Both the position numbers and the translations under genes were made by a program. From IMG/VR virus record IMGVR_UViG_3300021958_000023, positions 109,520-173,519 of that record: a stretch of DNA of 64,000 bases, one strand, 5' to 3'. Every line of letters starts with the position of its first letter. The stretch's first letter is position 1. Positions 1 to 64,000 of this stretch are shown here, in pieces. The notes beneath the pieces are model-generated. The model ran no database searches and had not been told where the DNA came from. It worked only from the letters and a program-made list of their open reading frames with translations. The DNA is from a virus. Taxonomy: Duplodnaviria > Caudoviricetes.

Positions 1-74
1 GCTAAATTCAAAGAACTGTTTTCTGCTAAAGCTAAGGAAGGGATAAGTGATAGTAGTAAAATAATCTTTTTCAT
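1..74 (-). CDS. Exported protein with Sec signal peptide (5' part only, runs off window edge)
   Basis: ATG at 74 preceded by AAGGAG; translates MKKIILLLSLIPSLALA-ENSSLNLA..., a typical signal peptide with ALA cleavage site; not in the ORF track. Confidence 0.7.
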   Translation of the reverse strand, partial: MKKIILLLSLIPSLALAENSSLNL

Positions 75-75
75 C

Positions 76-450
76 TTACTCCTTAAACTTAGAGCATATC
101 ATAGAAGATATACCACTACCTTTATTATCTGTTAGTTTTGACCTAGAACAAATATATTTTGCCCTATCTTTATCTTGTATTCTTATATAAACATCAAACT
201 TTACTCTTGATAAATAATCAACTTTTATTACTCTATAAGAAGTTACAAAAGGAATAGGGTTCCAGTCTTCATCAAAAACTGCTACTTCATAATACTTAAC
301 GTCAGCTCTTTTATTAAACATTTCCATCTCTGTGACTAAAAGATCTTCAATGTATGATAGTCTCCATTTTGGATATGTAGGTACCATTTCATGTGCTATC
401 ACAGAGAAAGGAATTATTAAGAATATTAGAAGTAATAAAAGTCTTTTCAT
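76..450 (-). CDS. Exported protein, possibly a PapD-N-like (pilus chaperone-like) Ig domain
   Basis: Likely start MKRLLLLL (450); signal peptide; mature N-terminus HEMVPTY...EMFNKRADVKYYEVAVFD resembles the start of periplasmic pilus chaperones; C-terminal Cys pair. Confidence 0.5.
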   Translation of the reverse strand: MKRLLLLLIFLIIPFSVIAHEMVPTYPKWRLSYIEDLLVTEMEMFNKRADVKYYEVAVFDEDWNPIPFVTSYRVIKVDYLSRVKFDVYIRIQDKDRAKYICSRSKLTDNKGSGISSMICSKFKE

Positions 451-451
451 T

Positions 452-952
452 TTACTGGGCAATACATACAGCTTCTACGTGCGCAGTATAAGTGCCTCCT
501 GGAAATGCTTTATTACCTCCATAAGTCGCGCTTGAACTTGATTTAAACCAAGTAGATCCTGTTGCGGTTAAATCGTACTGAGTTGTTTGACCAAATGTAG
601 TTTTATTTGTTTCATATGACCCCATGCCTGTAGCATCACTTAGTGAACTTACTTCTGTTGAACCAGTCCACGTAACTGTATCACTTAAAGATGGGCTAGA
701 TGAAAACTCAGTTGGAGTTGTAATCTGAGCATAATAGGCATCAGCAAGAGTTACATCATATCTAACAATAGGTTGTACACCACCATCTGTAGCTGTTGTT
801 GTTAGAGTATAGGCATTTGGGTTTCCATAAACACCCGGGGTGTCTACAGAAATAACACATCTAGATTGTACTGTTCCTTGAATAGGAACATTTTCTGCGT
901 AGGCAGAAACACTAAAAGTTAATAGTCCTAATATAATTAAATATTTTTTCAT
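452..952 (-). CDS. Exported fimbrial/pilin-like protein (chaperone-usher pilin/SCPU-like pattern)
   Basis: Start MKKYLIILG (952) after AGGAG; signal peptide ending AYA; N-terminal IQGTVQSRCVI and C-terminal PGGTYTAHVEAVC patterns typical of pilins; 166 aa, Thr/Ser/Gly-rich. Confidence 0.55.
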   Translation of the reverse strand: MKKYLIILGLLTFSVSAYAENVPIQGTVQSRCVISVDTPGVYGNPNAYTLTTTATDGGVQPIVRYDVTLADAYYAQITTPTEFSSSPSLSDTVTWTGSTEVSSLSDATGMGSYETNKTTFGQTTQYDLTATGSTWFKSSSSATYGGNKAFPGGTYTAHVEAVCIAQ

Positions 953-962
953 TATTATTCTC

Positions 963-1853
963 CTAATCATACTGCATTTCAATCATTTTTTCATGCAATA
1001 ATTGTTGTGCAAGGCCATTCCTCAATCCCTGCTTATTATCCTCTATCTTCTTATCGACCAATACTATAGTTTCTTTATACACTCCGCCAGGAATGCTGGC
1101 AGCATAATATGGATTTATTTGAACGGCTATGTTGATTGCCGCTAATATTTGAGACTGTGCTAGAGCTTCGGCAAATAGTGCAGAAGTATCTGCCGCTGAA
1201 AGAGCTTCTTCAAGTCTCATTTCTTTTTTATCTTCATCCTCTTCTTCGTCTTCAATCTTAGTCTCTGTTTCTTCATATAATTCTGTATCAGTTTCTGTAG
1301 TTGCTATTTGCACAGCTTCATCTTCAGAAGCATTATATATAATACTAACATCGATAACTGGTATTTCTGGTACTGGAACCTTATACCCTGGACAGTTAGG
1401 ATCAAATTGTGGGTCATAACAAGGATCTACCTTATACATATAAACCACACTAGGATCTGTAACAGAGCCACTACCTTCTACTTCAATAGACCCATCACCC
1501 CAAGACTGTCTTGGGATATTTGGAATAACGGGGACAACTTTTCTAATTTCTGTACCACCAAGAGATCCCGGATTCCACTCATCTGTCTCTCTAAATATAT
1601 AACCAGTGCCATTAGCGTTTTCATTTTGAATGTGAACGTTTACTGAATCATCAACATCTTTTTGAATTGTGTAATTATAAATTACTCCGTTAATGTCTAA
1701 TCCAGGCGGTGTCGGTAAAATATTATTCATAGACCAATTTAAACCTGATCCTGCAGCGTTTCCTGTAGTACCGTAATAAGAAGTTATACTCTCAGAGTAG
1801 CAATAAGAGGGTAAGCAAACCAATACCACCGTAAGTAGCTTTTTCCTTAACAT
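963..1853 (-). CDS. Exported hypothetical protein (beta-rich N-domain, DPCYDPQFDPNCPGY motif, acidic linker)
   Basis: ORF with signal peptide-like N-terminus and GGAG RBS; overlaps the upstream gene. Confidence 0.75.
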   Translation of the reverse strand: MLRKKLLTVVLVCLPSYCYSESITSYYGTTGNAAGSGLNWSMNNILPTPPGLDINGVIYNYTIQKDVDDSVNVHIQNENANGTGYIFRETDEWNPGSLGGTEIRKVVPVIPNIPRQSWGDGSIEVEGSGSVTDPSVVYMYKVDPCYDPQFDPNCPGYKVPVPEIPVIDVSIIYNASEDEAVQIATTETDTELYEETETKIEDEEEDEDKKEMRLEEALSAADTSALFAEALAQSQILAAINIAVQINPYYAASIPGGVYKETIVLVDKKIEDNKQGLRNGLAQQLLHEKMIEMQYD

Positions 1854-2331
1854 CAATTTTTTCTCCTGTGCCGTTCATTTCATGCTTATCGTCTGCTACA
1901 TGAGATTCCCAACCAATCTTTGCAGCCTCACCAATCTGCCCTTCATAAGGACACGGTGTTCCTGCCATCATCATAGCGTCAAATACTTGTTTATCTTGAC
2001 ACATGACAGAAACAGCAGCAACTTTCATGCCCATATCGTATAGTGTCTTCGCATTTTTAAGACGAATACAGTTTTCTTCTGTAAAAGTAGTACCGGCAGA
2101 AATGCCTAAGATTTGAGTTTGAACAGCTCCAGCAACACCGATTGTACATAAATCGCTATTGTTTCCAGAACTAAATTGTGGTGAAATTGCTGAGGGCGGA
2201 GGAGATTTAACTGTTGTAGTCATTTCTCCATTTGTTGTAACTGTACTATTTGTAGTAGACTCTGTTACAATTGTTTCTGCGAACGCAAAACTGCTATAGC
2301 TAAATAGCAATAAGAATATTAATTTTTTCAT
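1792..2331 (-). CDS. Exported Cys-containing protein with C-terminal hydrophobic anchor
   Basis: Signal peptide ending AFA; four Cys; C-terminal GGIGLLTLLLLL. Confidence 0.75.
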   Translation of the reverse strand: MKKLIFLLLFSYSSFAFAETIVTESTTNSTVTTNGEMTTTVKSPPPSAISPQFSSGNNSDLCTIGVAGAVQTQILGISAGTTFTEENCIRLKNAKTLYDMGMKVAAVSVMCQDKQVFDAMMMAGTPCPYEGQIGEAAKIGWESHVADDKHEMNGTGEKIDVKEKATYGGIGLLTLLLLL

Positions 2332-2355
2332 CCAGTACCATCCTATTATAAGTTA

Positions 2356-2517
2356 TCACTCAGATTTTATAACTGTCCAAGCTCCCCATATGATTGCTGC
2401 CCAAGCAGCCCATCCCATTAGTGATTGAAATAATAAAGAAACAACTCCTACAGCTATAAGCATTGCACCATCCCAAGAAGTTCTTTCACTAATTCTATTT
2501 TTAATCCAATTAATCAT
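2356..2517 (-). CDS. Small two-TM membrane protein, holin-like (53 aa)
   Basis: Read by hand: MINWIKNRISERTSWDGAMLIAVGVVSLLFQSLMGWAAWAAIIWGAWTVIKSE; AAGGA RBS; below ORF-track cutoff. Confidence 0.6.
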   Translation of the reverse strand: MINWIKNRISERTSWDGAMLIAVGVVSLLFQSLMGWAAWAAIIWGAWTVIKSE

Positions 2518-2535
2518 AATATACCATCCTTTATT

Positions 2536-2787
2536 TCATTTTCTATATGATCTTGTTTTCTTAGCTATTTTTTTAGGCTGTTTTACAAATTGTTTTCCTG
2601 ACTTTGAGCCTTTACGCTTTGCGGCATTAGTAGCACGCTTCTCACTAGGAGAAAGTGATTGCCAAGCAGCTTTTGGTAAATATCTACCACGTTTCTTACG
2701 AGGTTTTTTCTCTTCGCCTTTTGAAGAGTAACCCCATTCTTGACGAGTCCAATTTACTAAAGATTGTTGAGAAGGCTTCTTTGCCAT
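2536..2787 (-). CDS. Small basic protein (C-terminal half of DUF5872-like family)
   Basis: Motifs SLVNWTRQEW, RYLPKAAWQSLS, KQFVKQP. Confidence 0.7.
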   Translation of the reverse strand: MAKKPSQQSLVNWTRQEWGYSSKGEEKKPRKKRGRYLPKAAWQSLSPSEKRATNAAKRKGSKSGKQFVKQPKKIAKKTRSYRK

Positions 2788-2969
2788 TATCTATAACCTC
2801 CGCCAGCTTTTTTATAAGCAACAGCCAGCATTTGGGCTTTTCTAGCGCTCCATTGTCCAGGTGCGCCGCCTTTAGATCCTCGCTTAATTCTTTGGAAGAT
2901 TTGTTTTCTCATAGTAGGTTTTGTATAATTACCTGCTTGATTAACTTTAGATTTAGTTTTCTTTGGCAT
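2787..2969 (-). CDS. Small basic protein (N-terminal half of DUF5872-like family)
   Basis: Motif YTKPTMR...KGGAPGQWSARKAQMLAVAYKKAGGGY. Confidence 0.7.
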   Translation of the reverse strand: MPKKTKSKVNQAGNYTKPTMRKQIFQRIKRGSKGGAPGQWSARKAQMLAVAYKKAGGGYR

Positions 2970-2977
2970 ATCAATTC

Positions 2978-3442
2978 CTATTTTGTTATATTAAATCTTA
3001 GATTATCATGGTCTGGATAGTTTACTACAACCTTACCTTCAGGACAATCATAATGTATATAAGCAATTAGTGTTGCTAAACCTTCTGCTACTTTGTTTTG
3101 ATGATGTTCATCAATGGTAATTTTATATGCAAAAGTATCTACTTTATCTGTTGCGGGTCCCATAAATTTAGTAATACTTGGTTTTGCAGGATGAACAATA
3201 TGTTCACTATCTCTTACATCAAGAACAAAGTCTTCTACAGTACAGTCATCTCTATGTTTTTCTCTTGCAACCTCAACTTTGAATTCACCATTTACAGGGC
3301 CGTCAGTTATTTGAAAATGTTCAGGAGCCCAAGTAAGAATAGGATCTTCTATGCCTAGCTTATCATATAAAGTGTAACCGCCTCCGATTAGAGCAAATGT
3401 TGCTGTCACAACTCCAATACCTTTGGTAATGCTATCAATCAT
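2978..3442 (-). CDS. Hypothetical protein with N-terminal membrane anchor
   Basis: 154-aa ORF, TAATG-coupled to the upstream gene; hydrophobic N-terminus. Confidence 0.7.
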   Translation of the reverse strand: MIDSITKGIGVVTATFALIGGGYTLYDKLGIEDPILTWAPEHFQITDGPVNGEFKVEVAREKHRDDCTVEDFVLDVRDSEHIVHPAKPSITKFMGPATDKVDTFAYKITIDEHHQNKVAEGLATLIAYIHYDCPEGKVVVNYPDHDNLRFNITK

Positions 3443-4047
3443 TACTTTATAAATGCTCCTATTCTACCATGCAAATCTGGATGATCAACATATCTCCAAC
3501 CTTCTGGTGGTTCTGTATTTTCATCCTGCCATACAGGAACAAAATCTTCGTTGTCCCACTGAAAGTCTAAATTACGTCTAAGTTGACACTCAATTAACTT
3601 ATTACCTATAAACTCACAGTTTACATATTCATACGGTATATCATTAAGTAGATCTGGAAACCTCAATATTCTCTCTAAAGCTGGGAGATCATCTACTTTA
3701 CTCCATGCATCCCAGTACATTAACTCTTCAGGATCTTTAAACCCTTCAACACATAGAGTAATATTCTTCTTATAGTAGTCTACAGATAAATGTCTTCCTT
3801 CAAACCACTCACACCAGAAATATCCTATTGGTAAATCGTCAGTGTCTTTTTCTATCCAAATACGTTCTGCTCCATAACCTAAACCTATTAAATTCATTAT
3901 AGGTCTAACAATATACCATCCTGGTTGTGGAACATCAATTCCTACGGGGCCACACGTATACCCTAGTTTTTTAGAAAGTATGAGTTTGTCATATATCCAT
4001 ATATGCTCTGGAGATAACGTTGCCCATACTTCGTCTTCTGTATTCAC
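3442..4047 (-). CDS. Putative minimal ATP-grasp-fold protein
   Basis: Motifs YIVRPIMNLIGLGYGA, FWCEWFEGRHLSVDY, NCEFIGNKLIECQLR follow the ATP-grasp pattern. Confidence 0.5.
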   Translation of the reverse strand: MNTEDEVWATLSPEHIWIYDKLILSKKLGYTCGPVGIDVPQPGWYIVRPIMNLIGLGYGAERIWIEKDTDDLPIGYFWCEWFEGRHLSVDYYKKNITLCVEGFKDPEELMYWDAWSKVDDLPALERILRFPDLLNDIPYEYVNCEFIGNKLIECQLRRNLDFQWDNEDFVPVWQDENTEPPEGWRYVDHPDLHGRIGAFIK

Positions 4048-4220
4048 TTCTTTTTCTTTTTAGCTAAAATTGCTTTCTGTAGTGCAGGAGGTAGTTTCTT
4101 CTGTGCCGCAGACAAACCTCCACCGTTTACTTTTTTCTTAGCATCAGCTTTTTTAGAACTGTTTTTAGCCATAAAAGCTGGTTTACCATTCTTCATCGGC
4201 ATTTTTTTATGTTTAGCCAT
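4044..4220 (-). CDS. Small Lys-rich protein (58 aa)
   Basis: True start MAKHKK at 4220 after GGAGG; LSAAQKKLPPALQKAILAKKKKK. Confidence 0.75.
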   Translation of the reverse strand: MAKHKKMPMKNGKPAFMAKNSSKKADAKKKVNGGGLSAAQKKLPPALQKAILAKKKKK

Positions 4221-4238
4221 AATAACCTCCAAAATTAA

Positions 4239-4332
4239 GTCACAAGTGTGACGGTAATAAAATAGCGGAGACTCCGTCTCCGCGTTGTGCCACTCCGTGG
4301 CAGGTAGTTGCAACATAGCGGAAAGCCATGTT
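4239..4332 (-). ncRNA. Candidate structured leader or small RNA of four tandem hairpins
   Basis: Hairpins at 4312-4332, 4288-4302, 4265-4283 and 4239-4252; two share a C-GGA-G loop; GC-rich in an AT-rich context; lies downstream of a promoter. Confidence 0.5.
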
Positions 4333-4393
4333 CATTCTATGTTCAATTAAGTAAAAATGATATTTTATATTGATTGCATCTAAGTTCAAACTA

Positions 4394-4422
4394 ATAGTAA
4401 CACAAATTTCGATAGTTGACAA
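4394..4422 (-). promoter_or_regulatory. sigma70-type promoter
   Basis: TTGTCA-N17-TACTAT. Confidence 0.6.
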
Positions 4423-4433
4423 ACAGAAAAATT

Positions 4434-4634
4434 TTATTTTTTACGCTTTCGCTTACTCTTTCCGGCTGCTGATAAGGCAATCGCAATCGCCTGCTTTTGG
4501 CGAGCCTTTTTGTACGTTGTGCCTGATTTGGCAGCCATAGTGCGAATTGCTTTGTCACGACTTTTGGATGGTTTTTTGCGCATCAACTCTTTAATATTTT
4601 TACCTAAAGCGTTCTTACCTGTTTGTAGGGGCAT
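4434..4634 (-). CDS. Small basic protein (QAIAIALS motif)
   Basis: Likely start MPLQTGK (4634); very K/R-rich. Confidence 0.7.
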   Translation of the reverse strand: MPLQTGKNALGKNIKELMRKKPSKSRDKAIRTMAAKSGTTYKKARQKQAIAIALSAAGKSKRKRKK

Positions 4635-4956
4635 CTTCATCAAGCTCCACAACTAGTTCAATTAGATCTTCTTCACTCATCTCTTTTGACAAGTCATCAT
4701 CACTAATAGTTAGGGTAAAAGGCTCACCATCCTCTTCTTCTTCTGATGTTTCGACTTCAATGTCGTCAGAATAGAGTAGATAGTCTCTTGCTGAGTTTAA
4801 GTAGGCGCTACACACAGCAAGCTTGTTTGTCCACCAGGTTGGTAGTTCAGCTTCTGCGTCTTGTGGTAGCGCTTTTAAAATGTCTTGAGCATCTTCGCAG
4901 ATAGCTTGAACCATTCTACGAGACGATGCTACATCTGTGTGTCCATCTTTTTTCAT
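4615..4956 (-). CDS. Hypothetical protein with acidic C-terminus
   Basis: 113-aa ORF with GAGG RBS; LPTWWTNKLAVCSAYLNSARDY motif. Confidence 0.75.
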   Translation of the reverse strand: MKKDGHTDVASSRRMVQAICEDAQDILKALPQDAEAELPTWWTNKLAVCSAYLNSARDYLLYSDDIEVETSEEEEDGEPFTLTISDDDLSKEMSEEDLIELVVELDEDAPTNR

Positions 4957-5147
4957 TTTTTCCTCTTAAATCCAATTGGTTTAGAATACTTTACTGACCA
5001 TCCTTTGTCTCGTGCGCGAGAGATAAATGACTCTAGTTGTGCCTCAGTCAAGACGCCAGAAACGGCTCTGCGTCTTGTCTTTTCATCTCGTGCAATTCGA
5101 GGAGATGGCGGTCTTGTAAAAGTGAATTTTCCTTTTTTCTTTTTCAT
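4953..5147 (-). CDS. Small basic protein (64 aa)
   Basis: ORF directly downstream of a promoter; ATGA overlap with the next gene. Confidence 0.65.
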   Translation of the reverse strand: MKKKKGKFTFTRPPSPRIARDEKTRRRAVSGVLTEAQLESFISRARDKGWSVKYSKPIGFKRKK

Positions 5148-5152
5148 AGTTT

Positions 5153-5181
5153 ATTATATGATTCTATAGAGCGTTTTGCAA
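5153..5181 (-). promoter_or_regulatory. sigma70-type promoter (probably gives a leaderless mRNA)
   Basis: TTGCAA-N17-TATAAT, 5 nt before ATG, no SD. Confidence 0.65.
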
Positions 5182-5190
5182 ATGTAATTT

Positions 5191-6489
5191 TTAAACTTTT
5201 AGCACACACTCAACTAGCTTTTCTCCTTCTATAGAGTTAGATTCTAATGCAATTCCTACAAGAGATCCTGATCCGCTTGCTTTTCCAACTCCAGTATATG
5301 TAGTGTAAATTTTATCTCCCTTTTTTACTTCGCCTACTACACGAATCGGTAGACGACCTTTTAAGCCGAGATATTGACCTTCTGAATCAGAGTTCATCTT
5401 AAATGCTGGATACTCTGATACAACACCGATAGGAACTCCTGTTTCAGTACAAGCCTCTGTCTCAAAGAGTGAGAGCGTAGATACCATCATAATAGTTCCA
5501 ACTGGATACTCTTCATCTGTGGAGTATTTTTCTGCCAAGTCAGCATATTTTGCAGTGGTAGCTGTACCAAAAAACTCACCACTCGCATACATATTTCTAA
5601 ACTGACTACCAGAGGCTCCGACATCAATTGTTGCTGTAGTTGGTAGTAGGTTAACAGCAAAGTCAACAGAGTTTGTATCAATGCTCATGCGTTTTGTACC
5701 GCCAGCAGTAAATCCAATATCGTCTGATCCTTCACGGAATATGCCTGTATTAGTATCTGACTCAAAAGTAATTGATGGATCAGCAGCAGTTCCGTTAGCA
5801 AACTGAACACCGTCTAGTTGTAAAAATCCATCAGTCGCATTTAAAGCAATGTGCGCTGATGAAGAACCAATTAACACCGCATTAGAAAAGTAACCGTCAC
5901 GATAACGATATGACCAGTCTCCTAAATCAACAGTATTATCTGTAATTGGTTCTACTTTTGCATCTAGATATAAATGATGTGGTTTAACAGATCCAGGATA
6001 TGGAATACCAACATCAATAAAACCTGTTGAAGCTGAACCGTTTGAGGTTTTTAAGTATAAACGGTTATTAGCCGCTGCACCTAAACCAGATTCTGATACA
6101 CGTCTGATAGAAGCCTGTGTTGTATCACTTGAGTTTACTACAGCTACTAATTCTCCTAGTTCATAATTGCGCTGATCTGCGCCTCCTAGTGTATCCACAA
6201 AGCTTAGTGCAATTCCATAACGACTGAAGTTGTTACCAGGCCAATTAGACCCTGTAGGAGGTTTTGCATTAGCTACATCTTTGATAAATAGCCTACCGCC
6301 TTTAGAAGATCTCCAAAAAACTCCATTAGGAACAGTTCCAACTGTGCCTTCATCATTAAAATCTGCGCCTAGCGGTTGCTCTTCGCCATAGAAGTTTCTA
6401 CTGATTGCTCTTAAACTAGTATTAAAGTCATTTCTTGACAGAGCAACAGTTCTAGCAAAAGCAGGCAATAAAAACTGTTCGTTTGACAT
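5191..6489 (-). CDS. Tail fibre/spike protein with C-terminal intramolecular chaperone-like domain
   Basis: Fibre repeats (DGTAADPSITFESDTNTGIF-like); C-terminal ADLAEKY...PAFKMN...LKGRLPIRVVGEVKKGD; follows tail-tip genes. Confidence 0.7.
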   Translation of the reverse strand: MSNEQFLLPAFARTVALSRNDFNTSLRAISRNFYGEEQPLGADFNDEGTVGTVPNGVFWRSSKGGRLFIKDVANAKPPTGSNWPGNNFSRYGIALSFVDTLGGADQRNYELGELVAVVNSSDTTQASIRRVSESGLGAAANNRLYLKTSNGSASTGFIDVGIPYPGSVKPHHLYLDAKVEPITDNTVDLGDWSYRYRDGYFSNAVLIGSSSAHIALNATDGFLQLDGVQFANGTAADPSITFESDTNTGIFREGSDDIGFTAGGTKRMSIDTNSVDFAVNLLPTTATIDVGASGSQFRNMYASGEFFGTATTAKYADLAEKYSTDEEYPVGTIMMVSTLSLFETEACTETGVPIGVVSEYPAFKMNSDSEGQYLGLKGRLPIRVVGEVKKGDKIYTTYTGVGKASGSGSLVGIALESNSIEGEKLVECVLKV

Positions 6490-6500
6490 TTGTTTTCTCC

Positions 6501-9500
6501 TTAAATTCCTCTAGCTTCAAACTGTATAGACTCGCCTGTGACAACAGTACCAGTGTTATCATAGATACTAACAGTACAGCTAGTTGTTGTAATACTTCTC
6601 ATAATAATTGTATAAGATCCAGCAGCAGCATTGATTACTTGTCCGTTTACAAAAGGAATATCAACAAAGTCTGCACTGCTATAATCAATTGTTTGGTTTT
6701 CACTTCCAACAGAAACATTTCTAATGAATACTTTATCTTTTAAATCAACAGAGTATCTTAAAGTGTTAAGGTTAAAACTTGCTTTTGCAGGATTACTATT
6801 TTCAACCTTATACCTAATTTGGAAATATCTAAACTCTTTATCAAAACCAGCTACACTAATATAACCATCTCTTGTAGCAGTATTTGTACTAAAAGTAGTA
6901 ATTTGTGTGTTACTGTTAGCATAAAAAGGATTTGCGGCAGAGTATCGAATTTGTACATTCTGGTTTACAATACTAGGATCAACTCCTGCAAAAGTTGATA
7001 CTAAGTCGTCAGTAAACTGATTTAAGTTTACAATTTCATAAGAAACTCCGTTTGTTACTGTGTGGACATTTAGTAAAGCATTAGTAACAGAGTAATCAGC
7101 TCCACTATCTGTAGCCAGTTTACCAGCAGAGTCTTTAATTGGATTACCGTTTGCATAGTAGGCTTGACCTAGTGCAATAGCATTAGCATTAACTACTCCC
7201 GCAATTAATGCAAAAGAATTAGCATTTGACGTATCATCTGCAAACTGTCCAGGATTCCATACAGCGTATACCTTACCGGTAAATTGTGCAGCAGTAATCT
7301 CAGTAGTTAAGTCAATAGGTAGTCCTCCATCTGCTGAAGTTATAGTTTCATTGATTATGTTATCATAAATAACTGAACTTTCTCCAGAAGATAATATTCC
7401 GTGAGGTGCTTCTAACTGAAAATATTTTCCAACTCCATTAGCAGTTGGTTGTCCAATTGTTCCTGAAACATTTCTATCAACTAAAATGTTTCCAACATTT
7501 GAAGGTTCTGTAGAACTAGTTAAAATTACTTCTTTTTGTGAGTTCCAAGTATCTGTCCCGAACGGTTCTCCACTCACCTCTAAAATTACCTTGCCTTTAA
7601 TTAAGCTACCTACATCTCTAACTTGAGTAACATATACTGCATTAGCACTAGCTTGTAGATCGGTTAAGTCAGCTACACTAGACCAACCACTAGCAAAACC
7701 ATTAGCATTATCTACCGCAGTTGAAGTGTAATTAATAGATAACCCACCTGTTGCACTATTTTGGCTTGGATAGTTTCCATGTAAAGCTTCCTCTGCTTCG
7801 TTATCATTAGTAATCGACTGCCCTCTGAAATCTAATGTGAATGATAAATCAGGGTTATCTTCATTATAGGCTTTAAATGTATGTAAATCTGCTGGACGAG
7901 ATGGTTGATATACAGTTCCAACTACAGGACTTCTATTTCCACTAGTATCAACTGCTTGAACCATAAAAGTAGATTCGACAAATGAAGGTATAGGGATAGA
8001 AACAGAGCTAGCTGGAGCCGCAGCAACAGCTATTAAACTAGCTGCTCCAAACTTTTGTAACAGAGTTTCTTCATCGCTCACATCTACTCTTTCAGAAATT
8101 CGTCTTATCTCAAGTTTTTCTAAATCTAGATCTCGTAAACTGCCTGATTCATCTCTTTCTAGTTGCCATGCAAAAATAAGGTTATCTAATAATTGTCCTA
8201 CCTGAAATTGTTTTGGTGCTAAAGGCGGAGTTCTTTTACCTTGAAGTGAGACAGTTTTTTCAACAGAAACACCTTTTATTTCTCCGTTTAGTGGAGTAAC
8301 TCTTACTAGTATTCTATTAGGATTATTTCTTGGTCCTCTATCTAAATTGTTAATAGTAAAACTAATCTTTTCACTACCAGTTTCTAAAGAAGAAGATTGA
8401 TTTGGTACTTTTACAACATTAAAGTTAGTTAAATTAGTAATAACATTCTTATCATCAGCAGCAGTAGTTCTTGTTGATCCTTGTAGTTTATATGCAATTT
8501 CATAATCTGTTACATCTCTAGACTCAATTTTATCGAACTTGACTGTTACTCTAAGAGAGACCCCTCTAATAGCGTCAATAAATAAGCTTTCTTGCACTTC
8601 TAAATTTTGTACTTTAGGAATAGGAATATTTCTGATAAACGCTGCTTGAGTATTAAAAGGACTTCTGCGCTTTGCAGAATTGACATTTCTTGCTCTAAGT
8701 AAAGTTAGTCCGATAGGAACATCTCTGATTACTTTTTCACCTTGGTTACCAAAGAATATATCTTCAAAAGCAGCAGTCGAACTTAAACTATATAGTCCTG
8801 TATTAGCTAGATTAAATTTTCCAGGATAAGTAGTAGTGTTATAACCAAAGCTTAGAGAACCTTTTGTGCCTGTAGTAGTTGTTACGTTAGACACTGTTCC
8901 AATTGGATCTTCTGCAATATTAGTTGCTGTAAAACCTGTTAAATTGGCTCTAGGAGATTCAGAGAGGCGAACTTTATAAACAGTATTAGCAGTTAGTGCA
9001 ACATTGTAATCTACATCTGCGGGATCGTAACTAACATTAGCTATTGAGTATATATTGCCACTCAGAATAGAGATATTATCACCTGCTTCAATTAATGGTT
9101 GTCCATAATACTCTACCTCTGTTCTAATTTTATTAGCAGATGTAGTAGCTCCTGTAATCTTAAAACTATTTAAATCAACAGTCACATAGTTTGTATTATC
9201 AGCATAGTTAAAAGTAGTGTCTAATATCCCGTCTACATATACTTTAATAAAGCTGGCATCTTTAGGAACTACTCCTAGTGGTTGATTAAAAGATGCTGAA
9301 GAAATACCAGTAACAGTATTTTCTTTAATAATTTTTCTTTTTGTTCCTGAAATGTAAACAGAGTTATTCGCTACAAGATTCTTTTCTACTAATTGATTAA
9401 TAGTTACATAAAACGGAGGAGTAGGTAGCTTATCAAATAAAACATCACTACCTGATCTAGAATTTACTACTTCAATATAGTTTGAAACAGTATTATAGGC

Positions 9501-9854
9501 AGATATTTGGTTAGAGTATTGAGTAACTCTAGGTCTAAATGCACTAAAGTTTTCTACGAAAGCATCAGGTGTTTTTTCGTTAATTGGAAATGCTACATAA
9601 TCATGTCCTTTAATTCTGTTTGGAAATAGACTAACGTCATTTACTTCTAATATGTGTTTATGAAAATTCTCATCAAAACAATTATCAAGCGCGTTGACTG
9701 AGAATCTAATATTATTTCCTATTGTAGTAACTGAATCACAAAGTAGCTTAACTTCTCCAATAGTGGTTGTAAAACCATTTTTACCGAAAAGTACAGCAGT
9801 TTCTCCATTTGTAAATGGCTGAACATTAGCTACGTTAAAATTTAAAACTGCCAT
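6501..9854 (-). CDS. Tail tip/host-specificity protein, distal (FNIII-containing) part
   Basis: 1117 aa; FNIII-like motifs (PPLAPKQF...FAWQ...FMVQAVDTSGNRS); directly follows the gpJ-like gene. Confidence 0.7.
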   Translation of the reverse strand: MAVLNFNVANVQPFTNGETAVLFGKNGFTTTIGEVKLLCDSVTTIGNNIRFSVNALDNCFDENFHKHILEVNDVSLFPNRIKGHDYVAFPINEKTPDAFVENFSAFRPRVTQYSNQISAYNTVSNYIEVVNSRSGSDVLFDKLPTPPFYVTINQLVEKNLVANNSVYISGTKRKIIKENTVTGISSASFNQPLGVVPKDASFIKVYVDGILDTTFNYADNTNYVTVDLNSFKITGATTSANKIRTEVEYYGQPLIEAGDNISILSGNIYSIANVSYDPADVDYNVALTANTVYKVRLSESPRANLTGFTATNIAEDPIGTVSNVTTTTGTKGSLSFGYNTTTYPGKFNLANTGLYSLSSTAAFEDIFFGNQGEKVIRDVPIGLTLLRARNVNSAKRRSPFNTQAAFIRNIPIPKVQNLEVQESLFIDAIRGVSLRVTVKFDKIESRDVTDYEIAYKLQGSTRTTAADDKNVITNLTNFNVVKVPNQSSSLETGSEKISFTINNLDRGPRNNPNRILVRVTPLNGEIKGVSVEKTVSLQGKRTPPLAPKQFQVGQLLDNLIFAWQLERDESGSLRDLDLEKLEIRRISERVDVSDEETLLQKFGAASLIAVAAAPASSVSIPIPSFVESTFMVQAVDTSGNRSPVVGTVYQPSRPADLHTFKAYNEDNPDLSFTLDFRGQSITNDNEAEEALHGNYPSQNSATGGLSINYTSTAVDNANGFASGWSSVADLTDLQASANAVYVTQVRDVGSLIKGKVILEVSGEPFGTDTWNSQKEVILTSSTEPSNVGNILVDRNVSGTIGQPTANGVGKYFQLEAPHGILSSGESSVIYDNIINETITSADGGLPIDLTTEITAAQFTGKVYAVWNPGQFADDTSNANSFALIAGVVNANAIALGQAYYANGNPIKDSAGKLATDSGADYSVTNALLNVHTVTNGVSYEIVNLNQFTDDLVSTFAGVDPSIVNQNVQIRYSAANPFYANSNTQITTFSTNTATRDGYISVAGFDKEFRYFQIRYKVENSNPAKASFNLNTLRYSVDLKDKVFIRNVSVGSENQTIDYSSADFVDIPFVNGQVINAAAGSYTIIMRSITTTSCTVSIYDNTGTVVTGESIQFEARGI

Positions 9855-12406
9855 TAAGTTAAGCCCTCTATTTCAGAAAATCCATCTGGTCTAGCTATTT
9901 GATATTCTGTAGCTACATGAATTGGATAATCGGTTAAGTTAGTAGCGTCTGACACTAATAAATCATATCTTACAGTGCCATCTTCATTTTTTCTCACAAC
10001 TAACTCTGTATTTAAATTTGGTGCTACAGGAGGTTTAAGAGGACTAAATGTAGGCTTATACTGTACAGGAAGATAGGCTATTTCCGTTTCAGAATCCGTA
10101 TATACATTTGATATATATTCCATCGCACTGATTTTAATTACTTCTTCGCCATCTCTTTTAATTTCAGTAATCTTAAATAATTTATCTGAAGTATTAGAGT
10201 AGAAATCAGAAGGATTAGTCTCTCCTAGTGTCCAAACATCTCCTTTTACAGGAGCAGTATTAGCATCAAAACCAGAAAAAGATTGAAACGTTTTAGTAGA
10301 TAAATCAAACTTACTAGTTGCTACAAAATCTATAAAGTCTAATCCAGAACTTACATTTTGATTTGCTACTTCAGTTGTTTGATAATTTTGACCGTTTGCA
10401 TAAGTTCCTTTATGTATATTTTTAACATAAGTAGTTGTACCAGATTGAAAGTTTGTATTAGATAAGATATATAAATCAGTACGATCCGAGTTTTGTTTTG
10501 TAATTCTAAGTGCCAAAGGCAGTGTATTAGCTGTAATAGTGTTATTTGTAATAGCAGGGCTTGAAAAGTGTTCAATATATACATTTGATGTTGATAATGA
10601 AGTATTAGCTCTTACCTTACCACCATAACCCCAAGAAGTTCCTGTTTGTTTTTGTTGAACAGCAATAATATCTCCTGGAATTAAATCTATAGCAGAAATA
10701 TCTGTACCAAAAGTAATATTTCTTCTTAAATACTTATTAGATGCTAGTAAGTATTGTGCAAAACGAATAGCTTGACTTCTGCGAGTAACTCCAAACAAAT
10801 CTACAGAAGAAACATTTTCAATCATATTTCTTTCACGAAGAGCTTTATCATCATCAATTCTCATTGTTTCTCTATTATAATGATTATTAGGCTCTATAAA
10901 GGTTACATCAACTCCTGTTATTTGTGCAGATTCGCTTGTGCCGCTAATAGTAAATGACTCTTTTAGAATATTAGCCTCATTAAATATCATTGAAGGTACT
11001 TCATTAGGCATATCAATATTCATAGATAAACCATTTGGAGTATATATTAAAATGGCTCTCATTGTTGCACAAACTTGTTCTAATATATCAAAAGCTTTTC
11101 CACTATTAGAAATAATAGCATCTAAAATAAATCTTCTTTCTTTTACATCAGTTCCTACAGGCAGTCCTTCTAGTGTTTGTCTTGGGCTAGCATAGTAGGT
11201 TCTTGGTTTATATCTATAGCTGCCATCTGCTTTACCAGTAACTCCAACAAATTTTCCTGTTATAGGATCACAAGCGTCACAGTATTGTGCTACTTCGTAA
11301 AATTTATACTTATCTATGTTTTCTTCATTAATACCTAATCCATAAGTATCATTAGTTAATAAATCATAGATAATCCAAACAGGATTCTGTGTCCATGAGT
11401 ATCTAAAAGTACCGTCCCATACTCCTCTGTATATTGTAGGTTGGGAATATTTTACTGTACTATCTGTACTAGTTTGTCTATAACCTGTTATCCCATAACT
11501 ATATTGCCCTGAAGCAGGAGTTTCAATCTCTCTCCAATCGATTTCTCCATTTTGTAAAATAGGTTGATCATAGTTTGAAGGAACCTTAACCAACAACCCC
11601 TTAACTATAGAAGTAAAACGAGGCACCGCTCCTTGATATTCATTATGGGCTGCAAGTGAATATCCGATTACAGCTGTTCTTGGATAGGCTACAGGATCGT
11701 GATCAATCTCTAACCAAGCTACAGCTGAAATACCGTCTACTATACGAGAGCTTTCACTATCATTGCTGGTTTTTTCAATAGTAAACTTATACCCTCCAGT
11801 ATCATAGTTTTGAATCGTAACTTCTACATCAAACTTATATGGAGTGTTTGTTTTTCCTCTAATAGTTCTATCTACTGGATCCGCCGCAAGAGTTACTCCA
11901 TCGCTTTTAAATACTGTTATACGAATACTAACAGAATGATTTTTAACATTACCTTTTTCATCCATATTAGATAAAGCATTTAATACAAATTTAAAACGAA
12001 GTGAATCCCATGCAAAAGCTGAAGTTTCTTGTAATTCTACTTTAGTTGCAGGCACTCCATCAAGATTACCTTTTTTTAATAATACAGCAGAGGCAAAGTT
12101 CTGTGGTTGAGTAGTTTCTTCTCCAAATAGTGGAATTGCTGTTTGATTTACAGTACCTACACGAGAATCTGTGACAAAATCCTCTGTTTTCTGATTACCT
12201 GAATCAAAATCAATGAAGGCATCAACTACTGATTCGTTTATTTCAATATCAAAAATACTGTTAGGGTTAATTCTATATATAGGCCCTTCACTTAATCCTG
12301 CTGTCATAAGCATGATATCTTGAGAGAATAGATTATTATCTACCTCAGTGGCTCCGCCTCCACCACCCTTTCCTCCTTTATAACCGCTTACTTCATAAAT
12401 CTTCAT
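9854..12406 (-). CDS. Central tail tip protein, lambda gpJ (TipJ)-like hub
   Basis: SGYKGGKGGG start, LSEGPI, YPRTA, WDGTFRYSWTQNPVWIIYDLLTNDTYGLG, GVTRRSQAIR motifs. Confidence 0.85.
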   Translation of the reverse strand: MKIYEVSGYKGGKGGGGGATEVDNNLFSQDIMLMTAGLSEGPIYRINPNSIFDIEINESVVDAFIDFDSGNQKTEDFVTDSRVGTVNQTAIPLFGEETTQPQNFASAVLLKKGNLDGVPATKVELQETSAFAWDSLRFKFVLNALSNMDEKGNVKNHSVSIRITVFKSDGVTLAADPVDRTIRGKTNTPYKFDVEVTIQNYDTGGYKFTIEKTSNDSESSRIVDGISAVAWLEIDHDPVAYPRTAVIGYSLAAHNEYQGAVPRFTSIVKGLLVKVPSNYDQPILQNGEIDWREIETPASGQYSYGITGYRQTSTDSTVKYSQPTIYRGVWDGTFRYSWTQNPVWIIYDLLTNDTYGLGINEENIDKYKFYEVAQYCDACDPITGKFVGVTGKADGSYRYKPRTYYASPRQTLEGLPVGTDVKERRFILDAIISNSGKAFDILEQVCATMRAILIYTPNGLSMNIDMPNEVPSMIFNEANILKESFTISGTSESAQITGVDVTFIEPNNHYNRETMRIDDDKALRERNMIENVSSVDLFGVTRRSQAIRFAQYLLASNKYLRRNITFGTDISAIDLIPGDIIAVQQKQTGTSWGYGGKVRANTSLSTSNVYIEHFSSPAITNNTITANTLPLALRITKQNSDRTDLYILSNTNFQSGTTTYVKNIHKGTYANGQNYQTTEVANQNVSSGLDFIDFVATSKFDLSTKTFQSFSGFDANTAPVKGDVWTLGETNPSDFYSNTSDKLFKITEIKRDGEEVIKISAMEYISNVYTDSETEIAYLPVQYKPTFSPLKPPVAPNLNTELVVRKNEDGTVRYDLLVSDATNLTDYPIHVATEYQIARPDGFSEIEGLT

Positions 12407-13083
12407 AGCACCTTACCTTCAAATAGTTCTTTTAATATATCTGCTGAAGATTTATCAGGAGACTTTTCAAGTGTTCTAATTTCTCCACTTAAAAATTGAC
12501 CTGCTACTCTGTGTCTGCCATAAACTAATGGAATAGTAGTACCAGAGGCAGTGGTGTGTTGTAAAGATCCAAATTGATCATTTTCTCTTACAGGGCCATC
12601 AGGAGTATTGTCTGGTTTAGGTGGTTTCATAATTTCAGCAACTACTGCTCCAATTAACATACTAACACCTGCTCCAAATACCATACCACCTACTGTTGTA
12701 GCACCTACTGCCATTTCTAATAATGGTGCTGCAAATGCTGGATTCATTATAGCAACTGTAATTAAAGCTATACCAATTAAAGCGGTAGTTAAGTTTTGAT
12801 TTTTTGATCCTGCTACAAGAGGAACCAAAAACAATCTATTAGATGAGACTTTCTTTCTAAAGTAATCTAAAGAAGTTAAAACTTTTTCAGAAACTAAATC
12901 TATTAGACCAAAATTATCAGTATTCTTAGAGTTTTTAATTTGTTTTATTACTTTTCTTAACTTAGGAAAAGATGCTTCAAGTGCAGAAATAAGTTGAGAA
13001 TAAGTAACTACATCAAATGTTACTTCTCGCGTATCATTTGTATAAGATAATAAGCTTTTATGAAATGATATAGTTACTTTCAT
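12403..13083 (-). CDS. Tail assembly protein, lambda gpI-like
   Basis: Ubiquitin-like N-domain ending LVPLVAGS, hydrophobic Gly-rich segment, GTTIPLVYGRHRVAG. Confidence 0.8.
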   Translation of the reverse strand: MKVTISFHKSLLSYTNDTREVTFDVVTYSQLISALEASFPKLRKVIKQIKNSKNTDNFGLIDLVSEKVLTSLDYFRKKVSSNRLFLVPLVAGSKNQNLTTALIGIALITVAIMNPAFAAPLLEMAVGATTVGGMVFGAGVSMLIGAVVAEIMKPPKPDNTPDGPVRENDQFGSLQHTTASGTTIPLVYGRHRVAGQFLSGEIRTLEKSPDKSSADILKELFEGKVL

Positions 13084-13445
13084 CTTAACATCTCTTCTTC
13101 TAAAGGTTTAAATCTTGTGCTTTGTAGATCTTTATCGAACCAATATAGATATATATCATCTTCCCAACCAACTAAATAGTTATACTCCTCATTAGCTATC
13201 TTATGTCCGTCTAAAACAGAAGGAGTAGGTTCATCATCTGGATGAGAGTGAAATACCCCCCAACAATCATCTTCGTAACGAACTAATGCCATTGGGTCTA
13301 AAACAAAACTATTTATAGGATCACGACTCAAGTTCTTACAAGGAATATAGTCAAAGCTCTTTGTTATAATACCACAACACTCATTTGGATATTCTTTTGC
13401 AGCATGTTTTTTAAACTGTTCTTTTAAAAGTTGAAGTTTTTCCAT
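13080..13445 (-). CDS. JAB/MPN-domain protein (gpK N-terminal-like)
   Basis: EYPNECCG and FHSHPDDEPTPSVLD JAMM motif. Confidence 0.85.
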   Translation of the reverse strand: MEKLQLLKEQFKKHAAKEYPNECCGIITKSFDYIPCKNLSRDPINSFVLDPMALVRYEDDCWGVFHSHPDDEPTPSVLDGHKIANEEYNYLVGWEDDIYLYWFDKDLQSTRFKPLEEEMLR

Positions 13446-13858
13446 CTAAACTTACCTGTCGTATATCTTTGATACCATTTACCGTATGGTGCTATCCAAG
13501 AATTATGATTAATCATTGTTTGAAGCATCTTGCCGTTACCTATATAAAGCGAACAATGATTTGATATATTTGTACTTCCTATACTCATTATTATTATATC
13601 AAATGGTTGTAAATTGTCAACCTCAATCATACCATACTTTTCATTTTTAAAAAACTCATCAAAAATATGTTGATGAGTTTTCTTGTACCAATCTTCGTCT
13701 ACAATATCACAAAAGTCAGAAGTTTTATAGCCAACATCTTCTCCTGTTTGCTCTTTAATTACGGTAGCACATAAATTACCACAATCTATCCCTTTTTCTA
13801 TACTAGCACCTAAATGTCTATATGGAATATCTAAATATCTTGTAATCCATGTAGGCAT
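13424..13858 (-). CDS. NlpC/P60 protein (gpK C-terminal-like)
   Basis: YLDIPY...GIDCGNL and NHCSLYIGNG catalytic motifs; start uncertain (MPTW at 13858 preferred). Confidence 0.8.
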   Translation of the reverse strand: MPTWITRYLDIPYRHLGASIEKGIDCGNLCATVIKEQTGEDVGYKTSDFCDIVDEDWYKKTHQHIFDEFFKNEKYGMIEVDNLQPFDIIIMSIGSTNISNHCSLYIGNGKMLQTMINHNSWIAPYGKWYQRYTTGKFRWKNFNF

Positions 13859-13880
13859 TGTTTGTAAAGCATTTTCATAC

Positions 13881-15398
13881 TTACTTCGGTAATGTTCTCC
13901 CTGTTCCAATAAACCCCCCAAAATGTATCTGATTATTTCTTAAACTACAAGCCTCATAGTTTTTAGCGCAAACATCTTCTGATTGTTCGCTAGTAGTTGC
14001 GTTATTAATAGTAAAAAATCCATTAGCAGTTTTTGTTTTTCCAGTTGGATAACCTGCTATTTGTCCTGTCCCATCGGCAGGATACTGACATTCTTCTCCT
14101 TTATAGATCCATTGACAAGTATTTTTATAGTATTTTCTTCTTGGTAAAACAAATTTAAAATACTCTAACCAATTAGTTAAACTAAAAGATGCAGCTTTTT
14201 CATTCAAACCAGTTAATGTTTCTATTTTGAATACGTCTTCTACATATGCTTGACTATCTCTATCTGGATTAACAATATAAACTCTATCACCAATAACAGT
14301 ATCTATTGCATTTTCAAGTTGTAAAAAGTTACCTCTTACTTCTTTAACAATAGAATGTTTTGTAGTACTACCCGCAACTATAACATTATCACCTACTCTA
14401 TAAGGTAAAGAAGAATACATCTCTACTACATTAGCACGTGTTTCTCTTACAGTACTATACTCAGGCCAATAGTCTAAACAAGAAGCAAAAGTAGTTTTTA
14501 CCTCAACAACAGCCCCTAATAAGTCTCTAGAGTCTTGCTTTAGTTGTTTCCAAGTTCCTCCAACTGCTTGTGTTTGTCCATAAGTAAACGCTGAATTGAT
14601 AGTACCGCCGTACACTCCATCCACAACAGTTTGATTATAGTCTGTATGAGTTGGAACAGTTCTAGGATCAATATTAGAAACTAGTTGTCCATTTACTGTA
14701 GCATATACAGAATTACTTGTATTGTTACCAGCAATATAAGGATCTTCTACAATTGATGCTATGAGATTGTCAAAATTTGAAATATTTACTGTAGTTTGAT
14801 TTACCATTCCATCAGAGCCTATTTCTGTACCGCCAAACTCTATTGGATAAACTAAATATTCTTTTCCATCATGAAAAGAACGATATTCAATGTCTGATAA
14901 GAAATCACCGTTTATAGATGCAAAATGATAAGGAAATCCTACAGGCCAAGCTAATCCTTCTCCGGCATTTGAAGGATTACCATATTTATTAGGGGGATAG
15001 AATTCTCCAGAATAATAGATAGATATTAGTCTAACTATAGGTGACTGTTCTACAGCATTTTTAAAAGAGGTAAAACCACCAAGAGTAACATCTGTTATAC
15101 TTCTAGTAGAGGTTCCGCTTGTTGTACTGTATTTAGTTGGAGTAAAAGTTAAATTACCAAAGTCAAGAGTTGTATTACCTCCAGTGGTAGATACCGACTG
15201 AATACTAACACTTTCTCCTGCTTCAAAAGCATAATAAGAATTAGCTAGTTTTACTTTTACTTGACTATTTGCTCTATCTACATTTACAATACGGGCTTCA
15301 GTAGAAGAAGAACTTCCAACTATTACATTATCTTTAAAATAACTGTTTAGATTACCGCCTGATAAAGTTAAGGTGTAATCATAAGCACGACTAGACAT
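13881..15398 (-). CDS. Minor tail protein, lambda gpL-like (C-terminal 4-Cys motif)
   Basis: LPRRKYYKNTCQWIYKGEECQY...DVCAKNYEACSLR...FGGFIG. Confidence 0.8.
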   Translation of the reverse strand: MSSRAYDYTLTLSGGNLNSYFKDNVIVGSSSSTEARIVNVDRANSQVKVKLANSYYAFEAGESVSIQSVSTTGGNTTLDFGNLTFTPTKYSTTSGTSTRSITDVTLGGFTSFKNAVEQSPIVRLISIYYSGEFYPPNKYGNPSNAGEGLAWPVGFPYHFASINGDFLSDIEYRSFHDGKEYLVYPIEFGGTEIGSDGMVNQTTVNISNFDNLIASIVEDPYIAGNNTSNSVYATVNGQLVSNIDPRTVPTHTDYNQTVVDGVYGGTINSAFTYGQTQAVGGTWKQLKQDSRDLLGAVVEVKTTFASCLDYWPEYSTVRETRANVVEMYSSLPYRVGDNVIVAGSTTKHSIVKEVRGNFLQLENAIDTVIGDRVYIVNPDRDSQAYVEDVFKIETLTGLNEKAASFSLTNWLEYFKFVLPRRKYYKNTCQWIYKGEECQYPADGTGQIAGYPTGKTKTANGFFTINNATTSEQSEDVCAKNYEACSLRNNQIHFGGFIGTGRTLPK

Positions 15399-16408
15399 TA
15401 ATCAAATACCTCTACTAAATCAAAACCAACAGAATAAAAATTATCAATAGGATTTGTACCAGCAGAGAGAACTTGTCTAATATCTAAATTGCTATCAAAA
15501 CGAACTGTAATAGTTCCTGGCTCATTAATATGTGTTAGTTCAAATAAAAATGCTTCAAAACCACCTGATCTAGCACGATAGAATTCTTCAATAGCGGATT
15601 TAACAATTCCTGTGACATTAGTATACTCTATAGAAAACTTTCTCTTTGGTCTTCTACTTATAAGTCTTCTTTTTTCGTATCCTGCCTGAAATTCAGCTGT
15701 TTTATAGTTATATTCTTCTGAGAATTGAATTCCTGAGCGATCAGGTTTTTTATCTGCCATTGAATCTAAACGAGAAATTACCTTCTCTTTATTGAAAGTT
15801 GTAAGAGACAGAGTATTAACACCGCCGGTAGGATCAGCTGTTGTATTAGATAAAGGAATTGTAGCAGCTGTGTCTGAGCCAATATTTATTCCTTGTGATC
15901 CTAGTGTTGAGGATGGGTACGTAAATTCTGAAGCATTTTGAGTAACACCGTCTATTGATACAAGAATATCATCTTTTACATCTATTTTACTGTTTTCTGG
16001 AAGAGCAAAATGAAGTTGATTGCCATCAATTGCAAAACTATTACTAGATACTGTAACATTTGCTCCAGAGTATGTAATAGTTTTAACATCGGGGAAAGCA
16101 CGAAGTATCTCAAATGAGGGAGGAATTCTAATAACACGTAATTCTACATTAAGACCTAAACCAGGAGCGTCATCGAATACGATTGTATTTTTTAAACTTG
16201 TATTTAAAGTATTAGTATTACTTAAAGAGTAAGCACTAGTAGACTGAGGCACACCCTCAACAACAGCAACAACTTCGCCAACTTTTTCAGCAGGTTCTGA
16301 TAAATTAAATGCTGTTTGAGTACTTGTACCTGTATAGTTTATTCTAGATAAAGCAGGGATTAATAGAGGATTAAATGTTGCATCGTTTGGATATCTTGCT
16401 GTTGCCAT
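15398..16408 (-). CDS. Distal tail protein (Dit/gpM-like) with N-terminal accessory beta-domains
   Basis: Follows the tape measure; C-terminal GYEKRR...IEEFYRARSGGFEAFLF...VRFD; N-terminal VxVDGVxQ modules. Confidence 0.7.
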   Translation of the reverse strand: MATARYPNDATFNPLLIPALSRINYTGTSTQTAFNLSEPAEKVGEVVAVVEGVPQSTSAYSLSNTNTLNTSLKNTIVFDDAPGLGLNVELRVIRIPPSFEILRAFPDVKTITYSGANVTVSSNSFAIDGNQLHFALPENSKIDVKDDILVSIDGVTQNASEFTYPSSTLGSQGINIGSDTAATIPLSNTTADPTGGVNTLSLTTFNKEKVISRLDSMADKKPDRSGIQFSEEYNYKTAEFQAGYEKRRLISRRPKRKFSIEYTNVTGIVKSAIEEFYRARSGGFEAFLFELTHINEPGTITVRFDSNLDIRQVLSAGTNPIDNFYSVGFDLVEVFD

Positions 16409-19400
16409 TATCTACCTCTCATCGCTTTTCTTACTTTACCGTTGTTTTCAATATCTTTTACTACAAGATCAATAATAAGTTGTCCCATATCATTTCTGAC
16501 TGTTGAAGATTCAACCTGTTGTGCAGTGCCATTATTTTGTACATTGACTGTAACTGGAGGAGTTTGTCCGTTCATTTTACCTGTTGCATTTAACTGATTA
16601 AGGGCAGAACCTCCAATAGCTTTTGCAGCTGGCTTACGAATCACAAACTCGCCTGGTTCTAACAAAGCAGGAACTCTGTCGCGAAGAGTATTTACAGGTC
16701 CTCCTTTTGCAAAACGCATAATACCACCATAAGGATCTACTTTACCACCACCAGCAAAACCAAATGATGCTGCAGCCTTTTGTGCCATAATACGAATAAA
16801 CATTTCAAGAAATGCTGCAATAATAGCCTTTTTAAAGTCGCCTGTAGCAGCGAGCACACCTGCAAAAGCAGCAATGGTAGTGCCTTTTACATTTTCCATA
16901 ATTCCTGAAACTCCTGAATTAATTTCTGCTCCAATCTCTTTAACACCTCTCTGCCCATCACCAGCAGCACCTGATTGAAGAGCTTGTGTTTTAGTAGCTG
17001 AACCATCTTCTGATTTAGATTTTATCAAAGCTGTAGTAAACTTGTCTTTTGCTTTATCAACATAAGAAATGACTAAATCTTTGATTGGTTCATTGATTAG
17101 ATTGTCAATAAAGGCTTGTTGAATATCTAAAAGAAGATTAACAAATAAAGTTTTCACTCCTTCTCTGAATGTTTTTGTGGTAAGAGTACCTTCATTAATA
17201 GCTTTAAAGAAATCATTTACTGAACCAGTTAAAGTACCAGAAATACTAGACTTCAAATCATTAGCAATGTTAGTAATTAAATCAAACTCTTCTTTTAACT
17301 GACGAACTTTTTCTTCGTGATTTAATAATTCAAGAGCTGCCTCTTTATCAAGGTTCTTGATAATATTATCAAACAGTTGTTTTTCTATATCTTGTTCAAT
17401 TGCTATATTAGCTAATTTTTTTACAATAAGATCATTAGCATTTTTAATATCATTTATTGCAGCTTGATTTTTTTCTGATCTTAGTTGGTTTTGTAAGTCT
17501 CTTTCTTTTTCAATTAATGCAGTTACCTCATCATATAAAGATATTTTTTTATTTAACTCATCTCTAGTAATTTCGCTTTGAGCTTTTGAGTTTTTAACTT
17601 GAAGTTTATAAGTATCCATAATACCGTCTTTAGCATCTTTAATATACTCATCTAAACTTTGTCCTCCAATATCAAGACTGATTTTACCTATGTCTGGAAG
17701 TTCAACTTCTTTTATTATACCGATAGCTTTTAAAAGTCCATTAATTATATCTGACTCAGCTTCAATTAATTTTTTTCTACCTTCTAAGTAGCTTTTTGCT
17801 AATTCTATTTCTCCTTTTAGTAAAGAATAGTTTGCCTCAACTAATTTTAGTTCTGCTAATCTGTTATCTTTATCTGCTTCGATTTTAGCAAGGTTGATTT
17901 TTTCTTGAGTATTTAATACACTTATTTGCAATTCAAGAGCCCTTCTTTCGTTTGCTCTTTTCTTATCTTCTAGTTCTTGTAAAGGAAGAATTATTTTATT
18001 ATATTCAAAATTATTTTCTTTTCTCAATGCTGCAATTTTTTCATCATTAATGTCTTTTTCTGCTTGTAACATTTCCATTCGATTACTGAGTTCAACTTTT
18101 TTCACATCATACTCAAACTGAGCAATAGCACGTCTTCTTTCAATATCATTAAGATTATTTTGATTTTCTACCTCTAATAGTTTCATTCTAGCATTAAACT
18201 GATTTTGAGAAGTAGAAGTAGCAGCCTTTTCAACTTCTATTCTAGCATTTAAAAGCGCTTTTTGATCATCTAATTCGCTAGTAATTTGTGTACCCTCTAG
18301 CTGTGCTCTTGCTAGCTTACTTTGCAAAGACTCTCTTTCTTGGTCAAGTTGTAGTAAATTTTTATACTGTTCTAACTCTTTTACTCCTGCTTGATTTCTT
18401 GCTTTTTGTAGCTCTAAAGAAATTTTTTCTCTATTAATACGCTGAATTCTTACATCTAATAATTCTTTTTCAAGTTTATTTTGAGATACAAGCGCATTTA
18501 CAGCAATTAATTTGTTTTGAAGTTTTAGAGCGTCAATCTGTTGTTTCATCTGTATAGCTCTTTTTTCTTCTATTAGTCTAATCTTTTCTAGTTTTGCAGG
18601 TAATTGAATAATAATACCTGCTTGAGCTTTAAGGGCTGCAATACCAGCCTGATAAATATTAACTGTATCGCCATTTAAATTTTTACCTTTTTTCTGTTCA
18701 TCATTTAAAGTATTAAAAGCATCAATAGTTTGTTGTAAGTACTTAACTCTATTAGCCTGTTGTTCTGCGGCATTTTTAGCTAGAGAACCGTCTATTCCTA
18801 AAACACCTTGAGCAATAGCAGTATCGACTGCTCTAATTTCTTTAGAAAAAGATTCTCTAAATGTTTTTAAGTTTTTTTCCGCTGCTAATAGTTTCTCAGT
18901 TTCTTTACTTTGTGTTTGTATTCTATAAGTTAAAAATAGAATACTTTCTGCTAATGCTTTATTTTGTCCACCAGCAGCTTTTTGAGCTTCTTCTAATTCT
19001 TTTAATATATTTTTATATCCTAAAAGAGTTTTTGCTGATTTCTCAGCAGTAATAGTTCCTGCATTAAAGGCATCATCATAAGTAGTTTTAAGATTCGCTA
19101 GTTTAGCTTCAGAATCGAATACTACTTCACCAAATTCTGTAAATCTAGCTACTCCGTCTTGTCCAACCTGTCCTATTGATTCACCTAATATTAGAATTTC
19201 TCCAGAAGCCTCTCTAGACAATCTACCAGCGTCTTTTATTTTTATAATAGCAGCAGCGAAAGCTTTTTCTGATAACCCAGTGTTTTCTGCTCCTCTAGAT
19301 ATTTGAAAACTAAATTCTCCTAAACCAGATGATACAATTTTTAGAGCATCTTTTAAAGCATTATAAGCTAGAGTTTGTTTAGCTATATCCCCTGTACCAG

Positions 19401-21183
19401 TATCCATCTCTTCTCTAAGCTGTCTCATGCGACCTGTTAATTCTTTTATTTGTTCATCAACAGGAACAGCTACTGTTTTTAAAAGCATAGCTTCCCACTC
19501 ATTCATAATTTCTATATTATCTACAGTAGTAGTTGATACAGATTTTATAGCTGTATTAACTAAGTCAGCATAATCAGCAGCTTCTTCAAGTCCTGCTAAT
19601 TCAATCATTGATTGACTTACATCTGTTACAGCTGATACTAACCCTTTAAATCCTTTTTCTATCATTCTTTGTTCTTCACCAAGTTTAGAAAACCAATTAA
19701 CTACTGAACCAATGGCATCAATACCAAAAAACTGTAATATAGATTGTATTGTAGTTACTGCAAAAAACAATAGATTTAATTTAGATAGCGCAAACCCTAC
19801 TGCAGTACCAAATGCTGTAACAGCTACAGAAGCTACCTTAGTGCTTTTAGCTAAAAATCTGGAAGCTATTCCAGCTTGCTGTTCTGCCAAGGTTAGTTCT
19901 CTAACAGTTTGTGTTAATGCTCGTGTTCTTCCTCTTGATTTTTCTAAGGCTATATTTTTCTGTTCTAAAGTTCTATTACTTGCTCTAACTGCAACCTGAA
20001 AAGCACGTTCTTCAGCTATTTGAGCTTTTAATGCGTCTCTTGCTGCTTTTGCCTCAGCTACTGAACCAATAGAACCACTTAAAACAGCTTGTTTAGCTTT
20101 TGTAGCTTCTCCAGCTATCTCTCTACGACCTGCAAAACCTCCTTGACCAACAAAGCCTCCAGCAGCTTCTGTTGCTTTAGCAGTTGTAGCTGCAAATTGT
20201 TCTGAAGTCCCTCCTAGTTTTCGAGAAAAAGATTCTAAAGTTCCTAGAGCTTTATTAAGACCAACAACAGAAGATTGGGTAAATTGTGCTACTTGTTGTG
20301 CTGCTCCTCTAAATACAAGAGTAAATATACCTCCTAAAACTAAAAGAGTATTACCAAAATCTTTTGACAAAAAAGCCACAAAAGGTTCTATAAAATTGGC
20401 TATAGATATACCAATTTTAGTAGCTAAGTCTAAGAATTTTGCGGAAAGTTGTTCGAGAGATTTTTGCGCACTGCGAGAAGATAAGTCGATTTCATTAAAT
20501 TTTCTCTGACCTTCTTCAGCTACAGCATTAGCAAACGCTTGACGACGTTCAAACTCAGTTAATGATCCTACGCTTCTATTTAACGATGCTGCATATTTTT
20601 CAACAGCTGGCTCAATACGAGTAAAGATACCAATTTCGTCTAATAGTTCAGGTTCTAGTTTAATAGCACCACGAAATACACGCTGAATAGACTCAGTTAA
20701 ATTTCTACCCAAAGCTTTGGATGCTTTAGTAGCTACTTCAGTTAGTTGCTCAATTTGATCTGTATTAAAACCCGCAGATAAAGCAATGTTAGCATTTTGA
20801 GCAGCTTCAGCGGCTGTTAATTGACCTTGTGTTACTTCTTGAAGTTTAGATATAATAGCATCACCACTTAATCCAATTTCAGCAGCAAGTGTACGAGTAC
20901 CTCTAATAGTAGTTTCAACTTGAGCAGCGCGAGATAGTGCAGAAAAAGCCTGCTGGACTGCAAAGATATTTGCAGCTGCACCAGCATAAGCAGCAACAAA
21001 ACCGCCTAAGCCAGAGGCTTGAGCGGCAAATTGTCTACCTGAAGCAGCAGAAGCTTTTCCTAAATTTTGAGAGGAACGAGTAGTACGCTCTTGAGCTTGA
21101 TTCAGCTTATTGACGTCTTTAGCAGCTTTATCAAAACCTTGTGTGGTAGCTTTGGTACGAATCTCATTTATTCTACTAGCCAT
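16408..21183 (-). CDS. Tape measure protein (T5 pb2-like)
   Basis: 1591 aa, helical; ASGLGGFVAAYAGAAANIFA and IKLEPELLDEIGI motifs; C-terminal FAKGG...DRVPALLEPGEFV. Confidence 0.9.
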   Translation of the reverse strand: MASRINEIRTKATTQGFDKAAKDVNKLNQAQERTTRSSQNLGKASAASGRQFAAQASGLGGFVAAYAGAAANIFAVQQAFSALSRAAQVETTIRGTRTLAAEIGLSGDAIISKLQEVTQGQLTAAEAAQNANIALSAGFNTDQIEQLTEVATKASKALGRNLTESIQRVFRGAIKLEPELLDEIGIFTRIEPAVEKYAASLNRSVGSLTEFERRQAFANAVAEEGQRKFNEIDLSSRSAQKSLEQLSAKFLDLATKIGISIANFIEPFVAFLSKDFGNTLLVLGGIFTLVFRGAAQQVAQFTQSSVVGLNKALGTLESFSRKLGGTSEQFAATTAKATEAAGGFVGQGGFAGRREIAGEATKAKQAVLSGSIGSVAEAKAARDALKAQIAEERAFQVAVRASNRTLEQKNIALEKSRGRTRALTQTVRELTLAEQQAGIASRFLAKSTKVASVAVTAFGTAVGFALSKLNLLFFAVTTIQSILQFFGIDAIGSVVNWFSKLGEEQRMIEKGFKGLVSAVTDVSQSMIELAGLEEAADYADLVNTAIKSVSTTTVDNIEIMNEWEAMLLKTVAVPVDEQIKELTGRMRQLREEMDTGTGDIAKQTLAYNALKDALKIVSSGLGEFSFQISRGAENTGLSEKAFAAAIIKIKDAGRLSREASGEILILGESIGQVGQDGVARFTEFGEVVFDSEAKLANLKTTYDDAFNAGTITAEKSAKTLLGYKNILKELEEAQKAAGGQNKALAESILFLTYRIQTQSKETEKLLAAEKNLKTFRESFSKEIRAVDTAIAQGVLGIDGSLAKNAAEQQANRVKYLQQTIDAFNTLNDEQKKGKNLNGDTVNIYQAGIAALKAQAGIIIQLPAKLEKIRLIEEKRAIQMKQQIDALKLQNKLIAVNALVSQNKLEKELLDVRIQRINREKISLELQKARNQAGVKELEQYKNLLQLDQERESLQSKLARAQLEGTQITSELDDQKALLNARIEVEKAATSTSQNQFNARMKLLEVENQNNLNDIERRRAIAQFEYDVKKVELSNRMEMLQAEKDINDEKIAALRKENNFEYNKIILPLQELEDKKRANERRALELQISVLNTQEKINLAKIEADKDNRLAELKLVEANYSLLKGEIELAKSYLEGRKKLIEAESDIINGLLKAIGIIKEVELPDIGKISLDIGGQSLDEYIKDAKDGIMDTYKLQVKNSKAQSEITRDELNKKISLYDEVTALIEKERDLQNQLRSEKNQAAINDIKNANDLIVKKLANIAIEQDIEKQLFDNIIKNLDKEAALELLNHEEKVRQLKEEFDLITNIANDLKSSISGTLTGSVNDFFKAINEGTLTTKTFREGVKTLFVNLLLDIQQAFIDNLINEPIKDLVISYVDKAKDKFTTALIKSKSEDGSATKTQALQSGAAGDGQRGVKEIGAEINSGVSGIMENVKGTTIAAFAGVLAATGDFKKAIIAAFLEMFIRIMAQKAAASFGFAGGGKVDPYGGIMRFAKGGPVNTLRDRVPALLEPGEFVIRKPAAKAIGGSALNQLNATGKMNGQTPPVTVNVQNNGTAQQVESSTVRNDMGQLIIDLVVKDIENNGKVRKAMRGR

Positions 21184-21191
21184 TAATCATC

Positions 21192-21560
21192 CTATCTAAA
21201 TTTGGAACCAGCTTTTGCTTTTCGTTCTTCTTGTTTACGCTTTTCTTCATAAAATTTGCTATATTCTTGAATACAAATTTGAAGCATTTCAAAAGTATCT
21301 TTCCAGTTTACCATTTGAAATATTGTCATAATATCTGATAAACCCGCATACTCTTTACCTAACCAAACTCCATTCATACCTTCAACTTTATCAGGTAATA
21401 CATTCATTAATACTAAAGCTTGTTGAGCCTCTAAAGATAAATCTGAAGTATCAAGAGGTTGGTCATCAAAATCTTGCCAACCCATTTGATCTGCCATTAA
21501 CCAATATTGTTCTTTTGTAATACCTCCACCTACAAAATTAGACTGGAGGTATTTTATTAG
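21192..21560 (-). CDS. Tail assembly chaperone, -1 frameshift extension (gpT-like)
   Basis: Open -1 frame from the slippery site through MADQMGW... to the stop at 21192. Confidence 0.75.
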   Translation of the reverse strand, partial: LIKYLQSNFVGGGITKEQYWLMADQMGWQDFDDQPLDTSDLSLEAQQALVLMNVLPDKVEGMNGVWLGKEYAGLSDIMTIFQMVNWKDTFEMLQICIQEYSKFYEEKRKQEERKAKAGSKFR

Positions 21561-21566
21561 TTTTTT
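21519..21566 (-). other. Programmed -1 ribosomal frameshift signal
   Basis: Slippery A AAA AAC (21566-21560), 6-nt spacer, 10-bp stem AATACCTCCA/TGGAGGTATT. Confidence 0.8.
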
Positions 21567-21988
21567 TCCGCTTCAGCTTTTTTTGTTACTGAAAACTGTT
21601 CAAAATCATTCATACAATCAGTAATAAACTGATCAAATACAGAAGAGTTTTTAATTAGTTCAAGAGCTTCTTCTTCTGAATAGGCTACGTTTTCTTCTAG
21701 ATTAACCCCTGTTAAATCAACAGGCAAGAGTTGTGGAAGATTTTTTAATTTTAAACCTTTCCATCCTCTAATTGCTTTTTTAGTATAAGCTTCTAAAAAC
21801 TTATCTTGATCAATCTCTTCTTCTCGCTGACGAGTACGTTTATTAAATTTATAAGTTAAACTTTGGTTTCTAATCTTAACTAGATCTTCTCTGCTAAGAT
21901 ACGCAATTTTTAAAATAAAACCATCAATGTCTGGATATTCTACTTCAGTGATAGTTTCTGTTGCAATTAAATTTGAAATTTTACTCAT
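21557..21988 (-). CDS. Tail assembly chaperone (gpG-like)
   Basis: Lies between tail tube and tape measure genes; AIRGWKGL motif; ends at the slippery site. Confidence 0.85.
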   Translation of the reverse strand: MSKISNLIATETITEVEYPDIDGFILKIAYLSREDLVKIRNQSLTYKFNKRTRQREEEIDQDKFLEAYTKKAIRGWKGLKLKNLPQLLPVDLTGVNLEENVAYSEEEALELIKNSSVFDQFITDCMNDFEQFSVTKKAEAEKN

Positions 21989-22014
21989 GTTTTCCCCCTA
22001 CTAGGTGTTAATAT

Positions 22015-22089
22015 AAAAAAAGGGTGTCCATCATTATTAGCTAAAACAGAGCTGAGGGGGAAGCTCGTTGTTGCTCATGATGAACACCC
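22015..22089 (-). terminator. Intrinsic terminator with large structured loop after the tail tube gene
   Basis: 13-bp stem GGGUGUUCAUCAU/AUGAUGGACACCC (one G-U) followed by U7. Confidence 0.7.
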
Positions 22090-22125
22090 ACATGAAATTA
22101 TTTACCCCCTCAAGTAATAATTTTA

Positions 22126-23430
22126 TTAGTTATTATCACTTTTTACGAAGAACTCAATCTCGTCTCCAGAACCACGCTGACCTTCTTGTGCAAGGAAGTC
22201 AACAGACATTCCAAGAACATCATCAATTTGATGAACTGGAAAGTTAAACTGCACTGCTGGCATTGCAATATGGAAATATGGAGCAGTTCCACCACCAATT
22301 TGAATGTTAGCAGAGCTAGTAATTGCGTGAGACACACGAGAGTCATTCACAACTTTGTTCAAGAACTGTGCAGAGTTTGCTCTTGTGGAGTTTTCTGAAG
22401 CAGATCTTAGATATGCAGTAAATGATCCTGTGATTGTTCTAGATCCTGTAAACTGCCCAATTGGAGTGTTCAGAGCAGCTAGTTCTTCTGGTGTTAGATA
22501 TGTAACATCGTTAGAGTAGCTAAAGCTTAGACCAGTTACAGGGAATGAGTATACGTTAGCGCCTTCTGCAGCAGATCCTTGATGTGAAATCTCAATAGCA
22601 CTTAGACGGTTTTTAATAAAGTCAACAGTATAAGTTGAACCTTCTACGTTCATTGTTGCATAAGGATGGTGTGAAGCTGCGGCTGTAGTAGTAATAGATG
22701 CATTAGGAGTAATAGTAGAACCATCGTTGTTAACTCCTCCAAATACAGCAATAGCCTTATTTCTTGCATCGCCTGTTAATTCAACCATTTCTGTACCAAA
22801 ACCACTCCAAGTAGTAGTTGCAATTCCATCAACAGAAGCATCGATTTCACCACTGTTTACAATCGCTTTCTTAACTTGGTATACAAGGTTATCAAGCTTA
22901 AAGTACATATGATTTTCTTGAGCAATAGCAAAGTTAGAACGAGTTGAATGTGTGTTTGCTGATGCTGCAGTATTTGCTGATTTAATTTTAGCAGAAGAGG
23001 TGTTAGTATCATAGAACCACACAGACTGTTCACCACCGTTTGAAGATGCAGGAGCTGTATTACTAATTAATGATTGCCATAAATACCAATCAGCTACAGG
23101 TTTTGAATTTCCTGTTTCTGCTAATCCTGTACCTTGAGAAGGATCATTTACTTCTGCTCCAGTAGGTCTTAAATATGTTTGAAAATTCCACTCCACAGGA
23201 TTACGTGCAGTGTTAAATCTTTGTACACTTCTGTCTGGGTCTAATCCACTCTCTAATGAGGTGATATCTTGAACCGCAGAATCAGCAGAAAGAGCGTACC
23301 CCGCTAAAACCTCAATTCTCCAGGTATTAGCAGGAGTAAGATCAGCAGCTGCTGTTGAAGTCAGCGACAAGTCTTTTATTGAGTAAAAGACTGTAGTATT
23401 TCTTTGTAAGTTTAGCTGAGTACCCGCCAT
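22126..23430 (-). CDS. Major tail (tube) protein, T5 pb6-like
   Basis: WRIEVLAGY, FNTARNPVEWNFQTYLRP, SNDVTYLTPEEL, FTGSRTITGSFTAYL motifs. Confidence 0.85.
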   Translation of the reverse strand: MAGTQLNLQRNTTVFYSIKDLSLTSTAAADLTPANTWRIEVLAGYALSADSAVQDITSLESGLDPDRSVQRFNTARNPVEWNFQTYLRPTGAEVNDPSQGTGLAETGNSKPVADWYLWQSLISNTAPASSNGGEQSVWFYDTNTSSAKIKSANTAASANTHSTRSNFAIAQENHMYFKLDNLVYQVKKAIVNSGEIDASVDGIATTTWSGFGTEMVELTGDARNKAIAVFGGVNNDGSTITPNASITTTAAASHHPYATMNVEGSTYTVDFIKNRLSAIEISHQGSAAEGANVYSFPVTGLSFSYSNDVTYLTPEELAALNTPIGQFTGSRTITGSFTAYLRSASENSTRANSAQFLNKVVNDSRVSHAITSSANIQIGGGTAPYFHIAMPAVQFNFPVHQIDDVLGMSVDFLAQEGQRGSGDEIEFFVKSDNN

Positions 23431-23441
23431 TTTTTAACTCC

Positions 23442-23888
23442 TTAATTATCTAGTTCATACTCAATGATAAGTTCTATCTCACCAATTCCGTATGGTTTTA
23501 CTAATCCCTCATCAGTATCTACACTGTTTATAGTTATATCTCTTATATCATATATACCAGTGTTCATATTATATATTACGTGTTCTATGTCTTGAATTAA
23601 ACTATCTAATCCTTTAGATGAATCTTCCTCTGTGACATAAATTCTAAGAGTTAAAGTTATTATACCCGTGGTATTACCTAAAGTATTGTATACTCTAACC
23701 TCTTCTCCGACTTGAAAGTAGATCGAGGGGAAATCGTTTACTTCGTCTAAAAATTTTACTTTTCTAAATACATTACCATAAATATTATTTTGGAATGTAT
23801 AAGATGAGTTTAAAGATGATATTGATTCATTTATCAACTTTAAGTTATTGAGAATATGATTAATAATATTTCTTCTCTGATTCGACAT
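23442..23888 (-). CDS. Tail terminator protein (T5 p142-like)
   Basis: Start MSNQRR (23888); KFLDEVNDFPSI and TDEGLVKPYGIGEI motifs; precedes the tube gene. Confidence 0.8.
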   Translation of the reverse strand: MSNQRRNIINHILNNLKLINESISSLNSSYTFQNNIYGNVFRKVKFLDEVNDFPSIYFQVGEEVRVYNTLGNTTGIITLTLRIYVTEEDSSKGLDSLIQDIEHVIYNMNTGIYDIRDITINSVDTDEGLVKPYGIGEIELIIEYELDN

Positions 23889-23892
23889 TATA

Positions 23893-23921
23893 AGTATAGC
23901 ACCTGTAATTGGTTCTGGCAA
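23893..23921 (-). promoter_or_regulatory. sigma70-type promoter
   Basis: TTGCCA-N17-TATACT, 4 nt before ATG. Confidence 0.55.
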
Positions 23922-23932
23922 ACTAAATTTTT

Positions 23933-25231
23933 TTAAGTCCTAATAATTCTAAACTGTCTGCCGAACAATTCTTGAGCAGTTTGCCTAATCGTTGGTCTGA
24001 TTAGTCTTTGTCCGACAGCATAAGGACGGGAATGAAATTTATCAAAATATTGAGATACGGGGGGATCAGCATAATAAGATATTAAACTTTTCTTATAATC
24101 AACTATAAATTGTAAAGAATTAACAAACTTACCAGTTCTATATTTTAATCCCTCAGTAGGGTTAGGATCACCTATTCTAGGCATTTTGCCTTCAATTTTG
24201 TTTCTCAAAATAGTAGTTAGTTGAATTGAAGAAATAAATCTACCAGTGTCTTTTACTGATTCTCTTCTTTTTACGTTTCCTCTTTTAATTTTACCTGATA
24301 CTCTTGGAATACTACCACCAGTAGGAACTCCAAACAATATTTCAAAATCAAGTGATGGAGCGTTTTTAAATGTCTGAGTAGAAGTTTTTCTTTTACCATC
24401 TATTTTTTCTATAACCTTTTGAAACTCTTCTAAACTAGATGCTGTAACAGCTGCTCCTGATTCTGTTAATTGGTTAATTAAGTTTTTTTCAAAAGTTGAA
24501 GATAAGTTATATTGAATATTATTCTTTTTTAATTCAGTAACAAAAGGAGGAGAAGTAAAAGCAGTTTTTGGAAAAAATATATTTATTACATTAACAGAAG
24601 TGACTTTACCTTTTACAATATTTGCTTTTGAGATAAGCAAGTTTTTAGCCTTGTTATAAAACTGCATATGTAGTTCAGGATCATTATCTCTAATTAAGTT
24701 AAAGAATCCTGGACCTCCTACTTTAGCTCTGGCTGCTTTTAATACTTCTTCAGGGTTATTTACATCAAAAGATTGTTTTCCTACTTTACCAAAATCTTTA
24801 TCTTGTCTTAATAATCCTGTTTGCTCAGCTTCAGTTGCTTGCAATTTAATAGCATCTAAAAGACTATTATTAAAACCAGAATATGCTGCCTGTCCGATAG
24901 TAGATCCATACTTACTACCTCTTTTTGCTTTTACTTCAGGTTGTAGTATGTCTTGTTCGTCAGTTCCAAGAATTCTAGATAAAACTCTAGCTATTCTTGG
25001 GCTTTCAATTTGTAGATCAGGAACACCGGCTACGTTTTTTGCTGCTTGTTCAGAAACTCTGCCTCCATAATATTTTGCTAGAGTTCCTTCAATTCTATCG
25101 CCCCATAACTTTTCTTGTCTAGCATTTTTAGTACCTGATAGTTGTCCCATAGCTTTAAACAAATTTGTATAATTATTTAATAACTCTGGTTCTGTAACTG
25201 TAACTTGATAAGCTATAATAGGCTTTGCCAT
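23933..25231 (-). CDS. Neck/tail completion protein (T5 p143-like C-terminus)
   Basis: Synteny; C-terminal LKYRTGKFVNS...RLIRPTIRQTAQELFG. Confidence 0.65.
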   Translation of the reverse strand: MAKPIIAYQVTVTEPELLNNYTNLFKAMGQLSGTKNARQEKLWGDRIEGTLAKYYGGRVSEQAAKNVAGVPDLQIESPRIARVLSRILGTDEQDILQPEVKAKRGSKYGSTIGQAAYSGFNNSLLDAIKLQATEAEQTGLLRQDKDFGKVGKQSFDVNNPEEVLKAARAKVGGPGFFNLIRDNDPELHMQFYNKAKNLLISKANIVKGKVTSVNVINIFFPKTAFTSPPFVTELKKNNIQYNLSSTFEKNLINQLTESGAAVTASSLEEFQKVIEKIDGKRKTSTQTFKNAPSLDFEILFGVPTGGSIPRVSGKIKRGNVKRRESVKDTGRFISSIQLTTILRNKIEGKMPRIGDPNPTEGLKYRTGKFVNSLQFIVDYKKSLISYYADPPVSQYFDKFHSRPYAVGQRLIRPTIRQTAQELFGRQFRIIRT

Positions 25232-26559
25232 TACATTACAATCCTGTACATTTCAAGAACTCTACGAATATGAGGAGGGAAGTTAGCACTTAATGAGTGC
25301 TGCTTACCTGATTCTCCACTTAGAGAGAATCCTGCATTTTCCTGAGTTTGTTTATGTAAAATTTTGATATAATCTAAAGTAGCAACTTTAATATCTCTTG
25401 GAATAATAGCATAACCACCATCATAAGTAATCTTAATACCAGATGGATAATCTTTAAACATAATATTAGGAATCACAGAAATATCAGGAGTACCTCTAAC
25501 ACCTCCTATATATCTTTTTACACCTCCAGTGCCTCCATCCCAAATATATTGAGGATCAGCACGAGAGTCATCTTTTATAGTAGAACTGTTATTAGTACCG
25601 TCTAAGTGTAGTAAAACTACAGTATTATCATCAGTTGGGTGTTGATAAGTAGGAGGAGTAAAAGTATTAGTATACTTAGCATCAATAGTTACTCTAATTT
25701 CATCAGCATAGCCTTTGAAATAGTTTTCCTCACCGCTAATATCACGTTTTCCTACAAATAGTGATGTTCCAGAAGAGAATGAAGGAACAGAGTTAGTTGT
25801 AGTCTGTGTGTCTACTAAAGCACCTTCTACAAATAATTTTAAACTATTATCTTCTCTAGTAACCGCATAATGTAAAAACGTATTTGCTCTAGAAGGATAA
25901 TAAGAATTAACATTACCAACACCAGTTGTGTGATAAACATTCATAACCTCAGTGTTTGCACTTCTTGCTGTAAATTTAGCACCAAAATATGGATCAAATA
26001 TTAATTCCATATAATTAGTATTACTAGAGGCTCTACTAATTAAAGTTTTGGTATTATTAAATAGTTCAGATCTAAAAAATCCTTCGATAGTAAAGTCGTC
26101 TGTTTGAAAATCAAACTTTTGATTATTAGAATCAGGATCGTTTACATAAATTGCTCCACTAGTACCATTAAACTGTAAAGAACTTTTTCCAAACTTCTTT
26201 CTTCTAGTGTTTAGAGACGCCCCAGCAACAGTTGTAACTGTAGAAGAGTCAAAATTATCAGATACAAACGAACCGTCACTACTTGGACCAAATAGTGTCA
26301 TATGATTTTGTCCGTCAAATTCTGTTACTGATTTTACGCTATTGATAGGTAGTCTAGACACAAAAACCTGAGAAACTCCTCCATCAAAAGTTTCTGTATA
26401 AACATTACTTTTTATTTCTCTGCCGATATAACTTTCTACAACAGAACAAGCATAATGAATTAGATTACTTAATCTAGTATCATAAGTAGGACTATTAATT
26501 TGAAGATACTCTTTTACCTCTCCTAAAGTTACAAAAGGCACAGTTACTGATTGTGTCAT
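25231..26559 (-). CDS. Head completion/head-tail connector with inserted LamG (concanavalin A-like) domain
   Basis: VTLGEVKEYL...VESYIGR and ITYDGGY...DIKVATL...FPPHIRRVLEMYR flank KFGKSSLQFNG...DFTIE...HYAVTR...FKGYADEIRV. Confidence 0.8.
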   Translation of the reverse strand: MTQSVTVPFVTLGEVKEYLQINSPTYDTRLSNLIHYACSVVESYIGREIKSNVYTETFDGGVSQVFVSRLPINSVKSVTEFDGQNHMTLFGPSSDGSFVSDNFDSSTVTTVAGASLNTRRKKFGKSSLQFNGTSGAIYVNDPDSNNQKFDFQTDDFTIEGFFRSELFNNTKTLISRASSNTNYMELIFDPYFGAKFTARSANTEVMNVYHTTGVGNVNSYYPSRANTFLHYAVTREDNSLKLFVEGALVDTQTTTNSVPSFSSGTSLFVGKRDISGEENYFKGYADEIRVTIDAKYTNTFTPPTYQHPTDDNTVVLLHLDGTNNSSTIKDDSRADPQYIWDGGTGGVKRYIGGVRGTPDISVIPNIMFKDYPSGIKITYDGGYAIIPRDIKVATLDYIKILHKQTQENAGFSLSGESGKQHSLSANFPPHIRRVLEMYRIVM

Positions 26560-26570
26560 AATTATACTCC

Positions 26571-26789
26571 TTAATCATCAAGAGTAGTAGTTTTTGATGT
26601 CTCAGTTACAACTTTTTTAGTAGTTGCGCTTACTGTTCTATTAGTTACAGTAGCAGCGGGCTTTGGAGCTTTGTGTTTTGCTCTCCACTTAGCTTTCATA
26701 TCTTCTTTATCAATTCCTGTGTAGGTTAGCATTTGCTCAAGAAATTCTTGATAATCACTAATTGATAATAATCTTTGAATTGGATCCAT
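26571..26789 (-). CDS. Hypothetical protein
   Basis: 72-aa ORF with AGGAGG RBS. Confidence 0.7.
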   Translation of the reverse strand: MDPIQRLLSISDYQEFLEQMLTYTGIDKEDMKAKWRAKHKAPKPAATVTNRTVSATTKKVVTETSKTTTLDD

Positions 26790-26803
26790 TTTTTCCTCCT
26801 AGT

Positions 26804-26836
26804 AAAAAGGGGTAGGCGTTGTTTTACACCTACCCC
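26804..26836 (-). terminator. Intrinsic terminator after the capsid gene
   Basis: GGGGTAGG-loop-CCTACCCC followed by TTTTT. Confidence 0.8.
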
Positions 26837-26877
26837 GTTGTATTAACGCCTAGTTAATGATTTAATAGTCGAAACTA

Positions 26878-28293
26878 TTAGGAACCAGAACGTACAACCG
26901 CTGCATAAGGATACTTAGAAGCATCTAGAGCCGCACTTGAGTTCGTGGTTAGCGCTTTAAAGTCAAAGCGTGTGCTCATGTACATCGCAGTGACCTGCTG
27001 GCGTGGTTCGTACTCGCTCTCGATTTCCATGCCGCGTCTTTCAGCAATCATGAATCCAGGCTTGTAGACAAGTGCGCCGATATCATAATCAGCACCGCCA
27101 ACGTTATCTAGGAATTCAGTAATTACAACTGGAATTCCGTAGATGGCGCCAAGTGAACCTGTTAAGTAGGTCGCATTTGGTCCGAACTTATCAACTGTAC
27201 GGAAGTCAGACTCAGCTACTAGTGAGTTATAACCTTCAACAGTTGTTAAGTATACTAGCTGATCACCAAGCTGTAGACCGTACTTACCAAGTAGGGCACG
27301 AGCAGAGGCAATGTTAGCTGGAGAGGCTTTAGTAGAGTTACCACCAGTTTGAACGTTAAGTGCAGAAGCGCCAACAGCGTTAGCTAGCTCAACAACACCT
27401 GTGATAACAGAAGCGAATCCAGCACCACCAGAAATAGCAGCAACAGAGTTAGCTGTAAATCCAGTTAGAGCGCCAGTACCACGTAGGATCGACTTATCGA
27501 TAGAACGTGCTAGACGACGAGTTGCACCAGCGCGGAGGAAGTCGATAACAGGAAGAATTGTATCTTCTTCTTCATCTTTAGCAATATGAGTTGTAGCCAT
27601 AAACTTGTGTGGTGTAAACTCAACAGCTTTGATCTGGTTATTACGTCCAGAAGTTGGTACGTTAGTTGTGTCTCCAATACCAGACGCATATGTACCGTTA
27701 GCAAACTGTGCAACGTCGTCAGTGGTATCTTCATCAGCAACTGGTACTCTGAAGGTTTTTGCATCAACAGCAATACGCTCAAACATTGGAGCAATTACTA
27801 ACTGCTGCTGCATCTCTTCATAAATATTTGAAGAGAAGTTAGAAAGGAACTGGTCAACAGTTGTGACATCAGCTTTCATACGAGCACCAAACTTGGTGTC
27901 CATTGGATTAGACTTACCAAGAGCGTGTGCAAGCATAACAGCTTTTGCCTGATCAGCTGAACTCCAACGATCAGAGTTACGCTGAGACTCCTGCCATACC
28001 ATCTTGCTGTTCTGAAGAGCAGCAATTTCTTCTCTATATTTTTCCATCTGAGCTTTTAACTCAGCAACAGCTTCGGTCTCACGAGGAGTGTAAGCGGTTG
28101 AGTGTGTTTCATGCACGATAGTTTGTTTATCTTGTGCATCTGTTTCAGCTAAAATAGCCTGACCAGTTTTTTCGATTAACTCAGCCACTCTAGGCTCAGA
28201 GACTTCTACTGGGGCGGCTTTAGCTTCTGCTTGTTTATTTTCGGTTGCGCCTGTGTCAATAGTTAGCACATCACCTGCAGTTTGAGTAGCCAT
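26878..28293 (-). CDS. Major capsid protein from an internal in-frame start (471 aa)
   Basis: AAAGGAGAATAACGAC-ATG GCT ACT: AGGAG 9 nt upstream of an in-frame ATG; size similar to T5 pb8. Confidence 0.7.
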   Translation of the reverse strand: MATQTAGDVLTIDTGATENKQAEAKAAPVEVSEPRVAELIEKTGQAILAETDAQDKQTIVHETHSTAYTPRETEAVAELKAQMEKYREEIAALQNSKMVWQESQRNSDRWSSADQAKAVMLAHALGKSNPMDTKFGARMKADVTTVDQFLSNFSSNIYEEMQQQLVIAPMFERIAVDAKTFRVPVADEDTTDDVAQFANGTYASGIGDTTNVPTSGRNNQIKAVEFTPHKFMATTHIAKDEEEDTILPVIDFLRAGATRRLARSIDKSILRGTGALTGFTANSVAAISGGAGFASVITGVVELANAVGASALNVQTGGNSTKASPANIASARALLGKYGLQLGDQLVYLTTVEGYNSLVAESDFRTVDKFGPNATYLTGSLGAIYGIPVVITEFLDNVGGADYDIGALVYKPGFMIAERRGMEIESEYEPRQQVTAMYMSTRFDFKALTTNSSAALDASKYPYAAVVRSGS

Positions 28294-29616
28294 GTCGTTA
28301 TTCTCCTTTTCTACGGTATTAATTTCATGCCCATGTAGTTTTAAGGCTAGATCTCTATGATCATTTTCTTTCATTTGAGAAAGTTCGTTTACCATCACAT
28401 TTAAGTAATTTGCGAAGACATAATCTGAATCAGACCAATCGTCTCCGTTTGATTTTAGGTTAAGTAGTTTGTTTAGTTTTTCTTGGAAATCAAAGCTACT
28501 TACAACTCTCTCGTCACTTTTCAAGTTAAATAAAGATTGTTCAGTACCTGTATTGGTTTCCATGTAGTGTGTTTTAATTTCTTGTCTGACTGAATCAGTT
28601 AAAGTACTAATAGCTGTATTGACCATATGAATATCGTATTTAGTACCGATATCCCATGAATTCACTACAGCAATATCTTCAGCCTTAACTGTAACTATAT
28701 TATCTACTGTTTTTCCATTAACGTCAACTTCTAAAAATTTAAAGTTTGGTGATTCGGCAGTAGCAATTTTAGTAATTTTAAATCTTTTTCCTTCGTACTT
28801 TACAAAGGTTTCAGTGTCTAAACTAGAAGTCTCAGCAGATAAGAGATTTACGAAAGGAATTGGCGCCATTGGGTCAATCTCTTCAAAATCTTCTTCCTCT
28901 TCTTCGCCCTGTGACATTTCAAGAACAGGTTCTGCAGATTTTTCTTCAGTGACACTTTCTTCAGAAGTTTCTTCAGTTGCTTTTTCTTCCACTTCAATTG
29001 TCTCTGTAATTTCTTCTACAGCCTCAACATCGGTTTCAGAAATGGCTTCATCAGATTTCTCTTCTAAAACGGTATCTTCTGTTTCCATTTCTTCCTCGCT
29101 TTCTTTGAAATTTTTGACGAAGTTATCATATTCATCGTCTGCTTCAAAACTTTTTCTAATGCTGAATAGTGAATTTTGATTAGCGGGTACACTGACTACA
29201 CTAATTTCTAATAATTCAACATCGGTAATAGTCATAGAATCTGAGTGAGGGTCATATTTACCATCTTTAACTCTGAATCCTACTGAAAAACTCTTTAAAG
29301 CTCCATCTTTAATTAAAGTTTGAACTCCATGTAATTTCTCAGCTGCATCACTAACATTACCTTCTACATAGATGCCTTTTTTATCAACAGTAACTTTTTC
29401 TACCTTTCCAATAGGCTGATCATGTTTATGTTGGTATAATAAAACAGGGTTTTTTCTGTAGTTGTCTACTCCTTTAGCCCACGCTTGTGCAGTAACAACA
29501 TCTCCGACCCTGTCTTTATCAGTAGTATTTGCGTATCCAGCAATTTTTAATCCTCTAGAAGTTTTTGTTAACTTCTTGGCTTCAAAACTACTATTTAAAT
29601 AAAAAGTTTTTTCCAT
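26878..29616 (-). CDS. Prohead protease-major capsid protein fusion (HK97 fold)
   Basis: N-terminal IAGYANT.DKDRVGD...LLYQH...SFSVGF...ELLEISVVSVPANQ; C-terminal ~470 aa capsid domain. Confidence 0.85.
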   Translation of the reverse strand: MEKTFYLNSSFEAKKLTKTSRGLKIAGYANTTDKDRVGDVVTAQAWAKGVDNYRKNPVLLYQHKHDQPIGKVEKVTVDKKGIYVEGNVSDAAEKLHGVQTLIKDGALKSFSVGFRVKDGKYDPHSDSMTITDVELLEISVVSVPANQNSLFSIRKSFEADDEYDNFVKNFKESEEEMETEDTVLEEKSDEAISETDVEAVEEITETIEVEEKATEETSEESVTEEKSAEPVLEMSQGEEEEEDFEEIDPMAPIPFVNLLSAETSSLDTETFVKYEGKRFKITKIATAESPNFKFLEVDVNGKTVDNIVTVKAEDIAVVNSWDIGTKYDIHMVNTAISTLTDSVRQEIKTHYMETNTGTEQSLFNLKSDERVVSSFDFQEKLNKLLNLKSNGDDWSDSDYVFANYLNVMVNELSQMKENDHRDLALKLHGHEINTVEKENNDMATQTAGDVLTIDTGATENKQAEAKAAPVEVSEPRVAELIEKTGQAILAETDAQDKQTIVHETHSTAYTPRETEAVAELKAQMEKYREEIAALQNSKMVWQESQRNSDRWSSADQAKAVMLAHALGKSNPMDTKFGARMKADVTTVDQFLSNFSSNIYEEMQQQLVIAPMFERIAVDAKTFRVPVADEDTTDDVAQFANGTYASGIGDTTNVPTSGRNNQIKAVEFTPHKFMATTHIAKDEEEDTILPVIDFLRAGATRRLARSIDKSILRGTGALTGFTANSVAAISGGAGFASVITGVVELANAVGASALNVQTGGNSTKASPANIASARALLGKYGLQLGDQLVYLTTVEGYNSLVAESDFRTVDKFGPNATYLTGSLGAIYGIPVVITEFLDNVGGADYDIGALVYKPGFMIAERRGMEIESEYEPRQQVTAMYMSTRFDFKALTTNSSAALDASKYPYAAVVRSGS

Positions 29617-29627
29617 TTTCTTTTCCT

Positions 29628-30875
29628 TTATTCGTTAGCGCTAGAATCTAATGATTCAGGCCTACCTCCTAAAGAAGGGTCAACAGCGCTTCCAGTTATA
29701 TTTTGAGGAATTCTTATTGAATCGTTTTCCTCGCCATCTAATCTCTCTAATCCTAAACCAGATCTTGCTTCATTTACTGTTATAATACCAGTGTTAACAA
29801 GGGTTGAATAGTATACGGCTTGTGTCTTATTATCAGGTTGTAGCGCAGAAATAGCTGTTTTATCAGGCCTAATAACTACTCCACCATTAAAATAGTGGGA
29901 AAAAGCACTACAAAATAATGATAAAAGCGGTAATACTGTGTGATTATAAAATAACATTTCGTTTGCTGCAATATTAGCATTGTTACCGCTTTTTAGGAGA
30001 ACATAAGGTACTCCTAAAGATTTTGCTATGTCTTGCTGAATTCTTTCGATAGAGTTTTCAAAATCTAATTCAGTAAAACTAATATTAGAAAACTTGTCTA
30101 TTTTTAACCCGCCATCTAAAATTGCAGGACTTCTAGCTCCTTTAAATAAGGAAGAGTAGTTACTTCTCCAAGCTTCTAATAATCTTTCTTTTACTTTTGG
30201 ACTTAAAACATTGTCTGTTTGAAGAACAAGTCCTGGAACCGCGTTATTCTTAAAAAAGACTCTTTGAAACTCTGTCATTTGATAGTATAATTCAAATAAT
30301 CTTTCTAAGTTTCTTAATTTACTGGTTCCTCTAAAGATACTTTCCTCATTGTCTGATTTAATATGAATAACTTCATCAGGAGTAAAAGTAATTCTTTCTG
30401 CTTTTGATGTTTGTCTTGAAAATCCAAAATAATCTGTATTAGTATTGTGAATTAAGTAATTGTAGTGACTAACAAAAGTTTTTGAATCAGCAACAACTTC
30501 AACATCGTTTGCAGGTAGTAAATATAATCCACCGTTCTCTTTATCATAGTAGAAAAATGCATTACCGTCAAGATAAAAATCTAAAAATGCCCTTCTGAAT
30601 AAACGAGCTCTATCCTCAAAGGGATTAGGCTTAGCATTCATTATTTTGTGAATTTTTTTAGCTGCACCGCCGTCTACTATTAAAGGCACGCTTGTAGCCG
30701 CGTTTATTATGACTTCAATAGATCTATTAACAATCTCTATCTGTCTATAGGCTGATTCAAAATCAACTATTGACTCTGGTAAATTGTAAGGATCTCTTGA
30801 AGCAATAAACGGTTGAGCAGGGTTAAGCTTTTCTCTTGTAGTAAGCCTGTCAGCAAGCCAATCTCTAATTCCCAT
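29628..30875 (-). CDS. Portal protein (HK97/T5 type)
   Basis: KPNPF, LDGNAF, EVIHIK, FFKNNAVPG, ILDGG, GIITVNEAR motifs. Confidence 0.92.
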   Translation of the reverse strand: MGIRDWLADRLTTREKLNPAQPFIASRDPYNLPESIVDFESAYRQIEIVNRSIEVIINAATSVPLIVDGGAAKKIHKIMNAKPNPFEDRARLFRRAFLDFYLDGNAFFYYDKENGGLYLLPANDVEVVADSKTFVSHYNYLIHNTNTDYFGFSRQTSKAERITFTPDEVIHIKSDNEESIFRGTSKLRNLERLFELYYQMTEFQRVFFKNNAVPGLVLQTDNVLSPKVKERLLEAWRSNYSSLFKGARSPAILDGGLKIDKFSNISFTELDFENSIERIQQDIAKSLGVPYVLLKSGNNANIAANEMLFYNHTVLPLLSLFCSAFSHYFNGGVVIRPDKTAISALQPDNKTQAVYYSTLVNTGIITVNEARSGLGLERLDGEENDSIRIPQNITGSAVDPSLGGRPESLDSSANE

Positions 30876-31239
30876 TATGTTTCTCTTTTTGTATATTTAT
30901 CCAGTTAATAATTTTCTTATCAAAAGAAATAGGATAAACTTGTCCATATAAATTATGTAAAAGACTGTGGTGAAAATTACATAAAGTGTATAAATTAGTA
31001 TTATTTAAGTACTCTTTATAATCTTCTTTAAATTTTATTCTTATACTCTTAATGTACTCTACATCATCTATTCTGTCAATTTTATTTTCTTTACACCAGT
31101 GATGAAAGAGCTCAGAAATAGAATATATGTGATGTAATTCTAGTTTCTCTTTTGATCCACATATATAACAAGACTCATCATATTTATATTCTTTTTTGAT
31201 ATAATCTCGTATATATTTTATAGGGATTCTTTTAAGCAT
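30865..31239 (-). CDS. HNH-type endonuclease (T5 nicking endonuclease-like)
   Basis: CYICG...LELHH...TLCNFHH; lies between terL and portal as in T5. Confidence 0.75.
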   Translation of the reverse strand: MLKRIPIKYIRDYIKKEYKYDESCYICGSKEKLELHHIYSISELFHHWCKENKIDRIDDVEYIKSIRIKFKEDYKEYLNNTNLYTLCNFHHSLLHNLYGQVYPISFDKKIINWINIQKEKHNGN

Positions 31240-32500
31240 ATATACTAACTTGTCCTCTCATATTAGAATATATTGCATATCTTATAGCATCACAACAATG
31301 AGAAGTCCAGTCGTGTAAAGGTTTTTGTTTTTCCGTTCTCTCATTCCATCTATAAGCAGCCATTGAATCAAAACTATGTCTAGCATTATCAATATCAAAA
31401 GTTAACTTATCATTATCAACTAAGTTTTGAACGGATAATATACCGTCATTTACACTTTTTTGAGCATTCTCACAATAAATATCATAGTCATATGCTAAAT
31501 CAGCTTTAGTTTGTTGTGCTGCAGAATCAATATAAATTGTATCAATATCCCATTTATCTGCAATTTCTTTTATGTGTTCTGCGTGTACTGAAGTAGTTCC
31601 TTCTTTTGCTACATATTCATCTACAACAAAGTATTCATCATCTTTATTTTTAGCTAATACAACAAAAGCTGTTTCGTCTCTATAACCAATATCAAGACCT
31701 GCTATAAACTCATATCTATAATCACCCGGATTTATTTCTTCAATCTGTCTTAAATGCTTATTTTCGTCAATATTATAAATTTTACCTTCTAGAGTTACCC
31801 AATCACATTCATACTCTTGACCAAATAAGTTTCGGCTCATACTTTTACGAGCTTCTTCGATATCTTTTTGATTTAGTAAAGGGTTTGATTTCCAAGTAAA
31901 TCTAGCACTTCCCCACTCTTCAAATTCTGGATCTTGCCCTCTTATATAGTACTCATATAAATAATTACCTTTTCCTCGTGGTGTTGATATCCACAAACAA
32001 CGAGAATCAGGAAAGGTAGATAGCGCAGGTCTTAAATCTCTAGTAAAATACTCATCATTAGGAATAATTGCCGCTTCGTCGACTATTAACAAATTAGCCG
32101 CTCTACCAATTAAGCTATCTCTATTATTAGCAGATAGAAGTCTAAAAGTACTTCCATTAATTAATCTAATGACTTTATCTTTTTGATTAAATCTGTCAGT
32201 TTCTAATGCTAAATCTCTAATTATTTGAGTAGTATAATCCCAAATAATTGAAGACAAAGAAAAGTTCGGTGCAACAACCATTACCTGTGTTCCAGGTTCT
32301 AAAAGCTTAGCAAAGGCTAAAATGGCAGCGGCATAGGATTTTCCTGTACGACGTGCTGATATATGTACCCAAAATCGGTTATTCTCTAAACCTTCAACCA
32401 TTCCCCACTGGCTTTCATTCAGCTTTAAATCAAGCTGGTTTACCATAGGGATTCTATGTAGAAGTTTTTCTAAATTGATTTTAAAAAATTTATCACTCAT
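31232..32500 (-). CDS. terL: Terminase large subunit
   Basis: Walker A SARRTGKS, Walker B LLIVDEAA, ISTPRG, nuclease AGLDIGYRD and HCCDAIRY. Confidence 0.95.
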   Translation of the reverse strand: MSDKFFKINLEKLLHRIPMVNQLDLKLNESQWGMVEGLENNRFWVHISARRTGKSYAAAILAFAKLLEPGTQVMVVAPNFSLSSIIWDYTTQIIRDLALETDRFNQKDKVIRLINGSTFRLLSANNRDSLIGRAANLLIVDEAAIIPNDEYFTRDLRPALSTFPDSRCLWISTPRGKGNYLYEYYIRGQDPEFEEWGSARFTWKSNPLLNQKDIEEARKSMSRNLFGQEYECDWVTLEGKIYNIDENKHLRQIEEINPGDYRYEFIAGLDIGYRDETAFVVLAKNKDDEYFVVDEYVAKEGTTSVHAEHIKEIADKWDIDTIYIDSAAQQTKADLAYDYDIYCENAQKSVNDGILSVQNLVDNDKLTFDIDNARHSFDSMAAYRWNERTEKQKPLHDWTSHCCDAIRYAIYSNMRGQVSIYA

Positions 32501-32799
32501 TATCTATACATATTTAAAATAGTATAAATAAATCCAGCAAGACCTCCGATAAACATGCCGATAAAGATTAAAGTTTTTAAACTAGTTTTACCTTGAGTAG
32601 CTAATACTTTTAAATCTTGTACTTCTTCAAAAGTATACTGAATTTGCTCTTGAAGTCTTTCAAAATTTTCCATGATTTTATCATATCTTTCAGCACAAAT
32701 TGCTTCATGCTTGGACAGTTCGAGTTTTGTATTTTGGCTACGTTCGTGCAATGTCTCTACATCGTTTTGAAGCTGATCTAATTCTCTTTGTGTATCCAT
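32500..32799 (-). CDS. Coiled-coil protein with C-terminal TM helix
   Basis: HEAICAERY motif; hydrophobic C-terminus. Confidence 0.7.
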   Translation of the reverse strand: MDTQRELDQLQNDVETLHERSQNTKLELSKHEAICAERYDKIMENFERLQEQIQYTFEEVQDLKVLATQGKTSLKTLIFIGMFIGGLAGFIYTILNMYR

Positions 32800-32829
32800 A
32801 AGAATTCTCCAACCCCCTCGCTAATTTAT

Positions 32830-33159
32830 TTATGACCACTCAGTTGTTTTTGTATCAAACCAATTATTAGCCATTGTTGAAACCTCTGCATCTGTCATAA
32901 CTACAGGATCTGTTTCTGGATCTTCGCTCTCTGTTGAAAAAGGATTAACAGAGTGCATAGTTAATATTCTAGTATTAAAAGTTTCTTTTGTAAATACTGT
33001 TAAAGTACTAGGAATATAATGTTCTGCACTATCACTAATACATCCAACATAGGTATGATTATTTGAGTTATACCAGTAACCACCATCATCAATCCAAATT
33101 GGGGTTTTTTTATTATTTGAGCGTGCTCTTACTTTGTGAAGTTTATATTCAACTATCAT
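32830..33159 (-). CDS. Hypothetical protein
   Basis: 109-aa ORF in operon context. Confidence 0.7.
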   Translation of the reverse strand: MIVEYKLHKVRARSNNKKTPIWIDDGGYWYNSNNHTYVGCISDSAEHYIPSTLTVFTKETFNTRILTMHSVNPFSTESEDPETDPVVMTDAEVSTMANNWFDTKTTEWS

Positions 33160-34048
33160 TTGAATTCTCCTCTAAATCGTTTTTAGGAAGAAACAGAGCA
33201 TCCTCATCATAGTGATTTCTTAAGCCTTGTAAACTCATCCTTACTTCGTCTACTTTTAACTGATCAAGAAGTTTTTCGCACATTGCATCTAAAAACTCAT
33301 ACATAGGCTTAATTGTATAGTCATCTATTTTTTGTTCATACTCTAAAAAAGCAGCCATATCTAAATGTATTTTTCCAGGATTCACTCCTATTTGTTCTAG
33401 ATACTCTTGCTCTCCTTTTGTAATTCTTCCACTTTGTCTAACATCTCTTAAACACTGAACTAAGCTTCTTTTTAAGTGTGATCTTGCTTCTTCTTTTTCA
33501 AAGTCTTGTTCAGTATAATCTTTATAATTTTCTTTTAAATCATCGTACAAATTAGATAAAGTTAATACATCTTTCATAGCACCTTCAACATATTTCATTC
33601 CATTAGCCATGCCGCTTTTTAGTTGAGCAATATCTATCTCTAACAACTGCTTTTTTAAGACATCTTTTTCTTTATCTAGTCTCTCTTCTTTTTGTTTTAG
33701 TTTAATCTCATTCTTTAAATAATTCCATTTTGCTTCTTCTAGTGCTTCTCTTTTTCTAGTCATTTCTGCACTAACTTGTCTTAAATTTTTCATTGGAGCT
33801 GCATAACTTAAGTTAATATGTCTCCAAGTCCATTGTGAATGAGATCTGTTCCAAATTCTTTCAGTCTCTGCAACATTAGCTATAGCTATGTCTACTTTTT
33901 TTGCATTTTCTGCTAGTGTCAAGTTGCCAAAACTTTTAACATTAGCCATATCACTAGTGTTAAAAACCTCAGAAATAGTAACACCTCTAGCTTCTTCAGC
34001 TACTTGTACTAAATCTTTATTATCTTTTGTTATTGTAATATCAGCCAT
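33149..34048 (-). CDS. Coiled-coil hypothetical protein
   Basis: 299 aa with a central heptad-rich segment; GAGGGG RBS. Confidence 0.75.
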   Translation of the reverse strand: MADITITKDNKDLVQVAEEARGVTISEVFNTSDMANVKSFGNLTLAENAKKVDIAIANVAETERIWNRSHSQWTWRHINLSYAAPMKNLRQVSAEMTRKREALEEAKWNYLKNEIKLKQKEERLDKEKDVLKKQLLEIDIAQLKSGMANGMKYVEGAMKDVLTLSNLYDDLKENYKDYTEQDFEKEEARSHLKRSLVQCLRDVRQSGRITKGEQEYLEQIGVNPGKIHLDMAAFLEYEQKIDDYTIKPMYEFLDAMCEKLLDQLKVDEVRMSLQGLRNHYDEDALFLPKNDLEENSNDS

Positions 34049-34060
34049 GTTCCCCTCATT

Positions 34061-34630
34061 CTATGATATATTAAAACTTATTGAAATTCTATCTTCTGTA
34101 TTTTCATTGGGCTCAACATAATGTTCTAACCATGATGGAAATATTATACAAGCTCCTGACTCTGGTGTCAACCCATAATTTTTAACTCTAATTCTGCTGG
34201 TCTCTGACCTACTAGCGGGATTGACTAAAATTAATCTGCCACAATTTTCTGGAACCCTTACATAATATACACCGCTAAGCTGTCCACTGTGTACATGGTG
34301 AGCATTATAGGAGTATTGTGAATTTATATTTAACCACATAGAATCTATATTTAAAGGAGCTTTTGTTCTCTCAGAAAACTCTTCTGCTATTCCAAAACTA
34401 ATTTCATCTAACTTATCTATTAAAGGATGCAATAATTCTTTATACTCTTCAAAGATATAATCATGACTTTGCCAGCCTAAAAAATTAGAACGTTTTTTAC
34501 CTTTTGAACTATTTTTTAACCAGTAAGCAAACTTAATTAGTTCTGTATTAAAAGATCCATAATTAGGCAGTTTAAACCCCCAAATCGGTATGGGCATTAT
34601 GTTTTCTAAAAAATCATTATGGTTTATCAT
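34061..34630 (-). CDS. Putative 2OG-Fe(II) oxygenase (TIGR02466-like)
   Basis: GWQS, WLNIN, HVH, LSGVYY, FPSWLEHYV, RISISFN. Confidence 0.85.
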   Translation of the reverse strand: MINHNDFLENIMPIPIWGFKLPNYGSFNTELIKFAYWLKNSSKGKKRSNFLGWQSHDYIFEEYKELLHPLIDKLDEISFGIAEEFSERTKAPLNIDSMWLNINSQYSYNAHHVHSGQLSGVYYVRVPENCGRLILVNPASRSETSRIRVKNYGLTPESGACIIFPSWLEHYVEPNENTEDRISISFNIS

Positions 34631-35241
34631 CTAAAATGAGTATATCCTTGAACCCAAATAACTAAAGACCACCTTGTTCCTCTAGTAACAGGGGTTACTC
34701 TATGTCTCATATAACTCGGAAATAAAATAACACTGCCTCTGTCTTTTGGCATAGTCACTGGCTGACCTTCATCAACCTGTAATTCTCCTCCTTCATAATC
34801 AGAGGGGTCAGAGAGCTGTACTACCATAGAGATTTTTCTTCCATAAGAATTACCTCCTCCTACATCAATATGCCAATCATAGTGTTGTTTAGTCTCATTA
34901 CTTGTGTACTCTAGAAGTTGTAACCCATGCATAATACCTGCAATTTCAAAATCAAAATGATGTTGATTAGTTACATCCGCTATAAACATCATTTTTTCAA
35001 ATAGACCATTTGTTTTTTCGTTGATGAAAATATTACGAACATAAACGTCACGAGTTTCTCTTCTAATTTCACCTCCGTTTTCTCCTACAGAGGCAAATTC
35101 TGGATATTCGTTTTTACCATATTCAATAACCCAATCACACTCATCTGGAGTAAAATACATTTCTCTTTTAGAGTGTTCAGCATTATGAAACACAAATCCA
35201 GGAGTTCTAGGTTTTTGTCTTGGAGCCATAAACTTTGCCAT
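34627..35241 (-). CDS. 2OG-Fe(II) oxygenase (P4H/PKHD-like)
   Basis: YDWHID, RKISMVVQLSDPSDYEGGEL, FPSYMRHRVTPVTRGTRWSLV. Confidence 0.9.
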   Translation of the reverse strand: MAKFMAPRQKPRTPGFVFHNAEHSKREMYFTPDECDWVIEYGKNEYPEFASVGENGGEIRRETRDVYVRNIFINEKTNGLFEKMMFIADVTNQHHFDFEIAGIMHGLQLLEYTSNETKQHYDWHIDVGGGNSYGRKISMVVQLSDPSDYEGGELQVDEGQPVTMPKDRGSVILFPSYMRHRVTPVTRGTRWSLVIWVQGYTHFR

Positions 35242-35987
35242 TATTCACCTACCTTAAACTCAAATTTTTCTGGAAGAGGCTTCTTTTCTTGAGTAGTTTC
35301 CCAAGGCTTTTTTGATAAGTTATCGTACATACTATGTAGTTCTTGAGACTCTTCCCAAGGTTTTTTTACTATAGTACGATTACCAGTTTTTGGAATTCCA
35401 AGAGAGGTTCTTCCGTCAAACTTACATTCTTGTGCATACGGACCGTTTGCATCTACATAGTGAAAAAATACTTGAGCTTGCCAATCGCCTCGATATTCTG
35501 GTCTCCAATGAGGCACTTCACAGCCTCTGTATAACATCATCTCTCCAAGACCAATTTCTATTTTTTTGCCGACCTTATCTTCATCATCTTTGCCTACATA
35601 GATAGGCCAAATAGGTTCACCTTCTTTAATACCGATAGTCATTGTACCAGAAATTTCACATGACGGACGATCTTTATGATACTCTAAAACTTCTCCATTT
35701 TGATAAATACGAGAGTATGTATACGCCGGTATTAATGATACTCCGATTAGATTACTTAAAGGAGCAGCTAGTCTCGCTAAAAGAGTGTCAAATAATGGAT
35801 CTCCATAAATAGACCAAGATTTTGGACACTGTTTATCGTCTCCTCCTAAAGATACAGGTGGGACTAAAAGTCCCGCATCTCTTTTTACAAATAAATAATC
35901 AGTCATAAGAGAACACACCTCATGACTGACTACATCATTAAAAAGTATATATTTTTGATTTTTAAATACTTCTGCTATATTACTCAT
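35241..35987 (-). CDS. 2OG-Fe(II) oxygenase-like protein
   Basis: YSRIY, HKDRPSCEIS, YRGCEVPHWR, QVFFHYVD. Confidence 0.8.
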   Translation of the reverse strand: MSNIAEVFKNQKYILFNDVVSHEVCSLMTDYLFVKRDAGLLVPPVSLGGDDKQCPKSWSIYGDPLFDTLLARLAAPLSNLIGVSLIPAYTYSRIYQNGEVLEYHKDRPSCEISGTMTIGIKEGEPIWPIYVGKDDEDKVGKKIEIGLGEMMLYRGCEVPHWRPEYRGDWQAQVFFHYVDANGPYAQECKFDGRTSLGIPKTGNRTIVKKPWEESQELHSMYDNLSKKPWETTQEKKPLPEKFEFKVGE

Positions 35988-36019
35988 TATAATCTCCCCT
36001 CAATTTTGGATTATATGTT

Positions 36020-36048
36020 ATTATATATTAAAAATTTTATCTAGTCAA
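36020..36048 (-). promoter_or_regulatory. sigma70-type promoter for the oxygenase cluster
   Basis: TTGACT-N17-TATAAT. Confidence 0.7.
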
Positions 36049-36061
36049 GACTAATCATACT

Positions 36062-36952
36062 TTAACTTACAGATGGTAGATGTCGTATCTCTACTTTTGT
36101 GTTTGCTACAATAGGAGAGGTATTATTAAGTGTTAAAGTAGTTCCGCTAGTTACATAGTTATTTGCAGGTGTTTGCAATATACCACCAACTGTTACCATG
36201 ATGGCAGAAGCTGAGGAGGGGGTCTCAGTCATAGTAAAGGTATTAGCTGTTCCATCTGCTGTATAAGAGTCGTTAGTTAAATTAGAAGTTGATGTTGATG
36301 TTATTAAATACCTTGCTTCAATTTCTGTATTAGCTACAATTGGAGCAGTATTACCGATTGTTAGGGTTGTTGCTGATGTAAAATAATCATCATTTGGACT
36401 TTGTAATAACCCATCAATTGCTACAAACATATTAGTTGCATTAGCTACACTACGAGACATGGTAAAAGTATTAGAACTACCATCGGCAGTAAACAGTTGT
36501 GACGCAAATTGATATGCTAAAGATACAGAAGTTGCAGAGACTGTAACAATTTGTGAGTTACCACTTGTCGGAGTAGCGTTTAAACCACCGCTAAAAATCA
36601 GAGAAGCTACAGCTGAATTAATTACTCCTGAAGCATTTTCTACTTTTACAGATCCTCCAGCACTGGCAATAGCTGAATTAGCATAAGAAGCAAACGAGTC
36701 TAGATTACCAGAAACATAGTTTACTCCGGTAGTTAAATTAGATTGTACAGTATTTAAATTAGTATCAAGAGCAAACGAAGAGTTAGCATATGAAGCAAAA
36801 GAGTCTAAGTTAGATTGAATTAGTCCAGAATTACCTCCTCCAGACACATACTCAACAGAATCATTTGCACTCACATAAGACAACACTGCTCCGTCAAAAG
36901 CATTTGCATTAGATAACAGTTTTAAATTAACTCTTTTTAATGATGTTGTCAT
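36062..36952 (-). CDS. Fibre/adaptor virion protein
   Basis: NLDSFASYANS repeats and two C-terminal VxxDGLLQxP..DY modules. Confidence 0.7.
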   Translation of the reverse strand: MTTSLKRVNLKLLSNANAFDGAVLSYVSANDSVEYVSGGGNSGLIQSNLDSFASYANSSFALDTNLNTVQSNLTTGVNYVSGNLDSFASYANSAIASAGGSVKVENASGVINSAVASLIFSGGLNATPTSGNSQIVTVSATSVSLAYQFASQLFTADGSSNTFTMSRSVANATNMFVAIDGLLQSPNDDYFTSATTLTIGNTAPIVANTEIEARYLITSTSTSNLTNDSYTADGTANTFTMTETPSSASAIMVTVGGILQTPANNYVTSGTTLTLNNTSPIVANTKVEIRHLPSVS

Positions 36953-36955
36953 TTA

Positions 36956-38491
36956 TTATACCTCAGATAGTAACCAGCCTTGTGCTGTATTATAATACAC
37001 TAACATAAAAGCAGCTCTATTTTGATTTACTGTAATATCGTCAGCCTGTCCCATTATATTAGAAGAATTTCTAGCGATAGTTATATTATTTGTTTCTGAT
37101 GATCCTGTTGCGTCAATAACTCTTACAGAATTACCCATACTAGGAGAGCTTGGAAGAGTCATTGTGATTGTTTGAGAAGAACAATCAACAAAGTATGCTT
37201 TACCAGCCGACATTGTAGTATTAGAAGCAGCCTCTACCCAATAATATCCTGCAGAAGGGGATATGATATTAGAAGCATGAATATTATTCCAATTGTAAGT
37301 CTCCGATCCTAAATCATAAGTAGAACCAAGTGTTGGTAATAGGTTTGCAGTTTTAACAGTTATAGAATGTACATTACTGGTAAGTATTTGAGAATTAGAA
37401 GCATAAGCTTGAATACTCACTACTCCTGTTTCAGAAAGTTGTCTAATATCTACTTCAGTGCCTGTAGGAGGAGCAGAAGCAAAAGTTAAAGTTGTTGTAT
37501 TTACAGTATAGTCTGAAACTGGTCTTTGTAATAAACCATCTACAGTAACTAGAATATTATGAGCATTAGAAGCTGTTGAAGGTAAGGTATAGTTTACAGT
37601 TGCTCCATCACCAGTACTAGTTGAAGTAGCTGTTACAGTATTACCCCCTCCAGAGCCTGAAAAAGTAGTATTTGCATAAGTTGCAAAAGCTGATAAGTTA
37701 CCTTGAACTAAGTCGGCATCTCCACTACCGCCACCGCCACCGCCAGAAAAAGTAGCATTAGCATAGGTTGCATAAGCATCTAGATTACCTGCAATTACAT
37801 TAATGTTTGTGTTTGCACCAGATAATCCAAAAGATACGCCATCTACATTAGCAGATACTGTATTTAAATTGGTATCTGTAGCAAATGTTGAGTTTGCATA
37901 AGATCCTAAAGTATCTACTTCAGTGCCTAAACTAGTAACAGTAGATTCTAGAGTAGATAAATTAGACTGTACAGTATTAATATTTGTATTAGCAGATGTT
38001 ATAGCGTGTTCTACATTACCAAAACGTTCTGATGTGTTACCTGATGCTATATCAAGAGTTAAAGTATGACTGCTATGAGGAGAAGTCATATGGAAACCAG
38101 AGCCATCTGCTGTTTCAAAAATATGAACGTTACCAAGATGTAGAGATGCACCGCTTAACCATAAATCAGACCAAAGATGATCTGGAGAACCTAGAGCATA
38201 CTCAATGTTACCAGAAGGAACTAGATTAGCATTTACTACAGTAATAGCTGTAGTATTAGAGGTTATTAAAGAGGATAAGTTAGACTGTACTGTATTTAAA
38301 TTTGTGTTTGTAGCAAATGTTGAGTTTGAGTAGCTAGCAAACGAGTCTAGATTAGCATTAACTAGATTAGCGTCAGAAGAATTAGTTGCTACAAATTCAA
38401 CAGAGCTATTCGCACTTACATAAGTAAGCACGTCACCTTCTGAAGCACCTATTGTGCTAAGTAAACTTGCATCAATTCTTGTTATAGACAC
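36956..38491 (-). CDS. Fibre virion protein
   Basis: YANSTF repeats, DGLLQRP module, C-terminal YFVD...LPSSP...GWLLSEV domain; GTG start after AGGAG. Confidence 0.75.
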   Translation of the reverse strand: MSITRIDASLLSTIGASEGDVLTYVSANSSVEFVATNSSDANLVNANLDSFASYSNSTFATNTNLNTVQSNLSSLITSNTTAITVVNANLVPSGNIEYALGSPDHLWSDLWLSGASLHLGNVHIFETADGSGFHMTSPHSSHTLTLDIASGNTSERFGNVEHAITSANTNINTVQSNLSTLESTVTSLGTEVDTLGSYANSTFATDTNLNTVSANVDGVSFGLSGANTNINVIAGNLDAYATYANATFSGGGGGGSGDADLVQGNLSAFATYANTTFSGSGGGNTVTATSTSTGDGATVNYTLPSTASNAHNILVTVDGLLQRPVSDYTVNTTTLTFASAPPTGTEVDIRQLSETGVVSIQAYASNSQILTSNVHSITVKTANLLPTLGSTYDLGSETYNWNNIHASNIISPSAGYYWVEAASNTTMSAGKAYFVDCSSQTITMTLPSSPSMGNSVRVIDATGSSETNNITIARNSSNIMGQADDITVNQNRAAFMLVYYNTAQGWLLSEV

Positions 38492-38521
38492 TTATTAATT
38501 TCTCCTATGCCATTATTTTTT

Positions 38522-38550
38522 ATTATACTGTAATTAATTTTAGTTGGCAA
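38522..38550 (-). promoter_or_regulatory. sigma70-type promoter
   Basis: TTGCCA-N17-TATAAT. Confidence 0.7.
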
Positions 38551-38575
38551 ATATTATAAATTTAACCCTTAATTA

Positions 38576-38875
38576 TTATCCAATCCATACTTGTGTTGGA
38601 GCACTGCTACTTTCTGATACAGTTACATTTGACCAAGGCTTAGATTGTAATATACTATTTCCTATTATTACATTTGACACTACGTTAATAGTATAAGATT
38701 CAATATTATAACTTGCCTGAGCAGGAAGAGTAGCAACATTTATACTGAGTCTTGTAAGAGTATTACTATAGTTTATAGTAGTTGGAATAGATATTGCATT
38801 GGCCACAACATTAGTTAATACATTAGCTGTAGCATTAGAGTATGCTAAACGATCTGTAGAAGCATTCCAAGTCAT
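38576..38875 (-). CDS. Hypothetical (probably virion) protein
   Basis: 99-aa N/S/T-rich ORF. Confidence 0.6.
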   Translation of the reverse strand: MTWNASTDRLAYSNATANVLTNVVANAISIPTTINYSNTLTRLSINVATLPAQASYNIESYTINVVSNVIIGNSILQSKPWSNVTVSESSSAPTQVWIG

Positions 38876-38876
38876 A

Positions 38877-40007
38877 CTATTCTATCCTTACAGCATAAGT
38901 TACACAATCTTGTGACTGTTTTATCAGCATATAATTATCTCCATTTTCATCTTGAACTATCTTTCCGTCATTATGTTTTTGATTTTGATAAGCAGTAGCT
39001 TCCGTGGTATTAATTAATGCACTGTCTGTATAATAGTAGAGACCTTCCATAGTTTGATAAGGAATTCCTCTGAAAGGATTAAATAGTATAACTGGTGTTA
39101 GTGAACCAATCTTATTACCCGAAGAATCTCTTGTAGGTATCATTTGTGTATATGTGTTAACACTATTAAAGTAATGATGAGGCCCTATTCTCCAAGGAAT
39201 TATATTACTATTGTTAGAGGGATTTGTCCCATTAACAGTATAATATGTACCTGTACTTTGAAGATAGTAATTATTATATTGTCTACCTGCGTCTGGAGTT
39301 AGATGATATGCTATAAAATCCCAGTGATATGGAGTTGTTCCTGTTCCTACTGCAGATGATGTAGCGCCTGTTGCACTTTTATAGAAACCAATAGAGTTAA
39401 ATTGGTCATTTGCAGCAGCTAAAAAATGATCAGGAGTTCCAGCTAAGTCTGCTACTCCACAAATACGTTCAAATCCAACACCTTTTGTATGATTAGACCA
39501 AAAAAACACATATTTACTAGTTACAGACACATGCCACCAATCAGCCTCATCTGGTTCACTATTATTAAACCAAGCTCCGTAATTAGAACTGCTTGATGTG
39601 CTTTTTGTGTAAGTTAGATAATTTTCAGCCATTACTTCTGTGGCGCTATCTGCATCATATAAAGACATAAAAGGAGCCCAGTTATTATAATTAGTTTGTG
39701 TGTTCTTTCTCTTAATATGAAATCGTTTTTTAAACGATCTACCTGTTTTAGGACTATCAGCTTGCCAACTTCCGCCAAAATCGTAAGTGCTGGTAGAAGC
39801 ATAAAAAGCAGTATTAGACCACCCTCCTGCTTCTGTATTAGAAACTACTTCAAGTGCTACTATTTCTCCTTGTCCTGAGCTTGAGTTTAAAGCAGTCACA
39901 TTAGCTGTTGCTCCTGCCTCAGCTCTCATTGCCCAATCTACTGCAGTAATAAGCCCTGCTCCTCCATCACAATTACCATTGTCTTGAACTTTAACTTTTA
40001 TATACAT
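38877..40007 (-). CDS. Putative virion/receptor-binding protein
   Basis: 376 aa, beta-rich and aromatic-rich; within the fibre cluster. Confidence 0.55.
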   Translation of the reverse strand: MYIKVKVQDNGNCDGGAGLITAVDWAMRAEAGATANVTALNSSSGQGEIVALEVVSNTEAGGWSNTAFYASTSTYDFGGSWQADSPKTGRSFKKRFHIKRKNTQTNYNNWAPFMSLYDADSATEVMAENYLTYTKSTSSSSNYGAWFNNSEPDEADWWHVSVTSKYVFFWSNHTKGVGFERICGVADLAGTPDHFLAAANDQFNSIGFYKSATGATSSAVGTGTTPYHWDFIAYHLTPDAGRQYNNYYLQSTGTYYTVNGTNPSNNSNIIPWRIGPHHYFNSVNTYTQMIPTRDSSGNKIGSLTPVILFNPFRGIPYQTMEGLYYYTDSALINTTEATAYQNQKHNDGKIVQDENGDNYMLIKQSQDCVTYAVRIE

Positions 40008-40008
40008 A

Positions 40009-41070
40009 TTACGCTCCTGTTGGTATTAAATAGCAAGAATTTTCTGTGGCCTCGCTATTATTATAAGTAGCACCGCCTGTTTTATGAAACATCCACACAG
40101 CATACTCCACACCATTATAATTAATTAAGGTTCCTGGTTGTGCTATATCATCCGTAGTTCTATAAAGATCTTTTAATCTTGCAAAAAGAGGAAATGAATT
40201 TGTAGCGCCTTGATAAGGCATTAACATAACTGGAATTCTTTGATGTGCTTTTCCAGAGGATAAAGGTAATGAAGTAATGTTGTGTATTGCCCTTGGGTAT
40301 ATTGCTATATAGTTTACTCCATAATGTGTTTGTACTGTGTCGTGATACGTCTGACTAATGCTACTAGCTGATTGAATAGCATCTGCAGATGTAAGATATG
40401 TTGAGTTACTTACTACAAAGTAACTATCTGTATTAGATTGAGTAGCATTATTAAACTGACCAACATTGACATCGCCCATAAATATAGTAGGACAGGTATT
40501 AGTGTCAGATGAGTATGCCCAATCATCATAATCAGATTTAGGATAATCAAACATACCCAATGAACAAGCATTTTCTGCACTATTGCCATCAATTATTTGA
40601 ATGAGAAATATTGATTCACTAATCCACATAAAACAAGTTGGAGTTTGGTTATAGTCTACATCCATTGTTTGTGTGGCGGAGGTGGTAACAGAATAGCCTG
40701 ATGTCGAATTAGTAGGAACTAGATTAGTACCTCCTGCACTTGCCATTCTTGCTCGCCAATCATAAGTACCTGAAACTGTATCATATAGATAAAAAGTTCT
40801 ATAAGCTGTCATCTCTGAGTGTTTTTTAAGAAACTGTAAAGTATTATCAGAATTGGAGGATGTATTGGTATTTTTGCTCACACTAGAATAATAACCTGTA
40901 GGCACTGTTCCTCTAAATACAGAACCATTAACATCTGCATAGGTTGAATTAAAACCAGATGTAGCGGTTATAGTGCCTTCTAAAATGTCTTTTATATCTT
41001 CAAAAAATGCATTGATTGTTGTTGCACTTTTTGATAGTCCTGATTTAAACTGATATTTAATAAATGCCAT
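40009..41070 (-). CDS. Putative virion/receptor-binding protein
   Basis: 353 aa; size and composition similar to its neighbour. Confidence 0.55.
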   Translation of the reverse strand: MAFIKYQFKSGLSKSATTINAFFEDIKDILEGTITATSGFNSTYADVNGSVFRGTVPTGYYSSVSKNTNTSSNSDNTLQFLKKHSEMTAYRTFYLYDTVSGTYDWRARMASAGGTNLVPTNSTSGYSVTTSATQTMDVDYNQTPTCFMWISESIFLIQIIDGNSAENACSLGMFDYPKSDYDDWAYSSDTNTCPTIFMGDVNVGQFNNATQSNTDSYFVVSNSTYLTSADAIQSASSISQTYHDTVQTHYGVNYIAIYPRAIHNITSLPLSSGKAHQRIPVMLMPYQGATNSFPLFARLKDLYRTTDDIAQPGTLINYNGVEYAVWMFHKTGGATYNNSEATENSCYLIPTGA

Positions 41071-41071
41071 T

Positions 41072-41353
41072 TTAATCTCCTAACCCTGCTATGATCCTTG
41101 TGGCATCAGCAGGAACTGTAGGAGATTCGTCAGGGCTTGGTGTTATAACAATTAGATAATATTGTTGACCTCTGTCGCCTACAGTAGTTTCTAAATTAAC
41201 AATGCCAACATGGTCTGTAATTGGATTCTCAGCCATATAGTTATGCTTATCATTTCTAGAACCATCAGTTACATGGTAGATAAAATACCCTAAGTTTTCA
41301 TCATATTCTGTAACTGATGAAATAAAATCAATCTCTTCTTGTGTTAATGCCAT
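41072..41353 (-). CDS. Hypothetical protein
   Basis: 93-aa ORF with AAGGAG RBS. Confidence 0.7.
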   Translation of the reverse strand: MALTQEEIDFISSVTEYDENLGYFIYHVTDGSRNDKHNYMAENPITDHVGIVNLETTVGDRGQQYYLIVITPSPDESPTVPADATRIIAGLGD

Positions 41354-41367
41354 TTTTCTCTCCTTAA

Positions 41368-42879
41368 TTATTCTGAATATTTAATAGTAACATTTAAATC
41401 TGCTCCAGCAGTAGTACTGCCAATTCCTGTAACGTCAACTGTAAAATAGTCTCCTTCTGAGACTGTAATACTGGTCGCATTAGAAGCAACACTAGTATTG
41501 TCAGAAACTCTGATTATGCTATTTGAAACTCCATTTCTTTTTACATCTACAACTACGTCTGAACCTACAGGAGCTGTTGCAACTCGAGCAACTACGTTTG
41601 ATACTGTAAGATTAAAAGGAGCAAACCACTTAACTGTTCCAGTAGTTATTGCTAGTGTACCAGCTTGTGAAAGTTGAACAGAAGCGTTTGAACTAGGCGG
41701 AATAGCACCGGCTTTTAACCACTGATTTGTTTTCCAAATATACAGACTTTCTGTATCTTGAGCAAAAGCAATATCACCGTCTGTATTATCTAACTGTGGA
41801 AGATAAGACTCTGTAGAATAAATTTCAACTGAAGCAACTAACGACGTTCCATCTGGAGCAACTAAAGTAGCTGTACCTGCTACTTCTTTAATCTTATCTT
41901 CAAAGCTTGGAGTATTTTCTACATAAGTAGATAGGTCCTGCGCTCCCCATTTACCTGACACAGCATCATAGACTAAACACATCTGGCTTGCTAGTTCAGG
42001 AAGCGGTCTAATTTCAATTTTTTGTGAATGACGTTCTTGTGAATGTTGACCATAGATTACATAGTTATTTTGCGCATTTAGTTCTACTTCTAGATCTTGT
42101 ATTCTTATTGCACCTCTCATAGACCCATGATTACCACACTGGTAGTATAAAGTATCTGGAGCATCAGCTCCTACATTAAATATAACTGTGCCTGATTGTG
42201 TTCTTGAATTAGTTACATTAGAAGTAAATTCTCCTACATATTGTCCTGATACAAAGCCTGTTCCGTTATCCTCTGTGATATAAAAAGGATGACCAGTAGC
42301 ATTTACTTTAAATATATACGTACCGCCTCTGTATAAAGGACCTAATGTTTGATTTTCTCCTTGTGCATTTGCAGAAAAACTGTATGCACCGGCTGCATTA
42401 TTAGTTACTACATAGGTTATTTCTGGAGCTGTTAAAGTAGGCGGTGTAATGACCGAAGGAACTGTAAAAGCTATTCTTGCAACATTTGTTGTATTACCAC
42501 TGTTTATAGCTGGATTACTAGCCGACGCATAACTGTAAGTTGGCCAACTAACTAAGTTATCATCTCCTGCTCCTTCAATCCACTTAAGTTTAAAAGCATG
42601 AGTCTGTGTCATCTCGTCGTGAATTTCGTTTGCATAATTATCAATTTGATAGATGCCTTGTTTATAAATAGGAACAGTTGTAAATACCTCGTTTTGTACA
42701 GTTCTTCTTGCAAAAGGTAGTGCAGAACGTTCCCAAGTCCACTTCCATGTTCCATGACCGCCAGCAGTATTTGAGTCTACATTTAATACTAGTTGTTCTG
42801 GTTCAACACTAGTTGAAAACTGTAAAAAGTCTGGTGAACTTTGAACTCCGTCATAAGCAATTTCATTATATCTTGGCAT
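41368..42879 (-). CDS. Virion protein with cupredoxin-like domain
   Basis: GHPFYI...APDTLYYQCGNHGSMRG (His...Cys-x2-His-x2-Met); C-terminal fibre-tip-like beta domain. Confidence 0.65.
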   Translation of the reverse strand: MPRYNEIAYDGVQSSPDFLQFSTSVEPEQLVLNVDSNTAGGHGTWKWTWERSALPFARRTVQNEVFTTVPIYKQGIYQIDNYANEIHDEMTQTHAFKLKWIEGAGDDNLVSWPTYSYASASNPAINSGNTTNVARIAFTVPSVITPPTLTAPEITYVVTNNAAGAYSFSANAQGENQTLGPLYRGGTYIFKVNATGHPFYITEDNGTGFVSGQYVGEFTSNVTNSRTQSGTVIFNVGADAPDTLYYQCGNHGSMRGAIRIQDLEVELNAQNNYVIYGQHSQERHSQKIEIRPLPELASQMCLVYDAVSGKWGAQDLSTYVENTPSFEDKIKEVAGTATLVAPDGTSLVASVEIYSTESYLPQLDNTDGDIAFAQDTESLYIWKTNQWLKAGAIPPSSNASVQLSQAGTLAITTGTVKWFAPFNLTVSNVVARVATAPVGSDVVVDVKRNGVSNSIIRVSDNTSVASNATSITVSEGDYFTVDVTGIGSTTAGADLNVTIKYSE

Positions 42880-42882
42880 CTT

Positions 42883-44442
42883 TTAAACCTCTCCTAGTAG
42901 CCAGCCATATGCAGCAGTTGAGTAAATTAGTGTAAAACCAGCTGCATTTGAAGTGACTAATAAGTCTGTTGATTCTCTTTGAATTTTTTCTGAGTTTCCT
43001 CCAACAGTGATAGTGTTAGAAGCTGCTAATCCAGCTACGTCTACGATTTTAACAGTGCTTCCCAAAACAGGAGAATTTGGTAGATATACTGTTTTTGGTC
43101 CGTCTGACACATCAATAAAATAACTAGCATTAGCTGTTAATGTTGTAGCATTTGTAGTTAAGTATGTCCAACCAATAGTGCCAGACATTGGTACTCTACC
43201 TCTGACAGCTAAGTTTCTTACTTCTACTTTTAAATCAGCTGGTATTGGGTTAGTATTATTTAATGTTAAAGTATTTCCAGAAACTGTATAGTCATCGTTT
43301 GGAGATTGTACTACACCAGAAATAGAAACCAGAATATTGTTAGCATCTGATACTGATGTTGCTAAAGCAAAGGTATTAGTTGCAGCAGCAGAAGTAAATT
43401 GCTCACTAGTATAGTGCAAATTAGTATTTACATAATTAGCAAACGAAGTAAGATTGCCCTCAACAAGATCAACTGTGGTTTTAGGGGCTAAAGTTGTATT
43501 AGCGTATGAAGCAAATGAATCTAAGTTAGCTTGTACTATATTAAGGTTAGTGTTAAGAGCAAAAGTTGAGTTAGCATAAGACGCAAAAGCACTAAGATTG
43601 CCCTCTACTACTCCCGCATCTCCACTTCCTCCTCCTCCCGTAAAGGTTGTGTTAGCATAAGTCGCATAAGCATCTAAATTGTTTTGAATAGTATTAAAAG
43701 TTGTATTAGCGTAAGTACCAAAAGTATTTAGATTTGTTTCTACTACTGTAACATTTGATTGTACTGTGTTAATATTAGTATTAGCACCAGTTAGTCCGTG
43801 AACAGCTGCATCAACATTAGATGAGACTGTATTAATTGAGGTGCTGTCACCAAAAGTAGAATTAGCATAAGACCCAAAAGTATCTAAGTTAGTTTCTACA
43901 GTTGCCACATTTGACTGAACAGTATTAAGATTAGTGTTTGTAGCGAATGTTGAGTTAGAGTAAGATCCTAGTGTATCTAAGTTAGTAGCATTAATAGCCG
44001 CATTTGAAGAGACTGTTCCTATCGAAGTAGTAAGTGTGGTAGATAAATTAGCATCATTACCTAAAGCCGCTGCTAATTCGTTAAGAGTGTCTAAAGCTGC
44101 TGGAGCTGAGTCAACTAGTCCAGCAATCTCAGTATCTACATAAGATGTTGTTGCTAAAGTAGAGTTTGCGTATGAAGCAAAAGCATCTATATTTCCTTGT
44201 ACAGTATTTAAATTGGTATCTGTAGAAAATGTTGAGTTAGCGTATGATGCAAATGAATCGGCATTTGCTTGAACTGTATTAATATTAGTGTTAGCACCGC
44301 TAATGCCAGAGACTATTCCAGAAGTATCAGTAGAAACAGCACCAAATTCAATTTGACTGTTAGACGAACGAAATACTAGAGCATCTCCATCAGAAGCTCC
44401 TGTAGTATTAATGAGTTTGGGATTTAGTTTATCTAAAGCCAT
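42883..44442 (-). CDS. Tail fibre-like protein
   Basis: APAALDTLNELAAALGND motif, YANSTF repeats, SGVVQSP module, C-terminal GWLLGEV domain. Confidence 0.75.
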   Translation of the reverse strand: MALDKLNPKLINTTGASDGDALVFRSSNSQIEFGAVSTDTSGIVSGISGANTNINTVQANADSFASYANSTFSTDTNLNTVQGNIDAFASYANSTLATTSYVDTEIAGLVDSAPAALDTLNELAAALGNDANLSTTLTTSIGTVSSNAAINATNLDTLGSYSNSTFATNTNLNTVQSNVATVETNLDTFGSYANSTFGDSTSINTVSSNVDAAVHGLTGANTNINTVQSNVTVVETNLNTFGTYANTTFNTIQNNLDAYATYANTTFTGGGGSGDAGVVEGNLSAFASYANSTFALNTNLNIVQANLDSFASYANTTLAPKTTVDLVEGNLTSFANYVNTNLHYTSEQFTSAAATNTFALATSVSDANNILVSISGVVQSPNDDYTVSGNTLTLNNTNPIPADLKVEVRNLAVRGRVPMSGTIGWTYLTTNATTLTANASYFIDVSDGPKTVYLPNSPVLGSTVKIVDVAGLAASNTITVGGNSEKIQRESTDLLVTSNAAGFTLIYSTAAYGWLLGEV

Positions 44443-47400
44443 TAAATTGCTCCGCCATCAATTGTTCCTGGGAACACAAATTGTAAATATCTTACATCAA
44501 CATTAATACCTGAAGGTAAAGGTGCTGAATTAGAAAGAGTTAAAGTAGTACCACTTACGGTATAAGCGTCTGGTGATTGAACTAATCCATCAATAATCAC
44601 TAACATATTATTTACGTTAGAAACTGTTTGAGTTAGTGTAAAGGTGTTAGTAGACGCATCTATTGGAAAATTTGAATTAGCTACATTAGCAGCAGTAGTT
44701 GTTAAAAATGTTGAGTTAGCATATGTAGCATAAGCTACAGCATTACTTTCTACCTGATTTAAGTTGCCTGTGGCAAAAGTTGCGTTAGCATAACTAGCAA
44801 ATGCATCAACATTGCCAGTGCTAAAAGTTGTATTAGCATATGACGCAAACGAATCAACATTACTCTGTACTAAGTTAACAGAATTATTTGCACCTGTCAA
44901 TCCATAAATTACCGAATCTACGTTAGAAGATACTGTATTAACAGAGGTTGCCGTAGCAAAAGTTGTATTGGCGTAAGAACCAAGCGTATCGACTTCTGAT
45001 CCTAGTGCTGTAACTGTAGACTCTAGTGTAGTTAAATTACTTTGAACTGTGTTGAGGTTGGTATCAGTTGCAAAAGTAGAATTAACGTAAGAAGCAAATG
45101 AGGCTAGATTTGTTTCTACTAAATCAACGCTTGATTGAGTTATTCCAGCTGAAAAAGTAGAGTTAGCGTAGGTGGCAAAAGAAGTTAAGTTACTTTCTAC
45201 TAAATCAACGCTTGCTTGAGTTATTCCAGCTGAAAAAGTAGAGTTAGCATAGGTTCCAAATGTATCAAGATTTGTCTCAACTACTGTAACGTTAGACTGG
45301 ACAGTATTAATGTTAGTATTAGCACCTGTTAGTCCATGAATTGTAGCATCTACATTAGAAGATACTGTGTTAACAGATGTTTGAGTAGCAAGAGTTGTAT
45401 TAGCATATGATGCGAAAGAGTCTAAGTTACCAGTTAATACATCTATATCTGTAGCTGTTAAGAAAGTTGTATTAGAGTAAGATCCAAAAGTATTTAAATT
45501 AGTTTCAACTACTGTAACATTAGATTGAACGGTATTGATATTAGTATTGGCACCGGTTAATCCATGAGACACTGTATCAACATTAGCCGATACAGTATTA
45601 ACTGAAGTTTGAGTTGCAAAGGTAGTATTTACATAAGATCCAAGAGCATCAACATCACTACTAAGACTTGTTACTGTAGCATCTAAAGTGGATAAGTTTG
45701 ATTGTACTGTATTTAGATTAGTATCAGTGGCAAAAGTAGTGTTAGCGTATGAACCAAAAGTGCTTAGATTAGTTTCTACAACATCAGTATTAGAAGATAT
45801 TGTATTTATTTTGTTTGTTAATGTAACAGAAAGATTTGCGTCATTTCCTAAAGCAGCTGCCAATTCATTTAAAGTATCAAGAGTTGCTGGAGCCGATGCT
45901 ACAAGGTTAGCAACTTCAGCATCTACATATGTTGTAGTAGCAAAAGTAGTATTAGAATACGAACCAAATGAGTGTAAATTAGACTGAACTGTATTAACAG
46001 AGGTTGCTACAGCAAAAGTTGTATTAGCATAAGAACCTAATGCGTGTAGGTTTGATTGTACTACATCTGATCCACCACTAAAAGTTGAATTAGCGTAGGA
46101 AGCAAACGAATCTAGAGATACTATTGTGGCAAAGGTTGTATTAGAATAGGTTCCAATAGTATCAACTTCACTACCTAAAGCAGTTACGGTTGAGTCTAGG
46201 GTAGATAAGTTAGACTGTACTGTGTTTAAGTTAGTATCTAGTGCGAATGTTGCGTTAGCATAAGAACCTAGTGTGTCTACTTCACTACCTAGTGCAGTTA
46301 CAGTTGCGTCTGTAGTAGTTAAGTTAGACTGTACTGTATTAACCGAGGTCTTAGTAGCAAACGTTGTATTAGCATAAGATGCAAAAGCATCTGTATTGCC
46401 ATTCAACTCATCTAGATCAGATTGTGTAACTGCTGCTGCAAATGTTGCGTTTGCGTATGTTGCGAAAGAGTCTAAATTAGTTTCTACAATATCGGTATTA
46501 GAGGAGATTGAGTTAATCTTAGTTGTAAGAGTAACCGAAAGGTTAGCATCATTACCAAGAGCTGCTGCCAACTCGTTTAAGGTGTCAAGAGTACCTGGCG
46601 CACCATTAACAAGATTAGCTAGCTCAGTATCTACATACGTAGTAGAAGCAAATGTAGAATTCGCATAAGAACCAAAAGCAGTTAAGTTATCTTCTACACT
46701 ATCAACACGAGGATCGCTACCAGAAACTGTAGCAAAAGTAGAGTTAGCATATGATCCAAAATTATCTACTTCTGAATTAAGCGCAGTAAGAGTTGCTTCA
46801 GTTGTTGTCAAATTACTCTGTACTGAATTTACAGAAGTAATAGTAGCAAACGTTGTATTAGCATAGGATCCAAAATTATCTGCTACAGACTCTACTATAA
46901 CAAACCTATTATTAGAGTAAACTCCTATTTGATCTATTTCTGAGTTAAGAGCTGTTACGGTAGCGTCTGTTGTAGTTAGATTGCCCTGTACTGTATCAAC
47001 TGAAGTGATGGTAGCAAAAGTAGAGTTAGCATAAGTACCGAATTGATCTACCTCACTATCTAAAGTAGAAACTGTTGAAGTCAAGCTAGTTAGGTTAGAT
47101 TGTACTACGTTTAAATTAGTGTCTGTAGCAAAAGTGGTATTAGCATAAGTGCCTAGCTCATCTACTTCAGCGTTAAGAGCTGTTACTGTAGCGTCTGTTG
47201 TAGTAAGATTACTCTGTACTGTATTAATCGAAGTAATAGTAGCAAATGTTGCGTTAGAGTAAGTACCTAAATTGTCTACTTCTGAGCCAAGCGCAGTTAC
47301 AGTTGCGTCTGTAGTAGTTAAGTTAGATTGTACAGTGTTGACTGAAGTGATAGTAGCGAAGGTTGCGTTAGCATAAGTACCGAATTGATCTACCTCACTA

Positions 47401-50400
47401 TCTAAAGTAGAAACTGTTGTAGTTAAGCTAGTTAGATTGCTTTGAACTGTATTTATGTTTGTAGAATTAGTTGCAGCGTTAGCTGATACTGTGCCAATAG
47501 CTGTAGTAAGTGTTGCAGAAAGATTCGCATCATTACCAAGTGCGGCTGCAATCTCGTTTAAAGTATCAAGAGTAGCAGGAGCTGAATCTACAAGGTTAGC
47601 AATCTCTGTATCAACATAAGTTGTAGAAGCAAATGTTGAGTTAGCATATGAACCAAGTTGATCTACTTCACTATCTAGAGCAGTTACAGTTGAAGTCAAG
47701 CTAGTTAGGTTAGATTGCACTACGTTTAAATTAGTGTCTGTAGCAAAAGTAGAATTAGCGTATGTACCAAAAGCATTTAGATTATCTGTTACGGTATCTA
47801 CTCTAGGGTCATTTCCTGACACTGTAGTAAACGTTGAGTTAGCATATGTTGCAAAGCTATCTACATTTGCTTGTACTATATTAAGATTAGTATCTGTAGC
47901 AAAAGTAGTATTAGCGTATGTACCGAGTTGGTCTACCTCAGCGTCAAGAGCAGTTACGGTAGCGTCTGTTGTAGTTAGATTACTCTGAACAGTATTAACT
48001 GAAGTAATAGTAGCAAATGTTGTGTTAGAATAAGTACCGAGCTGATCAACTTCGCTATCTAGTGCGGTGACTGTAGAATCAAGAGTTGTAAGGTTACTTT
48101 GTACAGTGTCAATATTAGTATTCGCACTATCAATTCCATGAGTTAATGAGTTAATAGAAGTGTTTGTAGAGATAGCAAACGAATCTAGGTTGGATGTGAT
48201 AGTGTCTACACCGATTACATCTGTAGAAACTAACTGTCTCTTTTCATAGTATGTCCCGTCACCAATAAATACTTCTCCAGAACCTAGATTTGGAATATCA
48301 TTAGTTCTACCAGCACCCATTACTTCAATAATACCGCTAGCAGCTACTTTTGTTACCTTACCTAAATTCTGAATTAATGCAGAAGAACCTGTTGGCTTAA
48401 CATTAGCTAGATTACCGCTTGTACTAACATAAAGTGTTTCATTAGGATTAAAGGTAGTAGTATTTAAACCTTTGAATTCTCCAAAAGCAACTATTCTACC
48501 CTCTCCACTTGTTAAAATTTCTTCTTCAACTAGACCAATAGCTGGCATAGCAGCCGTATTTGAAGAATCAGCTAAAGCAATTAAAGGATGATTACCGCTA
48601 TATCCAGTAATATGAACGGCTTTACCTTTTGAAATAGTACTGCCTGTAAAGTTCTTAACAGGGAATGTTATAGATCTAGACCTTTGTACTGTACCAAAGC
48701 TTAAGTTGCCGCTAGCATCTGTTATAATAGCTTCGCGTTCTGCACCATCTACTGTTGGATAAGAAATTCCATTTGCTGTTAGAATATCAGTCTGAATAGT
48801 ATTAGCTTTTGCAACGTTGACATTAACATTAGCCAAACTAAAGGTATTATGAAGAGGATTTACATTTACAGTATCCTCATTACCATCGTTATAAGTATTA
48901 AAGATATAGAATTCTTTTGTGCCTGCATCTCTATAGAAACCAGCGTGATTAGATGTAGCACCATCATAGTAATGACCAAAGAAACCAATATCAAGAGTAT
49001 CAGCAGATTCATTATTGTTAGCTAAATGAATTAGTCCATCTTCTGTATTAATAGTTGTTTGGTTAACAATTGTAGTATTACCAGTTACTGTTAAATCACC
49101 GTCAATAGTTACATCATTCTGGAAAGTTACATCAGCAGCAACTGATTGAGTAGTGCCTGTAGTCTTATTTAAATAATCTGTAGTAAGACTAGAAGAAGTA
49201 GCAAAAGTAGTATTAGCATAAGTACCAAAAGAATCAACATGACTACTTACTACATCGATATTATCCTGGACTCCATTAACTGAGGTCTTTGTAGCAAACG
49301 TTGTATTAGCATATGTACCGAATTGGTCTACCTCACTATCTAAAGCAGTTACTGTAGTATCAAGAGTGGTTAAATTAGACTGTACTGTGTCAATATTGGT
49401 ATTAGATCCTTCAATACCGTGTGTTAAAGAACCTATTGTAGTATTAGTGTAGGAAGCAAAAGAGTTTAAGTTACTTAATACTGAATCTACTCTTGGGTCT
49501 CCACCTGATACAGTAGTAAAGGTTGCATTAGCATAAGAAGCAAATGAAGCTGCATTTGCTTGCACTGTATTAAGATTAACATCGGTAGCGAAAGTGGTAT
49601 TAGCATACGTACCAAGCTGATCTACCTCAGCGTTAAGGGCTGTTACAGTAGCATCTGTTATAGTTAGGTTAGATTGTACTGTATTAACTGAGGTGGTAGT
49701 AGCAAAAGTTGAATTAACATAAGTACCGAGCTGATCTACATCGGCACTAAGAGCTGTTGCAGTCGCGTCTGTTGTAGCAAGATTACTCTGTACTGTATTA
49801 ACTGATGTTTGAGTAGCAAATGTTGAGTTAGCATAGGTGCCTAGCTGATCGATTTCTGAGTTTAAGCCAGTAACAGTTGAATCTAGAGTAGTTAAGTTAG
49901 ACTGTACTGTATCAATATTGGTATTAGCACCGGTTAATCCGTGAGATACTGCTGAAACATTATCTTGTACAGTATTAACTGAAATGATAGTAGCAAACGT
50001 TGTGTTAGCGTATGTACCGAGCTGATCTACCTCACTACCTAGTGCAGTTACTGTAGTATTAAGAGTAGTAAGATTGCTTTGTACAGTATTAAGATTGGTA
50101 TCAGTAGCAAATGTTGTGTTAGCATAAACTGCAAAAGAGTCTACATTGCCTTGAAGAATATTAATACTATTTGTAAGAGTATTAACTTGAGTACCAACAT
50201 TTGCATCTACAGTATTTAAATTAGTTTGTGTAGCAAAAGTTGTATTAGAGTAAGTTCCAAGAGTATCAAGATTAGTAGAGTTTATAGCTGCGTTTGCAGA
50301 AACAGTACCAATTGCGTTTGTAAGAGTTACAGAAAGATTAGCATCGTTTCCTAATGAAGCAGCTAACTCATTAAGAGTATTCAAGGTTTCCGGTGCTGCA

Positions 50401-53400
50401 TTAACTAATCCTGATACTTCTTGATCGACATAGCTCACAGAAGCAAAAGTAGTATTAGCATAAGTAGCATACGAATCTGCGTTAGCTTGTACGATATTTA
50501 GGTTTGTATCAGTAGCAAAAGTTGCATTAGCGTATGAACCAAGTTGATCTACTTCTGCATTTAAACTAGTAATAGTAGCGTCTGTTGTAGTTAGATTGCT
50601 CTGTACAGTATTAACCGAGGTTTTAGTAGCGAATGTTGCGTTAGCGTATGTACCAAGCTGGTCTACTTCACCGTCTAGTGTAGTTACTGTAGAATTAATG
50701 GAATCCACATTACTCTGTACTGTATTAAGGTTTGTATCAGTAGCAAAAGTTGAATTAGCGTATGTACCAAGTTGATCTACTTCTGCATTTAAACTAGTAA
50801 CCGTTGAATCTAGAGTAGTTAAGTTACTCTGTACAGTATTAAGGTTGGTATCAGTAGCAAAAGCTGTATTAGAGTACGAAGCAAATAGGTGTAGGTTATC
50901 TTGAACACTATCTACTCCAGCAGCTGAGATTAGTAATGTATCTGTTGCTACGTTTGTAGTAAGTTCAATGCCAGACCCTACTTCAAAAGTAAGAGTGTCT
51001 GCGGGACCATCAGCAGTAATAGACGCTTGGCCAGATACAGCTACAGTTTTAAATGCTTGAGTAACAACACCACCGCCAGCAGCTACGTTTTCTGCATTAA
51101 AGGTAATAGTAGTACCAGTTACCTCGATATTCATAGCAGATCCACTAACAAAAGTTAGAGTAGCAGCATTTGACGGGGCTATAGCAGCCCCTTTACTATC
51201 AACTTGTACCTCTCTAAAGTATTTATGAGATCTAATTTCTGAATTTGCAACAACAGCATTGTGAATAAGATCTGCAATATCTACATTAGAAGAATTTAAC
51301 CCATAAACAACTGAGTCTACATTAGAAGAGACAGTATCAATATTAGTATTTGCACCACTAAGGCCAAAAATAATTGAGGTAGTTTCTGTCTGGTTGGCGA
51401 AGGTTGAGTTAGCATAAGATCCTAAAGTATCAACTTCAGAGCTAAGAGCAGTAACGGTAGCGTCTGTAGTAGTTAGATTACTCTGTACAGTATTTACCGA
51501 AGTCTTATTAGCAAACGTTGCATTAGCGTATGTACCGAGTTGATCTACTTCACTATCTAGAGTAGTTACTGTTGAATCGAGAGTAGAAACATTACCTTGT
51601 ACAGTATTAAGATTTGTATCAGTAGCAAAAGTAGTATTAGAGTAAGAAGCAAAAGCGCTTAAATTATTTTCAACTCTATCTACGCTTGCTTGACTGACTC
51701 CGGTTGAGAAAGTTGCATTAGCATAGGTACCAAAAGCATCTAATTCACTATTCAGAGTAGATACATTAGACTGCACAGTATTAACTGATGTCGTAGTAGC
51801 AAAAGTTGCATTAGTGTAAGTACCTAGTGTATCAAGATTAGTAGCATTAGTTGCAGCATTAGAAGAGACTGTACCAATAGCTGCAGTAAGAGTAACAGAC
51901 AGATTAGCATCATTTCCAAGCGCTGCTGCTAGTTCATTAAGAGTGTCTAGGGTTTCAGGTGCTGAAGCTACAAGGTTAGCTAGCTCTGTATCTACATATG
52001 TAGTTGATGCGAAAGTTGCGTTAGCGTAAGTACCGAGTTGATCTATTTCAGCATTTAAACCTGTAACAGTAGCGTCTATGGTATTTAAATTAGACTGAAC
52101 AGTGTTAATGTTGGTCTGTAAGGTTGAGATTTCTGAATTAGCATAAGATCCTAAAGTATCTACTTCGCTATCTAGAGTAGTAACTGTAGTTTCTAAAGTA
52201 GAGACATTACTCTGTACAGTGTTCACTGAAGTGATAGTGGCAAACGTTGCGTTAGCGTATGAACCGAGTTGATCTACCTCACTATCTAGAGTAGTTACTG
52301 TAGTCTCTAAAGCAGCTACATTGTCTTGTACATTATTAAGATTTGTGTTAGTTGCAAACGTTGTATTAGCATATGTACCAAGCTGGTCTACTTCTGAATT
52401 TAAGGCAGTCACAGTAGAATCTAAGGTAGCTACATTGTCTTGTACAGTATTAACTGAAGTAATAGTAGCGAATGTTGTGTTAGAGTAAGTACCAAGTTGG
52501 TCTACTTCACTATCTAAAGCTATAACTGTTGAATCGAGAGTAGTTAAATTACTCTGTACAGTATTAAGATTAGTATCAGTAGCGAACGTTGCGTTAGCGT
52601 ATGTAGAAAACGCGTCTACATTACCTTGTACAACATTGAGAGAGGTACGAGTAGCAAACGTACCATTCATTGTGTTTCCTAAGGTATCTACTTCAGAATT
52701 TAGAGCTACTACGGTAGCGTCAAGAGTAGTTAGGTTAGATTGTACGGTATCAATATTAGTATTAGCACCAGTTAACCCAGCAGTGAGAGAAGATATCTCT
52801 GCATTTGCATAAGTAGCATATGCATCTAAGTTAGCCTGTACTACTCCTGTGCCTCCAGAGAAGTTAGTATTAGCATAAGTAGCAAAAGCGGCTAATTCAG
52901 AATCTACTGCATCTACATTAGAAGAAACTGTATTAAGCTCAGTACGTGTAGCAAACGTACCATTCATAGTATTGCCTAAAGTATCAACTTCAGAGTTTAG
53001 AGCTGTTACATTATTTTCTAAGGTAGTAAGATTAGACTGTACTGTATTAAGATTAGTATCGGTAGCAAACGTTAAGTTGGTATATGTACCGAACTGGTCT
53101 ACTTCAGATCCAAGTGCTGTTACTGTTGAGTCAAGAGTAGCAACATTGTCTTGTACTGTATTAACAGATGTAATAGTAGCGAAAGTTGTGTTAGCATAAG
53201 TACCAAAGGCATTTACATTATCAGTTAAAGAGTCAACACGAGGGTCTCCGCCACTCACTAGAGCAAAAGTTGAGTTAGCGTATGAAGCGAAAGAATCTAC
53301 ATTACCTTGTACAGTATTAACTGAAGTATCGGCAGCAAACGTTGAGTTAGCATAGGTTGCAAAAGTACTCTGAACACTTGCAGTGAAAGAAGCATTAGAT

Positions 53401-55769
53401 GAGATTGTATTAATCTGATTTGTTAATGTAACTGATAGATTAGCATCATTGCCTAATGCAGCTGCAAGCTCATTTAGAGTATCTAGTGTTCCTGGAGCGC
53501 CATTAACTAAATTAGCTAGTTCAGTATCTACATAAGTAGTAGACGCAAACGTTGCGTTAGCATAGGTTCCTAAAGTATCAACTTCAGATTCTAGCGCAGT
53601 AATAGTTGTGTTGATACTTGCAACATTATCTTGTACTGTATTAACAGATGACTGAGTTGCAAACGTTGTATTAGAGTATGTACCTAAAGCATCTACTTCG
53701 TTGTCTAAAGCGGTGACAGTTGTTTCAAGAGTAGTAAGATTGCTCTGAACTGTATTAAGACTTGTAATAGTTGCAAACGTTGCGTTAGCATAAGTTCCGA
53801 ACTGATCTACAACAGCTTTATTAGCTGCAATAGTAGCATTAGTAGTAGAAGCAAACGAATCAGTATTAGCCTGAACTGTGTCGATAGAGGTGTTAGCAAA
53901 TGTAGCGTATGTATCTGCATTGCTCTGAACTGTATCAATAGAAGTGTTAGCGAATGTAGCGTATACATCTGCATTACTCTGTACTGTGTTAATAGCTGCA
54001 TTAGCGAATGTAGCGTATGTATCTACATTACTTTGTACAGTATCAATAGCTGCATTAGCGAAGATAGCGTATACATCTACATTACCTTGCACTGTATTGA
54101 TTGCTGCATTAGCAAAGATAGCGTATGTATCTGCATTAGCCTGTACTAAATCAATGTTAGTATTAGCACCACCTAAACCATGTATCACATTATCAAAGCG
54201 TTGTGCAATGTTACCAGTTTTACCAGAGATGACGGTTTTTGCTGATGGATCTGTTTGAGAGGTGATTTGAAACTCACCGCCTGAATCTTTTAGCTGGATG
54301 TCGCCAACAGTGATAGTGCCTGGACCTACATAGAGATCTTTCCATACAAGACTAGGAGTGCCTAGAGAGAAAAGATTGTTTGCTTGAGGAATTAGATTAG
54401 CACCAGCTGAACCGCCTACTGTAATTGCTGTTCCGTTTGAAGTAAAGAGAGCAGTTAAGTTAGCCTGTACTGAGTCAATATTTGTATTAGCTACAGAAGC
54501 ATACTCAGTCAAGTTAGACTGAACATTATCAGTAACTGTGGCAAAAGTAGAGTTTGCATATGCCCCAAAAGCGTGTAGGTTAGCTTGTACATCTGATACA
54601 CCACCACCTGTTGCAAAAGTTGCATTCGCATAAGTACCAAACTGATCTGATACAGTTTTGTTAACAACAGTATTAGAAGAAACTGTTCCAAGCTGTGTCA
54701 GAACTGTAGTAGCAAAATTAGGATCATCACCGAGCGCAGCTGCTAGTTCGTTTAGAGTATCTAGTGCTGCAGGAGCTGCGTTAATTAAATTGGCGACCTC
54801 AGTATCTACATAAGTAGTAGAGGCAAATGTTGCATTAGCGTAGGTAGCATAAGCAATAGCATTACCTTCTACTAACAAGATAGAGGCATTAGCGCCAGTA
54901 GCAAATGAGGCTGCGTTACCTTGAACTATATCAATATTTGTATTAGCACCTTGAAGTCCAAAATTTACATTACCAAACTTAAGAGCAATGTTACCTACAC
55001 CTTTTGGAAGTTCGGTGATAGATCCATCTGCTGAAGCTACAACAAAGCTGCCATTAGAGTCTGAGAGCTGAAGATCTCCAAGATTAATTGTAGTGCCCGA
55101 TAGATATAGATCACGCCATCTAAGAGTTGTAGAACCGAGATCAAAGGTAACATTGGAAGAAGGAAGTAGGTGCTGACCAGTAACTGTGACTGATGTGCCG
55201 TCTGAAGTTGCAATTGCGTCTAAATTTGACTGAACTGCGTCAATTGACGCATTAGCGGTAGTGCCTAGATGATGTAGATTAGTTTGAATGCTGTCAGAAC
55301 CGCTAGAAAAGGTAGCATTAGCATAGGTAGCGAAAGAGCTAAGATTGCTCTCAACTGTGTCGATAGAAGCATTAGCGGTAGTACCAAAGTGATGTAGATT
55401 AGTTTGTACAACTCCAGCACCTCCAGAAAAGGAGGTATTAGCATAAGTGGCAAACGCAGTAAGATTACCTTCAACTACGTCAATTGAAGAGTTAGCTGTA
55501 TTAGCATAGAGAGTGAGATTGTCTTGAACCAGACTTGCATTACCGCCAACAGCAGCAGTTGTTACAAATGTTGAATTGGCATAAGAAGCAAACGCAGTGA
55601 GATTAGAGTCTGCGGAAGTGGACATTCCTTGTTGAATGTGCGCACGTAAATTATCTACAGATAAACGACGAGTCGCAGACGATTCAACATCTACGACTAC
55701 TAGTTGATCGGTATCAGTGAGATTGGCTGCTCCTATCTGATTTAATTCAGATATTTTCTTATTTGCCAT
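44442..55769 (-). CDS. Giant repetitive fibre protein (3775 aa)
   Basis: MANKKISEL N-terminus; dozens of ~38-aa repeats (DQLGTYANTTFATDTNLNTVQSNLTTLDSTVTALDSEV); seven APxxLD/NTLNEL/IAAALG motifs; internal globular segments. Confidence 0.85.
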   Translation of the reverse strand: MANKKISELNQIGAANLTDTDQLVVVDVESSATRRLSVDNLRAHIQQGMSTSADSNLTAFASYANSTFVTTAAVGGNASLVQDNLTLYANTANSSIDVVEGNLTAFATYANTSFSGGAGVVQTNLHHFGTTANASIDTVESNLSSFATYANATFSSGSDSIQTNLHHLGTTANASIDAVQSNLDAIATSDGTSVTVTGQHLLPSSNVTFDLGSTTLRWRDLYLSGTTINLGDLQLSDSNGSFVVASADGSITELPKGVGNIALKFGNVNFGLQGANTNIDIVQGNAASFATGANASILLVEGNAIAYATYANATFASTTYVDTEVANLINAAPAALDTLNELAAALGDDPNFATTVLTQLGTVSSNTVVNKTVSDQFGTYANATFATGGGVSDVQANLHAFGAYANSTFATVTDNVQSNLTEYASVANTNIDSVQANLTALFTSNGTAITVGGSAGANLIPQANNLFSLGTPSLVWKDLYVGPGTITVGDIQLKDSGGEFQITSQTDPSAKTVISGKTGNIAQRFDNVIHGLGGANTNIDLVQANADTYAIFANAAINTVQGNVDVYAIFANAAIDTVQSNVDTYATFANAAINTVQSNADVYATFANTSIDTVQSNADTYATFANTSIDTVQANTDSFASTTNATIAANKAVVDQFGTYANATFATITSLNTVQSNLTTLETTVTALDNEVDALGTYSNTTFATQSSVNTVQDNVASINTTITALESEVDTLGTYANATFASTTYVDTELANLVNGAPGTLDTLNELAAALGNDANLSVTLTNQINTISSNASFTASVQSTFATYANSTFAADTSVNTVQGNVDSFASYANSTFALVSGGDPRVDSLTDNVNAFGTYANTTFATITSVNTVQDNVATLDSTVTALGSEVDQFGTYTNLTFATDTNLNTVQSNLTTLENNVTALNSEVDTLGNTMNGTFATRTELNTVSSNVDAVDSELAAFATYANTNFSGGTGVVQANLDAYATYANAEISSLTAGLTGANTNIDTVQSNLTTLDATVVALNSEVDTLGNTMNGTFATRTSLNVVQGNVDAFSTYANATFATDTNLNTVQSNLTTLDSTVIALDSEVDQLGTYSNTTFATITSVNTVQDNVATLDSTVTALNSEVDQLGTYANTTFATNTNLNNVQDNVAALETTVTTLDSEVDQLGSYANATFATITSVNTVQSNVSTLETTVTTLDSEVDTLGSYANSEISTLQTNINTVQSNLNTIDATVTGLNAEIDQLGTYANATFASTTYVDTELANLVASAPETLDTLNELAAALGNDANLSVTLTAAIGTVSSNAATNATNLDTLGTYTNATFATTTSVNTVQSNVSTLNSELDAFGTYANATFSTGVSQASVDRVENNLSAFASYSNTTFATDTNLNTVQGNVSTLDSTVTTLDSEVDQLGTYANATFANKTSVNTVQSNLTTTDATVTALSSEVDTLGSYANSTFANQTETTSIIFGLSGANTNIDTVSSNVDSVVYGLNSSNVDIADLIHNAVVANSEIRSHKYFREVQVDSKGAAIAPSNAATLTFVSGSAMNIEVTGTTITFNAENVAAGGGVVTQAFKTVAVSGQASITADGPADTLTFEVGSGIELTTNVATDTLLISAAGVDSVQDNLHLFASYSNTAFATDTNLNTVQSNLTTLDSTVTSLNAEVDQLGTYANSTFATDTNLNTVQSNVDSINSTVTTLDGEVDQLGTYANATFATKTSVNTVQSNLTTTDATITSLNAEVDQLGSYANATFATDTNLNIVQANADSYATYANTTFASVSYVDQEVSGLVNAAPETLNTLNELAASLGNDANLSVTLTNAIGTVSANAAINSTNLDTLGTYSNTTFATQTNLNTVDANVGTQVNTLTNSINILQGNVDSFAVYANTTFATDTNLNTVQSNLTTLNTTVTALGSEVDQLGTYANTTFATIISVNTVQDNVSAVSHGLTGANTNIDTVQSNLTTLDSTVTGLNSEIDQLGTYANSTFATQTSVNTVQSNLATTDATATALSADVDQLGTYVNSTFATTTSVNTVQSNLTITDATVTALNAEVDQLGTYANTTFATDVNLNTVQANAASFASYANATFTTVSGGDPRVDSVLSNLNSFASYTNTTIGSLTHGIEGSNTNIDTVQSNLTTLDTTVTALDSEVDQFGTYANTTFATKTSVNGVQDNIDVVSSHVDSFGTYANTTFATSSSLTTDYLNKTTGTTQSVAADVTFQNDVTIDGDLTVTGNTTIVNQTTINTEDGLIHLANNNESADTLDIGFFGHYYDGATSNHAGFYRDAGTKEFYIFNTYNDGNEDTVNVNPLHNTFSLANVNVNVAKANTIQTDILTANGISYPTVDGAEREAIITDASGNLSFGTVQRSRSITFPVKNFTGSTISKGKAVHITGYSGNHPLIALADSSNTAAMPAIGLVEEEILTSGEGRIVAFGEFKGLNTTTFNPNETLYVSTSGNLANVKPTGSSALIQNLGKVTKVAASGIIEVMGAGRTNDIPNLGSGEVFIGDGTYYEKRQLVSTDVIGVDTITSNLDSFAISTNTSINSLTHGIDSANTNIDTVQSNLTTLDSTVTALDSEVDQLGTYSNTTFATITSVNTVQSNLTTTDATVTALDAEVDQLGTYANTTFATDTNLNIVQANVDSFATYANSTFTTVSGNDPRVDTVTDNLNAFGTYANSTFATDTNLNVVQSNLTSLTSTVTALDSEVDQLGSYANSTFASTTYVDTEIANLVDSAPATLDTLNEIAAALGNDANLSATLTTAIGTVSANAATNSTNINTVQSNLTSLTTTVSTLDSEVDQFGTYANATFATITSVNTVQSNLTTTDATVTALGSEVDNLGTYSNATFATITSINTVQSNLTTTDATVTALNAEVDELGTYANTTFATDTNLNVVQSNLTSLTSTVSTLDSEVDQFGTYANSTFATITSVDTVQGNLTTTDATVTALNSEIDQIGVYSNNRFVIVESVADNFGSYANTTFATITSVNSVQSNLTTTEATLTALNSEVDNFGSYANSTFATVSGSDPRVDSVEDNLTAFGSYANSTFASTTYVDTELANLVNGAPGTLDTLNELAAALGNDANLSVTLTTKINSISSNTDIVETNLDSFATYANATFAAAVTQSDLDELNGNTDAFASYANTTFATKTSVNTVQSNLTTTDATVTALGSEVDTLGSYANATFALDTNLNTVQSNLSTLDSTVTALGSEVDTIGTYSNTTFATIVSLDSFASYANSTFSGGSDVVQSNLHALGSYANTTFAVATSVNTVQSNLHSFGSYSNTTFATTTYVDAEVANLVASAPATLDTLNELAAALGNDANLSVTLTNKINTISSNTDVVETNLSTFGSYANTTFATDTNLNTVQSNLSTLDATVTSLSSDVDALGSYVNTTFATQTSVNTVSANVDTVSHGLTGANTNINTVQSNVTVVETNLNTFGSYSNTTFLTATDIDVLTGNLDSFASYANTTLATQTSVNTVSSNVDATIHGLTGANTNINTVQSNVTVVETNLDTFGTYANSTFSAGITQASVDLVESNLTSFATYANSTFSAGITQSSVDLVETNLASFASYVNSTFATDTNLNTVQSNLTTLESTVTALGSEVDTLGSYANTTFATATSVNTVSSNVDSVIYGLTGANNSVNLVQSNVDSFASYANTTFSTGNVDAFASYANATFATGNLNQVESNAVAYATYANSTFLTTTAANVANSNFPIDASTNTFTLTQTVSNVNNMLVIIDGLVQSPDAYTVSGTTLTLSNSAPLPSGINVDVRYLQFVFPGTIDGGAI
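53862..54142. repeat. 54-bp tandem repeat (~5 copies) within the giant fibre gene
   Basis: Encodes 18-aa units DTYAI/TFANAAI/TSIN/DTVQS/GNA/V. Confidence 0.75.
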
Positions 55770-55781
55770 CCTAACCCTTCC

Positions 55782-56240
55782 TTAGTTGTCTAATAAACCT
55801 TTCATGAGAGAGTCATAATTATTATTGACCTGAACTGCAACGGTTGGTTTTTCTTTTTTCTGAACTGCGCCTTCAACGTCATGTAGGTGTTTTAGCCAAT
55901 CTAAGAGGTCTTTTTTGGAAAATACTCCGGTTTCTAGAGCGTCTTGCATTTTTTGATCTATGACAGCGTTAATCAGTTGCAATCGCTTTACTCGGTTTAA
56001 ATAACCCTGGGTGACAAATACATTGTCTATATATGACTTGACTTCTTTCTTCTCTATTATGGCAGCTACACGGTCTTCGCTTAAGTCAAACGACTCTGCT
56101 ATAGCAGAAATTGTTTTTCCTGATAAGTATTCATTAGCAACTGATAATACGATAGGATCAATTGCTGGAGAATCTAAAGCTCTCTCAATCGCTTCTACAG
56201 TTGTTGTGGGTGAAATTACTTCAACATCTGATTTTTTCAT
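55782..56240 (-). CDS. terS: Terminase small subunit (T5-like)
   Basis: VANEYL...KKEVKSYIDNVF..QGYLNR...GVFSKKDLLD...VQVNNNYDSLM pattern of T5-like TerS. Confidence 0.8.
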   Translation of the reverse strand: MKKSDVEVISPTTTVEAIERALDSPAIDPIVLSVANEYLSGKTISAIAESFDLSEDRVAAIIEKKEVKSYIDNVFVTQGYLNRVKRLQLINAVIDQKMQDALETGVFSKKDLLDWLKHLHDVEGAVQKKEKPTVAVQVNNNYDSLMKGLLDN

Positions 56241-56253
56241 CTTATCTTCCTCT

Positions 56254-56282
56254 ATCTTACACCTAAAATTCGGTTAATGCAA
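56254..56282 (-). promoter_or_regulatory. sigma70-type promoter
   Basis: TTGCAT-N17-TAAGAT upstream of terS. Confidence 0.6.
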
Positions 56283-56334
56283 TATTTAAATTTTAACAAC
56301 CCTGATACAGGGGCAACTATATATATCTTTTTTT

Positions 56335-57105
56335 CTATATATACTGTAGCAGATCGCCGTTTTCAGAGATGATAAATCCGTCTCCGCTCTCTAACAATAA
56401 ATAACCTGTGTTAACTACAACATCGTAGTCATAGGTTATCTCAGCTAGCACATCAACAACTCCATAAGGTTCAAATAGTCCCTCATCTGTACGAATTGAT
56501 AATACACGCGAATCTACTATAGCTTGCGCATTCTCAGCTGTTTTTACATCGCGCAGTTTGTTTACCACCTGCTCTACATCTTCGGCTAAATCTTCACAGG
56601 CTGACACTGAGTCATCTTGCATCACATATCCACGTATTGATACGCCAAGAGTGTCATAGCGTAGCCCACCGCCTTGATGCTCACGATTGACTCGTCCAGT
56701 CATAAAACAGATTGTTGGAAAGTCGTTTATCTCTTGCAGATACTTCCAATCACGATGCACATTTGAATATATAGAAGAGTTGAATGAGAGAGGAGGTGCT
56801 GCGATTGATAGAGTTGCAGTGGTATATCCTGAACCACCGTCTACAATTTCAAGAGAGGATACAGAGTCTTGATCTCCAGGCTTGATGGCACGAATTGACG
56901 CACCTGTACCGTCTCCAACTACAGTTATCTCAGGAGCATACTCATAACCACGTCCTCCACCAGTAAGAGTGATTGTATCAATTGCTCCACTAGCAAGTGT
57001 TACAGTTCCAGTAGCCGGTGTTCCAGATACACTTCCACCAATTAACAGAAGTTGCCCACGAAGTGCGTCAAGTATCTTAGTCTTAGCGGTTAGCGATGAC
57101 GGCAT
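56335..57105 (-). CDS. Second tail-terminator paralogue with inserted Gly-rich beta domain and C-terminal LLLESG tail
   Basis: KYLQEINDFPTI and TDEGLFEPYG match the 23442-23888 protein. Confidence 0.75.
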   Translation of the reverse strand: MPSSLTAKTKILDALRGQLLLIGGSVSGTPATGTVTLASGAIDTITLTGGGRGYEYAPEITVVGDGTGASIRAIKPGDQDSVSSLEIVDGGSGYTTATLSIAAPPLSFNSSIYSNVHRDWKYLQEINDFPTICFMTGRVNREHQGGGLRYDTLGVSIRGYVMQDDSVSACEDLAEDVEQVVNKLRDVKTAENAQAIVDSRVLSIRTDEGLFEPYGVVDVLAEITYDYDVVVNTGYLLLESGDGFIISENGDLLQYI

Positions 57106-57862
57106 ATGTACTATCCCCTTTCACGCGTTGACGCGAAATTTTTTCCGCGTACTCATGATTTGTCTCTTCAATCTTTTTTAGAATGTCCCAAGTGTCTTTC
57201 CAGCCACTCACTGAATGAACTGCAGATCCTTCGCGTTTCCAGAGTGCCCGTGCTAGTGGGTAGTCGTTTCCGTCTGGATCACAGCGATCTCCAAAGAATG
57301 TAACTGGCGATTCGCCAAAGTGAGTGAGTATCTGTGATTTGTCAGCTCCCACAGGTCCAATATCAATTCCAGTTTCACCACCAACTGTGGCATGAACCTC
57401 TGGAAAACGTTCATTGATCAGTGAAGCAAGACGTGCTCGTTCACCCTTTTGTTTGTCCCAGTCAAAATAGTGTGTACGTTCATCCCCACGAGCATCACGA
57501 CCGACAATTGAAAAGTTTAACATTCCAGGACGAGCTTCAAAATGACGTCCGTAACGGTGCATATAGGGTGACTGATAGAGTTGTGTTTCTAACCATGTCC
57601 AAAGATGGTCAGGACAGGCCCAACTGTTAGTTGATTGATGTGATCCATAGTAGTAGACATCAGATCCTGAACAGTTGAAGGTATAGGTTGAGAGACGAAC
57701 TATCATTTCACCAACCTGCTCTACAGTTTTTGCATGATCACTTCCGGTAACTAAACACACTGTGTGTGATCGAGTGAATCGCGTGAACCACATTTGAAAA
57801 CGTGCATCCATCTGTCCACGCGAAGGGGTGAGTGTTCCGTCTACATCAAACGCATAAATCAT
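57083..57862 (-). CDS. HAD-IIB phosphomannomutase-like enzyme (eukaryotic PMM type)
   Basis: FDVDGTLTPSR, VTGSD, RPGMLNFSIVGR, GGETGIDI, FFGDRC..GNDY. Confidence 0.8.
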   Translation of the reverse strand: MIYAFDVDGTLTPSRGQMDARFQMWFTRFTRSHTVCLVTGSDHAKTVEQVGEMIVRLSTYTFNCSGSDVYYYGSHQSTNSWACPDHLWTWLETQLYQSPYMHRYGRHFEARPGMLNFSIVGRDARGDERTHYFDWDKQKGERARLASLINERFPEVHATVGGETGIDIGPVGADKSQILTHFGESPVTFFGDRCDPDGNDYPLARALWKREGSAVHSVSGWKDTWDILKKIEETNHEYAEKISRQRVKGDSTYAVIANR

Positions 57863-58305
57863 AGTTTGCTCCTTTGAAACTCTTCGTGACGACGTATCTC
57901 TTCTTGTGCAACAGCGATGCGAAGGGCCGTGGTAGAGAAACGGTGATCACGTTGATTGAAATATATTTCAATGCCTCGATCTAGACATATCTGACGGCCA
58001 GTATAATCACGATTGCGATACTCTTCACCTAGTATACGCACATCAATTGAATACATTTGAAGTATATCTTCCAAGTCTCGCTCTGTACCATATGGAATGA
58101 CCTCATCTACATATGTTACTGCTTTAAGCTGTGCATAACGTTCTACAACAGTTTGTACAGGACGATTCTTCGATGGCCTATCTACACTAGGATCAACTTG
58201 CAATCCGCATATAAGATAGTCACATTGTGACTTAGCGTCACGTAGCATTTGAACATGACCTGCGTGTAACAGATCAAAAGTGGAACAAGTGAATCCTACT
58301 TTCAT
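57859..58305 (-). CDS. Cytidylyltransferase (TagD/RfaE-like, HxGH family)
   Basis: True start MKVGFTCSTFDLLHAGH (58305); RFSTT. Confidence 0.85.
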   Translation of the reverse strand: MKVGFTCSTFDLLHAGHVQMLRDAKSQCDYLICGLQVDPSVDRPSKNRPVQTVVERYAQLKAVTYVDEVIPYGTERDLEDILQMYSIDVRILGEEYRNRDYTGRQICLDRGIEIYFNQRDHRFSTTALRIAVAQEEIRRHEEFQRSKL

Positions 58306-59054
58306 CTCAACTCCTTTGGGACAAAGATCAACTCTCCGCCGCGTGTAAGAGCTGATGAACCTACTTCTTGTCCCAAGTAGTCTAAAACTATATAATCTAG
58401 ACGAGTAATATTTGTCCAGTCGAACCCACCATCTAATACATCTACCCAACCAGGAAAGGTTGGCATATCAACCGCATGATCAACCTGATAGTGTAGTCCC
58501 ATTTGCCAAATAGGACGAACCTCTTCGAGGAGTCGCCCACAGCCTAACATCGCTAGAGATTCCATGCCTTCAATATCCATTTTTACTAGTTGAGGATCAG
58601 GCAAATCGTTCTGTTCTATATAATCGTCTAAACGTGCATATGTAATATGCTTGAACTCTTGTGTATCATGATTTTCCCAACCCATACAATGAACTATCTG
58701 TGCTTCTTTAGTTTCGTTTTTATCAGATAGTGCAATCTCATGTAAGGTAATATCATATGGTGCAAAGTTTTTTGCACATCTTTCTGAGTTACCAGGCCAT
58801 GCTTCAAAAGCATGAACTGTCATTCCTTCAAGTGCAAAAGGTATTGCAAAAGTTCCAATGTAGGCGCCACAGTCATACACTACATCTCCAGGTTTCAAAT
58901 ATTTTAAAAGTGCCGAGTAGTTATGATCAGGACGACTAAAAAGAGTGCCATTACGGATCATCATATCCATATTATGTCCTTGATCTAAAAGATCATGAAA
59001 CTCAATAGAATGTGACTCACCAACACTACTATAGTAGTTAATTACGTTATTCAT
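58302..59054 (-). CDS. FkbM-family methyltransferase
   Basis: YDCGAYIG, HAFEA, ARLDD, VKMDIEGME; likely start 59054. Confidence 0.85.
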   Translation of the reverse strand: MNNVINYYSSVGESHSIEFHDLLDQGHNMDMMIRNGTLFSRPDHNYSALLKYLKPGDVVYDCGAYIGTFAIPFALEGMTVHAFEAWPGNSERCAKNFAPYDITLHEIALSDKNETKEAQIVHCMGWENHDTQEFKHITYARLDDYIEQNDLPDPQLVKMDIEGMESLAMLGCGRLLEEVRPIWQMGLHYQVDHAVDMPTFPGWVDVLDGGFDWTNITRLDYIVLDYLGQEVGSSALTRGGELIFVPKELR

Positions 59055-59590
59055 TTTCCCACCTCGTATAACGTTTGTCCCCAATGATTTTCATAGTGCT
59101 TTACTTCTCTCCAGCCATAGTTTCTAGCAAACTCTCTTAAATATAAGTGTGCTGAGTGAGAAGTGTCATCTAATACAATATAAGTAGGCTTTAGCTTCAT
59201 AGAAGCTTCCATATCTGAAGAAGCAGGTCCTCTCTCATGATTACCATCAATAAATATTAAATCAAATTGACCAACATCAAACTGACGGTTTATAAGAGAG
59301 TGATTTAAATTTAAAAACTTAAACCTAGAACCCCAATGCTGATTAATATAATCAATCGAACCTTGTCTTACTTCAATATCAGTTGAAACTACTGAAACTT
59401 CTGGATTAGTTTCTAACCACATAATCGAAGAATGTCCTACACAGAATCCAAGCTCTAAAATTGTTTTAGCTTTAGTTATTTTGATTATATCTCTAAAAAC
59501 TTCAAAATGATGAGCTTTTAAATGTCCTGTGTGTGGATCATCTAAATTTTCAAAATGTTCTTCAATCATACAGAGTTTCGGTCTCTTCAC
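59051..59590 (-). CDS. Class I SAM-dependent methyltransferase (Methyltransf_24-like)
   Basis: ILELGFCVGHSS, FDLIFIDGNH, IVLDD. Confidence 0.85.
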   Translation of the reverse strand: MKRPKLCMIEEHFENLDDPHTGHLKAHHFEVFRDIIKITKAKTILELGFCVGHSSIMWLETNPEVSVVSTDIEVRQGSIDYINQHWGSRFKFLNLNHSLINRQFDVGQFDLIFIDGNHERGPASSDMEASMKLKPTYIVLDDTSHSAHLYLREFARNYGWREVKHYENHWGQTLYEVGK

Positions 59591-59783
59591 TAATATAAAC
59601 TGGTTTACAGTACGCAGTTGCTCTGTGCTCTTCTGGTACTATGTAAGAATAGTTATAATTACCATAGCGCTTCACTACACTAGCAGCAAAATAATTACAA
59701 CTGTCTATACTTCTAAAATACATTGGTTCAAATCTAACTGGTTTGTCTCCCAGCAGCAATACCAATAAAAAAGCGTGTACCAT
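59562..59783 (-). CDS. Small hypothetical protein
   Basis: AAGGAG RBS; hydrophobic N-terminus; Cys pair. Confidence 0.65.
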   Translation of the reverse strand: MVHAFLLVLLLGDKPVRFEPMYFRSIDSCNYFAASVVKRYGNYNYSYIVPEEHRATAYCKPVYISEETETLYD

Positions 59784-60066
59784 CCAATACTCCTTTATAT
59801 AAAGTAATTGTCGCAGAAATCTGCACCCTCGTCAAGCAAAATTTTTCCATCAAAATAAAATGCAGGTTTTAGACGACATCAAATGCAGAAACAAGTCTAT
59901 AAAAAAATACAATGCAGCCAGACCTTTGATGTTAAATTTTTTTACACCTTATAATATATATGTAAAAATTTCATAGGAAATGACACATTGGTGTTAATAA
60001 CACAGGCGACTTTCTTAGGTTTTTCCAAAAATTACCCTGTGAAAGGCTCTGGAGAAGGGGCCCGCC

Positions 60067-60122
60067 GTCAAAAGATTGACATAGTCCTCATAACCGCCCT
60101 ACCCCCTGTCAAATTGTTGACA
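60067..60122. promoter_or_regulatory. Two GTCAA-N4-TTGAC palindromes
   Basis: GTCAAAAGATTGAC (60067-60080) and TGTCAAATTGTTGACA (60107-60122). Confidence 0.55.
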
Positions 60123-60142
60123 CATTTTTTTTATTTTTGGGG

Positions 60143-60171
60143 TTGATTTAATGATTGATTGAACCTATATT
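60143..60171 (+). promoter_or_regulatory. Early sigma70-type promoter
   Basis: TTGATT-N17-TATATT. Confidence 0.55.
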
Positions 60172-60198
60172 ATACCTATGAACAACGGAGGACATGAC

Positions 60199-60546
60199 AT
60201 GAAACGGATTAAACTTACTTGGGCGCTTCGCGAGGCTTGTTTTACACGCGACAACTGGACTTGCCGCGCTTGTGGTCATCACGACACTACTGGCGCTTCA
60301 CTGCAAGGCGATCATAAAAAGCCCGTGACTAAAGGCGGCAAGAATGAACTTGCTAATCTGCAAACACTTTGCTCGGTTTGCAACAATGTGAAACAAGCCG
60401 TTGAGGTTACACTGCCAATCCGCCAAGCCCCAAGCATGACGCAAACGCTTGGCGAATATCTTAACATGGTGAATGAAAACCGCGAGGTTTTCCGCATCTC
60501 AATCAAACGCAAGCGGATGAAAGAAAACCGCAAGGCGAGGGCATAA
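60199..60546 (+). CDS. HNH endonuclease
   Basis: GGAGG RBS; RDNWTCRACG...DHKKP..KGG...NLQTLCSVCN. Confidence 0.9.
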   Translation: MKRIKLTWALREACFTRDNWTCRACGHHDTTGASLQGDHKKPVTKGGKNELANLQTLCSVCNNVKQAVEVTLPIRQAPSMTQTLGEYLNMVNENREVFRISIKRKRMKENRKARA

Positions 60547-60694
60547 GCCCTTGCCCTCGGGGGCAGGCTAACCCATTGAATTCATTGAGAAATAAAAATG
60601 ATAACCCATTGAAAACAAACGAAACTTTTTTTCATTTACCCCTTGATTTTTACCCTAAGAATGATTATATATAATATATAGAAAGGAATTAAAC

Positions 60695-61162
60695 ATGATT
60701 AAAAATATCTCAATCTTCGACATGGATGGCACGATCATCGACTCTAGCCATCGTCAGGCTACACTTCCAGATGGCACGCTCAATCTTGCCGCTTGGAAAG
60801 AAAACGCAACGCCTGAAAAGATTTTTCAGGATAAGGTTCTGCCATTGGCTCAACAAATCCGCAAGCGTCAAAAGCGTGGCGATTATGTTTTAATCTGCAC
60901 TGCTCGCAATATGACCTTTGCTGATTTTGAATTTCTGATGAATGAGGGCATTTGTCCTGATAAGATTATCAGTCGTCCAGATGGTAACAATGAGCCTGAT
61001 GGACAACTGAAAGCAAAACAACTTGCTTCACTGTTCAATCTAAAGCAATTCAAAAAAGCCTCAAAGGTTATGTTTGATGATGCCGCTTCGGTTCGTTCAT
61101 CACTTCGCAAGATTGGAATTGCGGTTATCAATCCAGAAAAAATTGCAGAAAGGTTTGCATAA
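60695..61162 (+). CDS. HAD-family phosphatase (PNK 3'-phosphatase/5'-nucleotidase-like)
   Basis: IFDMDGT, ICTAR, K, MFDD motifs. Confidence 0.85.
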   Translation: MIKNISIFDMDGTIIDSSHRQATLPDGTLNLAAWKENATPEKIFQDKVLPLAQQIRKRQKRGDYVLICTARNMTFADFEFLMNEGICPDKIISRPDGNNEPDGQLKAKQLASLFNLKQFKKASKVMFDDAASVRSSLRKIGIAVINPEKIAERFA

Positions 61163-61344
61163 TGTTTTTAATTCGAGTTTTCTTTGCGCTTTGCGCTATG
61201 TCTGGATGGTCTTTGATTGTGTTCGGTGCGGCTATTGCTGAATTGCCAGAAACGCATAATCTGATTATCGGTGTGGCTATGATGCTGATGGGCATTATCT
61301 CGGCTTTAATGTTTTCGCATTTAACTATTAGAGGGTTTCGCTAA
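61162..61344 (+). CDS. Small membrane protein
   Basis: Two hydrophobic helices; TAATG coupling. Confidence 0.65.
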   Translation: MFLIRVFFALCAMSGWSLIVFGAAIAELPETHNLIIGVAMMLMGIISALMFSHLTIRGFR

Positions 61345-61547
61345 TGTTTGGAATGATTGGAACTGTTTTGGTTATCTGGCAAATGAGCGCGCTGGCAAAT
61401 GGCGCGCCCCAATGGGCTTTGGCTATGGGTTGCGGTGCCGCTATTGCATGGATGGTGCATGGATACCAGCGACAAGATAAATGGATTTTGCTTACAAATA
61501 TAATCTTGCTTGGCATTGCGATCTATGGCTTGACCATAGGCGCATAG
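61344..61547 (+). CDS. Small membrane protein
   Basis: Three hydrophobic segments; TAATG coupling. Confidence 0.65.
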   Translation: MFGMIGTVLVIWQMSALANGAPQWALAMGCGAAIAWMVHGYQRQDKWILLTNIILLGIAIYGLTIGA

Positions 61548-61603
61548 CCAGCCGCAATCGGCGCCGGTGGTATCTCTACTATTTTTAGGTAAAAAGCGTA
61601 TGT

Positions 61604-61760
61604 AATCAACCACTTACAGGCTGCCCGGGGCAAGTCGGTAAGTCCTTGAAATCATTAGAGAAACTAAGACAGGTGTGATATATTTGCAACAGTTAGACAT
61701 AAAAATGCGATTAAATGAATTTTGTTGTTGACTTTTGCCTTTGGTTTATGTTATAACTAT
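61604..61760 (+). promoter_or_regulatory. Early intergenic module 2 (IHF-like pair, CCCGGGG core, TGT-N12-ACA box, promoter)
   Basis: AATCAACCACTTA 61604-61616; inverted site 61639-61651; box 61674-61691; TTGACT...TATAAC. Confidence 0.6.
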
Positions 61761-61785
61761 ATTATCTAATTAGGAGAATATAACC

Positions 61786-61947
61786 ATGAAGAAAAAGATT
61801 TATGTTGCGAAACCTGTTGAAGGTTGTGAACAATGTGAACTGCTAACTGAAACCTTTGATGATGCAACGGCTTGTAACGAATGCATTGAATATGGTGAAG
61901 CAGAAATTGTTGAAATAGAAATTGATGTTGATGAAAAGGAGATATAG
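61786..61947 (+). CDS. Small acidic CxxC...CxxC protein (53 aa)
   Basis: Read by hand: MKKKIYVAKPVEGCEQCELL...ACNECIEYG...; AGGAG RBS. Confidence 0.7.
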   Translation: MKKKIYVAKPVEGCEQCELLTETFDDATACNECIEYGEAEIVEIEIDVDEKEI

Positions 61948-61950
61948 AAC

Positions 61951-62193
61951 ATGAACACGATTTGGATTGTTAAAGACCAGCATGGCGAAATTTTAGACTT
62001 GTGTGCAGATGAACTTACTGCTCACGCTGTTAAGAAAGATGCAGAAATTAAATATTGTGATTTCAGCATCACTATAATAGAACATCAACTGACAACTCGT
62101 GATGATGTTGGACAGGTAATTATCTTTGAACCTGAAGATGAGGGGATGGATACTTTTGAACTAACATTAGAAAGGAAGGTGTGGGATGCCTAG
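61951..62193 (+). CDS. Hypothetical protein
   Basis: 80-aa ORF with AAGGAG RBS. Confidence 0.7.
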   Translation: MNTIWIVKDQHGEILDLCADELTAHAVKKDAEIKYCDFSITIIEHQLTTRDDVGQVIIFEPEDEGMDTFELTLERKVWDA

Positions 62194-62284
62194 CAAAACT
62201 GGAAGAAATCCTGTCGGCAAAGGTCGCCGCAAGATTGGATCGCAGAAGCGTAAAAATCGCCGCAAGAACAGAAAGAATAAATAG
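62186..62284 (+). CDS. Very basic 32-aa peptide
   Basis: MPSKTGRNPVGKGRRKIGSQKRKNRRKNRKNK; AGGAAGGT RBS; a hairpin follows the stop. Confidence 0.6.
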   Translation: MPSKTGRNPVGKGRRKIGSQKRKNRRKNRKNK

Positions 62285-62300
62285 TCTGAAAAGACTATTT
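62279..62300 (+). terminator. Hairpin/terminator
   Basis: AAATAGTCT-GAAA-AGACTATTT. Confidence 0.5.
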
Positions 62301-62301
62301 A

Positions 62302-62457
62302 ATTCAATGACTTGCAAGACCCCGGGGGCGCGACCCATAACCCATTGTTTTTATTGGGAAAATCTGTTGCATAAATGTCACACTTTTGGATAATTTGAAA
62401 AAAAATGCGTTTGAGGCGCATTTTTTTCTTGCAAAACCTTGAATATTAGTCTATAAA
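62302..62457 (+). promoter_or_regulatory. Early intergenic module 3
   Basis: ATTCAATGACTTG 62302-62314; CCCCGGGGG; inverted site 62338-62350; box 62365-62382; A-tract hairpin; TTGCAA-N17-TATAAA. Confidence 0.6.
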
Positions 62458-62496
62458 TACCTATATATAAAGAGTCAACAAAACGAGGATGAAAAA

Positions 62497-63024
62497 TTGG
62501 CTAACTACATTATATCAATCAACGATGGCAATTCAACACTGTTCAAGACTGGCTGGACTGGAAATCACCGCTTGGATGGCGACAACTTTCCAGAAGGTCG
62601 GTTCAAGGAATTTTTGCGCTCTTATGGTCGCAATGGTTGGACTGTTGGCTTTCACAACTGTTTGGTGATGGATGATGATCGCAAAACTTATTTGGTCGAA
62701 CAACTGTCACAGATTATGATGGCACGCAAAGGGCTTGACCATTTCAAGGCTCAAACAGATGCGATTGCTGTCGGCATCAAATCTGGATGGACTGAAATTT
62801 TTGCTGTATCGCTCAACCAAATCAGAGGCTATCAAGGGAAGGCTGTTCAGATATGCAAAAAATTCAACTGGAATTTTCGCAAAATTCTGAACTACATCAA
62901 AACTTTCTGTCAACAACATTTTGGGAGTGACAACTATGCAGAATATAAATATGGCGAAAAAGTCTGGAGAACAACGCCCTTTAATCGTAAGGTCAAAAAG
63001 GTCAATCGCCAGACTAAGAAATGA
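62497..63024 (+). CDS. Hypothetical protein, possibly GIY-YIG/T5orf172-like
   Basis: YIISI...FKTGWT...PEGRFKEF pattern; TTG start after GAGG. Confidence 0.45.
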   Translation: MANYIISINDGNSTLFKTGWTGNHRLDGDNFPEGRFKEFLRSYGRNGWTVGFHNCLVMDDDRKTYLVEQLSQIMMARKGLDHFKAQTDAIAVGIKSGWTEIFAVSLNQIRGYQGKAVQICKKFNWNFRKILNYIKTFCQQHFGSDNYAEYKYGEKVWRTTPFNRKVKKVNRQTKK

Positions 63025-63077
63025 CCTTCATTTTGTGAATAAGAAAAGACTGATGAAACTAGCGGAGAAATTGAAAA

Positions 63078-63317
63078 ATGATTAAACTTGAAAATCTGAG
63101 ACATGACGAAATCGAAAATCTCACCAATGACGAACTGCATGAGGCGGTTGTGTTGTTGGAAAACGCTCAACCTTCAGAGCGTCAAGCGCAACTGCTAAAT
63201 CGTGCGCTTGATGAAATTGACGAGCGCGAACAATGGCAAGACGATGGTCAGCCAGATTGGGCGCAAGAATGGGAAGATTTTGGGGAGGTCTACGACGATG
63301 CGCCAGAATACATTTAA
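63078..63317 (+). CDS. Small acidic protein (DDGQPDWAQEWEDF motif)
   Basis: 79-aa ORF with GGAG RBS. Confidence 0.7.
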   Translation: MIKLENLRHDEIENLTNDELHEAVVLLENAQPSERQAQLLNRALDEIDEREQWQDDGQPDWAQEWEDFGEVYDDAPEYI

Positions 63318-63408
63318 GCGGTTGGCTGTCGGTCTCTATCTTGGCTATTCGGTCGCAACTGATACGATAATTTGGGGAGGCGCGTTATACTGGCTGATTT
63401 TTAAGTGA
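63298..63408 (+). CDS. Small membrane peptide (36 aa)
   Basis: GGAGG RBS; MRQNTFKRLAVGLYLGYSVATDTIIWGGALYWLIFK. Confidence 0.55.
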   Translation: MRQNTFKRLAVGLYLGYSVATDTIIWGGALYWLIFK

Positions 63409-63562
63409 AATCAACCAGTTACGGCGCGGCCGGGGGAGCGGCTAAGTCATTGATTTAATTGATAAAATGTGTTGCATAAATACAACACTTTTGGCTTTTT
63501 ACGAAAAAAATGCAATCACACTGCATTTTTTGCTTTACTTTCTGGAAAAAATCGTTTATAAC
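63409..63562 (+). promoter_or_regulatory. Early intergenic module 4
   Basis: AATCAACCAGTTA 63409-63421; CCGGGGG; TAAGTCATTGATT 63443-63455; box 63470-63487; A-tract hairpin; TTTACT-N17-TATAAC. Confidence 0.6.
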
Positions 63563-63649
63563 TATATATATTAAATCAGAGAGCGTTAAGAAAGGTCATG
63601 TGACTAGTCCTGAAAATGGAAACCTCTCTTAGTCATAAGGATGTTAAAA

Positions 63650-63955
63650 ATGACTGCAAAAAATGTTAACTACTCACCAGAACTCACTCAAAAGGCTGTT
63701 GACCTCTATCAAGAGGGAATCGCTATTTCTGAAATCGCAGATGCGATTGGAAAATCTGTGCGTTCTGTTCGCTCAAAATTGGTTCGTGAAGGTGTCTATG
63801 TGACACAACCAAAACAGACTGCTAAAAAGTCTGATGAACCAACCAAAAAGGAAATTATGATTGAACTTGAAAAAGTCGTTCCATTTCCTGCTGATGGTCT
63901 GATGGGTGCAACTAAAGCCTGTCTGTTGGCTATCTTGGCTCACTACGAGCAATAA
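63650..63955 (+). CDS. T5 A2-like DNA-binding (HTH) pre-early protein
   Basis: TQKAVDLYQ...EIADAIGKSVRSVRSKL resembles T5 A2 (TQKAVSMYQ...EIAKAVG...SVRSKL, recalled from memory). Confidence 0.7.
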   Translation: MTAKNVNYSPELTQKAVDLYQEGIAISEIADAIGKSVRSVRSKLVREGVYVTQPKQTAKKSDEPTKKEIMIELEKVVPFPADGLMGATKACLLAILAHYEQ

Positions 63956-63962
63956 AAAAATA

Positions 63963-63988
63963 TGGGGGTGAAATTCCCCCAACTCTTT
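63963..63988 (+). terminator. Probable terminator after the A2-like gene
   Basis: GGGGG-TGAAATT-CCCCC hairpin. Confidence 0.5.
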
Positions 63989-64000
63989 CAATTAAGGATG

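Follow-up and report, generated by a model that had tools for sequence, protein, structure and literature searches.

A conserved RNA element at the tube–chaperone junction of uncultured marine T5-like phages and its possible role as a ribosome-sensitive switch

The tube–chaperone junction and its predicted structures

The window analyzed in this study is a 64,000-nt stretch of a virus record with a GC content of 36%. The coding strand is the minus strand, on which a 137-nt spacer separates the gene for the major tail (tube) protein from that for the tail assembly chaperone. The tube gene (22126..23430, minus strand) encodes a 434-aa, T5 pb6-like protein matching PHROG 3575, major tail protein (E 9.5e-45); its own Shine–Dalgarno (SD) sequence is the canonical AGGAG, and it ends in tandem in-frame stop codons, UAA UAA (22123..22128, minus strand; TAA at 22128-22126, second TAA at 22125-22123). 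The protein is about 29% identical to the tube proteins of the Demerecviridae (T5-like phages), with none closer among deposited phages. The chaperone gene (21557..21988, minus strand; ATG at 21988-21986) encodes 143 aa, matches PHROG 313 (E 6.8e-12), and is followed on the same strand by a second chaperone ORF and by a 1591-aa tape measure. These profile-based gene calls match the flanking genes (tail tube, chaperone, and tape measure) named in the original prediction, and its coordinates for all elements were reproduced to the base on the minus strand.

The two chaperone ORFs are joined by a canonical -1 programmed frameshift signal (window 21521-21572, minus strand). The slippery heptamer A_AAA_AAC (21566-21560) lies just 5' of the chaperone stop codon (21559-21557), with the -1 frame open from position 21572 on, and an 8-bp hairpin, UACCUCCA...UGGAGGUA (21551-21521), is placed 8 nt downstream, which is the expected G/GT-type arrangement.

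The spacer contains two hairpins ahead of the chaperone SD. The stop-proximal hairpin a (22096..22122, minus strand), supported by the fold and by family-wide covariation, begins about 2-3 nt from the tube stop codon in the window and carries the SD-like sequence UGAGGGGG (22112-22105), which lies 14 nt past the stop by sequence, in agreement with the distance of about 14 nt given previously. The hairpin had been described as displaying the entire 8-mer; the hairpin is real, but its minimum-energy form exposes only a GAGG tetraloop (22111-22108) closed by U.G, U.G, and C-G pairs from the G-run, with the other Gs weakly paired. A short linker (22090..22095, minus strand) leads to hairpin b; in the family, 15-29 nt separate the end of the G-run from the basal stem.

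Hairpin b (22022..22089, minus strand; 68 nt), delimited by RNAalifold and pair counts, consists of a 13-bp basal stem (22089-22077 with 22034-22022; 12 Watson-Crick pairs and one U.G pair), a 3-bp middle helix seen in the fold (22075-22073 with 22041-22039) that is bounded by asymmetric internal loops, and an inner hairpin, GAGC-UUCCCCCUCA-GCUC (22049..22066, minus strand), whose apical loop, referred to here as loop b, occupies 22062-22053. A U7 tract (22015..22021, minus strand) directly follows the basal stem. As G.U pairs occur in both hairpins, the structure is read on the sense RNA and not as DNA. The chaperone SD, AGGGGGAA (element c; 21992..21999, minus strand), stands 3 nt before the ATG and is an 8-nt complement of loop b. 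Inspection by eye for a sigma-70 promoter inside or after hairpin b, for a hammerhead-like CUGA core, and for a K-turn at the asymmetric internal loop found none that fits its consensus.

Distribution and covariation of the element

In IMG/VR, protein-guided searches located 191 loci; both genes were present in 173 of these, which provided 74 distinct junction sequences, with tube-protein identities among the surveyed relatives ranging from 98% down to 49%. The architecture was kept in 74/74 distinct junctions (173 IMG/VR loci), and the spacer measured 123-159 nt across the family. Walking outward from the most divergent member led to a further clade with the same loop cores, and no clade with altered loop cores was found by this walk. 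There were 349 tube-gene relatives in IMG/VR, and the element is abundant in marine, estuarine, and salt-marsh viromes.

A covariance model from the family scored the representatives at 82-141 bits and found exactly one copy in the 64-kb window, where the match to model R1 extends over 21980..22136 (minus strand; 122.8 bits, E 9e-25). The 151-nt region folded better than all of 200 dinucleotide shuffles (z = -3.17). The original prediction knew of no described element of this kind, and this view held up: cmscan of 21500-22600 against Rfam 15 with E up to 10 returned four chance-level matches, none on the element, and literature searches found no description of a comparable element at a tube–chaperone junction. 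When deposited phages were searched with the junction at the DNA level, no match was obtained either. In Vibrio phage VCPH, the tube gene adjoins the next gene without a spacer, and no model match rose above noise.

Concerning the origin of the phage, the sole copies of the tube gene among species-representative genomes (L277 and L278) are on 5-kb contigs in metagenome-assembled genomes (MAGs) of the SAR86 cluster and of Melainabacteria. Host assignment through this binning was rejected, as the contigs are probably mis-binned phage DNA; the low GC content of SAR86 would suit the 36% of the phage and is no evidence of a host.

Hairpin b was strongly supported by the family comparison. In a structure-blind MAFFT alignment (A1), 94.9% of its cells were paired, compared with 34-47% in slid controls; double compensatory changes were found at 16/20 pairs, including 11/13 of the basal stem, and 0/500 shuffles reached the observed covariation. 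Its span was constant at 66-74 nt in all variants, with a total helical length of about 20-24 bp interrupted by two internal loops and with conserved purines (GAUA/AAUA/GAAA) on the 3' side of the internal loop.

Realignment with model R1 failed to register hairpin a across clades, and windows anchored on the GAGG tetraloop were used instead. In the resulting gap-free alignment (A5), centered on this tetraloop, hairpin a was paired at 79.4% compared with 42-58% in slid controls, its covariation score was 0.555 compared with 0.15-0.20, and 0/500 shuffles scored as high, with 51 distinct sequences in the arms. The hairpin starts between -3 and +8 nt from the stop codon in 56/61 variants, with the stop sometimes within the stem. 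Since it starts this close to the stop codon, the terminating ribosome must open hairpin a, and the earlier suggestion that such a ribosome could disrupt this hairpin therefore extends from the window to the family; structures that act in translational coupling likewise lie within the reach of the terminating ribosome.

These comparisons indicate, at the level of sequence and predicted fold, an element at the tube–chaperone junction far beyond chance. Covariation of the three segments across related phages, which the original prediction had put forward as its check, was found for both hairpins and for the flanks of the pairing between them, but pairing of loop b with the SD was without co-evolution (p about 0.24).

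Pairing of loop b and the question of termination

The G-run of hairpin a and loop b are perfectly complementary over 8 nt in the window (UGAGGGGG/CCCCCUCA), as had been noticed from this sequence, and the complementarity proved universal: it extends over 6-13 bp in 74/74 variants, with 13 bp in L180. The cores GAGGGG in a and CCCCUC in b occur in essentially all variants, the exceptions being one GGGGGGG, which pairs through G.U, and one CCCCUCC, and these six bases are fixed while the stems drift freely. Written as CCCC(C)UC, the loop b core occurs in 74/74 variants. Outside the cores, the flanks show compensatory differences between clades (GGGGGAAC/GUUCCCCC, GGGGAAAU/GUUUCCCC, GGGGAAAC/GUUUCCCC, and GGGGGCAA/UUGCCCCC), and the G-run and the C-run vary together in length (5G/5C in 14 types and 4G/4C in 9, with 4/5 mismatches in 5). 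The a:b duplex energy averaged -18.60 kcal/mol with own partners compared with -17.12 kcal/mol with swapped partners, and 0/20,000 permutations were as good; with one representative per flank signature, 50/20,000 were as good.

In several clades, the a:b complementarity also takes in bases from the 3' arm of hairpin a and the base that closes the inner stem, so that the top of hairpin a and a complete a:b helix are in competition. When nascent transcripts ending before the 3' strand of hairpin b were folded, a:b was part of the minimum-energy fold in 52-61/68 variants, the exceptions being clades with a very stable hairpin a. With a:b predicted in the nascent fold, the full element would be a pseudoknot or kissing complex once hairpin b closes. 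By sequence comparison, loop nucleotides of the element are thus predicted to pair with a segment outside their own hairpin, with the support of covariation, in the manner of the pseudoknot/kissing-loop class.

The near-invariant GAGGGG and CCCCUC in otherwise drifting hairpins could also be explained by recognition of the RNA, as an RNase III-type processing signal or as an operator bound by a phage protein (tube or chaperone) in autoregulation, with the fixed GAGG tetraloop and the C-rich loop as contact points. The conserved internal-loop purines and the long helix of hairpin b with its two internal loops would fit this explanation, and the intergenic RNase III sites of phage T7 are long irregular hairpins with internal loops. 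Nevertheless, the co-evolution of the a:b flanks favors RNA–RNA pairing over two independent protein contacts, no candidate binding protein was identified, and neither Rfam nor any other model matched; we regard this explanation as improbable.

Loop b also matches the chaperone SD perfectly over 8 nt in the window (AGGGGGAA/UUCCCCCU) and over 5-10 bp in most clades. The proposed match stands in the window, but beyond the shared GAGGGG core it shows no co-evolution, with -13.25 kcal/mol for own and -13.15 kcal/mol for swapped partners and 4,793/20,000 permutations as good. Furthermore, it is weak in three clades: the L133 group (SD UGAGAGG, -7 to -8.5 kcal/mol), L107/L040 (SD AUGAGGAAA, -8.4 kcal/mol), and L038 (SD AAAGGAAAA, -3.0 kcal/mol). 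Because a:b is kept in all of these, a:b must have a role that is independent of c. Six loop b nucleotides are common to the two pairings, which are therefore mutually exclusive, as originally proposed.

Several data suggest that pairing of loop b with c is plausible as judged from the sequences. The usual SD of the phage is AGGAG/GGAGG, and the GAGGGG-type chaperone SD is atypical yet kept in most clades. Loop b binds c at -13.3 kcal/mol compared with -7.8 kcal/mol for an E. coli-type 16S tail. The c:b match is weak in the clades where hairpin a is very stable (-12.5 to -18.4 kcal/mol; Spearman rho -0.49 over 68 variants, a value that is driven by two clades and ignores kinship). Both the tighter binding and this correlation fit a three-way competition. 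As loop b is at the tip of a hairpin of about 21 bp and the SD begins 7-22 nt past the base of that hairpin in the family, contact between them would hinge on bending of the hairpin at its internal loops.

Elsewhere in the window, GAGGGG and CCCCUC were found only as ordinary SDs or inside coding regions. UGAGGGG-type SDs are a minority class in this phage, which mostly uses AGGAG; they precede two putative oxygenase-unit genes on the minus strand (AAUGAGGGGAAC AUG at 34057-34051 and AUUGAGGGGAGAUUAUA AUG at 36001-35995), with a clear TTGACT-N17-TATAAT-like promoter near 36050 ahead of the latter. No partner loop was found near either of these two SDs.

The persistence of a:b where c:b is lost, together with the lack of co-evolution in c:b, is what the main rival would lead one to expect. 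This rival regards the element as a static structured terminator or insulator: hairpin b, with or without its U-tract, would end or stabilize the tube mRNA, a:b would compact or harden the spacer, for example against nucleases, Rho loading, or downstream re-initiation by tube ribosomes, and the SD/anti-SD resemblance would be incidental, G/C runs being the cheapest stable pairing at 36% GC. It gains from the fact that terminators on the capsid side likewise have G-run/C-run arms (for example, GGGGGAGG/CCUCCCCC). The fixation of the six-base cores in drifting stems points in the other direction, as it suggests a constraint beyond mutual pairing, and so does the weak c:b match in the clades with a strong hairpin a.

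The terminator features bear on the same question. In the window and its close relatives, a GC-rich stem of 13-14 bp precedes U6-7, and for the clade of the window transcription termination is a reasonable inference from these sequence features; it is clade-specific and no family property. The longest U-run after hairpin b in 73 variants was 7 in 13, 6 in 7, 5 in 14, 4 in 25, 3 in 11, and 2 in 3, that is, at least 5 in 34/73 and U2-4 in 39/73, the latter having stems of the GAGUGCC...GGCACUC type with the SD only 7-10 nt past the stem. The roughly half of the family with U5-7 suits a static terminator, but with only U2-4 and an SD 7-10 nt away in the other half, termination cannot be the shared function. 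The predicted terminator therefore stands for the window's clade, with its 13-bp stem and U7, but not family-wide.

Compact terminators have loops of about 3-8 nt, whereas the stem of hairpin b encloses a 42-nt structured insert, and a scan with a terminator consensus called no terminator at hairpin b. At the capsid-gene junction, the same lineage has compact canonical terminators with 11-17-bp stems, 4-6-nt loops, and a U-tract; the long hairpin with a displayed loop is thus a special design and not the default of the lineage, and a plain terminator would need no such insert. Taken together, the static explanation is rather unlikely in our judgment, even as the foremost competitor of the switch. 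The expectation that clades with a good U-tract had lost c:b was rejected, as U-run length and c:b strength were uncorrelated (rho 0.07).

In metatranscriptome assemblies of four salt-marsh runs, the tube gene and portions of the genes downstream are covered by contigs, none of which bridges the element. RNA contigs end at 22109/22110 (inside the G-run, in two studies), 22129, and 22007 (8 nt past U7), and one starts at 21992, in the SD; assembled contigs cannot define RNA ends, and strain variation in the spacer could break assemblies.

The capsid side offers further observations. The capsid-side junction of the window (26791-26880, minus strand) has a layout parallel to that of the tube–chaperone element. 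The stop codon of the 912-aa protease-capsid ORF lies within the hairpin UAAUAGU-UUCG-ACUAUUA; UAGGCGUU, which lies upstream, has its complement, AACGCCUA, within the 3' arm of the terminator GGGGUAGGUGU...ACGCCUACCCC-U5, and an SD (GGAGG) follows directly. In L255 (71% identity), the corresponding pair is CAGGCGUU/AACGCCUG, a compensatory change, while most other relatives have different small hairpins at this junction. Over the first approximately 120 nt past the capsid ORF stop in L191-L270, the stop usually forms part of a small hairpin or is placed at its loop. The capsid-side terminator arms are G-runs and C-runs, for example, GGGGGAGGCGG/CCGCCUCCCC, and the 3' arm contains a 16S-like CCUCC.

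A GC hairpin with a U7 end also resembles the 3' end of a small RNA, and further UGAGGGG-type SDs exist in the window, which together allow a trans-acting reading: the terminated tube transcript would act as a 3'-UTR regulator whose C-rich seed in loop b represses GAGGGG-type SDs, with a masking the seed. Such a regulator would act on the chaperone gene of read-through transcripts and on the two genes of the oxygenase unit whose SDs are at 34057 and 36001. Precedents exist in the C-rich anti-SD sequence of the icaR 3' UTR (PMC3868564) and in the terminator-loop kissing of OxyS with fhlA (reviewed in PMC11979758). Such a role is inapplicable to the half of the family without a U-tract, and a:b in cis is predicted to occupy the seed; we judge it very improbable.

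The least likely explanation, to which we give only a very slight chance, is a leader-peptide attenuator, in which the G-run serves as the SD of a short ORF and translation through hairpin b controls termination. The window does contain an 18-codon ORF, MWVFIMSNNELPPQLCFS (22093-22037, minus strand; ATG at 22093), which starts 11 nt past the G-run and spans loop b, and terminator-type clades have AUG or GUG at the 5' edge of the basal stem, opening a 14-18-codon frame that ends just past loop b. The GAGUGCC-type clades, however, have no start codon, the ATG is AGG in L071, both frame and peptide vary between clades, and the SD-to-AUG spacing of 11-27 nt is mostly too long. The small ORF behind the G-run was accordingly rejected as a functional leader, as it is not conserved across clades.

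A candidate ribosome-sensitive switch and its relation to known systems

In tailed phages, adjacent genes must supply roughly one hundred tube subunits or more per few molecules of chaperone and tape measure. To our knowledge, beyond the well-known chaperone frameshift, the means by which phages set the tube:chaperone:tape-measure ratio are seldom understood. The element is located exactly at the step-down from tube to chaperone and tape measure, is conserved and supported by covariation, and is absent from Rfam. It probably sets the amount of chaperone and tape-measure protein. The reading that we prefer is a ribosome-sensitive, cis-acting pseudoknot switch that would lower expression between the abundant tube protein and the scarce chaperone and tape measure, and we give it a probability of roughly 0.45.

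The proposed switch would work through four successive, mutually exclusive segments in an attenuator-like chain, namely the 5' arm and the G-run of hairpin a, loop b, and the SD c. The G-run could pair with the weak U/C-rich top of its own 5' arm, with loop b, which is predicted to be its strongest partner (mean -19 kcal/mol), or in principle with the 16S tail, while loop b could pair with either a or c (mean -13 kcal/mol). When a stop codon occupies the A site, the ribosome keeps about the next ten nucleotides single-stranded; with such a footprint, the 5' arm of hairpin a would be held and the G-run, just outside, would be free to pair. A ribosome at the tube stop would thus cover the 5' arm and release the G-run, which could then capture loop b and leave the SD open. 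Without a terminating ribosome, hairpin a would compete for the G-run part of the time, and loop b could mask the SD. We infer the formation of b:c, the shift of balance by the ribosome, and the sign of its effect from the arrangement of these segments.

An influence on termination may be added to this scheme. In the clade of the window, the basal stem with U7 would also end most transcripts, and a:b, predicted to form while the 3' strand of hairpin b is still to be transcribed, may delay the closing of the basal stem and in this way tune read-through. The fullest form of the proposal, that one pseudoknotted RNA of about 135 nt works in hundreds of marine T5-like phages as a ribosome-operated "SD-decoy" switch, setting both read-through and the initiation of chaperone and tape-measure translation and so encoding the ratio of tail proteins, we consider doubtful.

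Among known systems, attenuators of the trp and ermC types have four successive segments with alternative pairings (1:2, 2:3, and 3:4), and the position of a ribosome sets their state. The element shares the chain of mutually exclusive pairings and, as proposed here, the dependence on ribosome position. It differs in that there is no conserved leader peptide, the sensing ribosome being one that terminates on a full-length structural gene, and in that pairing 2:3 crosses the stem of hairpin b, which makes it a pseudoknot or kissing complex and not a nested alternative.

Translational coupling by RNA unfolding is known from E. coli rpmI-rplT, MS2 coat-lysis, and f1 VII-IX, and the +52-nt spacer of rpmI-rplT provides a precedent for ribosome-driven unfolding over such distances (PMC12548453). 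As in those systems, the ribosome of an upstream gene would melt a structure, refolding would alter access to the downstream ribosome-binding site over tens of nucleotides, and the setting is a phage operon with unequal protein needs. Unlike them, the spacer here is 123-159 nt, with coupling proposed from sequence; the ribosome would act on a decoy hairpin and not on the helix that holds the SD, and the relay would run through the tip loop of a second hairpin, which is terminator-like in part of the family.

The 3' UTR of the icaR mRNA of Staphylococcus aureus carries the anti-SD motif UCCCCUG (PMC3868564), and loop b is similarly a C-rich, anti-SD-like motif in a structured region past a coding sequence, complementary to a G-rich SD at which its pairing would block initiation. 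The icaR motif targets the 5' UTR of the same gene without a decoy, and its pairing triggers RNase III cleavage (PMC3868564), whereas the candidate target here is the SD of the next gene, and the conserved decoy a would compete with that SD for the motif. The loop-loop pairing of exposed terminator-hairpin loop nucleotides with a translation-initiation region is reminiscent of OxyS and fhlA (PMC11979758); OxyS acts in trans, while all partners here are in cis on one mRNA, with the loop on a 42-nt insert in a terminator-like stem.

The guanidine-II (mini-ykkC) riboswitch also combines tandem hairpins and kissing loops with access to a downstream SD as the output (PMC5558903). Its loops are identical ACGR tetraloops and depend on a ligand (PMC5558903), whereas the loops here, GAGG/UGAGGGG and UUCCCCCUCA, are complementary 6-10-mers, imply no ligand, and show no sequence or model similarity to it. 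The element belongs to none of the compared families. It is an undescribed RNA family of about 135 nt from an uncultured marine T5-like lineage, with a known regulatory logic and familiar parts in a new arrangement.

Should the switch model fail, the element would still be a well-defined new structured RNA family with long-range loop-loop pairing. If the model holds, a cis-acting relay of decoy and anti-SD, read by the terminating ribosome, would join the known modes by which polycistronic expression is tuned.
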